Of a stretch of 64,000 nt of DNA, positions 1 to 64,000 are shown piece by piece. Made by a program: the position numbers and the translations under genes. This stretch comes from Mobula hypostoma (lineage: Eukaryota): the NCBI RefSeq assembly GCF_963921235.1, contig NC_086097.1, forward strand, positions 164,178,001 through 164,242,000. The letters are read 5' to 3'. The notes beneath the pieces were generated by a model. That model ran no database searches. It saw only the letters and a list, made by a program, of their open reading frames with translations, and was not told the DNA's origin. Each line of letters opens with the position of its first letter. The first letter of the stretch is position 1.

Positions 1-300
1 GTTCCTTCTCAGGTTGGCAGACTGCGTATAATAGGTTGCCGCATACAGCTTGGCCCACAGCTATTCACAATCTATGTCAACAGTTCAGATCAGAAAACCA
101 ATGGCACATATCCAGATTTATTGACAATATAAAGTGAAAATGCAGGAGGTTGTAAAGAAATTTCAGGGGGATATGGACAGGTTGAATGATTGGACATGAA
201 CATGAAAGATGGCAAATAATTTGGATATGGGTCAGGTCATCCATTTTGGTATGCCTACCAGAAGAATATTGTAAAGTAATATAGATTGGGTAATGCTAAT
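1..300 (+). mobile_element. Degraded CR1-like LINE RT fragment
   Basis: Decayed match to the RT core and WQM-region of the better preserved CR1 copies in the window. Confidence 0.55.
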
Positions 301-1004
301 GTTCTATTTTTCCCAAGCTCTGCATTCTGTTCTTTTTCACCTATCTCAACGTACTTACATATGGGATGATCTGACTGAATAACAGCCTGCACCTTCCTCT
401 CATACTGTGCCCCTTGCTCTTATCTTTTTAGCTGAGGAAATTATTCTTCTTGTATCTACCCTGTCAAACTCTTTAATGATTTTGTATACATTATTGATAA
501 AATCACTAATTCTTCTAAACTCTAAAAAAATACAGTCAACTTCCTGTTATTTGAAAAAATACACCATCCCTATAACTAGTTTAGTGAGCCTTTATTACGT
601 TCCTCCCTCTAATACAGCCTATAACCTGTATGGAGACCAAAGCTGTACCTAATGTGCCAAATGTGGTCTCTCAAGCTTCTTCATTTCTCCTGTAATCAAG
701 GCCTTTGATAATAAAAACAATACAGTTGCCTTCCTAACAGCTTCCAACACCTACACATTTGCCTTCAGTGACTTGTGTCCAGGCACAATTATTATTATTA
801 TTTGTTTATTACTGTAACATGTACCAGGAGACAGTGGAAAGCTTTTGTTTGCATGTTTAGGATGAGAAAAGGAAACATTTTCTCATTCAAGATGTGGCGT
901 ACCTTTGGAATTTTATATCTTGGAGGGCCTGCAGTTTTTATTCTTGAAGGCAGTAATGAGTCCGCGACATTAGGTGTCTGACATATTGATCGAACTGGAT
1001 AGGA

Positions 1005-1545
1005 ATCATTAAATCATGTAGCATGGTAGTAGGTACTTTGGCCCAACTCAGTCATGCTGACCAAGTTGCCTACTTGACCTAATCCCATTTGCCAATGTTT
1101 GGCCATTATCTTTCCAAATCTTTCCTAACCATGTGCCTGTCCAAATGTCTTTTAAAAATCATAATTGTACTTGCCTTTACCATTTCCTCTGCCAGCTCAT
1201 TCCACAGATTCAACACCTTGTGTGTGGGGTAAAAAAAAAGCCTCTCAGGTTCTTTTTAAATTTCCTCTCACTTCAAATCAATTCCCTCCAGGTTTAGACT
1301 GCCCTATCCTGGGAAAAAGACCATTCACTTTATCTATCCTCATGTGATCTCAGCTTCCTCTGGTCTAGGGAAAGGGAACCCTCTCATTTCCAATCTCTCC
1401 TTATAACTCAAGTTACCCAGACCTGATAACATACTTGCTGCAATCATTTCCAGCTTAAAGAAATCCTACCTTTAGCTAGCAACTAGACCTGCACACAATA
1501 TTCCAAGTGTGGTTCCACAAACATTTTGTACAGTTATAACATGAT
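1005..1545 (-). mobile_element. Degraded CR1-like LINE 3' end
   Basis: Reverse-strand similarity to CR1 3' ends elsewhere in the window (e.g. 29535-30100). Confidence 0.6.
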
Positions 1546-2084
1546 GCACGTGGTACTTTTGTAGTTAGCCAACAGATTTTCACTCCTGAAGGCTATTGGT
1601 GAACCAGGTGGGTTTTAATGAAAATACGATAGTTATGCCATTGGAATTAATCATTTCTTAGCAACTTTGTAAATAGAATTAAAGATTTATTCAATTAACT
1701 GGGATTTGATTTTCATCTTCATATTGTTGGCAAAGAGTTTATATTTGCTAATTAGGTAATCTAACCACATTGTGGCCTCTTAGTTAATGTAGGACAAACT
1801 GGAGAAGATTGGGGTAGAAATCAGTTTTCATTGTATCATTTTTCCAGGCAGTAAATAGGCCATCTTCACGTCTATGAGATGCCTATGGAACACCATGTTG
1901 ACCTTGATGACAAGCGTTTGCTAAGAAACAGAACTGCACACATGCAGACACCTCTGAATGAGTAGAATTTAGAAGGTTTGCTGACAATTAATACAGCTGG
2001 CTTTCCTCAGTTTGTGGAAATAGAAAAGCTGTCCACAGTATAACCAAATTCTTTACGAAGAAGATTTCTTGATCTCATTTTAGA

Positions 2085-5000
2085 ATTGTTGCTTGTGGTT
2101 ACCAACTTTTTGGAGCAGCCATGGAAGGCAGGAAGACTTCCAGCGTCCGTGATAACTGCACCTGCAAGAAGTGGCATCCACTGCCACTTCCAGTGGACAG
2201 TGTTAAGGATTTGCTGGAACTGGATGGACTTTGGATCATTCAGGAGGCTGATGGGTTGAGGACAAGATACACAGGGAAGTAATACACCCAAGATGCAGGA
2301 CACAGCTAACTGGGTCACCTTCAGGAGGGGAATGGGGATAGGCAGCCATGCAGATTACCCCTGTGGCTGTTCCTCTCAACGACAGGTATGCCACTTTGGA
2401 TACTGTTGGGAGGCAGGGAGAGTCACACATGACCTAGCAGAGGAAAGCCACAGCAGCCAGGTCTGATTCTGGCTCTGTAACTCAGAAGTGTAAGTGGGGA
2501 ATAGGTGAACTGTAGTGATAGGGGATTCAATGTTAGGGGAACTGAAAGGAAATTCTATGGACGAAAAAGACATTCCTGGATGATACGTTGCCTCCTGTGT
2601 GCCCGGGTCAGAGACATCCACAGTATTCTTAACTGGGAGAGTGAATAGTCCATGTCAGTACCAATGACATGGGTATGAAAGATGACAAAGTATTGTGAAG
2701 TAAGTTCAGGGAGTTAGGCGTTTAAGTTAAAGGACAGGACCACTAGGGTAGTAATCTCAGGATTGTTACCTGTGCCACGTGCTAGTGAGGCCAGAATTAG
2801 GAAGGTAATACAGTTAAACATGAGACCAAGGAGATGGTGCAGGAGAAAGGGCTTCTGATTTTTGGATCATTGGGCTTCAGCCAGTGAAGGTGGGACCTGT
2901 ACAGGTGGGCAGTTTGCACCTGAACTGAAGGGGGACTAATATCCTTATGGGAAGGTTTGCTCGTACTAGAGTATGGGGGGTGAGGGGAGGGTTAAACTAG
3001 AGTTGCAGGGAAATATGAGCCAGAGTGCCAGAGCCCATAGTGGAATGGTTGTGGGAACAATGTTGTTAAGCCTACGTACAAAATCAGAAATCAAAACGTT
3101 AAGCATGGTGGGACTAATGTTATGAGTTGTGTGTATTTCATTGCAAGGAGTATTGTAGGAAAGGCAAATGAGCTTGGGGCATGGATCAGCATGTGGAATT
3201 ATGGCGCTGCAGTCATTAATGAGACTTGATTGCAGGAGGGCGCGTGGGGGAAGCTCAATGTTTCAGCATTCCATCAATTTAAATGTGATAGGGCAGGAGA
3301 ATTAAAGGAAAGCGGACGGGTGGCATTAAAAGTAAGAAGAAATGTCATGGTAGTACATAGACATGACAAGAGAGTTCATCTACTGAGGCTATTTCGGTGG
3401 AAAAAAAGAATAAGAAAGTGATGACCACATTAATGGGATTATATTATAGACTGCCCAATTGTCAGTGGGGTTTAGAGGAGAAAGTTTGCAGATAGACTGC
3501 AGACTGTTGCAAGGAACGTAAGATTGTGACTGACGGTAGGTGATTTTAACTTTACACATATTGATTGGGTCTTCCATACCATAAAAAGGCTGGATGGGAT
3601 AGAGTTTGTCAAATGTGTTCAGGGAAGTTTCCTTAATTGATACATAGAGCCCAACAAGAGGGAGTGTGATACTAGATCCAGAACTGGCTTGCCCACAGAA
3701 GGCAAAGAGTGGTTGTAGATGGGTCATATTCTGCATGGAGGTTGGTGACCAGTGGTGTGCCTCATGGATCTGTTCTGGGACCCCTACTCTTCGTGATTTT
3801 TATAAATGACCTGGATGAGGAAGTGGAGGGATGGGTTAGTAAATTTACTGATTATACAAAGGTTGAGGGTGTTTTGGATAGTGTGGAGGGTTGTCAGAGG
3901 TTACAGCGGGACATTGGTAGGATGCAAAACTGGGCTGAGAAGTGGCAGATGGAGTTCAACCCAGATAAGTGTGAGGTGGTTCATTTTGATAGGTCAAATA
4001 TGATGGCAGAATATAGTATTAATGGTGAGACTCTTGGCAGTGTGGAGGATCAGAGGGATCTTGGGGTCTGAGTCCATAGGACACTCAAAGCTGCTGTGCA
4101 GGTTGACTCTGTGGTTAAGTAGGCATACAGTGCATTGGCCTTCATCAACTGTGGGATTGAGTTCAAGAGCCGAGAGGTAATGTTACAGCTATATAGGACC
4201 CTGGTCAGACCCCACTTGGAGTACTGTGCTCAGTTCTGGTCACCTCACTACAGGAAGGATGTAGAAACCATAGAAAGGGTGTGGAAGAGATTTACAAGGA
4301 TGTTGCCTGGATTGGGGAGCATGCATTATGAGAATAGGTTGAGTGAACTTGGCCTTTTCTACTTGGAGCGACGGAGGATGAGAGGTGACCTTATAGAGGT
4401 GTATAAGATGATAAAAGGCATTGATCGTGTGGATAGTCAGAGGCTTTTTCCCAGGGCTGAAATGGCTATCACAAGCGCCCATAGTTTTAAGGTGCTTGGA
4501 AGTAAGTACAGAGGAGATGTCAGGGGTAAGTTTTTTACACAGAGTGAGTAGAATGAGCAGCCGGTGACAGTGGTGGAGGCTGATACGATAGGTTCTTTTA
4601 AGAGACTCCTGGACAGGCACATGGAGCTTAGAAAAATAGAGGGCTATGGGTAACCCTAGGTAATTTCTAAAGTAAGTACATGTTCAGCATAGCATTGTGG
4701 GCTGAAGGGCCTGTATTGTGCTGTAATTTTTCTATGTTTCTATGTTTCTAGATCTCCTATTAGAGAATGAGACAGGGTGACAGAGGTTTGCATAGGGGGA
4801 TACTTTACATCTAATGATTATAATAACATTACTTTCAATAGAATTATGGAGAAGAATAGGTTTACTCTGCGGGATGAGATTCTAAATTAGAGAAGGGCCG
4901 ATTTTGATTGTATCAGAAAGGATCTGGAAAATGTGGAATGGGACAGGTTGTTTTCAGGCAAAGCTATGCTTGGTTATTGAGAGGCCTTCAAAAGTGAAAT

Positions 5001-7070
5001 TTTGTATTTCCTGTCATCATGACAGGTTTTGGGAACCTAGGTTTTTGAGACGTATTGAGGCTCTGGTTAAGAAGAAGGAGGTACATACTATAGCAGGTAT
5101 AGGCAAGAAGGAGCAAATGAGGTACTTGAGTATAAGAAATGCAAGATAACATTTAAGAAGGAAATCAGGAGAGCTAAAAGAAGGCATGAAGTTGCTGTAA
5201 CAGACAAGGTGAAGAAGACTCCCAAGGGCATTGAGAAATATATGAAAAGCAGAAGCATTGCCAGGGACAAAATAGGTCCTCTTAAAGATAGAGTTCTCAT
5301 CTATGCATGGAGCTGAAAGAGATGGGGGAGATCTTAAATGGAAATTTTGCATCTGTATTTACATAGTCTATAGAAGTGAGGTCATGGACCATTTAAACAT
5401 TACAGAGGAGGAAGTGTTTGCTGTTCTGAGGCAGATTAGGATGGCTAAATCCCCAGAGCCTGACAGATGTTCCCTCAGATCCTGTGGGAGGCTAGTGCAG
5501 AAATTGCAGGAGCCATAGCAGAGATAGTTAAAACATTATTAGCAATGGGTGAGATGCCAGAAGACTGGAGGATAGCTAATGTTGTTCTGTTGTTTAAGAA
5601 AGGCTGTAAGAATAAGCCAGGAAATTATAGGCTAGTGAGCATGACATCAGTAGTGGGTAAGTTATTGCAATGAATTCTAAGGGAACAGATATATAAGTAT
5701 TTGGATAGACAGGGACCGATATGGGATAGTCAGCATGGCTTTGTGATCGGTAGTTTATGTCTAACCGGTCTTACGGAATTTTTCAGGATGTTACCAGGAA
5801 AGTGGATGAAGACGAAGCAGTGGATGTGGTCTACATGGAATTTAGAAAGTCCTTTGTAAAGGTCCTGCATGGGAGATTGGTCAAGAAGGTTCAGTTGCTT
5901 GGCATTCAGGGTGAGGTAGTAAATTGAATTAGACATTGGTTTCATGGGAGCAGCCAGAGAGTGGTAATGGATGACTGCCTCTCTGACTGAAGGCCTCTGA
6001 CTAGTGGTGTACCACAGGGATCAGTGCTAGGTCCATTGTTGTTTGTCATCTATATCAATGATCTGGACAATAATGTAGTAAGCTGGGTCAGAAAATTTGC
6101 AGATGACACCAAGGTTAAGGGCATATTAGAGAGTGAAGAAGGAAGCTTTCAATGAGATCGGGACCAGCTGGAAAAATGGGCAGAAAAATGGCAGATGGAA
6201 TTTAGTGCAGACATGTGTGAGGTAGGAGGACAAACCAGGGTAGAACTTGTACGGTGAGCTGTAGGATACTGGGGAGTGTGGTAGAACAGAGGGATCTGAG
6301 AATACAGATTCATAATTCCTTGAGAGGTGCATCACTGGTAGATAGGGTCATAAAGACGGCTTTTGGCCCACTTGCCTTCATAAATCAAAGGATCTGGAAA
6401 ATGTGGAATGGGACAGGTTGTTTTCAGGCAAAACTATGCTTGGTTATTGAGAGGCCTTCAAAAGTGAAATTTTGAGAGTGCAAAGTTTGTATTTCCTGTC
6501 ATCGTCAGTTGGAATTTTATGTTGATGTTGTATTTGCCATTGGTGTGGCCTAATTTGGAGTATCATGTGCATTTCTGATCACCTACCAACAAAAAAGATA
6601 TCAATAAGATTGAAAGAGGGCAGAGAAAATTTTCAAGGATATTGCCAGGACCTGAGGACCTGAGTTATAAGGAAAGGTTGAATAGGTTAGGAATGTATTC
6701 CCTAGAGTGCAGGAGAATAAGGGCAGACTTGATAGGGTTCTATAAAATTATGAGGAGTATAATAGGCTAAGTGCAAGCAGGCTTTTACCACTGCAAATGG
6801 GTGAGACTAGATCTAAAGGTCATGTGTTAAGGGTGAAAGTTGAATTATTTAAGAGGAAGATGAGGGGGAACTTCCTTCCCTCAGAGGGCAGTGAGAGTGT
6901 GGAGCGAGCTGCCAGTGGAAGTGGTGGATTCAGGTTCAATTTCAACATTTAAGAGAAATTTGGATAGATACATGGATGGGAGGGATATGGAGTGCTATGG
7001 TACAGGTTAATGGGACAAGGCATATTAATCATTTGCCTCGACTAGATGGGCCAAAGGTCTGTTTCTGTGA
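2085..7070 (+). mobile_element. Long degraded CR1-like LINE (ORF1 esterase-like region, ORF2 APE-RT, 3' end)
   Basis: ORF1-like VIGDSM region near 2515. ORF2 fragments PEDWRIANVVLLFKKG and [13 protein letters not shown]...ADDTK near 6005-6110. Many stops and frameshifts. Confidence 0.85.
3679..4747 (+). mobile_element. Younger 5'-truncated CR1 nested in the older CR1
   Basis: ORFs [22 protein letters not shown] and LVRPHLEYCAQFWSPHY, tail (tttctatg)n, TSD ctagatc at 3672-3678 and 4748-4754. Confidence 0.88.
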
Positions 7071-7911
7071 TTCCTTCCAGTGAAACATTTTTATATCTCA
7101 TCAAAACCATTCATGATATTCAACACCAGTGTGAAATTGCTGCTCGAAGTAGAATGCATAGCCCCTTCACATTACGACTAGTCTTCTAATATCAAGATCT
7201 TAAGATATTTAAGATTATTGAATAGTCCCTTTGTACAATAAGATCCATTTTTGATCTCATAATCTACAGTATCTTATGCCCTTGCATCTTAGTGTCTGCA
7301 CACACTACAAATTTCTCTGTAACTGCACCGCTATTATTGTTTTCCCTTGTACTTTCTCAATGTACTGTTGCAATGAAATGGTCTGTATGGATGGCAGGCA
7401 AAGTTCCATGTGACAATAACAAACCATTGACATCCTAACTAATAGTCATTTTGGATCCAAGGATCAACTTGTTAATTGCTGATATCAAATGTTTGGATGT
7501 AATATGAGTGTGATCACTGGTAATGCTCCGTTTTTATCCTGTCCAAAGTGACTGGAGTTATTAGTAGCTTGTAGAAGCAGTTTTTAGCAGAAATGGACGT
7601 TAAGTGAATGCACATTTGCCTTATTCTTTTGCTGATCATATAACTAGGATGCATGGAGTTATAAAGGTTATTCCCTGTTATTTTTTTACAGTAAAGTTAT
7701 TTCAAGACATGTGTCATTAGTACAGAGTTTTTTTAAGAGTCTCAAATCCAGTAAGATCACAGGTACTTTTGGCATTAAACAAATGTACAAAGCTTTTTTG
7801 GTAATTTACACCATAGGTTGGTCATTCAGATATTTTCAATTTACAATGCAAATTATTTTTTATGATGCATGAAAAATTAATGTTTTTGTTATTCTCTCTT
7901 AATATTTCAAG

Positions 7912-8063
7912 AAAACTAGCAAAGAAGCGAAAGGATACGCTGAGCAGTACCCGGCAAGAGATGACTGTGATGGTAAATTCAATGGACAAGAGTTTTACTG
8001 AGCAAGGAACTAATTGTGATGAGGCTTTCTCCTTTATGGATACACATAATCTGAATGGAAGAG
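7912..8063 (+). CDS. PTPRM: PTPRM exon, juxtamembrane segment following the TM helix (152 nt, phase 2 to 1)
   Basis: Acceptor ttcaag (AG 7910-7911), donor gtgagc (8064). Encodes KLAKKRKDTLSSTRQEMTVMVNSMDKSFTEQGTNCDEAFSFMDTHNLNGR, close to the recalled mammalian PTPRM sequence KLAKKRKETMSSTRQEMTVMVNSMDKSYAEQGTNCDEAFSFMDTHNLNGR. Confidence 0.95.
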
Positions 8064-8099
8064 GTGAGCTAAGAAGATATTCCATTCCTTAATTAGGAA

Positions 8100-8372
8100 T
8101 GCACAGTGACACACTCATGGAGTTGCTGTCTTGCAGCAGAACTAGAGACCCAGATTCAATCTTAATTTCCTATAGTGCTGTCTGCTGTTGGCATGATCTT
8201 CTTGTGACAATGTGGGTTTCCTCTGGGTGCTCAAGTTCCCTCCTTTGTCCCAAAGAGGCATGGATAGTTTGACTATTTGGCTGCTGTAGATTTTCCCGAG
8301 TGTGTAGGTGAGTAGTACACTTGGAGGGAGTTGTTAAGAATGCAGAGGAAATTTTAAAAATGGGATTGATCT
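8100..8372 (+). mobile_element. V-SINE/HE1-like SINE
   Basis: tRNA-like head followed by the V-domain-like core gtgggtttcctctgggtgctcaagttccctcc. Confidence 0.7.
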
Positions 8373-8501
8373 GCATCTACAGATTTTCTCATTTTTGTTG
8401 ATGTAAGGTTAATTAAATATGTGGTCTATGTTTAGCACTTGTTATAACTTTATTTGAGGTTGCTCCCAATCTTTATAAATTGTTTTTGCATTTTCCTTCA
8501 G

Positions 8502-8579
8502 CCGTGTCCTCGCCATCTTCATTTACTGTGAAGACAAATACACTGAAGAGCCCAGGAATACAGAATTCCTACTATCCAG
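8502..8579 (+). CDS. PTPRM: PTPRM exon (78 nt, phase 1 to 1)
   Basis: Pyrimidine tract ttttccttcag, donor gtagct. Encodes (A)VSSPSSFTVKTNTLKSPGIQNSYYP, matching PTPRM SVSSPSSFTMKTNTL...NSYYP and in frame with the previous exon. Confidence 0.93.
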
Positions 8580-9879
8580 GTAGCTGAGTTGTTTGCTGTT
8601 ATAAAGTGTGCACTCTTGTAAACTTTTCTCTTTTTTTTGTTGATATTTAAATGTTCAGTCAGAGCTTTGCAGGGACTTCATATTCTGTTCCACCGTTATT
8701 TAAGGAACTATTTCTCTTGCAATAATTGTTAAGTACATCCAATGCAAGTTAAACATTCCCAGTGAAGAGGGACTAAAACAAGTGAAGTGTCACTCGTATC
8801 TTTCCCACAAACTTGCAGCCAAGTTTTGGTCCCCTTGTTGGTTTTTGTGGAAATTGTCACTGCTGAAGCTGAGGTGTAATCCATAAATCTAAACAGTATC
8901 TGATTAGATGTCCCACAAGCAACCATGTTACCAATGCTGATTGGTATTCTGGTTGGAAGAATCAATTGCATCTTGCTACTATGTCTAATATTTTCCATTT
9001 GTGAATCCCAATGTATTTCATTTCTGGACACTTTTTAAAGCAAATTTATCATTTATTGATTTCACAGGTACAGTTGCAAAACAAAAATCTCCAATGTTCC
9101 CAGATAAAGATAAAAAAGTAAAAGTAGGAGAATGTCATACACCCTCTCAATCCCGACTTGCCATTCACTATCATGGCTGACCTTACCTAGCTGTCAATGT
9201 CACATGCAGACTAATAACCTATCTTATTCTTGAGGGCATCTTCCACAACTTCCTGGGGTAATGATCCTTATCCAGTTAAGAGACAATTTTCCTCTTTCCC
9301 TCAGAATTTAATGAGTGGTATGAATACAAAGTGCAGCCCAGGATCGTATCGTTTCAGAGTGTATTAATGCTGTTGAAAATGGAGCACTTAGCATCCAATG
9401 GCTCAAATGAAAGAAGAGGTTGTGGTGTTAGTTTTAAAACTCTACTAAGCCTTCTCTCCTCCAAGGCACAGTTTTACGGTGCTTCAGTCAAGTGACCATT
9501 GTTCACGTGTGAATGTGTTCAGTGTTCTTTGTTATGTGAGCATTGATTGATTAGACTTCTGATATAATCTCCTGAGATCCTCACAGGTGAGCTAAATCTT
9601 ATCATGGCTGACCTTACCTAGTTGTCAATGTCACATGCAGACTAATAACCTGCTGTCCACATGTTCCACCAGGGAAACTGATAGAAGTCAGGAGCAGGAC
9701 GTTGGCTGATTTTAACGTCTTCCCCATCCCCACAGGACTCTGGGGTGAAATATCATGCATTGACCACCTCACTGGCTGAGATGAGCTCAGAGGGAATGGA
9801 GCAGGGACTGGTGGTGTTGGTTGGATGGGTTTGAGCCATCTGGGGAACCAGAGCAAGTTATCTGGGGTCAAAAATGGGG

Positions 9880-10181
9880 TGCCACAGGAGCACAGCAGTA
9901 GATGCAACACTAATACAGCTTGGGGTGTTCCAGAGCTGAAAGTTCAATTCCGGGGACATCTGTAAGGAGCTTATATGCTCTCCCTGTAACCGGGTTTTCT
10001 GCAGGTACTCCAGTTTCCTCTGCAGTCCAAATACATATGGATTTGTAGGTTATTTGGTCATTTTAAATTGTCCTGTGATTAGGCTAGGGCTAAATAGGTG
10101 GGTCGCTGGGACGTGAGCTTGTTTGGCTGGAAGGGCCTGTTCTACACTGTATCTCTAAATATAAAAAAAATACAAATAAAA
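9880..10181 (+). mobile_element. V-SINE-like SINE with LINE-derived tail
   Basis: B-box-like agttcaattcc, core gggttttctgcaggtactccagtttcctc, tail ggaagggcctgttctacactgtatctctaaat followed by an A-rich end. Confidence 0.7.
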
Positions 10182-10899
10182 TGTAGACAAAAGTTTCTTG
10201 GGGTAGATTTGGACTTTCTCTGAGATGGGTAACAGCAGGTCGTCAGCAATCCAGCATCTCTCCTCATTTTGCATTGTGGCAATCAGGCATTTTCCTCAAG
10301 GTCAATACCTTCCCAATGAACGCTAACCCTCTGTCAGCTGAATATTTCAGGGCATTCAGTTATTTTGCAATGAATAAGAAAGAATTAATCTATTCCTGGC
10401 AATAATTCCCTCTTTAGTGAAATTCAAATCCATTTTGGTGGAAGTGCCAATGGAAATATTAGTTGAGAGAGTATATAGAAATATTTATATTTCTGACTGA
10501 TGGCCTTAAATTGTAGAGAGTAATTCCAGAAGATGTTGACATATTTTATGTGCTGATTTTACTACCACTTGCTTCTCCTTGATGCATTCATTAGCAACAA
10601 AAGATTGTCTCCTGGATACGAACCTGTTTTGATTTTACAAGCAGCACAAAGACTTGTTTTGATTTCACTGCATGCACAATTGAAACCCTCCAGTTCTCTG
10701 TATTTCTTCCTCCTTGTGCATAATGCAGTGTGCCACATCATCCCGTTTAGAATAACACTCTTTAAGCTGTGTTTTGTTCCAGAATCTGTCCATTAGTGTA
10801 AGTGCCTTTAGAACAGTGATGCTGTTTTCATCTACTATCACATGCATCCAGGTGCAGTAATGGCAAGGCATAAATATCAATGAACAAATAGTAAAGGAA

Positions 10900-11630
10900 T
10901 TAGAATCCAAATCAGGTTTAATATCACCAGCATGCGTCATGAAATTTGTTCTTTTGGCAGCAGTACATTCCAATACATAGTAATACAAGAATAAATTGCA
11001 ATAAGTATATAAAAAATAAAATAAATATGTAGTGCAAAAAGAGAAGAAAACAAAAACTACTGAGTAAGTGTTCATGGGTTCATTGTCTAATCAGAAATCT
11101 CACAGCAGAGGGGAAGAAGCTGTTCCTGAAATGTTGAGTGTGTGTCTGATGGTGGTAATGAGAAGAGGGCATGTCCTGAGTGATGGGGGTCCTGAATGAT
11201 GGTTGCCACTCTTTTGAAGCATCACCTTTTGAAAGTGTCCTAGATGCTGGGGAGACTAGTGCCCATGATGGAGCTGGCTGCGTTTACAACTTTCTGCAGG
11301 GTTTTTCCAATCCTGCACAGTGGTCCTCTATACCAGACAGTGATGCAGAAAGTTAGAATGGTCTCCACATTAGTCTTTACTGTCTGATTGTATAAAGCGT
11401 GAATGTCTTTGGTGACATATAGCCACTGTCGTACCTTCTTTGCAATTGCATCAATATGTTGGGACCAGGGTGGACCCTCAGAGATGTTGACACCCAGGAA
11501 CTTGATACTGCTCACCCTTTCTGCTTCTGATCCCTCGATGAGGACTGGTGTGTGTTCTCAACATAGCCTTCCTGAAGCCCACAATCAAATCCTTGGTCTC
11601 TACAGACATTGAATGCAAGGTTGTTGTACT
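10900..11630 (-). mobile_element. Rex1/Babar-like LINE 3' fragment
   Basis: Minus ORF KFLGVNISEGPPWSQHI...ILTFCITVWY, homologous to the RT C-terminus at 18316-19245. Confidence 0.75.
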
Positions 11631-12969
11631 CCCAAGACCAAATTTTCCATGGATTTACTATACTAAGGGTAGCAACAAGCCCCAAATACCAATCTTTTTC
11701 TTAAAATTCTTCCCTTCTCCTTTTTTCCCATCCTTTAGTAAATGCAATGCCTTACACTTCATACTGGGATACAGATTCACAGATACTGACTGTTTTACTT
11801 ATTTGTTCAAGGGTCTTGTCCAGTGTCTATCTGCATTACTCTTAAATGCTCTGGCTTGTTAAGCCATTTCAGAGAACAATTAAGTCATATACTCTACTGT
11901 CTGGAATCACACATCGAGTAAGGTTGGCAAATTTCCATTCCGGGAGTATATTTAGTAAACCAAATAAGTTTTTTCAGTAAATCCAGTTATGGCTACCACT
12001 AATGATCCTCACATTTTAGTAACAGAATATATTTATCTCATTTTAAACCCCCCGCCCCCCAAAATGATGTGATGGAATTTGAACTCTTGGCTCTGGAGTA
12101 CCAATCTAGGTGATTTTGTTTCCATTCTGGTATTTAAGCCACCATACCCTTTAATTGCAGGTTTTTAAAATTCAGAATATTGACAAGAAATTGGAAGGTT
12201 AGAGGCATCATAGCAAACCCAATCCTGTTGCCTTCAGTGAACTTGTAAGAGAGAAGGCAGTTGCCTAAGATAACAGCAACCTTGCATGATAACTTTAATC
12301 TTTGCTGTCCTATTGTCACTGAGGTTAATTTCAGTATCAGATATCCACTATATATTGAACCTAATCTGCTAGGAACACAGTGGGAGTGCATCCTCATCAT
12401 TTGTCATGGTGGTTTAAGTATAATTAGAATGAACCTCTTTTACTAAAGGAGTTGTTCAGTCCAGTGACCCTGAACAAAAGGCTTGTATCTTTTTATCCAC
12501 ATGATTTCAAATGTGTGAATTTTGGATTTGTGTTGCATGCAATAGATCAAAACATTCTACAGCACATTACAAACACAGAATAAGCAAAAAATCATGCAAC
12601 AACAAGAGATACAATTTAAAATTTTGGATATGAAAATAATTTTTGAGGAGTGTAATTTTCTCTTCCTTTAGATCCCAGCTCTCTTTTCACTTACAGCACT
12701 ATGCTTTAAGTCACATTACTGAATCAGAGGATTTAAGGTCAGCACTAGATCAGTTCTGGGTAGCTCAAAGCAGTTCCTGTGCAGCAGTCAAAGTCCATTT
12801 ACTCAGTAAGCAGTCCATTCAAAGAGCTGATGAAACACACTGCAGCAACTTCTTGCAGTAAACATTTCAGAAACATACAAAGAGTGCAAAATATTTGCAT
12901 ATAAATTATGCCCTTAAAGTCCACCAGTCACCTTTGGTTGGTGGTTCCTGTTTGGCTGTTTGTCTTCAC

Positions 12970-13330
12970 GAGTCATGGAGCCAAGAAGCACAGAAGCAGG
13001 TCCTTCTGCTCACTGAATCCATGACAATCATCAGCTACTCTTCTACACTAATCCTACATTAATCATTAATCCCATTTTAATTTTTCCAACGTCCCCATCG
13101 ATTCTCCTCAGATTCTACCATTCACCTACATGCCAAGGACATTCTGCAGAGGTCAATTAACCCAGCAAATGCCGTCTCTGGGATGTGGGAGGAAACTGGA
13201 GTGCATGAAGGAAATCCATACAGTCACTGGGACAACATGCAGACTCTGCATATGCTGCCTCCAAGGTCAGGATTGACCCAGTATCTCTGCCGTCATGAGG
13301 CAAGCAACACTACTAGCTGCCCCACTCTGC
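12970..13330 (-). mobile_element. V-SINE/HE1-like SINE
   Basis: Reverse-complemented V core (gggatgtgggaggaaactggagtgc) with a CR1-like tail at the left end. Confidence 0.7.
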
Positions 13331-13751
13331 TTCCAAAATGATTCAAAGCTGAATTACATATCATCTAATGCCCTGCCATCAAATTCAGCCTTTAGTGATA
13401 CCAGTTTTTTAAGTTTAATGACAATACTTCTATATTTGCTCCTCTGTGAAGTACCTTGGAATGTTTTATTTCATTTGGAGCCAGTATATTAAACGTGTGG
13501 CATTATTTTTGTCTGTTCTCACAGTAACAAGAAATTAATTCCAGAATGTCAACCTCTACACCTGCACTTATAAACACAGTACAGGAAGCAAATTGTGTCA
13601 TCCTTCCTAGCCCCAACAGCATAGAGATTGTCACATCCTGATATGTTAATCCTTAAGGATGTAAGTTTCATATAGTAAACCAAGTCAGCCGTGGAGTTTT
13701 ACAACATGCGTTGTTGCTAATACACCAATAGGTTGGAAAACACAATATTAA

Positions 13752-14678
13752 TCTTCACCATTTACACCTCGAACTGCAACTACTGCACAGAGTCTTGTCA
13801 TCTTCAGAAGTTTTCTGATGACTCTGCCATAGATGGATGCATCAGCAAGGGAGATGAGGCTGAGTACAGGGCTACGGTAGGAAACTTTGTCAGATGGTGT
13901 GAGCAGAATTATCTGCAGCTTAATGTGAAAAAGACTAAGGAGCTCGTGGTAGACCTGAGGAGAGCTAAGGTACCGGTGACCCCTGTTTCCATCCAGGGGG
14001 TCAGTGTGGACATGGTGGAGGATTACAAATACCTGGGGATACGAATTGACAATAAACTGGACTGGTCAAAGAACACTGAGGCTGTCTACAAGAAGGGTCA
14101 GAGCCGTCTCTATTTCCTGAGGAGACTGAAGTCCTTTAACATCTGTCGGACGATGCTGAGGATGTTCTACGAGTCTGTGGTGGCCAGTGCTATCATGTTT
14201 GCTGTTGTGTGCTGGGGCAGCAGGTTGAGGGTAGCAGACACCAACAGAATCAACAAACTCATTCGTAAGGCCAGTGATGTTGTGGGGATGGAACTAGACT
14301 CTCTGTGTGGTGATGTCTGAAAAGAGGATGCTTTCCAAGTTGCATGCCATCTTGGACAATGTCTCCCATCCACTACATAATGTACTGGGTGGGCACAGGA
14401 GTACATTCAGCCAGAGACTCATTCCACTGAGATGCAACACAGAGCGTCATAGGAAGTCATTCCTGCCTGTGGCCATCAAACTTTACAACTCCTCCCTTGG
14501 AGGGTCAGACACCCTGAGCCGATAGGCTGGTCCTGGACTTATTTTATAATTTACTGGCATAATTTACATATTACTATTTAACTATTTATGGTTTTATTAC
14601 TATTTAATTATTTATGGTGCAACTGTAACGAAAACCAATTTCCCCTGGGATCAATAAAGTATGACTATGGCTATGACT
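13752..14678 (+). mobile_element. Rex1/Babar-like LINE, 5'-truncated (RT C-terminus and 3' UTR)
   Basis: QKFSDDSAI...LQLNVKKTKELVVD...YKYLG, frameshift near 14305, tail caataaagt-atgact-atggct-atgact. Confidence 0.85.
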
Positions 14679-15164
14679 AATGTATCAATATGTTCTTTCT
14701 TGATTGGAAATGCAATATATTATGTTTCTTATTTCTTGCTTCTCTTTCGTAATTCTCTTCAAAACATTGTCTTCTGCTCCCCCTTCCCCCTCCTTGTGAC
14801 CTTTAATAACGGATCTCCAGTTAGCTCCTTGATTTCATTTCACGTTGTGGCCCATACGGAAACTGGGTCCTCCTGTCCTGTTATTGCTTCTCATTGGAAC
14901 TTGTCTTTCTGCACCTAGTGTTACTTTACAACCCGAGCATGGTGCTGATAGGATTCTGCTTTCTCATTTACTCTCCTTTACCATTTGTTGTCCTTGGACT
15001 GCCCTAACTTTTGTTTATGTGCTTCTTTCATTGGCTAAGATCTCTGCTGGCAAGGCCACATGTCAAGCCCATCCACTATTGCCCTGGGACTGAGCAAATG
15101 AGCAGGATTTTATAATTATTCTGAGAGTTTTGTTGTCATCATTACTGGTACTTTTTATTCTTTT

Positions 15165-17930
15165 GATTTTTTTTTGTAATTTATTTTTTACTGAAGTTCA
15201 TCATCAACCAAACATTTCCATTAGATGTATTTCAGATTCTGTACATATATATCATATAGTTATATTTATCACAAATTTCCACGTAATATTTATCTGAGGT
15301 ATACAGTTATAGAAAGGAGCAGAAAGAAAGAACAATCAAAAGAAGAAAACTATGTACAAAGCAGAGAGTGATCCCTTTTTACAACATATTCATTGACTTG
15401 TGAGAATAAAATCAGGCCTATGAGGTGTTATGCAGTTAAACCATTTTTCCCAGTATGTATCAAATTGTTCCAACTTATAGAACATAGAACATAGAGTAAT
15501 ACAGCACAGTACAGGCCCTTCAGCCCACAATGTTGTGCCGACCCTCAACCCTGCCTCCCATATAAGCCCCACCTTAAATTCCTCCATATACCTGTCTAGT
15601 AGTCTCTTAAACTTCACTAATGTATCTGCCTCCACCACTGACTCAGGCAGTGCATTCCATGCACCAACCACTCTCTGAGTAAAAAACCTTCCTCTAATAT
15701 CCCCCTTGAACTTCCCACCCCTTACCTTAAGGCCATGTCCTCTTATATTGAGGAGTGGTGCCCTGGGGAAGAGGTGCTGGCTATCCACTCTATCTATTCC
15801 TCTTATTAGCTTGTCATATCTCCTCTCATCCTCCTTCTCTCCAAAGAGTAAAGCCCTAGCTCCCTTAATCTCTGATCATAATGCATACTGTCTAAACCAG
15901 GCAGCATCCTGGTAAATCTCCTCTGTACCCTTTCCAATGCTTCCACATCCTTCCTATAGTGAGGTGACCAGAACGGGACACAGTACTCCAAGTGTGGCCT
16001 AACCAGAGTTTTATAGAGTTGCATCACGACTCTTAAACTCTATCCCTTAACTTATGAAAGCTAACACCCCATAAGCTTTCTTAACTACCCTATCCACCTG
16101 TGAGGCAACTTCCAGGGATCTGTGGACATGTACCCCGAGATCCCTCTGCTCCTCCACACTACCAAGTATCCTGCCATTTACTTTGTACTCTGCCTTGGAG
16201 TTTGTCCTTCCAAGATGTACCACCTCACACTTCTCCAGGTTGAACTCCATCTGCCACTTCTCAGCCCACTCCTGCATCCTATCAATGTCTATCTGCAATC
16301 TTTGACAATCCTCTACAGTATCTACAACACCACCAACCTTTGTGTCGTCTGCAAACTTGCCAACCTACCCTTCTACTCCCACATCCAGGTCATTAATAAA
16401 AATCACGAAAAGTAGAGGTCCCAGAACAGATCCTTGTGGGACACCACTAGTCACAATCATCCAATCTGAATGTACTCCCGCCACCACCACCCTCTGCCTT
16501 CTGCAGGCAAGCCAATTCTGAATCCACCTGGCCAAACTTCCCTGGATCCCATGCCTTCTAACTTTCTGAATAAGCCTACCATGTGGAACCTTGTCAAATG
16601 CCTTCCTAAAATCCATACAGATCACATCCACTGCACTACCCTCATCTATATGCCTGGTCACCTCCTCAAAGAACTCTATCAGGCTTGCTAGAAACGATCT
16701 GCCCTTCACAAAGCTATGCTGACTATCCCTGATCAGACCATGATTCTCTAAATGCCTGTAGATCCTATCTCTAAGAATCTTTTCCAACAGCTTTCCCACC
16801 ACAGACGTAAGGCTCACTGGTCTATAACTATCCGGACTATCCCTACTACCTTTTTTGAACAAGGGGACAACGTTCGCCTCCCTCCAATCCTCCGGTACCA
16901 TTCCCATGGACAACGAGGACATAAAGATCCTAGCCAGAGGTTCAGCAATCTCTTCTTTCGCCTCGTGGAGCAGCCTGGGGAATATTCCGTCAGGCCCCGG
17001 GGACTTATCTGCCCTAATGTATTTTAACAACTCCAACACCTCCTCTCCCTTAATATCAACATGCTCCAGAACATCAACCTCACTCATATTGTCCTCACTG
17101 TCATCAAGTTCCCTCTCATTGGTGAATACCGAAGAGAAGTATTCATTGAGGACCTCGCTCACTTCCACAGCCTCCAGGCACATCTTCCCACCTTTATCTC
17201 TAATCGGTCCTACCTTCACTCCTGTCATCCTTTTTTTCTTCACATAATTGAAGAATGATTAACAGATGCTGTTATCTTCTCCATTTTGTTAATTTCCATT
17301 CATACATTCAAAGTTGGGCTCTCCTGTGATAACCATTTCCTGGTAAGGGTCTTTTTACCAGCCATCAGCAGTATATTCAATAAATATTTATCTCTTTTAA
17401 ACCATTCGAGGTATATACCCAAAATATATGGTCTTACTTGTTAAGGGTATTTTACATTTGAAGATGTCTTGTAGGGCATTATGTTTCCCACTCTAATAGT
17501 CTTTGATAATGGGGCATTCCCAGAAAATATGATAATGGTTTGCATTTTGATTTCCACAATTTCTCCAGCAAACAGGGAGGTTACTATCATAATGGGATTT
17601 CTGAGAGGGTGTAATAAAATATCTTATCAAGTTTTTCCACCCGAACTCCCTCCATTTCTGTGAACTGGTACACTTCCATTGATACCTCCATATTATTGTC
17701 CAGTCTTCCACAGATATTATTATCCCTCCTTCCTTCTCCCATTTTGTTTTAATGTATGAAGTCGAATGTGTTTTAAGATTTGACAAACCCTTATACACAA
17801 TTGACATGATTCTACTACCATTGTCTGAATTATATGCTTTTCTAAGTAGCTCTATCAAACATGTGCTTGCCCTGGTTACATTTTTAACCGTCCTATTAAC
17901 ATAGTGTCGCATCTGTAAATACTGAAAAAT
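15165..17930 (-). mobile_element. L1/Tx1-like LINE 3' fragment, split by the CR1 at 15477-17257
   Basis: T-rich tail at about 15165-15190. C-terminal zinc-binding motif CWRNC...HYHIFWEC in ORF 17493-17912. The sequence rejoins across the CR1 (caacttat...gattaac). Confidence 0.75.
15477..17257 (-). mobile_element. Relatively young 5'-truncated CR1-like LINE
   Basis: 292-aa ORF 16365-17243 ([32 protein letters not shown]) plus C-terminal ORF pieces and a tail read as (agaacat)n on +. Confidence 0.92.
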
Positions 17931-18127
17931 GTCTTGTTTTTAAATTCCAGGTTATTTAATTAACTGAATTTAATTTCACAAGATTACATAATGAGATCCC
18001 AACATGGCTTTGGTCAATAGTCCAGTACTCTGGGTACATTTCCAAGAACTTAAACTATATGGAGCTTAATCCTTCATCAAAATGCAGTCTGGTACCAAAC
18101 CTGTCAATCATGTGAAACAGAAACAAA

Positions 18128-19320
18128 GATTAGATTAGATTAGATTCAACTTTATTGTCATTGTGCTGAGTATAGATACAAAGACAATGAAATGCATTTA
18201 GCATCTGACCAGAAGTGCAAGGAATAGTATTATTTACAAAATAACTGTGAATAAAAAGTGCTACAGCACACAAATATAAAAGTACTGAGACAGTACATTA
18301 CGGATGCAATACTGCTTAGCGCTGTGATGAGAGGTTCAGCAGTGTCACAGCCTCAGGGAAGAAGCTCTTCCTGTGCCTGCTGGTGCGGGAGTGGAGGCTC
18401 CTGTAGCGCCTACCGGATGGGAGGAGAGTAAAAAGTCCATGGTTAGGGTGAGATGCATCCTTGATAATGCTTTTCGCCCTGCCCAGGCAGTGTTTATGGT
18501 AGATGCTCTCAATGGTGGGCAATTGGGTGCCGATAATCCGCTGCGCAGTTTTCACCACACGCTGGAGTACTTTGCGGTCTGATACGGGACAATTGCCATC
18601 CCACACTGAGATGCAGTTGGTGAGTATGCTCTCAATGGTACAGCGGTAAAAGTCTGTCCGTATCCTGGGACAGAGGTGAGCTTTCTTGAAGCTCCGCAGG
18701 AAATAAAGGCGCTGTTGCGCCTTTTTGATCAGGATGGAGGAGTTCAGGGACCAGGTGAGATCCTCGGAAATGTGGACACCAAGGAATTTGAAGCTTGATA
18801 CATGCTCCACTACGGTTCCGTTGATGTAGATGGGGATGTGAGTGTGACTCCTGGCATGCCTGAAGTCCACAATGATCTCCTTGGTCTTCTGGGTGTTACG
18901 GGCCGGATTGTTGTCGGCACACCATGCAGCCAGGTGCTGGACCTTGTCCCTGTAGGCCGTCTCGTCATCCCCTCTGATCAGACCAACCACCATGGTGTCA
19001 TCTGCGAACTTGGTTATGGAGTTAGAACCATGTATAGGAACGCAGTCATAGGTGAAAAGGGAGTACAGAAGAGGGCTCAGCACACAGCCTTGAGGCATGC
19101 CGGTGTTCAGGGTGAGAGTGGAGGAGGAGAGGTTGTCTAATTTAACTGATTGGGGTCTGTTAGTCAGAAAGTCCAAGGTCCAATTGCAGAGTGATACGCT
19201 GATACCAAGCTGGCGAAGTCTGGTGATCAGCTTGGAGGAGATCACAGAATATTGGATGCCGAACTAAAGTCAATGAACAGCATTCTGACGTAAGATGGGG
19301 TAGGATGCGAATGAGAGACA
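18128..19320 (-). mobile_element. Rex1/Babar-like LINE, 5'-truncated
   Basis: 309-aa ORF with [20 protein letters not shown] and FKFLG, and a 5-nt tandem tail read as (agatt)n on +. Confidence 0.9.
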
Positions 19321-19933
19321 GGGTGGGCAATAAAGGATAAACTCTGAAACCCAAAGAGATAAAAAGTCAGGAAGATTTCTATATGTGAGAGCTTTCGGCA
19401 GAGCCCATGAACATCCTATCCCTGAGTATTGCTTTGTAATTCAGCTCTAGCATCAGTTATATAAGTGCAGAAATTGATGTTAGTGTAAATTATTCCAGGA
19501 TAGTGTTGTTGGATGCAACCATCGCAAGATTAATGGGACAATGTTTGCTTGCCTACACCTGTCCTTGACATAGAATCTATATATAGTGGTCAGGAGCCCT
19601 GCTCATGTGCTTTTGCACTCAATTCAAATTGTGTTTGAAGTAATGAGTCACATTACGAGCCACACGAGGTGCTGTGTCACAGACTTCCATGTTGTCACTC
19701 CCGAAGGAGGAGCTGCCATGAAGAAAAGCATACTCATTTAAAGGCAACTTAAGTCATCAGTTTTTATCCCATGTTCTGGGTTTTTGGCTGCTGCTGTGAT
19801 GCACCAGCAGATCAAACAAACAAGAGTACAGGCTCAAACAACAGGAATTCTGCAGATGCTGGAAATTCAAGCAACACACATAAAAGTTGCTGGTGAACGC
19901 AGCAGGCCAGGCAGCATCTCTAGGAAGAGGTGC

Positions 19934-19969
19934 AGTCGACGTTTCAGGCCGAGACCCTTCGTCAGGACT
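19934..19969 (-). ncRNA. Minimal type I hammerhead ribozyme, intact core
   Basis: Minus strand reads AGUC-CUGACGA-AGG(gucucgg)CCU-GAAAC-GUC-GACU: stem I, CUGANGA, stem II, GAAA, palindromic stem III, GUC cleavage triplet. Confidence 0.85.
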
Positions 19970-19983
19970 AACTTCCTTCAGTT

Positions 19984-20019
19984 AGTCCCGACGAAGGGTC
20001 TCAGCCTGAAACGTCGACT
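19984..20019 (+). ncRNA. Minimal type I hammerhead ribozyme with core variant CCGACGA
   Basis: agtc-ccgacga-agg(gtctcag)cct-gaaac-gtc-gact. Conserved core U changed to C. Confidence 0.7.
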
Positions 20020-20066
20020 GCACCTCTTCCTGGAGATGCTGCCTGGCCTGCTGCGTTCAAGAGTAC

Positions 20067-20577
20067 AGGCTGATTTATACTTCTGTGTCAACTCGATGCC
20101 GTAGGTACGGCGTAGGCACGAACCCTACGCAGTGACTACACAGATCCCTATGCCGTAGCCTGACACACACTTCTCCCAAAATGTAACTATGCGTCGCGGC
20201 AGTGCAGAACACAACAGCAGTGATTGGTCCGCTTGGTAGCATCGCATTTCCTCCTACGCTGCAATAGCTTCCCATTGGGCGACTGAAGGGCAGGGAAGGA
20301 ACTCCGGCTGCAATGCTTTCCGTAAAGCTTTACGGACTTCCGAAATTATGGAGGACACATTTCACTTTTATGAAAAAAGATGCTCGTTTCTTACTTACCC
20401 CGAGAAAGACTACCAAGACCATGAAGCCTTGCACGGGCAGGTGTGTGCGCATGCGTGACATGCGCGAATTGCAGAGCGATGCAGACACACCAACGCACAA
20501 ATATAAAGGCTCACAATATGCATAGGTCACTTGCGTAGGTTATGGCGTTGAGTTGTTGTAGAAGTATAAATCAGCCT
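20067..20577. mobile_element. Non-autonomous DNA transposon (MITE), probably PIF/Harbinger
   Basis: Perfect 18-bp TIRs aggctgatttatacttct (20067-20084) and agaagtataaatcagcct (20560-20577), extendable imperfectly. CpG-rich interior, no credible coding capacity. Confidence 0.8.
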
Positions 20578-22404
20578 CACCATTGCTCTAGCTTGTTTTA
20601 TGGTTCACTTCACACCTTTTATAATGCTTACCTTGTAACATAGCACTGTGCTTCAGTTAATTACCAAGACGTTAGCAGGGGAAAGGAAAGTGTGGTTTCT
20701 ACAGTGTTTCACAGAGAAGTGGATTCTTCCAAGACTGAATATCTTACTCGATCAGTAGGAATAAGTGGCAGGTTGCAAACGATCAGCTCTCTGCTATACA
20801 GCATATGTTTTATATGGGACATGGCTACTGATAATGTTAATGGTACTTAAGGAAGCTTAGGTTCACAAGGAAGGCTGTAATTATCACAGCACAAAAAGAT
20901 GCTGTAAACTCACCAAACTACTCAATTTTATCACATTGGACTCCATGACAATTAGCTCTAAGGATGTTTCTAGTGCCAGCTAATATGTTGCCCATCTAAT
21001 ATACAGCAGAGTACAACTCCATTCTTCAGCAGGGTCAGGTAATTCAATATTTTCACTACTTAATGACTTGTGATACAGCAAAAGAGCACCTCAATTCTGT
21101 AGCAGCAATGACCATCAATGTCATCAGGAAACATTTATTAGGTCCCATAGTACCGACTAAGCATTTTTAACTCCGTAGACATTTATTTCAAGCATTACTG
21201 TAGAGTCATGCAGTGCAATTGCCTAGTTTCCTGAACCTTTAAGAATGTGATTTGTCTGAAGAAGGATAGGGAGCTGTAAATGCAATCAGAAAGATGAATG
21301 GGATAGTAGAACACCAAGGCGGATTGCACACGCCAACATGGGCAGCAGAGGTGAAATGAAGCTCATTCTACAACTAAACTTATCATCAAGCATACTGGTA
21401 TTACATTAAAACAGCCTTCAAATGTCTAGACTAGTCAGCCTTGGAACACCCTGTCTTACAGAATGCAACTTAAAATTCTCACCTATGTTTTCAGGTCCTT
21501 TCCTGGTTCACATTGTCCTGTCTCTATCATCTCCAGACCTCTAAAATACTTCCTTTTCTCAAATTCTGGCATCTAACATCCAATGCTGGAGTGAATTGCT
21601 TGATAGACTGGGGCTCTGGAAATGCCAAGCAATGCCCCTCTGATTCTGTCTATCCCTTTAAGACACTAAGGTTTGGGTATCTGCCCTAAGATCTCTTGAT
21701 CTACTGTAGCTCCTTGTTTCATTAGATTACCCTTATGGGAAACACCTTTAGGTGGTTTTGCTTTATAAATGTTAGTTTTAATTTCAAATTTAATATAACT
21801 ATAAACACCTACATTTATAAAGTATAGGGCTGGCAAGATGTAAGTTTAAATATATGGAACTCACCACTTTCATTAAGGTTGGCTCATGTTGCAGACCTAT
21901 CATGTGATTGTAATTATTTAATTGCATGCCAGAGTTTAGGACACAATTGTTCACACTCTTTGTGAAGTTCAATTTGTCAATTGAACTGCATCATGTCAAG
22001 TGTCATGAGCTGGGTTGGTGGTTAGATGTGCTGTGGATTAGGGAGGGGTTAAGAATATCCTGGGCTCCTGCTTCTGATTGCTATTCAATCCTCCCTCCAA
22101 GCAAAGACACAGTTGTGAATGTCACAGTTCAGGCTTGATTCTTTTGGTTAAGTAGCCAGCTGCTGTTCATAAACATGGACAATGCCTACTTGGGAGCTGT
22201 TGATACTTGTGGGACTGCAAGCCATGAAGAGTCAGTAAAGAAGAAGGGAGAAAATTAGAGGGGTGCCAAAAGAATGTAAATGTTAAGTTCTTTTACGGTT
22301 ATCACAGATGACAGTAAGGATGGTGATAAAATTGGAGAATAAGTTAGGACTGCTCAACATTCTTGCCTAGAAATTCATGCCTAGCCATCAGCCATCGAAC
22401 GTGC

Positions 22405-22600
22405 AGCTCCTCCCGTGGAGGGTCAGACACCCTGAGCCAATAGACTGGTCCTGGACTTATTTTCCATCTGGCATAGTTTGCATTTTGTTGTTTGATTGTT
22501 GGGGGTTTTTGTATTGCTATATTTACGCTCTATTCTTGGTTGGTGCGGCTGTAACAAAACCAAATTTCCCTCGGGATTAATAAAGTATATCTATCTATCT
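22405..22600 (+). mobile_element. Rex1/Babar-like 3' tail fragment
   Basis: Homologous to 14487-14660 (ggagggtcagacacc...aatttccctcgggattaataaagta), ending in (tatc)n. Confidence 0.75.
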
Positions 22601-22917
22601 AGTATTAAACATGCCATGTAGCAACTTTGACAGGCTGGATATGCCTCCTACCACGTTTGGAATATATGCAGAATAGTATGCAGTGGCATTGGTATTTGGC
22701 ATATTTTGTACCAGCAACCAGGAATATCTAGGAAAAGATATTTAATATATTCTCAGAGCTTCCTGAAATGAGTTCCAAACAAAGTAACAACTGCTGTTGT
22801 ATTGACAACAACATATTTGTGATAAATTGTAAGATAATTGAAGATAACAAATTCAAAGTGACAACATTAGACCTTCAATCATTTTTGTGTAGAAGAGATT
22901 CAACATGGACATGTGTT

Positions 22918-23147
22918 AACATAGAACATAGAATACTACAGCACAGTACAGGCCCTTCAGCCCACAATGTTGTGCTGACCCTCAAACCCTGCCTCCCATA
23001 TAAGCCCCCAACTTAAATTCCTCTATATACCTGTCCAGTAGTCTTTTAAACTTCGCTAGTGTATCTGCCTCCACCACTGACTCAGGCAGTGCATTCCACA
23101 CACCAACCACTCTCTGAGTAAAAAACCTTCCTCTAATATCCCCCTTA
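22918..23147 (-). mobile_element. CR1-like 3' end fragment
   Basis: Near-identical to 15481-15707, i.e. the same subfamily. Confidence 0.85.
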
Positions 23148-23894
23148 AGCAGGCTATTAGTTATTATTTTCTGTTGGATACAAATTAACCATTGGGTTCA
23201 TTAATCAATATTTAACTCAAGGAAATCCAGTATCTCTGTGTTTAATACTTTAATGCCAATGTTAATTTGATGAAGTGTTTTTCTCCATCAGAGTAACATC
23301 TGCTTACTAAGTTTGGCCTTTAAACACATGTTTTAAATGGACACAGAAAATGGCCATGAGCCATTTACATTCAATATTCAGTTAACATTCATCTTATTAG
23401 ACTCCATGCACTTTCCCCTAGATCTTCACTTCAAAATAGTTAAATTCTTAAAAAGTGCAACTGATTCAACATCTTAAAGTGAATTTCACAATCACCAGCA
23501 TATTCAACTCAGTGTTTGTGCTTGATTAGCTTAGTGCATTGCATTCATTCCATAAACCACTGCTTCCCACATAAACTACAGATGGAAGGTAGACTCCTGC
23601 TTGGTTTATTAACACAAAGGTGAAAGATTCTGCGTTGACAACTTCCAGGCCTTTCAATTAATCTATGAAATCAGTCTTAGGTAACCATTATTACAGATAT
23701 TTTAGGAATTTGTATACAAATCCAATCATGTAAAGTTCACTACTTTGTCACTAGTTTTTAATTCATTGATAGTGTTCTAATAAATATTTAAGATATAAAT
23801 GCTATGCAGAAAATTAAGATGTAAACTAACTTTAGTTTTTTCTCTGGTTTGGTACCACCTTGTGTCTTGGTTCTACTTAATGCCTGGTCAGCAG

Positions 23895-23921
23895 ATCCTT
23901 TCGTGCCAACAGCAATATTAG
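23895..23921 (+). CDS. PTPRM: PTPRM 27-nt microexon (D)PFVPTAIL (phase 1 to 1)
   Basis: cagcag|at cct ttc gtg cca aca gca ata tta g|gtgagg. Peptide matches the recalled DPFVPTAIL insert of long PTPRM isoforms. Confidence 0.92.
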   Translation: MLSCQQQY

Positions 23922-23979
23922 GTGAGGACCTTTCTTACTTTTTCCCAGTTTTACTGCAAGTCAAGCAGATGAAATAAAT

Positions 23980-24133
23980 CAAAAACATAAAATGCTGGAA
24001 ATATTCAGCAAGTCAGGCAAAATCTGCTGGAGAAAGATAACATTTCAGACTAATGATCTTTTATCTGAACTATTCCCAGTATTTTCTGTTTTGATTTCGG
24101 ACTTTTAGCATCCGGAGTTTAAATGCATTTGTA
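23980..24133. mobile_element. Old fold-back Penelope-like terminal fragment
   Basis: PLE-terminus-like aatgctggaaatattcagcaagtcaggca followed by its inverse ccagtattttctgttttgatttc...tagcatc. 13-bp direct repeat agatgaaataaat at 23967-23979 and 24134-24146. Confidence 0.6.
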
Positions 24134-25392
24134 AGATGAAATAAATTGATTCAGTGACTTGAGACTCATTTGGAACATGGCATAAGACAAATTAAGTTCA
24201 TTCACTACTTAGGCGATATGTTCATTATCAACCAAATAACCCAGGAAATTTCCAGGTTTATACTGGTTCTGTGCTGAGTTAGCCGGTCTTGGAGAAGGTA
24301 AAAGAAAAGGGTGTGACAAATGGGTCCAGGAGGAGAAAAATCAGCCAGGGTTCCTGCTCCTGACCATTGCCTTCTGTCCAAACCCTTGCTTATCTGACCC
24401 ATCCACTTACCTGCTGAAATAATGCACATGTGGGCACCTGCATTTAAGGCTTTCTAAAGGGTATTAATATGCAGATGATGAGCAAATGTTGGGGAAAGAG
24501 CTGGAGAATGGGACTGATGGGATTGCTCAACCAGGAGCCTGTATGGACTCGATGGGCTGATTAGTCTTTTTCTCTGGCTTAACCATGCTATGATTCCACC
24601 CATGTCCTGTGAGGATACGCTCAGTTCAGCTGTGATGCTCGCCAACACTCACACATGAAGAATGACAGCTTGTTTAGCTACCCAAAATTTGTTGGCACCC
24701 ATGAGATCATACTCCAAAAGGAATCCATGCCTCCAGACAAAAGGGGGAATGTAGGGGTAGAAAAATCTGAGACACTGATGCACACAATTGTTATTTACAA
24801 TCAATCTACCTTGAACTGATAGTATATATTACATTTAAAATAAGCAACATCCTCTTAAAAACAGAGATCTTATTTCGCTTACTTTAAATGGCTGCTTTTT
24901 TTCTCAGTTTATTTGATCAAAGGTGAAAGTCTTGAAACTGAGCATGGTTGATTTAAAAGAACCAAGCATGACTTGCTATTGGAATTGTGATGCAATGTCC
25001 CCTGTGCCATTATTCCCACACAGTTGCTATTGATTTGTTCTGAGATCCAAATCATATCAGATTAAAAGATATTCCTGCCAGCTGACTATTTGGACACTTT
25101 TCCATCCTTCAATCAAGTTGTCTTATCTGGGCATAACTATTGTAGTGTACAACACCACAGTGACATCTTCAATTTAAAGATCAGCAAAATGAATAGTCAA
25201 GCCAACTGTAATATAACCTTTATGTGATCAGTTTTTCAAGCTAGTTAAGAACTGTACATTTCTTAAAAAACAATATAGTACAAAATTATATATATTTTAC
25301 AATGTTCACAGTATTGATGCTTATGCCCTGTTTCCTTTTCTCCATTTTTTTCTCCTCCACATTAACCTGTTACATACATATTTTTTAAAAAG

Positions 25393-25404
25393 TTCCAATA
25401 AATG
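25393..25404 (+). CDS. PTPRM: PTPRM 12-nt microexon (V)PIN (phase 1 to 1)
   Basis: aaag|tt cca ata aat g|gtaagt, with a consensus donor and an upstream pyrimidine tract. Gives DPFVPTAIL-VPIN-DE, as recalled for the long PTPRM isoform. Confidence 0.88.
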
Positions 25405-26822
25405 GTAAGTTTGTTGTTTGCCCTCTACCACAGGCTCATTGTGCAGCTTGCCCAATTCTGGCCAGTTCTGTTGTTTGTTGACTTGCATGGCAGTTGACAT
25501 ATAGCATTTCATGCCCTGCCTGACAGTCCATAAGGCCATTAATTATGTGGCATGCAAAGCGATTATTCAAGACATTAACCCTCTCTGCCCCTTTCCCCCA
25601 CTTTCCCACCACCAATCCACTCACCTTCTATTTCCACCACACACCTCACCCTTCCCAAGATCGATTACCTCTTGCATTTGCCATTTTATATTCCATTAAA
25701 TAATTTTTTGTGCCTGGGCTATTCATTGTAAACTTTTTTTTAAGCTAAGCTTGAGGTGGCATTGAACATTTCATCCTCATTCCTGATGTGCACTATTATA
25801 GCTTGCTGTATTTTGTTTAATGAAATCAAGGCTGGAAATTAAAACTGCCCTTAAGAAATTGTGTTAAAATCTGTTGCAATTGCTGGTTTGATTGTTTTTT
25901 TTTCTTTCCAATTAGAAATAAATTGGCCTTGCCCAAAGATTGCAGCTACTTTCCTCGAGTGTATTTTGTTAGCTGGAGAGAAATGTCAATTTATTTTCAT
26001 TTGTTTTTACATCCCTTAAATTGAAAAGAATTAATAATTTCTAGACTTGAATTTCATTTTAATTCAAGAGCATATCACTTCCATGTGTTTGCTTATACCT
26101 CTGTGATGAACGTAAAATATTTCTGACTCTAAGTGGAAACCTTTCCCAAGAATTGTAGCCTGTTTAATAAACAGCATGGCCTTAAGCAGGAAATCCACTT
26201 TATTCTCCTTTTACAAAGATTTTACACTGACTGTAGTATTTTAAAGCTGTGGTATGTTGTAGACCCCAGGGAATTATGCAGTACAACTTTTTGAGTGCAC
26301 TAAAATGTTACCGTTAACAAATTAAAATTATTTTTATGGAGTCATGAAGTCATACAACATGGAAACAGACCCTTCGGCTCAACGTATCCATGTTAGCCAA
26401 GATACACATCTGAACATGTCTCCTTTGCCTCCAGTTGATCCATATTCCACAAGTGCATTTTACAATTGTCTTTCCTTCATTTATGATGGTGTAAAGTTGT
26501 TCTTGCTGGTCCTTTTCAAATAGCTTCTTCAAATATCCAAGATGCAGGCAAGAGAGACCAGAAATTTGTTTCTCTCTCCACAGATGCTGCCTGACATGCT
26601 GAGTATTTGCAAAATATTCTTTTTCCCAGGTTTCCAGCATTTCCGTTTGTTTTGTGCTTCAGGTACAAGTTTATTAGGCAAACAAACATGCAGTCCCTTC
26701 AGCTGTGTGAAGTACTGGAGTTCACTTCAATTGTGCTTTGACATTGGAAACAATGAACACACTGAGTCTGGTCTCAATACTTCAGCTGACCCAGTGATAA
26801 TATTAAAAGAAAGTGGGAAAGC

Positions 26823-27181
26823 CAGAATCCAAATCAGAATCAGGTTTATTATCACCGGCATGTGACGTGAAATTTGTTAACTTAGCAGCAGCAGTTCAAT
26901 GCAATACAAAATCTAGCAGAAAGAAAAAAAAATAAATAAACAAGCAAAGCAATTACAGTATACGTATATTGAATAGAAATACTGTATATTAAAAAAAGTG
27001 AGGTTGTGTCCAAAGATTCAATGTCCATTTAGGAATCGGATGGCAGAGGGGAAGGAGCTATTGCTGAGTCGCTGAGTGTGTGCACTCAGGCTCCTGTATC
27101 TCATACCTGATGGTAATAGTGAGAAAAGGGCATGCCCAGGGTGCCAGGAGGTCCTTAATAATGGAAGCTGCCTTTCTGAGA
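26823..27181 (-). mobile_element. Rex1/Babar-like 3' end
   Basis: Homologous to 10900-11220 (gaatcaggtttattatcacc...). Confidence 0.7.
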
Positions 27182-28119
27182 TGATTCAGCCAATCGACAC
27201 CTATTGTGTGCAGAATCTATATACTTCATTTCCACTCTCTAGCACTGGCAAACCTTATTTTAAGGACACTGAGTCCCTTCCCTCGCTGTTGGTATTTTGA
27301 TAATGCTCTTCTAGTTCTAACATGTTACAGAATGAACATTTACTTTTAATTCCTCCCTGGCATACGAGGTCACTGCGATTGTTAACACTTGTCACCTATT
27401 CTTACCAGCGATGGAAAGATGGTGATGAGCCACTTAGTGGTCAAGATTGTTTTCCATCTATAGTTACACAATGGTTAAGGACAGGTGTATTGTTACAAAA
27501 TCCAACAGTTTCACAGTTACCATGAAACTACAATTGTTTGCCAGTTCATGTAGTTAAGTTTAAACTGTGCAACGTCCATGAAAGGAAGTGGGTCCTATAC
27601 TTTATCCAGGTCAGATGTATAATGGTAGTTATACACTGCCTCCAAAGATCATTTTGATTTAAGTTTATGCAGTTGTACTTCAAAGGCAAAGAAACACACT
27701 GCACATACTGTATTATATGGATGAGGGATAAATTTCCAGGCATTGACTTCTTGCCTTTGATTCATGAGCTCTCTTGGCTTACTAAACCTGAAATCTTTGT
27801 TACTTTATGTCTATGAAATTATGATCTATGATTCTATGAACTCTGAAATCATTTTGGCCTACATAATAGATGTTACTGATAAAAATATATCAATTGGAGA
27901 AACTCTCTTTTGATCATGGAAACTTTTTACTGTTAACCTTCTTTGTGTTTTTTGGGAATGACCATCATACTGCAGCTTTAAAAATACATTTCAAAACTAT
28001 TTATATTGCTTGATTAATTGCAATTGAATCTAATTTATTTGGAAACTGAAACTTTTACAACTTTTACAACCTGGTGCAGCTGAGGAAGAGCTAATGCATC
28101 TGCTGTTGTCTGCATATAG

Positions 28120-28307
28120 ATGAAAATCAGACTGTCAACAATGAGACCAGCAGCTTGGCACAGCCCCACCCCTACAAGAAACGAGAGCCCGTGGATGTGC
28201 CATATCAAACAGGGCAGCTTCATCCAGCCATTCGAGTAGCAGACCTGCTGCAGCACATAACACAGATGAAATGTGCCGAAGGTTACGGGTTCAAGGAAGA
28301 GTATGAG
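28120..28307 (+). CDS. PTPRM: PTPRM exon preceding phosphatase domain D1 (188 nt, phase 1 to 0)
   Basis: tgcatatag|at...gag|gtaaga. Encodes (D)[62 protein letters not shown], a hallmark R2B/PTPRM sequence. Confidence 0.96.
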
Positions 28308-28739
28308 GTAAGACCAGAAACCAGGAAGAAACTTCTTGTGCAATGCTCGATGTTCACTAAGTATAACTTGGGACAATAGTTGAACAGGAGCGACAGCTGA
28401 ACAGCCGCACACACATCTGTTTCAAAGACAACACCTTAATTTCTGAATTGCAAAGAACAGAAACTTTTCTTCATGACATAGCCAGTATAAGCATTGAATA
28501 TCAAGTATGTTCAGAACAAGTACATAGATGAACATCACACTGTCAATTAATTTTATGCCTTACGTCTTTGCACTGTATTGCTGCTGCAAAGGAAAACAAA
28601 TTTTACACATATAAGATGGTGAATGAACGTGATTGAGATTCTGAACCTGATTCTGATTCAGCACAGCTAGTGCAAAGTCCCCCCTCTAACTCATTCCTTC
28701 TTTCTATCTTTCTCCCCACAACAAATAACATACAATTAT

Positions 28740-29500
28740 TGAACATACATACATAGAACATAGAAACTAGGCATTTCAGCCCACTACTTCAATGCCAACC
28801 ATCATTGCCTATCTATAGTAATCTCACTTGCCTGCATTAATTCCATATTCCTCTGTGCCCTGCTGATTCAGGTGCCTTCCCACATCCTTCTTACGTTTTG
28901 CTACTGTTCATATCTCCACCACTTCCTCTGGCAGCCCATTCTCCAGTCAACTACTCTGTGTGGTAGGGAAGAGGTTAATTTTCATTAATCTCCTCCCTCT
29001 CACCGTAAGCCTATACCTTCTAGTTTTAGATACCCATACCAAAGGAAACAAACTAACTATCTACCCTATCCATGTCTTTTACAATTTTATATAGCTCTAT
29101 AATGTCATCTCTCTGCTTATCTTGCTTTGCGGAAAACAACCAAGCCCATCCGATCTCTGTTTATTACTCAAGTCTTCCAGCTCAGGCAACGTCCCTGTGA
29201 ATCTTTTCTGCACCCTCTCCAGTTTAAGTACATCTCTCCTGTAGTGTAGCAACCAGATCTGCACACATTACTTGAAGTACAGCCTAACTAATACTTTGTA
29301 CAGCTGTAACATGACTCCCTTTGTGCATTCAGTGCCTTGGCAGATGAAAGCAAGCATGTAATACTCCTCCTTCACCACCCTGTCAACCTGGGTGGCCACT
29401 TTCAGGGAACAATGTATATTTACCCCTTGGACTCTGTATTCAACAACACTCCCCAGGGCCTGCCATTCACAGTGCATGTCCTGCCCTAGAGAGATTCCAT
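28740..29500 (-). mobile_element. Degraded CR1-like 3' fragment
   Basis: Minus ORF SLKVATQVDRVVK...MLQLYKVLVR and a catagaacatag tail. Confidence 0.75.
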
Positions 29501-29534
29501 ATTCACCTTCTGCTGCACACATTGAATTTGCAAT

Positions 29535-30868
29535 ATGGTAACATGTAAAAAACTACACCACATAAACAGCCCTTTCGCCCACCTAGTCTGTGCTGAACCA
29601 TTTAAACTGCCTAATTCCACTGACCTGCACCCAGACTGCACCCCTTCCTACCCCTTCCATCCATGTACCTATCCAAACTTCTCTTCAATGTTGAAACAAA
29701 ATCACAACCACCATTTGCGCTGGCAGCTCATTCCACATTCTCACTGCCCTCTGAGTGAAGGAGTTTCCCCTCATGTTCCCCTTAAACATTTCACCTTTCA
29801 TCCTTAACCCATGCCCTCTAGTTGTTGTCTCACCCACCTCGGTGGAAAAAGCCTGCTTGCATTTGCCCTATCTACACCCTTCATAATTTTGTCTACCTCT
29901 ATCAAATCTCCCCTCAATCTTCTACTTTCCAAGGAATAAAGTCCTAACCTGTTCAATCTTTCTTTGTAACTCAGGTCTTCCATTTCCGGCAACATCCTTG
30001 TAAATTTTCTCTGTACTCTTTCAATCTTATTTACATCTTTCCTGTACGTAAGGGACCAAAACTTCACCAACGTCTTATACAACTTCAACGTAACATCCTA
30101 ACTCCTCGACTCAATACTTTGATTTATGAAGGCCATTTTGCCAAAAGCTTACGGCCCTATCTACCTGTGATGCCACTTTCAATAAATTATGGACCTGTGT
30201 TCCCAAATCCCTTTGTTCTACCACACTCCTCAGTACCCTACTGCTCATTGTGTAAGACCTGTCCTGGTTGGTCCTCCTGAAGTACAACACCTCACACTTG
30301 TCTGCATTAAATTCCATCTGCCACTTTTCAGCTAATTTTTCCAGCTGGTCCAAATTCCACTGCAAGCTTTGATAGTCTTCCTAGCTGTCCCCTATACACA
30401 CAATCTTGGTGTCATCTGCACATTTGCTGATCCAGTTAACCATGTTATCATCTAGATCATTGATATAAATGACAAACAACAGTGGACCCAACACCAATCC
30501 CTGTGGCAGTCCACTTGGCACAGGCTTCCAGTCAGAGAAGCAACCTTCTACTACTACTCTCTGGCTTCTTCTGCAAAGCCAATGTCTAATCCAATTTACT
30601 ATCTTATCTTGAATGCCAAAGGACTGAACCTTCTTGACCAACCACCCTTGCAGGACCTTTTCAAATACCTTGCTGAAGTCCATATAGACAATATCCACTG
30701 CCTTCCCTTCATCAACTTTCCTGGTAACTTCCTCAAAAAAATCTGTAAGATTGGGTAGACTTGACACATCACACACAAAGCCATGTTGACTATCCCTAAT
30801 CAATCACTGTCTATCCAAATACTCATATATCCAATCTCTCAGAAGACCATCCAATAGCTTTCCCTCTA
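29535..30868 (-). mobile_element. CR1-like LINE, 5'-truncated
   Basis: RT pieces SQHGF, YMDFSK, PQGLVLGPLLF, CADDTK, KWQMEFN, ERVQRKFTRMLP. Confidence 0.88.
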
Positions 30869-31249
30869 TGAAACCGAATTTAGTGGATATTCCCAACATA
30901 GGGAGATTTCATTTCCATTTCTCCAAGTGCCGTACCTTAAGTGGAACAGGGAATTTTAAGCATCATTCAAAACAGTTTTCAATAATACGTAAGATAATAA
31001 CAGCATGATTTATTATGTACTTGGTATGAAGATAAGCCTTAGAGAGCTGTTACTTGCAGTGATTCATGTTTGCATAACCTGTGCTTCCATGCATAACTAT
31101 ACACATAACATGCTTGGGGAAGTTTCCACTGCTTGGCACTGATGGGAACCTCACACGTAGTTGGCGAACACTGGAAGCAGACTGCTCTGCACTCTGCGAG
31201 AGTGTTTGTAATTTTTGCAACATTCACTGGTTACATACAAGGCCCAATG

Positions 31250-31396
31250 CCACCAATTCTGATTAGACACATTGCTGGAGTTTTTGGCACATAATTTCCA
31301 CCAATTTGGATTGGACTCATTGCTGGAGCTTTTGGCACATAATTTCCACCAATTCGGATTGGACTCATTGCTGGAGCTTTTGGCACATAACTTCCA
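31250..31396. repeat. 48-bp tandem repeat, 3 copies
   Basis: Unit ccaccaatttggattggactcattgctggagcttttggcacataattt starting at 31250, 31298 and 31346. Confidence 0.95.
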
Positions 31397-31904
31397 AGTA
31401 ACCCACATTCCAATCCTCACTAACTGTGTACACTGGCTGCCTGACATTTCCATACTCATGACTCACCGCCTTTCTGCTGAAATCAGAAGATGAATGCACT
31501 CCTTGTAACACAATTGGATAATTCTCCTGATAGTTCTCCCCTTGTCTGATATATTGATTACCAGTAAATAAAATTGTTTTTAAAACTCATCTAATCTGTT
31601 AGCCAGGTAATTTTCCTCTCAGATTTTTCATTGCAGTCTTTGATAGATTTGTCCTTCATCCCTGATGAATCCATGTCACACCAAGAAGATTGATCGCCCC
31701 ACAAGGCATCTGTGTTGGTGAAAGGCCTTTGTAAAACTTACTGCTTTCAAGTTGAACAGGAGTAAATCTAGTATACCTTTGAGTAACTTTGTTCCTTACC
31801 CACAATGTACTGACGATCAGTGATAGACAGCCTTTATTATTGCAACATACATCAAAGTTGCTGGTGAACGCAGCAGGCCAGGCAGCATCTATAGGAAGAG
31901 GTGC

Positions 31905-31940
31905 AGTCGACGTTTCAGGCCGAGACCCTTCGTCAGGACT
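31905..31940 (-). ncRNA. Minimal type I hammerhead ribozyme, intact core
   Basis: Minus strand agtc-ctgacga-agggtctcggcct-gaaac-gtc-gact. Confidence 0.85.
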
Positions 31941-32236
31941 AACTGAAGGAAGAGTGAGTAAGGGATTTGAAAGCTGGAGGGGGAGGGGGAGATGCAAAAT
32001 GATAGGAGAAGACAGGAGGGGGAGGGATGGAGCCGAGAGCTGGACAGGTGATAGGCAGAAGGGGATACGAAAGGATCATGGGACAGGAGGTCCGGGAAGA
32101 AAGACGGGGGGGGGTGACCCAGAGGATGGGCAAGAGGTATATTCAGAGGGACAGAGGGAGAAAAAGGAGAGTGAGAGAAAGAATGTGTGCATTAAAAAGA
32201 GTAACAGATGGGGTACGAGGGGGAGGTGGGGCCTAG

Positions 32237-34027
32237 CGGAAGTTAGAGAAGTCAATGTTCATGCCATCAGGTTGGAGGCTACCCAGACGGAATATAAGGT
32301 GTTGTTCCTCCAACCTGAGTGTGGCTTCATCTTTACAGTAGAGGAGGCCGTGGATAGACATGTCAGAATGGGAATGGGATGTGGAATTAAAATGTGTGGC
32401 CACTGGGAGATCCTGCTTTCTCTGGCGGACAGAGCGTAGATGTTCAGCAAAGCGGTCTCCCAGTCTGCGTCGGGTCTCACCAATATATAAAAGGCCACAT
32501 CGGGAGCACCGGACGCAGTATATCACCCCAGTCGACTCACAGGTGAAGTGATGCCTCACCTGGAAGGACTGTTTGGGGCCCTGAATGGTGGTAAGGGAGG
32601 AAGTGTCCTGAGCGGATAAAGTCGTTGATAGTGTGGGAGACAATGGCCTGGTGCTCCTTAGTGGGGTCACGATCGAGGGGTAAATAAGAGGAGGTATCCG
32701 CGAGTTGTCGCTGTGCCTCGGCAAGGTAGAGGTCAGTACGCCAGACTACAACAGCACCCCCCTTATCAGCGGGTTTAATAATAATGTTAGGATTAGTGCG
32801 GAGGGAGCGGAGAGCAGAGCGTTCCGAAGGAGTGAGGTTGGAATGGGGACAAGGTGCGGTGAAGTCGAGACGGTTGATGTCCCGTCGGCAGTTGGCAATA
32901 AAGAGATCCAGAGCAGGCAGAAGACCAGAGCGGGGTGTCCATGAAGAAGAGGAGGGATGAAGACGGGAGAAGGGGTCATCGGTGGGGGTGGAAGAGTCCT
33001 TGCCGAAGAAGTAGGCTCGGAGACGGAGACGGCGGAAGAAAAGTTCCGCATCATGGCGAACACGGAACTCGCTGAGGTGTGGGCGAAGGGGGACAAAGGT
33101 GAGGCCCTTACTGAGAACAGAGCGTTCTGCCTCCGACAGTTGAAGGTCGGAGGGGATGGTAAAGACCCGGCACGGATGAGAGCTGGGATCAGAGGGGGGA
33201 GGGGGGAGGCTGGGGGTGTCAGTGGAGGGGGGAGGGTTGGGGTGAGAGGAAGATGGAGCCTCTGAGGGCCCAGGAGCTGACGGTGGGATCTGAGGAAGAC
33301 GGGGCTGCGGAGTGGTGGTGGGGGAAGGGGAGACGGGAGTCACAATAGCAGCACATAAAGACCCGGCCTGGAGTTCAAGGCTGGAGTCGCAGTTGGTGGT
33401 TGCGCGATCGCTTTGAATGTCTCCATGGTCGTTGCTGGAGTCCGGGTTTTGAATATGTCCTGAGGTGTTGGAGCCGCCGAGACCAACGGCAGGGGCCGCA
33501 ACCGAAAGTTCATGCCTGCTAGCGTCGGGGCCGGCAGGCTCTGCAGTCCGTAGATGTAAGATCTTGCGATCTTTGCCTAACATGACAAAGTCAAAGAAAC
33601 GGCGATTGCAGGCGTGGATCCGACGGAGGATGAAATAGCGGGTAGGACCATTACAGACGGCGAAGAAAGTGTCCCGAAGGTGTGGAAGGGTCTGGGATAG
33701 GGACACCAAGTACCTCCTCATGGCGGAGAGCGTGGCTTTCAGAGCTTGACGGGAGAAGCGGCGAGAGGCAGAGTCAATGAAATGTGAGTACCTGGGATCC
33801 TCAGAAGGTCCAAATTGAGAGGCTTGGAAACGAATCCTAAAGCCAACTGGAGTAAGTTGGCGACGGAGGCACGTTCCAAGAAAGGATACATGGCAGTGAT
33901 AGCAAGTTTGAGTCAAAGTCTGGTCGAAAAGTTGAAGAGCCGAAGAAATCACAGATGGGGAGCAGTGAGAGATGGTTTCACTGAACTCCCGTCGAAGAGA
34001 GGATCTAAACTTCTTCGGTGTAGGCAT
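32237..34027 (-). pseudogene. PLE ORF with internal RT deletion: N-terminal domain fused out of frame to GIY-YIG
   Basis: ATG at 34027 (MPTPKK...), N-terminal motif HVSFLGTC...LTPVGFR, then IIKPADKGGAVVVW. Junction near 32606 jumps to SSLTTIQGPKQ (GIY-YIG region) in another frame, and no RT catalytic motif is present. Confidence 0.85.
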
Positions 34028-34161
34028 CACCGGAAGAGGCTTCGCAGTAGTGAATTTAAACGCAAACAACAGGAATTCTGCAGATGCTGGAAATTCAAGC
34101 AACATACATCAAAGTTGCTGGTGAACGCAGCAGGCCAGGCAGCATCTATAGGAAGAGGCGC

Positions 34162-34197
34162 AGTCGACGTTTCAGGCCGAGACCCTTCGTCAGGACT
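34162..34197 (-). ncRNA. Minimal type I hammerhead ribozyme, intact core, upstream of the PLE ORF
   Basis: Same motif as 31905-31940. Predicted cleavage between 34166 and 34165, 138 nt before the ATG at 34027. Confidence 0.85.
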
Positions 34198-34488
34198 AAC
34201 TGAAGGAAGAGTGAGTAAGGGATTTGAAAGCTGGAGGGGGAGGGGGAGATGCAAAATGATAGGAGAAGACAGGAAGGGGAGGGATGGAGCCGAGAGCTGG
34301 ACAGGTGATAGGCAGAAGGGGATACGAGAGGATCATGGGACAGGAGGTCCGGGAAGAAAGACGGGGGGGGTGACCCAGAGGATGGGCAAGAGGTATATTC
34401 AGAGGGACAGAGGGAGAAAAAGGAGAGTGAGAGAAAGAATGTGTGCATTAAAAAGAGTAACAGATGGGGTACGAGGGGGAGGTGGGGC

Positions 34489-35360
34489 CTAGCGGAAGTT
34501 AGAGAAGTCAATGTTCATGCCATCAGGTTGGAGGCTACCCAGACGGAATATAAGGTGTTGTTCCTCCAACCTGAGTGTGGCTTCATCTTTACAGTAGAGG
34601 AGGCCGTGGATAGACATGTCAGAATGGGAATGGGATGTGGAATTAAAATGTGTGGCCACTGGGAGATCCTGCTTTCTCTGGCGGACAGAGCGTAGATGTT
34701 CAGCAAAGCGGTCTCCCAGTCTGCATCGGGTCTCACCAATATATAAAAGGCCACATCGGGAGCACCGGACGCAGTATATCACCCCAGTCGACTCACAGGT
34801 GAAGTGATGCCTCACCTGGAAGGACTGTTTGGGGCCCTGAATGGTGGTAAGGGAGGAAGTGTAAGGGCATGTGTAGCACTTGTTCTGCTTACACGGATAA
34901 GTGCCAGGAGGGAGATCAGTGGGGAGGGATGGGGGGGACGAATGGACAAGGGAGTTGTGTAGGGAGTGATCCCTGCGGAGTGCAGAGAGAGGCGGGGAGG
35001 GAAAGATATGCTTAGTGGTGGGATCCCGTTGGAGGTGGCGGAAGTTACGGAGAATAATATGTTGGACCCGGAGGCTGGTGGGGTGGTAGGTGAGGACCAG
35101 GGGAACCCTATTCCTAGTGGGGTGGTGGGAGGATGGAGTGAGAGCAGATGTACGTGAAATGGGGGAGATGCGTTTAAGAGCAGAGTTGATAGTGGAGGAA
35201 GGGAAGCCCCTTTCTTTAAAAAATGAAGACATCTCCCTCGTCCTAGAATGAAAAGCCTCATCCTGAGAGCAGATGCGGCGGAGACGGAGGAATTGCGAGA
35301 AGGGGATGGCGTTTTTGCAAGAGCCAGGGTGAGAAGAGGAATAGTCCAGATAGTTGTGAG
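34489..35360 (-). pseudogene. 5'-truncated PLE ORF C-terminus (RT thumb, Cys linker, GIY-YIG), frame open
   Basis: YLDYSSSHP...IPFSQFLRLRRICS...CKQNKCYTC...VIYCVRCSRCGLLYIGET...RLEEQHLIFRLGSLQPDGMN. Confidence 0.9.
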
Positions 35361-35489
35361 AGCCTTTATTATTGGACGTGTTACCTTGTAATAATTTATT
35401 GTAATACTGGGCTGTTTTGGCTAATCCATGAAGCACAAATATTGCTACTTATTTCACTGCTTTTCAGCTGGGCAGTAGCAGGTCGGTTT

Positions 35490-38465
35490 GTACTGTACTA
35501 CTGGAAGAGAGTTCATCTAGTGAGACATTCTAGGGAGATCTCAGGAATAAGAATGATAAAATCATTATGATACTGTTATAGTGTTGGCCTGCCAATAGGC
35601 ATCAGGAGATGGAAGAGCAGATTTGTAGGCAGATTATGCAAAGATATGACAGCAACAGGGTTGTTTTAGTGAGTGAATCAGAACTGGGTTTGTTATCACT
35701 GGCATGGCAACAAATTCATTGTATTGCTACAACACTACAGTGCAAGGCGTAAAAATTATGATAAGTTTCAAAAATAAATAGAACAGAAGATGAATAATGA
35801 GATAATGTTCATGGGTCCGTGGACCATTCAGAAATCAGGGAGAGAGGAAGAAGTTACTTTAATTTCCCATAATTGACTAGGACTTAATGGTAGAATTATT
35901 TACAGTGGGTAAATCTGGGAAGGTTTATTGGCAAGTGCATTTGTAGTTGAACGAAGGAAAGGGCGATACTGGGCCTTCTATTGGAAAATGTGTCTAGTCA
36001 GATGATCGGAGTTTCAATAGGAGAGTGTTTTAGGAGCAGTGATCATAAATCCAGAAGTATTAAGATAGTTTTGGATAAGGACAGGACTGGAGCTTGGGAG
36101 AGAGGGGTTGGAAGTGCTAAAATGGGGGAAGACTAGTTACAGTAGATTACACAGGAACTGGGGAGAACACATTGGAAACAGCTGTTAAAGTTCATATCTG
36201 ACATGTGAGAGTCTAAAATTTAAAAGCCAGCTGGTTAGGATTCAGAACCAAATTGCTCTTCTGAGGAAGAAAGACCAGGATGGTGAGATACAGGAAACTT
36301 AGATGAGAAGTTTACTCAAAAAGCAAAGGAAGATTACGTAAGGATTAGGAAGATGAAATCGGACTTGATCCTTGGCAATCTAAAGGAAATTAATTAAGAG
36401 CTTAAACAGTGAGTCAGGTCTTGAAATATCCTTGCTGAGCAGGATTTATTGTATGCATAGATTAAAAGCAAGAGATTTGGCTTGGGAGAAGATAGGACCA
36501 CTCAGAAGCAAAGGAGGGAATTTATGTTTGGAGCCAGGATTTAGGCCTGGTACCAAATGAGTACTTGCTCTGGTATTCACCAAGGAGAAGGACATGAAGG
36601 ACATTAGAGAAGGGGTATGCTGCTATCCTAAAGAAGAGGTTCTGGGTCTTTTGAAGGACATTTAAGGTGGTTTGTTTCCAAGGCTTTATCACAGGTTACT
36701 GGCAATAGCAAGAGATGAAATTTCTAGGGCCTTGACATTTTCTGGATCTTTTAACCACAGGCAAGATCCCAGAGGACTGGGGAATAGCAAATATTGTTCC
36801 TCTGTTTAAGAAAGACAGTAGGGATTAACCAGGATATTATAGGCCAATGGACCTGACATCAGTGATAGGGAAATTATTGGAGAAGCTTCTTGAGGATTTA
36901 CTCCTATCTAGAAAAGCATGCACTTATTTGCAATAGTCAGCATGGCTTTGAACAGAAGGAATCGTGAATTATAAACTTGCTAGAGCTTTTGAGGAGGTGA
37001 TGAAGATGATTGATAAGGATAGGGCTGTGGATGCTGCACTAATTTTACTATATATTTGACAAGGTCCCTCTGGTAGACTGATCCAGAAGATTAGGGCATA
37101 TGTTTGATTGGATTCAAAATCAACTTGACCAGGGAAGACAGAGGAGTGGTGGCGGGTGTTATTCTGGCCAGTGGTATTCCATGGGGATTATTGCTAGGAC
37201 CTCTCTTATTTATATTTAAATGATTTAGATGAAAATGTTGATGAGCTGATTAGTAAATTTGCAAATGCTGCAAACATTGGCAGAGGTGTGAATTGTAAAC
37301 CAGGTTGTCAGAGAATAAAGTGACATATACACTACTGTGCTGTAGTGTTCTATGGTTGTATTGTTATTGCTCTATTTCAAAATGATCTATAGTTGTATTA
37401 TTATTGCTCTATTTCAACCATAGAACACTACAGCACAGAAACAGACCCTTCAGGCCATCTAGCCTGTGACAAGCTATTAACCTGCCTAATCCCATCAACC
37501 TCCACCCAGATGATAGCCCTCCACACTCCTCCCATCCATGCCCAAATTTCTCTTAAATGTTGAAATAGAACCCACATCCACCACTTCCACTGGCAGCCCG
37601 TTCCATACTCTCACCACCCTCTGAGTGACGAATTCCCCCCTCGTGTTCCCCTTAAACATTTCACCTCTCACCTTTAATCTCCAGCTCATGGGTCACATCT
37701 AGCTATGGTCAGATGGAGTTTAATCTGGACAAATGTAAAGTGTTGCACTTTGGGAGAACAAATGTAAGAGGAAATTATTCAGTAAATGGCAGGACCTTGA
37801 GGAGCACTAAAGTACAGAGTGATCTTGGGGTGCAAGTCGTAGCTCCCTCAATGTTGCAGCAGAATTAGATAAATTGGTAAATGCGGTGTAGAGAATACTG
37901 ACTTTCATCATTTGGGATGTTGAGCATAAAAGTAGGAAAGTCATATGTAAAACCTTGGTTAGGCCATATTTGGAGTACTGGGTGCAGTTCTGGTCACCAC
38001 AATACATTGCAGGAAGGATGTGGAGGGATTGCAGAAGAGGTGCACCAAGATATTGCCTGGAATAGGGAGTGTAGAGATTGGTCAAATATGAATTGTTATC
38101 CCTGGAGCATGGAAGGCTGAGTGGCAACCTGATAGAAATAAATAAAATTTTGAGTAGAATAGAATAGAATGTATTGTTCCCAAGGTGAAAACGTTAAGTA
38201 CTAGAGGGCAGACATTTAAAGCCAGAGGGAGAAAGGATCAAGGAGAGCTGCAAGACAAATATTTTTAGCAGTGAATGCTTTTGCGTTGTGGTGGAAGCAA
38301 ATAAAACAGGAGCATTTCAAAAACATGCAGTTAGGCGGACTGATAGGTAAGGAACGAAGAATGAGGGTTGGGGATGCAGGCAAACAGGACTGGTTTAATT
38401 AGCATCACAGTTGGCAAAGACGTTATGGGTTGAATGGCCTATTCCTGTTCTGCACTGTTCTAAAT
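35490..38465 (+). mobile_element. Old degraded CR1-like ORF2 with nested fragments
   Basis: Decayed APE/RT DNA motifs (ccagaggactgg, agtcagcatggcttt, tggcagatgg-like, ttggagtactg...cagttctggtcacc). Confidence 0.75.
37415..37688 (-). mobile_element. CR1-like 3' end nested in the older CR1
   Basis: Minus ORF LKVRGEMFKGNTRGEFVTQRVVRVWNGLP and a catagaacactacagcacag terminus. Confidence 0.8.
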
Positions 38466-38816
38466 TCTAAAAATGCACTAAACTAGTAAAGATATGCAAA
38501 GTAGGAGATACACCTCACAGACAACTGCAATTATACTGCAAATCAAAACAACCTCAGAGGGAGGTCTTTGCTACCGGAGAATAATGATTAGCTGCACTAA
38601 ACATGATACAGCTGTTACTCTGGCACGAAAGATGATCTACACTTAACCAACATGACAAACCTCACGTGGAAATCAATGAGATTTCGAGTGCGTACTGACA
38701 GTGACTTGCCAGCAACAAAATGCATTGTGTTCAATAATGTATCGGTGTATAGATCCCCTCTGCTCAGGTTGAAAATGAGACGCAAGAGCTTTATAATTAA
38801 TCAGTGGGAACACAGA

Positions 38817-39120
38817 ATAGGATTACACAGAATATACAGCACAAATACTATAAAATAGGATTATGCAGAATATACAGCACAAACGCTATACCATAGGATT
38901 ACACAGAAAATACAGCACAAACACTATACCATAGGATGACGCAGAATATACAACACAAACACTATTCCATAGGATTATGCAGAATATACAGCACAAACGC
39001 TATACCATAGGATGACGCAGAATATACAGTACAAACACTATGCCATAAGATTACACAGAATATACAACACAAACACTATTCCATAGGATTATGCAGAATA
39101 TACAGCATGAACACTATGCC
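38817..39120. repeat. 38-bp minisatellite, 8 copies
   Basis: Unit ataggattatgcagaatatacagcacaaacgctatacc at 38817, 38855, 38893, 38931, 38969, 39007, 39045 and 39083. Confidence 0.95.
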
Positions 39121-39209
39121 AGTGCGTATGATCCTCTTGGCCTCCTACTGATATTTCTCATTTAAATCTATCAGTGTATCACTGCTTATCCAACTGGTCC
39201 TTAAATCGG

Positions 39210-39330
39210 TGACTGCAAATGCTGAAACCTGGAGCAAATTAGTTTATGTTGGAGGAACTCAGTGAGGCAAGCAGCATCTATGGGAGGAAAGGAATTGTTG
39301 ACATTTCAGATTGAAAAGCCGCATAAGGTC
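39210..39330 (-). mobile_element. Old Penelope-like 3'-terminal fragment with decayed hammerhead
   Basis: Resembles the PLE terminus (ctgcaaatgctg...ggaggaactcag...gcagcatcta...gttgacatttcag). Confidence 0.55.
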
Positions 39331-39680
39331 CTCAAATCATCACACTATTTGCTTCAGTCACTGACTGTGGAAGTGATTGATTCATTCCCTTTGCTTTTTT
39401 ATATAAAGAAGGTTTCTCTGAATTCCCTTTTGGATTTCTTTGTATTATATTGGAAATAAAATTGATGGACTTTTGTTTCTCCCCCATAAGTTGAAACATC
39501 CTCTTTATATTCATTCTAATAAAACCTTTGATTTTTTTTAAACTTCAGGTTTGAGAGAAAGGATTTCAGACTGTTTACCCTTTCCTGAAATGTACAGCCT
39601 TGTTTTCATGGTATCATCCTTAGAAATCCTTAGAGTGCTGTCTAAATATGGTCTTGTCAAGGTTTGACAATGATTGTATG

Positions 39681-39985
39681 TACACTTGGTGGCCTCTTCA
39701 TTAAGTACACCTTGGAAGTGTGAATATCTGATCAGCCAATCATGTGGCAGCAACACAATGCATAAAATCATGCAGACGTGGTCAAGAAGTCAGATGTTGT
39801 CCAGCCTAAAGATCAGAATGGGGAAGAAATGTGATCTAAGTGACTTTGACCATGGAATGAACGTTTGAGTATCTCCGAAACTTTTGATCTCCTGGGATTT
39901 TCACACAACTTTAAAGTGGATAGGCTACAGCAGCAGAAGACCACAAACGTACACTCAGTGGCCACTTTATTAGGTACCTCCTGTA
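39681..39985 (+). mobile_element. Tc1/mariner-derived fragment
   Basis: Two same-orientation left-TIR-like motifs (tacactcagtggccactttattaggtac) at 39681 and 39950, and a Tc1-type transposase start MGKKCDLSDFDHGM. Confidence 0.7.
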
Positions 39986-40261
39986 GGTTCTCTGCTTTTC
40001 AATCCATATTCTCTCCATCTTTGGTTTCTGTTCTCAAGAAGGTGAAGGACCCTCAGACTTTTTAAAAATCTTTTAACCTTTAAGTGTTCTATCAAACTGA
40101 GATAGCTAGCTGCTTCTACATCAGTCTTGCCTTAAATCACATGGCACCTGCTTCTGCCAGAAGATCATGGGATCAGAATCCTCTCCAGAGGCTAAAGGAT
40201 GGAAACCAGGCCAATATTTTTGTAATGTCAGAATGCTGCATAACAAAACATAGAAGAGTAA

Positions 40262-41725
40262 TGCATAGGAACATATCATAGAGTCATAGAAAAGTAAAGT
40301 ACAGCACAGAAACTGTCCCTTTGGCCCATCTAGTCCATGCTGAACCATTTAAACTGTCTTGTCCCATTGACCTGCACCTGGAACATAGCTCTCCATACCC
40401 CTCCCATCCATGTTCCTATCCAAATTTCTCTTAAATATTGAAATCAGCCCAACATCCACCACATCCGCCACTGGCAGCACATTCCACATTCTCACTACCC
40501 TCTGAGTGAAGTAGTTCTCTTTTATGTTCTACTTAAACATTTCACCATTTACCCTTAACCCATGACCTCCAGTAGAAATCTCACCCAACCTCAGTGGAAA
40601 AAGCCTGCTTGGATTTACCCGATCTACAGGCCTCATAATTTGGTATACCTCTATCCAATCTCCCCTCAGTCCTTTGCATTCCAGGGAACAACTTTTCCCT
40701 GTAACTTTGGTCCTCAATTCCTGGCAATATTCCTTTAAATTTTCTCTGGACTCCCAGATCCCTCTGTTCTACTGCACTACTCACTACTCAGTGCCCTACT
40801 GTTCATCATACGTCCCATCCTGATTTGTCCTTGTAAAGTGCAACACCTCACACTAGAATGTGTCAAATTCCATCTGCCATTTGTCATCCCATCTTTCCAC
40901 CTGGTCCAGATCCCGCTGCAAGCCATGTAAGCCTTCCTTGCTGTCCACCTCACCCCCAATTTTGGTGTCAACTGCCAATTTGCTGATCCAATTAACCATA
41001 TTATTGTCCAGATCATTGATATAGATGACAAACAGCAACGGACCCAGCACCATTCCCTGCAGCACTCCACTGGTTACAGGCTTCCAGTCAGAGGGGTAAC
41101 CATCTACTGCCACTCAATGGCTTCTTCCACAAAGTCAACGTCTAATCCAATTTCCTACCTCATCTTGAACACCAAGCAACTGAACTTACTTGACCAACCT
41201 CCCATACACAACCTTGTCAAAAGCCCTGCTGAAGTCCATGTAGATAACATTCACTACCCTGCCTTCATCAACTTTCCTGGTAAAATCCTCAAAAAATTTT
41301 AAGGTTGGTTAGACACGAACTACCACACACAAAGCCAATGTAAAGTGTCTATTCAAATACTCGTAGGTCCAATCTCTTAAAATACATTCCATTAACTTTC
41401 CAACTACTGATGTCAGGCTGACTGGCCTATAATTTCCTGGTTTATTCTTAGAGCCTTTCTTAAACAACAGAATGTACGACCATAAGAAATAGGAGCAGGA
41501 GTAGGCCATCTGGCCTGTTGAGCCTGCTCCGCATTTCGATACGATCATGACTGAACAGAACAATATTAGCTATCCTCCAATCCTCCGGCACCTCAGCTGT
41601 CGTGAAGGGTAATTTAAATAGTTCTGCTGGGGACACTACAATTTCTGCACTAGCCTCCTGCAGGATCCGACGGAACACCTTGTCAAGCCCTGGAAATTTA
41701 TCCAGACTAATTTGTCCCTCCCTGG
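40262..41725 (-). mobile_element. CR1-like LINE with a short nested CR1 3' end (about 41473-41553)
   Basis: RT pieces [35 protein letters not shown]. The nested piece is flanked by aacagaa repeats. Confidence 0.85.
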
Positions 41726-43375
41726 TCAATGTACAGTGTACTATGGACACTACTGAAAGGGAGTTGACCTGATGTCCTGCTCAATAATATTGGCCACTGG
41801 AGTTCTCTCTTCAGCATTGCAGTAATGTGTCTGTCAGATGTGTCAGCAATAAAACCAGAAATGTTCAGCAGGTCAATCAACATCCATAGAGAGAAAAACA
41901 GCATAACAAATCATTGGAGTAGGAACGTGAGTAGGCCTGGCCTCATGAACATAAAGACAAAGCTAAAATCTTAACATACTCTGGCAGATTCCTTACCAAT
42001 CTTTCGGGCAATATCTTACTGCCCAACATTTAATTTATGAGGCGAGGCTGGTTGGTTTTACTGTTCTCTTTCCTGGTGTCTGACTTTCAAGGGACAGAAT
42101 GTCTGTGGGCTTTCTCCCTTTCATTCACTGTATCGGTGACTGAAGGGCATAGAGTTAAATTGCACGAGCAAATGGGGAGCCTGTCTTTAGAACTGTACTG
42201 GGATGTATTGAGTGACTGGACAGATGAAAGAAAGTTGATAATTTTCCAGAGAAGATTGGATTTGATGGGGTGGGGTGAGGGGTTGGGAGGAATTTTAAAA
42301 AAGTTGTAGGAGAGAAGGAGCAACTACTTGGAAAGCTCATTCGACAACTGGCACAATCAAAATGGGCTAAACAGCCTCCGATTGTGCTGTAGGTTTCTGT
42401 GATTTTTCTTTAGGAGTAAGAGGACGAATCAGTGCAGTTTCTCACGCACATTAAGCTGAAGTCAATTATTCAGAACATTCGAAACGCTGACTTTCAACAT
42501 GATTATCAAACCTTCATTCCCTTTACCTTTACTGAACCCAATTTCAGCTCAAGGTCAGACTATTCGGCAATATCAGTAACTATACCTTCCAACATTGCCT
42601 TATTCAAGCCAATAAACACATGCAGAGAACAGCAGGTACTGCTGTTTCCTTACAGTGAAAAGACATTGCTGAGTGCTTGATAGAATTTTCAGAGTTGAGT
42701 AATTACTGGCACTCAATGGCACTGATATTTACGTATCTACTGGAAGCATTTATTTTACCTTATCTGCTGATAGGTATAAAAATAACTGATCTTTATCTCT
42801 AAGCAGAGATGCATCTGTTAAAGGAGAGCACTCCTTGGATGTCATTACTCTAACCTATTCTTTCAAATTGCCTTCTCTATCCATGACTATGGGTCATATT
42901 TCTTTAGACTGCGCAGTTGGTATTATCACAGTTCCTACAATTCTAAAGGGTACTTTCTTTCTCTCTGATCCTCTTCCTTCATATTCTAAAGCTACTCGCC
43001 TTCTATGCCTTGGCAACTCAATGCTTATCTAGACAATTATGAAATACTGTGAGAGCACCTGCCTTCACCATTCCAGTTTCCAATCACCCACTGGCTGAAA
43101 ACATACTTCTTCAGATTCTCTTTAACCTCTAACCTCTAACCTCTCACACTAAGCCTATGCCTCCTGATTTGTTATGGGGAGAGGTTTGCTACTATCTACC
43201 CTATCAATGCCCTCCCTATTTTGTAGAGCTCTGTCAGGTCCCCCTAGTCTCTTCTGTTCCAAGGAAAACAAACTTAGTCTATATTACTGAAACACCTCGT
43301 ACCAAGCAGATTCTAGCCAATCTCCTGTGCAAACACACCTTTCCTATTGCGTGGCAACCAGAACCGTACTGTAGT

Positions 43376-43731
43376 GTTAGGGAAATTTTATTTCCACACC
43401 ACTCGGACCCAGGTATTCAAGAGGCTCTTTATTTTATGTGACACGGAGAGCTGTGCCTCCTGAGAGCAGCAACTCTGCCTTTGGTTACAGGGAGTTCCTT
43501 TATTTAACGTATAGGACATGCAAGCAGCACAGTTACACATTTTAACAAGAATAATAGTTAGTCATAAAACAGGAACTTTGCCTCAGACATTGTTCAACCT
43601 AAAAACACTCAAGTCACATAGTCTTGTGGTTTATAACAGTGGGCTAAAGGGCAGTACCTGATTTCTGCTATCTGTGCATAGAGCAGTGCAGACATGCAAT
43701 TCTATAGTCGCACAAAGGTATGAACCCCTAC
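43376..43731 (-). mobile_element. Possible solo LTR inserted in a CR1 fragment
   Basis: Interrupts CR1-like sequence, has short inverted ends tgttaggg and cccctac, and on the minus strand a TATA-like motif near 43505 followed by AATAAA near 43430. Confidence 0.4.
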
Positions 43732-44105
43732 TCTGGCAAAATTCCTCCACATGTGCCCTAACCAATGTTTCATATCAGTTTATCATAACCCTGCTGCTCA
43801 ATCAGTTGAGCGTGAAAGGTCCCACCGTACTATTTTGGAACAAAGCAGGGGGGTTATCCCTGCAGCTCTAGCCAATGGTTATTCATCCATTAATGTTAGT
43901 GTGATACCTTGTCATTAACACATTGTTAGTTGTGTGAACCTGTTGTGTACACATTGGCTGCAACATTTCCAAAAAGGTTTACTCTATGAAGGTACTTCGT
44001 TGGTGCAAGGTGTATTTGGATGTCCTGAAGGGATGTGGAAGGGGCTACTGAGATACAGGTGTCTTTCTAACCCAGGATGAAATAATTTGCGTAATTATCT
44101 CTTTC

Positions 44106-47100
44106 TTTGCTTTTATTGATTTAAAAGAAGCATAAATACAATCGAGAGGAGAATTATCTCAAATATGTTTATATATATATATATATATCAGTAACAATAC
44201 AAACCGAGATTAAGATAGACATGTTAAAATCATATATTGTTCAACTAGTATAAAATATATAATAAAAAATGAAAACAGCAATTCTCCTCTTACCAGTTTA
44301 TGAAAAGAAAAGAAAAATATTGAGTTTTAAATGAAGAGTAAAAAAAACCCACTACACTATATAAAAAAACCAAAAAAAAATGGGACTGGGCAGTCCATTT
44401 TGAGGATATGACCAAAAAGAAAGAAAGACTTTCTGATCAAATCTAAAATTTTGAAAAAAAGATTGAAAGAGTAATAAATCAAATTAAATGAAAGTATTGG
44501 ATAAAAGGTCGCCAGATTTGCACACATTTAAAGGATGTATCAAATGTCCAACTTCCTATTTTCTCTAAACTTAAACAAGATATAATAGAGGAGAGCCAAT
44601 AAAAGACCGTAGGTGGATTAGAGTCCTTCCACTTCAATAAGATGGCTCTCCTAGCCAGTAAGGTCGAAAAGGCTATCATGCGTTGAGCGGAAACATGTAT
44701 ATTTCCTGCTTCCGATGGGATAATCCCAAAAATTGCAGTAAGCAAATTAGGTTGTAGATCCAGATCCAAAATTTTTGATAGTATTTTAAAAACATCTCTC
44801 CAAAAGTTACCTAGCTTTATACAAGACCAATACATATGAGTTAAAGTGGCTAGCTCAGTATTACATCTATCACAAATAGGATTGATATTGGAGAAATTAC
44901 GCGCTAGTTTATCCTTTGACATATGGGCCCGATGTACTATCTTGAACTGTATCAAGGAATGACGGGCACAAATAGATGAGCTGTTAACCAAATGAAAAAT
45001 TTTACTCCATTGATTATCTGAAAATGACTCCTGAAATTCTGATTCCCAAGTGTGTTTAATTTTATCATTAGATATCATTCGTGAGTTCAATAACCATTTA
45101 TAGATTATAGCTATCAACCTTTTTTTGAAATGGTTTAAACTGAACAAGAGCGTCTGTCATATTAGGTGGATAAGCAGAAGGGTAATTTGGCAACAAACCA
45201 CGTAAAAAATTCCTAATTTGTAAATATCTTAAAGAGTGTACATTAGATAAATCATATTTATCCACAAACTGAGAAAAAGACATTAAACAGTCCCCGAAAA
45301 ACAAATCTGAAAAAGTTATTATTCCCTTGGTTTTCCAAGTTAAAAAGGCCTTATCCGAAATTGATGGTTTAAAAAAATAATTGAGATGGATATTACTAGA
45401 AAGAATAAAATTATTTAACTCAAAAAATCTACGAAACTGAAACCAAATTCTTAATGTATGTTTAATAATGGGATTAAAATCTTGTCTACTAATCTTAGAA
45501 AACAAAAAAGGAAGAGGAGCTCCCAGTAAAGAGGCCAAAGAAAATCCTTTCACCGAGTTTTCCTCCAAATCCAACCATGAAGGACATTCATGTGTATCTG
45601 AATAGTGAATCTAAAAAGTAATATATCGAATATTAATTGCCCAACAGTATATTCTAAAGTTAGGCAAAGCCATACCACCATCCTTTTTTAACTTCTGCTA
45701 TAAGGGTTTACTCAATCTAGGATTTTTATTATTCCAAATATAAGATAAGATTATAGAATCTATTCTGTCAAAGAATTTAGATTAGATTAGATTATGAAGA
45801 CACGCAGTCCTCTTTTATTGTCATCTAGTAATGCATGCATTAAGAAATGATACATTATTTCCTTCGGTGTGATATCACAAAACACAGGACAGACCAAGAC
45901 TGAAAAAACTAACAAAACCACATAATTATAACATATAGTTACAACAGAGCAACAATACCATAACTTGATGAAGAAGTCCATGAGCACAGTAAAAAGTTCA
46001 AAGTCTCTCAAATGTCCCACATCTCACGCAGACGGGAGACGGAAGAAAAACTCTCCCTGCCACGCTCGACCACAGTCCGACTCTGAGTCATCTGAAAACT
46101 TCGAGCTTCCGATCAGCTCTCCGACACCGAGTACTGAGCACCATCAATCTCGGTCGCCAACAGCAGGCAAAGCTGGGGATTTTCAGGCCTTCCCTCCGGA
46201 AGATTTCCGACCGTACAGTAACAACAGCAGTGAACTGGCGTTCCAGAAATTTCTCTAGATGTTCTTCGGTGCTTTCACGTCTGTCTCCATCAAATCAGAA
46301 TTGTCCACGGCCCCTATTTAACGGATACGATGTCATTTTTCACCGGAGGGCTGCGCACGTGCGGCGCGCCGCTTTCTCTCCTCCTGCTGTTATTATACAT
46401 AAGGGAACAAAGAAAGGAACTGCCTGAAATATATATAAACAATTCGGTAAAGCTATCATTTTAATAGCATTAATTCGATCTATTAATGATAATGTCATAG
46501 GCAACCATTTAGAAAGCACTTGTTTGGTGTAACCAATTAATGGAAAAAAATTATATGTACAGAGATCCTTAAAATTTTTAGTAATTTTAATACCAAGATA
46601 GCTAAAGTAATTTTTAGCAATACTAAAAGGTACTTGATGGTTTGGATCCAAGTAATTATTAATAGGAAATAACTCACTTTTATGAAAAACTACTGAATTC
46701 AGAAAATAGAGATAACACAGAAGGAATAGATTTCCTAGGATCAGAAATATAGACTAACAGGTCATCTGCATATAACAAAACCTTGTGTATTTTGTCCCCT
46801 CTCTTAATACCCTGAACAGTGTTAGAATCTCTTAGAGCAATATCAAGGGGTTCTAAGGCCAAGTTAAATAACAGAGGGCTAAGAGGGCATCACTGTTGAG
46901 TACCCCTATATAATCTAAAATCGGGAGATTTTTGATTATTAGTTATAAGAGCAGCCATATGAGCATGATATATCAATTTAATCCAGAAAATAAATTAGGG
47001 CCAAGATTAAATCTTTCCAAAACCTCAAATAAGTAAGACCACTCCACCCTATCAAAGGCTTTCTCTGCATCAAGAGAAACAACACATTCAGATTCTTTAA

Positions 47101-49231
47101 ATGGAGAAGAGTGAATAATATTTAATAATCTTCAAATGTTAAAATGTGAATATCTATTTTTAATAAATCCAGTTTGGTCATTGGAAGTAATAGTAGGTAA
47201 AATATTCTCAAGTCTATTAGCCAAAATCTTAGAGAGAATTTTAAAATCCACATTCTATAGAGAAATTGGTCTCTAAGAGGTGCATTCCGATAAATCTTTA
47301 TCTTTTTTAGGAATTAAAGAGATTGAAGCTTCATAGAAAGTTTTCAGGAGAATCCCAGAGGATATAGAATCTGTGAAAATTTTACATAAATGAGGTATAA
47401 GTATATTAGTAAAAGTCTTATAAAATTCCATTGTATATCCATCCGGTCCTGGAGCCTTAGCTGATTGGAGAGAGGATATAGCCCTTGCCATTTCCTCTTG
47501 TTTAATAGGTGCATCTAATGTATTCATATCTTGAATAGAAATTTTAGGTATATTCAATTTTTTCAAAAAACTATTCATAAAGGTAATATTATCTGAAAAT
47601 TCAGGCTCATAAAGATTAGAGTAGAAACCCATAAATATCTTATTAATTTCATAAGGATCTACTGTTGCAGTTCTATCAGGTCTTCGTATTTTCAGGATCT
47701 GTCTTCTAGCCATATTTGCTTTTAACTGACCAGCTAATAATTTGCCTGACTTGTCTCCATGTATATAAAATTGGCTTTTAGATTTAAGAAGTGGCTGTTC
47801 AATGGGAAAAGTCAAAAGCAAATCATGCTGTGCTTGGAGTTCCACCCTTTCCTTAAAGAGATCTTCACCAGGCATTACTGAATAAAGTTTATCTATTTCT
47901 TTAATCCTATTATTGATCAGTAAAAGTTCCGCCTTAGTTTCCCTTCTTGAACCTATGGAATATGAAATTATCTGTCCTCTAAGAAAAGATTTCATCGCAT
48001 CCCAAATAACCAAATTTGACATTCCCTCAGTGTATTTAATTAAAAAAAATAGAGAAATTTGCTCTTTAAATTAAATTTAAATTTGCTCATTAAATCTCCA
48101 CTGAAGTATCTGAATATTATCAGAGAGCTCCAAAGTTAGTTTCATAGGTGCACGATCTGACAACGCAATCACGTCATAAGTACATTCAACAACAGAGGGC
48201 ACCAATCGCAGATCCAACAAAAAATAAACAATTCTTGAATATTTATGGTATACATGTGAAAAAAATGAAAGATCTTTTTCTTTAGGATATTTAAATCTCC
48301 AAATGTCGACCAGACCGTAATCTAATAAAAAAGAACTAATACAAGTCACAGCTTTATTAGGAAGTGACGGATTGGTGGACGATCTGTCAATCGACGGATT
48401 GAGACAGCAGTTAAAGTCACTGCCCATAATCAGCTTATAGTCATTTAAATTCGACAATACAGAAAATAGCTTCTTAAAGAATTCAGGGCTATCTATATTA
48501 GGTGCATATACACACACCAAAGCCACCTTTTGACCACAGAACAAACGAGTAACAATTAAATATCTTCCAATTAAATCAGTAACAGTATTAAAATAAACAA
48601 AGGGGATTTTAGAATTAATAAAAATAGATACCACTCTTATTATATTTGCTGATAAAGAATGAAATAAGGATCCCTTCCAAAATTTAAAAAAGCGATTTTC
48701 ACCCTGCCTACAGAAATGAGTCTCCTGCACAAAAATAATATCTGCATGAAGTGTTTTTCATTTCCTTTAAATCCTTCTGTGCTTAATAGGTTGGTTCATA
48801 CTGTTTAAATTCCAAGATGTTATATTAATTTTATTAAGAACCTTATTTAAAGTTTAATTTTAAAATTTTATAAAGTAATCTAATGCGCAGGCTCAGCCTA
48901 AATTGCAAGGAAGGGCGAAGCATGACTCGATCAGAAAGAGAAGCAAAATGATTGACAAAGAAAAACCCCTCAGGACTGCCCAGTCGAAAAAAATAACCTA
49001 ATAGCCCCACCCATCTCCCCCAAAGACCCAGAAACCGGAATAGGCGAATGGCATGCTAATCTAATAACCTTTAACCCCTGTCTCCAGCTGGCAGCTCATA
49101 TTTACAAAGTAAAATGTTACCACCACCAAAAAGACATAACTAAGAATACATAAAGAAGTAAACAGATTCCAAGTATTTTCATATTATGTCTAACAGTAGT
49201 TAAGATCGAATTAACGACGGCCATCTTAAGG
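44106..49231 (-). mobile_element. L1/Tx1-like LINE with near-complete disrupted ORF2 (APE-RT-zinc finger)
   Basis: 15-bp TSD gtaattatctctttc at 44091-44105 and 49232-49246. Motifs QETH, VYAPN, GSDFN, KAPGPDG, LYADD, SYLG, CDRC...HMYWSC. Confidence 0.92.
45779..46399 (-). mobile_element. CpG-rich non-autonomous retroelement nested in L1 ORF2
   Basis: Removing it restores L1 frame VPLKFFDRIDS. Its 3' end has AATAAA and an (aatct)n tail like the Rex/Babar copy at 18128. Confidence 0.75.
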
Positions 49232-49719
49232 GTAATTATCTCTTTCATTAATTGTAGCTGAACTTTGTCATTAATTGTAGCTGTCCATTCCTTTCTGCAG
49301 AACTTTCAAAACATATTCCAAAATATAAACATCTCTTGTCAAGAACTTGTGATTGGAGGTTTGCCACTTATTATTTTAAATTTTAGTTGAAACATTTGGT
49401 ATAGTTGTAAACAGAATTCATGTTCTGTCATGGCTTATTAGCCTTTCCTGTTCAAATTGATAAGTGTCAGTGTCATCTACAAAGAATGACAGTCACAATA
49501 ATATATCCCTAAACACTTTTCTCTAGCAATTATAGTCTTATTATGTTAAGCAATTGCTTTTTAATGAATGCTGACATTCACTTTTGCCAGTTCAGATCAC
49601 CTTATGCTGTTTATAATGTAAAATCAATTGTTTGGCAGGATTTGATCTCACCGATTAGGGAAGGAAAATTAGAGCTAGGTTTTCATAATTCTGTGAGTGA
49701 GCAGGGGAGTGAAAGATAA

Positions 49720-50370
49720 ACATGAGATTTTGCAGATGCTGGAAATCCAGAGCAACACAGACAAAGTGCTGGAGAAATTCAGCAGGTCAGGCAGCATCTG
49801 TGGAAATGAATGACCAGTCAATGTTTTGGGCTGCTCCATTTGCCAAAAGTGTAAATTCCTGCTGGCCAACTACTTCAATTCCTATTCACATTCCCGTTCT
49901 GACTTGTCAGTCCATGGGTTCCTCTTCTGCCACAATAAGGCTGCTCTCGGGGTGGAGGAGCAACACCTCATTCCAACCAGGTAGCCTCCATCCTGATGGC
50001 ATGAACATCAATTCCTCCTTCTGGTAATTTTTTTCTTCTCCCCTCCCCGTCCCTCTTCTTCTATTCCCCACTCTGGTCTCTTACCTTTTCTCCTTGCCTG
50101 CCTATCACCTCCCCCTAGTGTCCATCCTTCTTCCCTTTCTCCCATGGTTTACTTTCCTCTCCAATCAGATTCCTTCTTCTGCAGCCCTTTACCTTTCCCA
50201 CCCACCTGGCTTCACCTATCACCTTGTACTCCTTGCCCTCCTTTTTATTCTAGCGTCTTCCCCCTTCCTTGCCAGTCCTGGAGAAGGGTTTTAGCCTGAA
50301 ACACCAGCTGTTATTCATATTCCCAGATGCTGCACGACCTGCTGAGTTCCTCCAGCATTTTCTGTGTGTC
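49720..50370 (+). mobile_element. Penelope-like element 3' part with inverted terminal segment
   Basis: Inverted terminus 49720-49833, then a decayed GIY-YIG tail (LHPDGMNI), 3' UTR and decayed hammerhead 50274-50310. 14-bp TSD with 2 mismatches (49706-49719 and 50371-50384). Confidence 0.8.
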
Positions 50371-50699
50371 GGAATGAAAGGTAACACTGTGGGCATTAAA
50401 GAGAATCCCTCCCATGTCATGTACCAATGATTGTCTGATTGCTGGAGTGTGCCTTAAATGAAATAATGGATGGTCTTAAATGAACAGTATAAATTAAATA
50501 ATTATCACTTAAGTATTAACGTCCTGCAGGCAGATCTCAGGGTGTGTGAAGCTCTTTTCAACAAATTATGGCAAATCATTTTAAGGCCATTTTCTGAAGA
50601 GTGTTTTTGCTGACTTGCCCTCTGAATAATAAGATCAGAATAGGAGAAGATTTCCTGAGTCCAAGAGCAGAATTTGTTTTATTTTTAAAAACCACATGA

Positions 50700-52790
50700 T
50701 GAGCAACCCCTGTGGCTGTTCCTCTCAATAATCGCTTTGAATTCTGTTGAGGGGAAAACCACAGTGACTGGGTCTCTGGTACTGAATTTGAAGCTGTGGC
50801 TCGGAAGGGAAGTGCGGTGGGAGAAGAGGACTGCAGTAGTGATAGGAGTTTCCAGCTTTAGAGGAGTAGAAATGAGATTCTGTGGATGCGATAGAGATAC
50901 AGGATGGTATGTGGCCTCCCAGGTGCCTGGGGTGTCTTGGATCATGTTCACAGTATTCTAAAGGGGGAGGGTGAGCATCTGGAAGTCTTGCTACATATTG
51001 GTAAGAAAAGGGAGGAGGCCCTGAAGAGAGAATTTAGGGAGGGGGTAAAAAGCTAAAAAGCAGAACTTCCAGGGTAGTAATCTCTGGATTGCTGCCTGTG
51101 CCACACACCAATGAGGGTAAGAATAGAATTATCTAGCTGAGGAACTGGTGCAGGGGGCAGGGCTTCGAATTTCTGGATCATTGGGATCTGTTCTGGGGAA
51201 GGTACGGCCTGTACAAAAGGAACAGATTACACCTGAGCCTGAAGGACCAATATCCTTGTAGGCAGGTTTGCTGGAACTGTTGGGGTGGATTTAAACTAAT
51301 TTGTCAAGGGGATGGGAACCGGAGCAATAGGGCTGAGGAGAGGGCAGTTGGCATACACGTAGATGCAGTGTGCAGTGAGACTGTGAGGAAAGACAGGAAG
51401 ATGATGAGGCAATATTACAGTCAGTGGGATGTGTTGCAGTATACCAGAGGGACAAAATCAAAAAGGGTGGTGAATAAAGGACAAGGTGTTATATTTGAAT
51501 GCACAAATACATAATAAGGCAGGTGATCTTGTAGTGCAGTTAGAGATTGGCGGGTATGATGTGTGGGCATCTCTGAGTCATGGCCAAGAGAAGATCATAG
51601 TTAGAGCTTAACATCCAAGGATACATATTGTATTGAAAAGACAGGAAGGTAGGCAGAGGGTGTGGGGTGGCCCTGGTCATAAAAAAAAAGAAATCAAATC
51701 CTGAGGAAAGAGGTGACATAGAATCAGAAAATGCAGAATCATTGTGGGCAGAGTTAAGAAACACTGTTGTGGGTAAGAAGACTCTGATGGGAATTATGGA
51801 CAGATCTCTGAAAAGTAGCCATGATGTGGGCTACAAATTACAATGGGAGATAGAAAAGGCAATGTTACAATAGCCATGGAAGATTTCAAAATACAGGTAG
51901 ATTGGGAAAATCAGGTTGGTCCTGGATCCCAGGAGATCAAATTTGTAGAATGCCTACAAAATAGCTTTTTAGAGCTGCTTTGGTTGAGCCCACTGGGGGA
52001 TCAGCTATTCTGGATTGGGTGATATGTAATGAACTAGATTTGATTAGGGAATTTAAGGTAAATAAACCCTTAGGAGGCAGTGATCATAACATGACACAAT
52101 TCACCCTACAATTTGATAGAGAGAAAATAACATCAAATGTATCAGTATTACAGTGGAGTAAAGGGTATTCACAGTACAGTGGAGTACAGAGGCATGTGAG
52201 AGGAGCTGAAAAAGTTGATTGGAAAGGGACACTAGCAAGAATGATGGCAGTGCAGCAATGGCTGGAGTTTCTGGGGGCAGTTCAGAGGTGCAGGATCGAT
52301 GCATCCAAAAGATAAAGAAATACTCTAAAGGGAGGATGATGCAAGTGTGGCTGACGAGGAAAGTCAAAGACAGCAGAAAAACAAACGAGAGGGCATAAAA
52401 TAAAGCAAAAATTAGTGGGAAGTTGGAGGATTGGGAAACTTTAAAAACAACAAAAGGCAACTAAAAAAGCCATAAGGGTGGAGAAGATGAAGTATGAAGG
52501 TAAGCAAACCAATAATATTAAAGAGAATACTAGAAGTTTTTTTCTTCAGATGTATAAAGAGTAAAAGAGAGGTGAGAATGGATATCGGACTGCTGGAATG
52601 TGATATTGGAGAAGTAGTAATGGGGGACAAAGAAATGGCAGCTGAACTGAAAAAGTATTTTGTGTCAGTCTTCATTATGGAAGACACTGTAGTATGACAT
52701 AAGTTCAATTGTCTCAGAGGGCAGAACTAAGTGTGGTTGTTATTACTAAGGAGAAGGTGCTTGGGAATCTGAAAGGTCTGAAGGTAAATA
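50700..52790 (+). mobile_element. Degraded CR1-like LINE (ORF1 esterase-like and ORF2 APE region)
   Basis: Homologous to 2350-3000. ORF2 fragments EPTGGSAILDWVICN...LGGSDHN. Confidence 0.8.
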
Positions 52791-53964
52791 AGAAAAATTT
52801 CATTCGCATTTGTAGATAACAGTCTACCAATGAGGCAGTACTTATTCAATTAATGCAGTACCAAGAAAAGCTTCCAGAATCATACATTATATAACCATAG
52901 GGGAACACACTGAACTTGTATACACATACTGTTATGACTAGGAATCATGCTAGGCAGATTCTTGTATATAAGTATGAAATACAAGCAGATAAATAATTGT
53001 AAAACTTCAAAGAAAATAGCAATTAAACAGTCTATTCTAAGAATTGAACAGTCGTAATCAACAATCTGTCCTTTTATTCTAAGTCACACATTTAGAATCA
53101 TTACATCTGAAAATTCAAAGACAGAAAAAGCTTGTGGTATCTTTGTTAACTATAAAATAACCAAAAATGATTTAAGTTATGAAATATCAAAGAGTATTCA
53201 TCGGATTATATCATCATTATGCAAATTAGTAGGCACGCGTATGTGAGTTTGAACTATCAACCTTATACAAGGAAAAAAGATGTAAAGTAAGGTAAGGTGT
53301 ATTTGTATTAATATTAGTACTCACTGTATGTAGGGAAATTTGACAAAATATAATAACTAATATTAGAATAACGTCCAGTAGTTGTCGACTTGCTGGAAGT
53401 CTTCTGGCAGGTTAACAATTTGCTCACTATAGCCCAGCAGTGTGGGCACTGTGACCAAAAGGTTACTAACACATTAACCACTACACTCGTTGTCCTCATT
53501 AGATACCACTTTAGCTCACTTACACTGGCTGGCATGTATCCACTTACTTTTGCTTTCTACCTTCACTGCCAAGTTGGTAATTAACAGCACTTGACATGGA
53601 CTTTCCCATTGAGCTCCCAGTGGACCCTTATGCGGTTTCTTAATCAAACCACAAGCCAGAAATCAGGGTGTGTCCTTCTTCTGTTGGATCACTCAGAGCA
53701 ACAAAAACCTGTTGAGAAGCCGACAGGACAACTTGGGTTAATTTCACATAGTAGTTAACTAAACTGTCTGCCATAATCTGTCTATCAGCCTCTCTGAGAT
53801 CAAGGACTCCCAGCAGTGACAAAGGACACCCTGTTACCACCTCAAGTGGACATACCGTAGTTTAGTTTTCTTGTTTGGTGTTTTTCTGATGCTACATAAG
53901 ACAATAGGAAGGTCGATAGGCCACAGTACACCTTCCTCATAATACTTAGTCATTGTTTGATTAT

Positions 53965-54800
53965 TCCATTCATTCGTTTAATTATCAAAGAATATATAAA
54001 TTATACAGCCTTGAGATTTGTCTGCTTACAGGCTGCCACAAAGCAAGAAACCCCAATTGAAAGAAAATAAAAACCAACTCCTAATGTTCAGAGAAAGAGA
54101 AAAGAAACACAAATTACACAAGCAATAGAAGTGAGCAACAGCATGCTGAACCAAATTGAATCCTTAGATCCAAATTCCTGCAGCACCGCAGAGTAGCCTA
54201 ATGCCTCCATCTCACTTCATTGTATTAATGGAGCAAATTGCCACGAAGCTCTCAAACTTGCAGCACAGCAGCCAGGGAGGCTCACAGTAGAACATCATGG
54301 GAGAGCGAGCAATATTGGCCCAATTCTCACCTCCAGTCCTGATACCCTGCCTCTCCGGACTATCTGGACCAGCGTTTAAATTCTCCAGACAGTGGATCAT
54401 GCCTCACATTAGGACCCAGATCCTGCCACAGTGAAATGGTCCAGGCCTAGACTATGCTGCCCAATGATTCAATCCAGGCCTAGAACTGTTGCCCAGTCTG
54501 AAGCCGTTCTCAGCCTCTCCTATTTGGCCTGGTGCTTAGACCAATCCAACCTCACACCAGCGTTAGTTGGACGGACATCGAGACCTCTCTCACCAAATCA
54601 CTCACTTCAACTCCATCTGCATCAATTTTGCAACACATTAGCACAGCTCATCCATCAAATTTCCTTCAATTTGCTTGCCTGTTTATTGTTTGCGGTGATT
54701 GTTTACTACAATTTACATCATTAAAGGTGTTATTAATAATGTTTTAGTCAAATTTATTACCTTTCAGACTATCAGTAAGCTGCCATTCGCCTTCAGTAGT
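53965..54800 (-). mobile_element. Probable short non-autonomous retroelement (SINE-like)
   Basis: LINE-tail-like left end (tttaattatcaaagaatat...ccttgagatttgtc) and GC-richer interior. Family not identified. Confidence 0.35.
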
Positions 54801-56149
54801 TGGATCTTACTTGTTCAAATAAGGACACCACTCATTCTTCTAAACTCCAAAGAATACTGATCCAAATTGAGTAGTTCTTGACAGGACAACCCTCTCATTC
54901 CGGGAATTAACCTCATGAATCTCCTTTGGGCAGTCTCCAATGCTACCTTATTTTTAATTAGGTAAGCGGGCTAAATCTGTGGGTGGTATTGCAGGTGTGA
55001 CTTCACTATGGTAACAAAAGCTCCCTATTCTTAAAACCAAACTATTTTGCCAAAGGCAGTTTTTCTTAACTACTTGTTGGACCTTCCTGGGTTCTTTTGT
55101 GATTCTGCCCATATCCCCAAATATTTCAACATTTCACTTCAACCCTGTTCAAGCCTGGTCCAGAAAACCTTTTGCTCCCCAGAGTGAAGCTCCTTCCTGC
55201 ATGGCCTCTGGTCAGAATTACAATTAGGAGCATCTGGGTGGAAAGTACAAGTCTTGCCCCACCTTGCTAGAAATAAAACATCAATTAGAAGCCAGTCTAA
55301 CGGGACCTGAAGAGATAATAAAAATTGCATCAAGTACTGAATTCTCTGCTCTGAAAAGATCCTAGTCATAGGATCAAACAGCTCATTCTTGCAATGGCAG
55401 TTATGTGACTTTCCTTATTCTCAGTAGCCTGCCAGACAAGGTGGAGTACTAACATAACACAACTGTTGCATTGTGCTAATTGTTGTTCTCTTGGGAGATT
55501 TGTGCATGTATGTGCACTAATGTTATAGCAACAAACAAGCAGACTGCTATGCATTAGATTCAAATGGTTTGCAGTTCATTGTGAAAGATGTGTGCATTTT
55601 TCTAGTACAAAAAAACCCAAAAAAGCAAAAAACTATCCAAATTGTCACATGATAAAAGCTGTTTGAACTGTTGACCTGAAGGGTTTTATGATTACATCCA
55701 TACAGCAAACGTTTTATCTTCTGCTAAATCCCCAAAAAAAAGTTCTTAGCTAACATCAACTCTGTATCTTTTTTTTCCTCAAGCTTGTGCAGTCTGAATA
55801 GGTTGGGAATTATAATACCCTTCTTTGACAATTTGTTCTTTAGAACTCACGTATCTCTGTCCTCAATTTATTAACTTTGTCAAAATATAAAGCAAGCTAA
55901 AGAAGACTCCTAAAAGAATCAACAGTCATGCAGCACAAAAGGGAGGCATTTAGTGATTTTTATCCGTGCAGCACCTAATACTTATTCCAGTCATCCCATT
56001 TTCTCTTCTAATCCCATTGTTTTGCAAGACAAGCCAGATATTGGATATAACAACAGAGTTGGGAACCTGTAAGACTAGTGAATTTGGATTTTCCAGCAAC
56101 AATTGACAAGGTGCCATATAGAGTCTGGTGCAAAGATAAGCGTTTATGG

Positions 56150-57312
56150 TATTGGGAATGTGTATTTGTATGGATTCAAGACCAGTTGTCACAAAGAAGG
56201 CAGCGAGTTGGAGTAAGTACTTTTTCTGAAGCTGGAAGGATTTAATGAGTAGAATGCTTCTGTGATACATTCTCAGTTAGTTACTATTTGTGCTAATGGC
56301 CTGGAGGAGGAGGAGGAAAAATGTAAGATAATCAAGTTTGACAGTGGTACAAAAATAGGTGTAAGGGCATATTACAGTGAGGTTATCGTGACTGTGGTAA
56401 GATATAGATAGGTTGAGTGAGTGGGTGAAGACTTGGCAGATGGAATTTAATGTGGGAAAGTGTGAAGTCATGCACTTCGTTAAAGAGGAATCAAAAGGCA
56501 GACTGTTATCTTAACTCAAAGATTTACTTGAGTGAAGTGCAGAAGTTTTCAAGTGTTCTTGTGCATGAATCACAAAAACTGGTCCTAGTCATATAGCACA
56601 AAAACAGGTCATTCAGCCCAGTTAGACCATACCAACCAAGATACCCACCCACACTAATCCTATTTGCTGGCTTTTGGACCAAAACATTCTAAACCTTTCC
56701 TATCCTGCACCTATCCAATTGTCTTTGGTGCAACAGGTAGCTTTGAAAGCATTCAGCACAATGGCCTTCAATGGACGCAGTTGGAGTTTAAGAATAGGTA
56801 AGCAACTACATGATGTATTGCTGAGCCTAGCCTTGGAATATTGTTCCCTTACTTAAAAATTGATATAGTAGTGTTGGAGGTTGTCCAAAAAATATTCACC
56901 AACCTAATTCCTAAGATGATTGAATTATCCTGTCACAAGAGTCCAAAAAAGTTGAATCTTTGCGCTCTGGCATCTAAAGGAATAAGGGATGATATTATTG
57001 AATCATCTAAGATTAGATGGGGGCAAAACAGGGTAGATGTTGAGGTGCTTCAGGAAGGGGACATAATTACAAAATAAGAAAGCTTTTTTTAAAGCTGTGA
57101 AGTGCAAAAATTTCTTGATAGTGGCAAATCTCTGAAAGTCTCTACCCTAAGGTAGTTAGGACTAGATCATTAGAGGTATTTAAAATGGAGATAGATAATA
57201 TTTAAAAGATCACGGAACAGAGAGTGATGGGGAACAGGTGCCAAGGAGAAGTTAAAGCAGATATTGATGGGTCTGGTGGTCTACTCTTGCTCCTGTTTTC
57301 TTGTATTCTCAT
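56150..57312 (+). mobile_element. Old CR1-like 3' portion with a nested antisense CR1 tail (about 56585-56720)
   Basis: tggcagatggaatttaatgtgggaaagtgtgaagtcatgcac and LEVVQKIFTNLIP. Confidence 0.7.
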
Positions 57313-57471
57313 CTTCATCAGTTCCATATGATTGGTTGAAATTAAAACATACAAGTAGGATCCTGTAATCCTTCTTCTCCTGTAGGAATTAGTTTATGCA
57401 GGAAAAACATTTGCCTTAAAAGTGTGTACTTTGGCTAGTTTAATGTGTGTGAGAATTCAAGTTTAACATCA

Positions 57472-57621
57472 AAAACACAAGAGATTCTGAAGATGCTGGA
57501 AACCCTAAGCAACATGCTCAAGTTCTGATGAAGGGTCATGGCCCAAACGTTGACTGTTTATTTCCTTTCATAGATACTGTTTGACTTGTTGAATTCATCC
57601 AACATATTGTGTGTGTTGCTC
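57472..57621. mobile_element. Old fold-back Penelope-like terminal fragment with decayed hammerhead (57521-57555, +)
   Basis: Inverted terminus gattctgaagatgctggaaaccctaagcaac, then agtt-ctgatga-agggtcatggccc-aaac-gtt-gact and the sense terminus. Confidence 0.75.
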
Positions 57622-58814
57622 AACTTTAAAGTCAAGCCAGGTTGTAAAGATAACAGGGCAGAAGTTCAGAACAGGATTTATTTCTGCCAAACTCTGAAAC
57701 CTTAAAGCAAATTCTAATGTGGTGTCATCTTCTTGTTACTGAACTGTATCATTGCACAAAAATATATTATATTAATTGGTGTATTCCTGTTACATGTACC
57801 AAGATACAGCCAAAAGGTTTTGCTTGCTTGCCATCCTGACAGATCATTCCATACATCAGCATATTGAGGTAGTACAAACAACTGAATGCAAGATATTGTG
57901 TTACAGTTCCAGATAAAGTACACTGCAAGTAGGCAAACAATGCAAAGTACACCTTTAAAAAAATAGTGCACGAGTCAAGATGATGTGGACTAAGTGATTG
58001 GGAGTTCATCTTTTTCATTATTTCTGTATTGGCAAAAGGTATGGGTACACTGTATATATTTAATCCTGCTGTTATAAGACTATTGAATGGTCCCCTAGTG
58101 TGATAAGATGGATTTTTAACTTCACAATCTACGCCATTGTGGCTTTGCTTCTTAGTGTCTACCTGCACTGCACTTGATCGATAGTGTAACACTTTCTACT
58201 GCACTCTGTTACTGTTTTACCTTGTACTAACTCAATGCACTGTATGGATGGTATGCAAGGCAAGTTTTTCACTGTACCTTAATAAACCAATTTATCAGTT
58301 TTAAAAGAGCAGGTTTTACAGTCTATGTTTGACAATATCCCGAAATGGAGTAGCAGGAACATAGATCAGTGCCCTTGATCCTACGGAGAACTAAATTATG
58401 AACAAAGGCCTTGTATCAAGTTCAGGCTAAAGACTTAATTGTGGCTGCTTGGTGCTACTACTACTGAGCATAGCGTTCAAAGTACAGCAATGGTGCTGAG
58501 GAGTCACCCGTTGATCCTGTTAGAGTGCACATTCATGTTACGAATAACATAGGGTATGGCACCCCTACTGTAGAAAGGGAACAACTGAATGCTGATTGGA
58601 AATATCGAATACGAAAAGACTTTGTCTTAGCAGGAAAATTACTATTGTCAAATGATGGAAGAGCAAATTTGAATGGCAACTCATGACAAGATTGTTCATG
58701 GATTTCTGACTGAAGTCCTCACTCCCTTTCTTCCAACAATTCCCCTTCACACAACCTGCACTCAGTACTCCTTTCATAAGACTATTGGTTAATTGCAAGG
58801 ATCCAATTCATTTG

Positions 58815-60065
58815 TAAGACCATATGATATTGAAGCAGAATTAGGTCATTCAGCCAATGAGTCTGCTCCGCCATTCCATCATGGTTGATCCTAGATCCCA
58901 CTCAACCCCATACACCTGCCTTCTCGTCATATCCTATGATGCCCTGATGATCAGGAAATGATTAACTTCTGCCTTATATATAAGCACGGACTTGGCCCCC
59001 ATTGCAATCTGTGACTTCCACAGAGCATTCCACAGACTTACTACTCTCTGACTAAAAAAATTCCTCCTTAGATCTGTTGAGAGTCATCCCTCAGTTTTGA
59101 GGCTGTGCCCTCTAGTTCTTCATACACCCACCAGAGGAAACACCCTCTCCATATCCACCTTATCTAGTCTTTTCAACATTCGGTAGGTTTCATTGAGATC
59201 CCCCTGCATTCTTCTAAATTCCAGTGAGTACAGGCTCAAAGCTGCCAACCGCTCCTTATATGTCAACCTTTACACTCCTCGAATCACCCTCGTGAACCTC
59301 CTCTGGACTCTCTCTAATGACAACTCATCCTTTCTGAGATATGGGCCCCAAAACTCTTGATAATACTCCAAGTGCAGCCTGATTAGTGTCTTATAAAGTC
59401 TCAGCATTGTCTCCCTGCTTTTGTATTCTTATTTCCCTGAAATAAATGCCAATGTTGCATTTGCCTTCTTTACCACAGACTCAACCAATAAATTGAACTT
59501 CTGGAAGTCTTGCATGAGGACTCCTAAGTCCCTCTGCATCTCTGATCTTTTAACCTTCTCCCCATTTAGATAACAGTCCACACTATTGGTCCTTTTACCA
59601 AAAGGCATTATCATATATTTCCCAACATTCTATTCCATCAACCATTTTTTGCCCATTCTTCGCATTTGTCCTGATGCTATTGCATTGCTTCCTCAGCACT
59701 ACCTACTCCTCCACCTATCTTCATACCATCCGCAAACTTTGTCACAAATCCATCAATTCCGTTATCAAATCATTGACAAGCAATGTGAAAAGCAGTGGTC
59801 CCAATACTGACCTGACCACTTAAGGAACACCACAGGTCACCAACAGCCAACCAGAAAAGGCCCCTTTTATTCCCAATCACTATTTCATGCCTGTCAGCCA
59901 TTCCACTATCCATGCCAGTATCTTTCCTGCAACACCATAGGATTTTATCTTGTTAGGCAGCCTTACGTGTGGCACCTTTTCAAATGCCTTCTGAAAATCC
60001 ATGTAAGTGACATCCACTGCCTCTTTTTTGTCCACCCTGCTTGTTACTTCCTCGAAGAACTCTAT
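58815..60065 (-). mobile_element. CR1-like LINE, 5'-truncated
   Basis: EFFEEVTSRVD...YMDFQKAF, QRDLGVLM...VVKKANATLAFI. Confidence 0.85.
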
Positions 60066-61899
60066 TATGTGGGTGCAATAATAAAATGCAGGCATTATAT
60101 TTTGCAGTGTGTTCCAATAAAATCTGCTGTCATACTGTAATCTTTATTTATTTTTATTATGCTTGAATAGCTAACAAAATGCAGTTAATTTGAAATGATT
60201 GATCAAACATGTCAAGAGCACAATCCTATAGGTTGAAGTAAAGTCCGAATCATTATCTAGCATGGTCTGCACAATATTTTATTTCTTCCTAAAACAAAAT
60301 AATAAAACCAACTGGGAAATTGCTGAGAATATCTCATTAATTGTCTCATCTTGCTTTGCAAGCCGCATTTGAATTTACATTCTGCCGAGTACTTGAGATA
60401 ATAATATGGTCTGAGGAGGTGCTCTAATGTTAAAGGTTTTCAGAGCTAGTGGAAGGAAGGACATTGTAAGAAAAAGATCAGGAAATCCTCTCAGCATTCT
60501 GGTCAATGTTCAGCTCTCAGCTAATTGGTTATCCATTCTATTTGCTGTTTGTGGGACCCTTCTGTATACAAGGAGTAATTCATCAAATGCAAAGTAATTG
60601 GAAGCACATGTTGACAGTGAGATGTGTTTAATGGACTGTTGGTTGTATTTTAATTGCCAATTCATTATTCTATTCTTGAACATCCCTCATGCTGACTAAG
60701 ATGTTTATCTATCCCATTTGCCTGCATTTGTTGCACAGCACAGAAACAGACCCCTCAATCCATATACTTGCCCACATGTTTGCTCATCTCATAGTCAAAA
60801 AGTAATACAGTATTGAACCAGGACCTTTGTTCCAAATAGTCTATGCTGGTCAAGTTACCCATCCATGCTCATCCCATTTGCCTGCTTTAAAATTTCATCA
60901 TCAAACTAAAATATCCAACTACATTACTTTTCTCTTTGATGAATACAGATGTAAATTAATTATTGAAAATCTACTCACACCTCTGTCTTCCTGCACAGAA
61001 GTCCCTAGTAGGTCTCACTTTTTCCCTGGTTATGCAATATCCCTTGGATTTTTCTTAATCTTACAAGGCAGTGATATTTTATGGCCCCTTTTTGTCCTCC
61101 AAATTTATTTTCAAGTATCATCCTGCATTCTCTGTACTCCCAAAAGGTCTCCTGTCATCTTCAGTATTCTTTAGCTATCTTATTCCTCCTGTTTTTACTT
61201 TATCAAATGTTTGATATCCCTTAACATCGGGATTCCCTGGAACACTCATTTAAGGAAGAATTTGGCCCTGACCTCTTAATATTTTACTCTTAAAAAATTC
61301 ACACTGGTTTATATTTTTATCAAGTAAATGTTTTAGAGAAAATCTCACAAGTCTGTCATTGATGTTTGGACAACTTCTTATAATGAATAGTTAAATCAAA
61401 TAAGAAGTGCTGAAAATTATATTGATAAATATGAAAGCAATAAAGATTAAAGGAATTTCACTAGTAGGTCACAAAGTACCTTGGCTTGGTTGCAGGGAGA
61501 TATTAACCAGAAGAAACCAGATTTACTTCTGCAAATCTTGGCTTTATGTGTATGGTTTATGGTAGAATTTAAAAATACAAAACAATTCAGATATGATTGA
61601 GGTATTGTTCCTCAATTCCATGCACAAAATACTCATCATAGCAGTTCATGGGCATTATTCTTCCAAAACTGGATTGCTCTGCAATTCCTGATTCAGTTGT
61701 TGGTTGTGGATGAGGAAGAAGGGTATGTATGCAGGAGGATTAGTATGAGCTCCCTCCTTTCAAAGATGCTTTCGGTCTCACCACCAGCACCCCACCCCCC
61801 ATCCCTGCCACCTCAGATATAGACATGAGCTGTGAACCTGGAGCATGTAAAGGCATGTCATGAGGTTTGGCTGTTTATGTTGTTTTATTTATGTGCTGT

Positions 61900-62042
61900 C
61901 ACTCAAAGTTGCTACCCAAATCGATTGTTTAGTTAAGAAGGCATGTGGTGTGTTGGCCTTCATTAGTCAGGAGATTGAGTTCAAGAGCCACAAGGTAATG
62001 TTGCAGCTCTATAAAACTCCGGTTAGACCACACTTGGAATAT
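61900..62042 (+). mobile_element. CR1-like fragment
   Basis: SLKVATQID...MLQLYKTPVRPHLEY. Confidence 0.8.
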
Positions 62043-62058
62043 TACATTTTAAAGAAAA

Positions 62059-62934
62059 GGGTCCAGGACAAAGGAGATGTCTTCCTTTTTTAAAGAAAGG
62101 GGCTTCCCTTCCTCCACCATTAACTCTGCTCTCAAAGGCATCTCTCCCATTTCACGCAAGTCTGCCCTCACCCCATCCTCCTGCCACCCCACTAGGGATA
62201 GGGACCCCTTGTACTTACCTACCACCCCACCAGCCTCTGGGTCCAACATATAATTCTCCGTAACTTCCGCCACCTCCAAGGGGATCCCAAACTCCAAGCT
62301 CATCTTTCCCTCCCCCCCACTTTCTGCTTTCCGTGGGGATCGCTCCCTACATGACTCCCTTGTCCATTCATACCCCCCCATCCCTTCCCACCAATCCACT
62401 GATCTCCCTCCTGGTACTTATCCTTGTAAGCGCAACAAGTGCTACACATGCCCTTGCACTTCCTCCCTCACCACCATTCAGGGCCCCAGATTGTCCTTCC
62501 AGGTGAGGTGACACTTCACCTGTGAGTCGGCCAGTGTGATATACTGCGTCCGGTGCTCCCGGTGCGGCCTTCTATATATTGGTGAGACCCGACACAGACT
62601 GGGAGACCATTTCGTTGAACACCTATGCTTTGTCTGCCAGAGAAAGCAAGATCTCCCAGTGACCACACATTTTAATTCCACGTCCCATTCCCATTCTGAT
62701 ATGTCCACCGATGGCCTCCTCTACTGTCAAGATGAAGCCACACTTGGGTTGGAGGAACAACACCTTATATTCCGTCTGTGTAGCCTCCTACCTGGTGGCA
62801 TGACCATTGTCTTCTCTAACTTCCATTAATGCCCCACCTCCCCTTTGTACCCCATCCCTTATTTATTTATTACCCCCCCCCCCGTATCTCTCTCTTTTCT
62901 CTCTCTCTGTCCCTCTCACAATCACTCCTTGCCT
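62059..62934 (+). mobile_element. Penelope-like GIY-YIG fragment, truncated before the hammerhead
   Basis: IYCVRCSRCGLLYIGETRHRLGDHF, homologous to the reverse complement of about 34330-35245. Confidence 0.88.
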
Positions 62935-63110
62935 GCTGGCAGGGATGGTGGTAGAGGTGGAAATATTAAGGGCATATAAGAGACTCTTAGATAGGCACAT
63001 GAGTGAAAATAAAATGGATGGCTATGTGAGAAGGAAGGGTCAGGTTGATCTTGGAGTAGAGTAGGGCACAACATTGTGGGCTGGAGGGCCTGTGTTATGC
63101 TGTACTGTTC
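62935..63110 (+). mobile_element. CR1-like 3' end
   Basis: agactcttagataggcacat...gggcctgtgttatgctgtactgttc, resuming after the hAT element at 63763. Confidence 0.75.
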
Positions 63111-63762
63111 CAGACATCCCACCTCTCCTGGAAGTTCCAGGAGTCTCCCGCATATTAATAGTGACTCCCTGATGCCCGCAAATTATATACAATGTCCCGG
63201 AAATAGATTTTTTTGAGAGCGAGTGTGAGAGAACGTGCAGGAAAGAGCGAGAGAGCAAGTGCAAGAGCAAGAAAGCAAGCGCGAGACAGTGAGCGCGAGT
63301 GAGAGAACGTGAGGGTGAGAGAGAGAGAGCGAGAGCAAGAAAGCAAGCGCAAGTGAAAGTGACCACGAGAGAGAGCGCACGTGCACGAGAAACCAAGTGC
63401 GAGAGAGAACAACCATGAGCGAAAGTGTTCCAAAAAAAAGAAAATATGAAATGTACGTCACCCCAGACTACACTAAAGTGTACCCCTGCCTAATAGGAGT
63501 CAAAAGTAATGACAGTGTTGCTCGCTGCACTGTTTGCAACAGTGACTTTTCTATTGCCCATGGTGGGTTAAGACTGTAAAAGATATGTTGAGGTGAGTTT
63601 AATAGGTGTCATTCATTCATTAGCATAGCTGATGTTATTTAAACTAGCTGGCTAGCTGCTAAGGAGCTACTCTATTGCAGACATCCCACCTCTCCTGGAA
63701 GTTCCGAGAGTCTCCTGCAAATTGATGGTGCTACCTCCCTGCTTTGCAGGGTGGGAAGTCTG
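63111..63762 (+). mobile_element. Non-autonomous hAT-like DNA transposon with 6-bp TSD
   Basis: TIRs cagacatcccacc and ggtgggaagtctg, TSD ctgttc (63105-63110 and 63763-63768), transposase N-terminal remnant PKKRK...ARCTVCNSDFSIAHGG (zinc-finger-like). Confidence 0.8.
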
Positions 63763-64000
63763 CTGTTCTGTCTTCTATATTCTTATACAAGAGGGGGAAA
63801 TATGTCACTATAGTCTATTTATCTGCTGAGTGACAATAATAACCAACGTACCAATTTACATTCAAGCTGGATGTCGACCAGTTCTTAGATGGGGAATCAA
63901 GGAATGCTGGTCAAGTCCAGAATGATAGCACTCAAGTTAAAGATCAGTCATGATTGTATTCAAGGTGAATTTATTATCAAAATATATATATATGTCACCA

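Follow-up and report, generated by a model that had tools for sequence, protein, structure and literature searches.

Three copies of a small hammerhead-like motif lie on the minus strand of a 64,000-nucleotide stretch of Mobula hypostoma DNA (hereafter the window), and they raise the question of whether such ribozymes excise unit-length, possibly circularisable RNA from transcripts of a Penelope-like element (PLE), as had been predicted from the sequence, or whether the element makes another use of them.

The motif and its host element

A pattern scan of the 64-kb window located the minus-strand core CTGACGA-AGGGTCTCGGCCT-GAAAC exactly at positions 34169-34193, 31912-31936 and 19941-19965. From stem I arm to stem I arm, 37 nt were identical in 34161-34197, 31904-31940 and 19933-19969 of the same strand, in agreement with the original prediction, which had placed identical hammerheads in the region 34027..34205 and at 31905 and 19934. 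A loose core pattern gave 6 matches in the window where 1.39 were expected, a number reached in none of 100 shuffles, and a family-specific hammerhead pattern gave 5 matches against an expectation of 0.00. Three mutated copies occur elsewhere in the window, all on the plus strand (Table 1). The window hammerhead contains the CUGACGA and GAAA boxes and an NUH cleavage triplet, its stem I consists of four Watson-Crick pairs and a U.G pair, and GAAAC runs straight into GUC, leaving the palindrome ACGU with a zero-base loop (15.2-16.2) as stem III, just as foreseen for a minimal type I hammerhead with an AC/GU palindrome. Stem II had been drawn as AGG-loop-CCU; a stem II is indeed present and is better read as an extra A (34186) directly after A9, followed by G10.1.U11.1, G-C, G-C and U.G around the loop CUCG. 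The 10.1-11.1 pair is a G.U wobble in the three identical window copies, C11.1 makes up 20-31% of family depth, and G.U is found in 1 of 17 relatives. An Rfam scan of the 64 kb, one of the checks advised at the outset, returned no hammerhead match at E<=1 and only two matches, both weak and unrelated; the hammerhead models likely miss the motif because stem III is missing.

Judged by its sequence, the motif is the minimal hammerhead ribozyme (min-HHR) of Cervera & De la Peña 2014 (PMC4209133). All sequence-defining features in the covered parts of that paper are present, namely CUGANGA plus an extra base, G10.1, GAAAN, a loop-less palindrome, NUH and a stem I of 4-5 bp. The setting is shared too, with a motif in both pseudo-LTRs (pLTRs) of a PLE and very many dispersed truncated copies, and the general connection of PLEs with hammerheads was, as had been said, already known from that work. 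Published min-HHRs come from Xena, Poseidon and Neptune PLEs of fishes, coelacanth and Xenopus (PMC4209133); unlike the present case, no cartilaginous fish appears in the covered parts of its Fig. S3 and Table S1. Other differences from the published examples are the short 4-bp stem II and the family-majority U11.1, where the consensus has C in >80%. Depth also suggests a far higher abundance here (112,105 contigs in one run, which is not a copy number).

The end of the ORF (thumb and nuclease) had its best match in a zebra-shark protein (63%), and the best matches of the N-terminal ORF were ray proteins from Mobula (85%, over a short stretch), Hemitrygon (80%) and Hypanus (64%), so that the placement in a cartilaginous-fish PLE stands and the homologues point to a myliobatiform ray as the likely host. 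Pfam recognized GIY-YIG on the ORF end with E=5e-4, just below the curated cut-off, and the CCHH residues of the endonuclease are conserved (C193, C196, H215 and H231 in alignment A1). The telomerase-like RT has been deleted from the window copy and is present in the close relatives P0070 (85%) and P0012. A CX2-5CxxC linker occurs in Neptune and Nematis and not in Penelope or Poseidon (PMC8557442, in the part covered). The window ORF has a CX4CxxC linker (CKQNKCYTC), which marks the element as Neptune-type; assigned in this way, by linker rather than by RT tree, the host element is a Neptune-type PLE. The "Penelope" family of the original prediction is thus retained in the sense of a PLE, and a Penelope/Poseidon clade was dropped once the linker was found. 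Neptune is indirectly favored over Nematis by a hammerhead that relatives share with Neptune of A. digitifera. The annotated zebra-shark protein P0001 reads through the element 3' UTR, and back-translation of its residues 509-518, LMKGLRPKRQ, would recover this hammerhead, there with N7=U and C11.1.

Table 1. Coordinates of the hammerhead motifs and element copies in the window
Feature	Coordinates	Strand	Remarks
Minimal type I hammerhead, copy 1	34161..34198	-	C3 at 34193; extra A at 34186; predicted cut between 34166 and 34165
Minimal hammerhead, copy 2, identical	31904..31941	-	Predicted cut between 31909 and 31908; element end 66 nt beyond
Whole PLE insertion: 5'-truncated unit, then RT-deleted unit, in partial tandem	31842..35360	-	Target-site duplication (TSD); 765-nt repeat
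TSD, 5' side, 13 bp (14 with one ambiguous C)	35361..35373	-	Word found only twice in the window
TSD, 3' side	31829..31841	-	Word found only twice in the window
5'-truncated ORF end: RT thumb, CX4CxxC linker, GIY-YIG endonuclease with CCHH, stop	34489..35360	-	
3' UTR / pseudo-LTR	34058..34488	-	Hammerhead 295 nt past the stop; main cluster of family 3' ends 34058-34064
N-terminal part of the ORF, likely start ATG to deletion	32607..34027	-	ATG at 34027
Internal deletion junction	32598..32607	-	~419 codons gone (RT core and thumb); frameshift
Second endonuclease end and pseudo-LTR	31842..32606	-	Out of frame with the N-terminus
Short terminal fragment with hammerhead copy 3	19835..19973	-	Hammerhead 19933-19970; tail to the main family 3' end
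Inverted head-to-head arm	19972..20059	+	Core-mutated hammerhead 19983-20020 (U4 to C)
Older copy: inverted tail piece, endonuclease end, pseudo-LTR	49719..50375	+	Decayed hammerhead 50278-50304
Older inverted fragment	57473..57556	+	Decayed hammerhead 57521-57556 (N7=U, C11.1, G12 lost)
Older copy, 86% identical: thumb, endonuclease, start of pseudo-LTR	62062..62916	+	Stops before the hammerhead

The tandem insertion and other copies

The predicted cut of copy 1 lies 138 nt upstream of ATG 34027 and 2,257 nt from that of copy 2, which confirms the distances given in the original prediction (138 nt and about 2.26 kb). ATG 34027 aligns to the first residue of four relatives; ATG 34105 was rejected as the ORF start, as it is GTG in 86-96% of family depth. 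The RNA between the two ribozymes is not, however, the unit-length RNA that had been proposed. Aligned with the full-length relative P0012, the ORF of the deleted unit passes directly from residue 349 to 769, with a frameshift, and the whole RT core is absent. With ~419 codons missing, the 2,257-nt spacing is not unit length, and an intact unit of the family would be about 3.5 kb. The 765-nt repeats of the tandem differ from each other at only five positions, which indicates that the insertion is young. Both predicted cut sites are intact within this single TSD-flanked insertion, which ends 66 nt past the second, and this speaks against unit-length excision and suggests that cutting by the ribozyme is rare or needs the help of protein. 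Moreover, 498 nt of the upstream unit (34863-35360) are absent from the deleted unit, and a 2,257-nt circle was therefore excluded as the template of the insertion.

Partial tandems, inverted arms, tails, TSDs and internal deletions have all been described for PLEs (PMC3846280; PMC8557442), in the parts of these papers that were covered. As in Neptune EN+ PLEs (Craig et al., 2021, PMC8557442), the element has a C-terminal GIY-YIG endonuclease with CCHH, the CX2-5CxxC type of linker, partial tandems and head-to-head inverted 5'-truncated arms. The optional 30-40-bp tail of Neptune PLEs has its counterpart in copies that end at the equivalents of 34099 or 34063, 36 nt apart. Unlike those elements, the window copy is without an RT core and its 13-14-bp TSDs lie in non-microsatellite DNA. 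PAc, a Poseidon element of Anolis (Frangieh et al., 2024, PMC11167929), also has its hammerhead in the pLTR, A/T-rich targets and insertions that end downstream of the hammerhead, as they should if RT begins internally on uncut RNA. PAc is cut 26 nt inside its ORF, whereas here the predicted cut precedes the ATG and the tail stops short of the ORF. Tandem type I hammerheads that are thought to act as dimers are shared with non-LTR retrozymes and amphibian satellite 2 (PMC7229834). A retrozyme identity was nevertheless excluded, given that retrozymes are non-coding and below 1 kb (51-972 bp, with circular RNA shown) and the present unit of 2,257 nt has ORF remnants of protein-coding origin and a minimal hammerhead.

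The pair of arms at 19835-20059 is flanked by a TSD of 13-14 bp (19822-19834 and 20059-20071). Both outer ends of this head-to-head mini-insertion are element 3' ends, an arrangement consistent with priming from both nicked strands, by analogy with PAc, which extends both strands (PMC11167929, in the part covered). In both young insertions the short element end adjoins the same side of the target site. Their TSDs agree at 10 of 13 positions (chance 4.4e-4 for random window pairs; a post hoc comparison with n=2), hinting at a target preference of the nuclease. A target-site consensus built on this likeness was rejected, for the consensus at loose ends of the family is only A-rich, with an agreement of ~0.4. 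Numerous CR1/LINE-like fragments are scattered throughout the window, and minisatellites with units of 38 nt (38779-39158) and 48 nt (31250-31396) were also observed.

Copy ends, variation and conservation of the hammerhead

In three sequencing runs, 112,105 (X1), 9,304 (X5) and 76,672 (X9) contigs aligned to 34010-34300, numbers that reflect depth and not copy number; the raw-read run X21 had no reads matching this region. At 34058-34064 depth drops about 50- to 100-fold, from millions to ~0.15 million, and loose ends peak; the 3' ends of the family thus cluster ~100 nt downstream of the predicted cut site. Most copies are therefore short ends that extend past the cut site and include it uncut, which suggests that the templates were uncut or religated and bears against unit-length excision. 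Further loose-end peaks at 34161 and 34196/34197 coincide with the two outer stem I edges. Copies in the window likewise start there, those at 19973 and 57521 <=4 nt from such an edge, and the plus-strand arm of the fragment 57473..57556 starts at the 5' arm of stem I. We read the 34161 and 34196-34197 peaks as a mixture of subfamilies that share only the hammerhead and of true 5' breakpoints. The predicted cut site does not appear among the 18 loose-end rows listed of 955, which record contig ends and not RNA ends.

Among the variants listed, those in the core are exclusively CpG transitions, G8A at 5.9-6.5% and C17U at 6.9-9.2% in the DNA runs, and CpG decay in the loop is similar (9-11%). 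Decay of G8 and C17 at loop-like rates is what would be expected of unselected dead copies. The sole non-CpG variant listed inside the hammerhead is U11.1/C (C 20-31%), which keeps the pairing. CpG decay was excluded as the source of U11.1, since U amounts to 69-80% of depth and decay at other CpG sites to ~6-16%; the U share was measured on a U reference, and some bias is possible. In run X5, guessed to be RNA, sense A-to-G changes at 34147, 34149, 34216 and 34223-34225 reached 6-17%, compared with 0.1-3.6% in two DNA runs. These changes could be A-to-I editing of element transcripts, with the RNA status of X5 a guess and the individual a different one; X5 also had lower CpG decay than the DNA runs.

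The original prediction had named excess conservation of the core as a check, and the outcome differed with evolutionary distance. Within the family, variable non-CpG positions among the variants listed were 1 of 29 in the hammerhead and 23 of 157 outside (p=0.078), and in the DNA runs only, 1 of 29 and 17 of 157 (p=0.19); neither difference is significant. Across relatives the result was positive. They were represented by 95 loci, 80 from metagenomes (the best 80 of 359) and 15 from genome bins, mostly with 35-50% protein identity, and among these loci 52 non-identical nuclease ends had >=350 nt of downstream sequence. In 17 of these 52 ends a strict minimal hammerhead was found on the sense strand, at most 600 nt past the nuclease sequence, compared with none antisense, none in equal upstream stretches and 0.0 in shuffles; it was absent from the other 35, several of which have a visibly degenerate motif. 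Stem II takes 8 distinct forms among the 17 motifs, some of which are not independent of each other. All 17 keep the extra A and the loop-less palindromic ACGU stem III, 16 have G10.1-C11.1, and stems I and II differ in sequence. Retention of the core in distant relatives with varying stems argues that the fold has been selected over long times. One motif type matches the Acropora digitifera "Neptune" entry in the covered parts of Table S1 and Fig. S3 of PMC4209133. In 16 of 17 invertebrate-type relatives the hammerhead follows the stop by 91-129 nt, compared with 295 nt here. DNA pattern scans gave no matches in metagenome contigs or viral contigs, and a protein scan of viral contigs found no relatives. 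Fifteen GTDB bacterial genome or MAG loci (L081-L095) carry animal-type PLE sequence, some with hammerheads, which is probably contamination by host DNA.

Cleavage and the template for reverse transcription

The monomeric hammerhead cannot close stem III, and its minimum free energy (MFE) structure is an inactive fold in which G5-G8 pair with C15.2-C17 in the region of the cleavage triplet. In its sequence context an upstream pyrimidine tract is predicted to sequester the hammerhead core. The pairing of two ribozymes, suggested in the original prediction, is not favored either, for the active double hammerhead has a folding energy of -11.5 kcal/mol and the dimer MFE is -30.3 kcal/mol. Nearest-neighbour energies ignore tertiary contacts in the core and understate hammerheads. 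In the covered parts of the experimental literature, a min-HHR of S. mansoni was inactive as a monomer and weak as dimers (PMC4209133), and 8 of 9 dimer elements of Xenopus were without cleavage in vitro (bioRxiv 10.64898/2026.07.22.740005). The Anolis PLE hammerhead, which shows ribozyme-type C3/G8 rescue, cuts only with protein, and hammerhead mutants still insert in vitro; no RNA-seq ends lie at its cut site, RT starts internally, producing the tail, and uncleaved RNA is the main RT substrate in this one PLE tested in vitro (PMC11167929).

The window holds a min-HHR fold in the pseudo-LTR of a Neptune-type element, and we consider it probable that its dead copies derive from uncut RNA and that cutting is weak, dimeric or helped by protein. 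An intact ~3.5-kb element in partial tandem would be transcribed through its own pseudo-LTR, and the RT-EN protein would nick A/T-rich DNA and start reverse transcription internally, ~65-105 nt downstream of the hammerhead. The RT would copy across the uncut site and often terminate prematurely, in some cases where stem I begins on its 5' side, and such stops would account for the great number of short ends with a hammerhead. Only in active master copies would the fold be under selection, with inserted copies decaying neutrally. The motif would then probably serve late or gated RNA processing and/or protein recognition, and not routine unit-length excision. Against this reading it can be said that religated circles would also leave intact cut sites in DNA, that the Anolis result concerns the Poseidon clade and not Neptune, that 35 of the 52 related ends are without the strict motif, and that the within-family excess conservation of the hammerhead is not significant.

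The first of these objections leads to the route by which tandem transcripts of intact elements form a double hammerhead and are cut to unit length, the products circularize, and more than one round of RT on the circles gives partial tandems, as proposed in PMC4209133 (in the part covered). Retention of a palindromic ACGU without loop III in all 17 strict relative motifs favors it, intact sites in DNA fit it as well because religation restores the cut site, and the five repeat differences (2 of 4 substitutions of CpG type) fit decay of identical copies after insertion, on circular and linear templates alike. The exclusion of the 2,257-nt circle counts against it here, though a 3.5-kb circle with a template jump is possible; so do the unfavorable dimer fold and the Xenopus elements that failed to cleave, and we regard this route as unlikely. 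Its more specific form for rays, in which a protein-assisted double hammerhead cuts ~3.5-kb Neptune tandem transcripts and religated circles are the RT template, appears quite improbable; if true, it would account for partial tandems in which the cut sites are intact, and this extremely abundant family would be the first vertebrate retrotransposon shown to cycle through ribozyme-made circular RNA. That the motif is catalytically dead in the family and kept solely as a protein-binding or RT-pausing structure would accord with the G10.1.U11.1 majority (C11.1 just 20-31% of depth), the inactive MFE fold, the copies that begin at the 5' edge of stem I, and Naiads, which thrive without hammerheads (PMC8557442). 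However, young copies keep all catalytic core bases and the NUH triplet, several published min-HHRs have G.U at 10.1-11.1 (PMC4209133) and the Anolis hammerhead is subject to C3/G8 rescue, which makes a dead motif very doubtful. Finally, the RT-deleted 2,257-nt unit might itself form a non-autonomous mobile family, mobilized in trans like a large retrozyme, as both cis ends and two intact hammerheads have been retained and non-LTR retrozymes have been proposed to stem from PLE pLTRs (bioRxiv 10.64898/2026.07.22.740005). But it was seen only once, its fusion to an upstream unit with sequence absent from it can be put down to a single template jump or to deletion at a later time, and internal deletions are common in PLE copies (PMC3846280), so that a mobile deleted unit is extremely improbable.

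In the literature we found no description of this ray PLE family, which the supplements of the 2026 preprint may list, and two elasmobranch genome preprints contained no mention of Penelope or ribozyme. In its covered part, that preprint reports retrozymes in one chondrichthyan, PLEs that co-occur with retrozymes, and PLEs in five vertebrate classes (bioRxiv 10.64898/2026.07.22.740005). Motif and architecture are already established, and what is added here is the Neptune assignment, the RT deletion and the insertions copied across intact cut sites. The in vivo role of PLE hammerheads has been called unclear (PMC8557442). Here a young insertion was copied across both of its cut sites, which are intact, and most copies of the family end ~100 nt beyond the site; this fits the uncut-RNA template of Anolis, and the abundance of the family would make a ray convenient for end-mapping.
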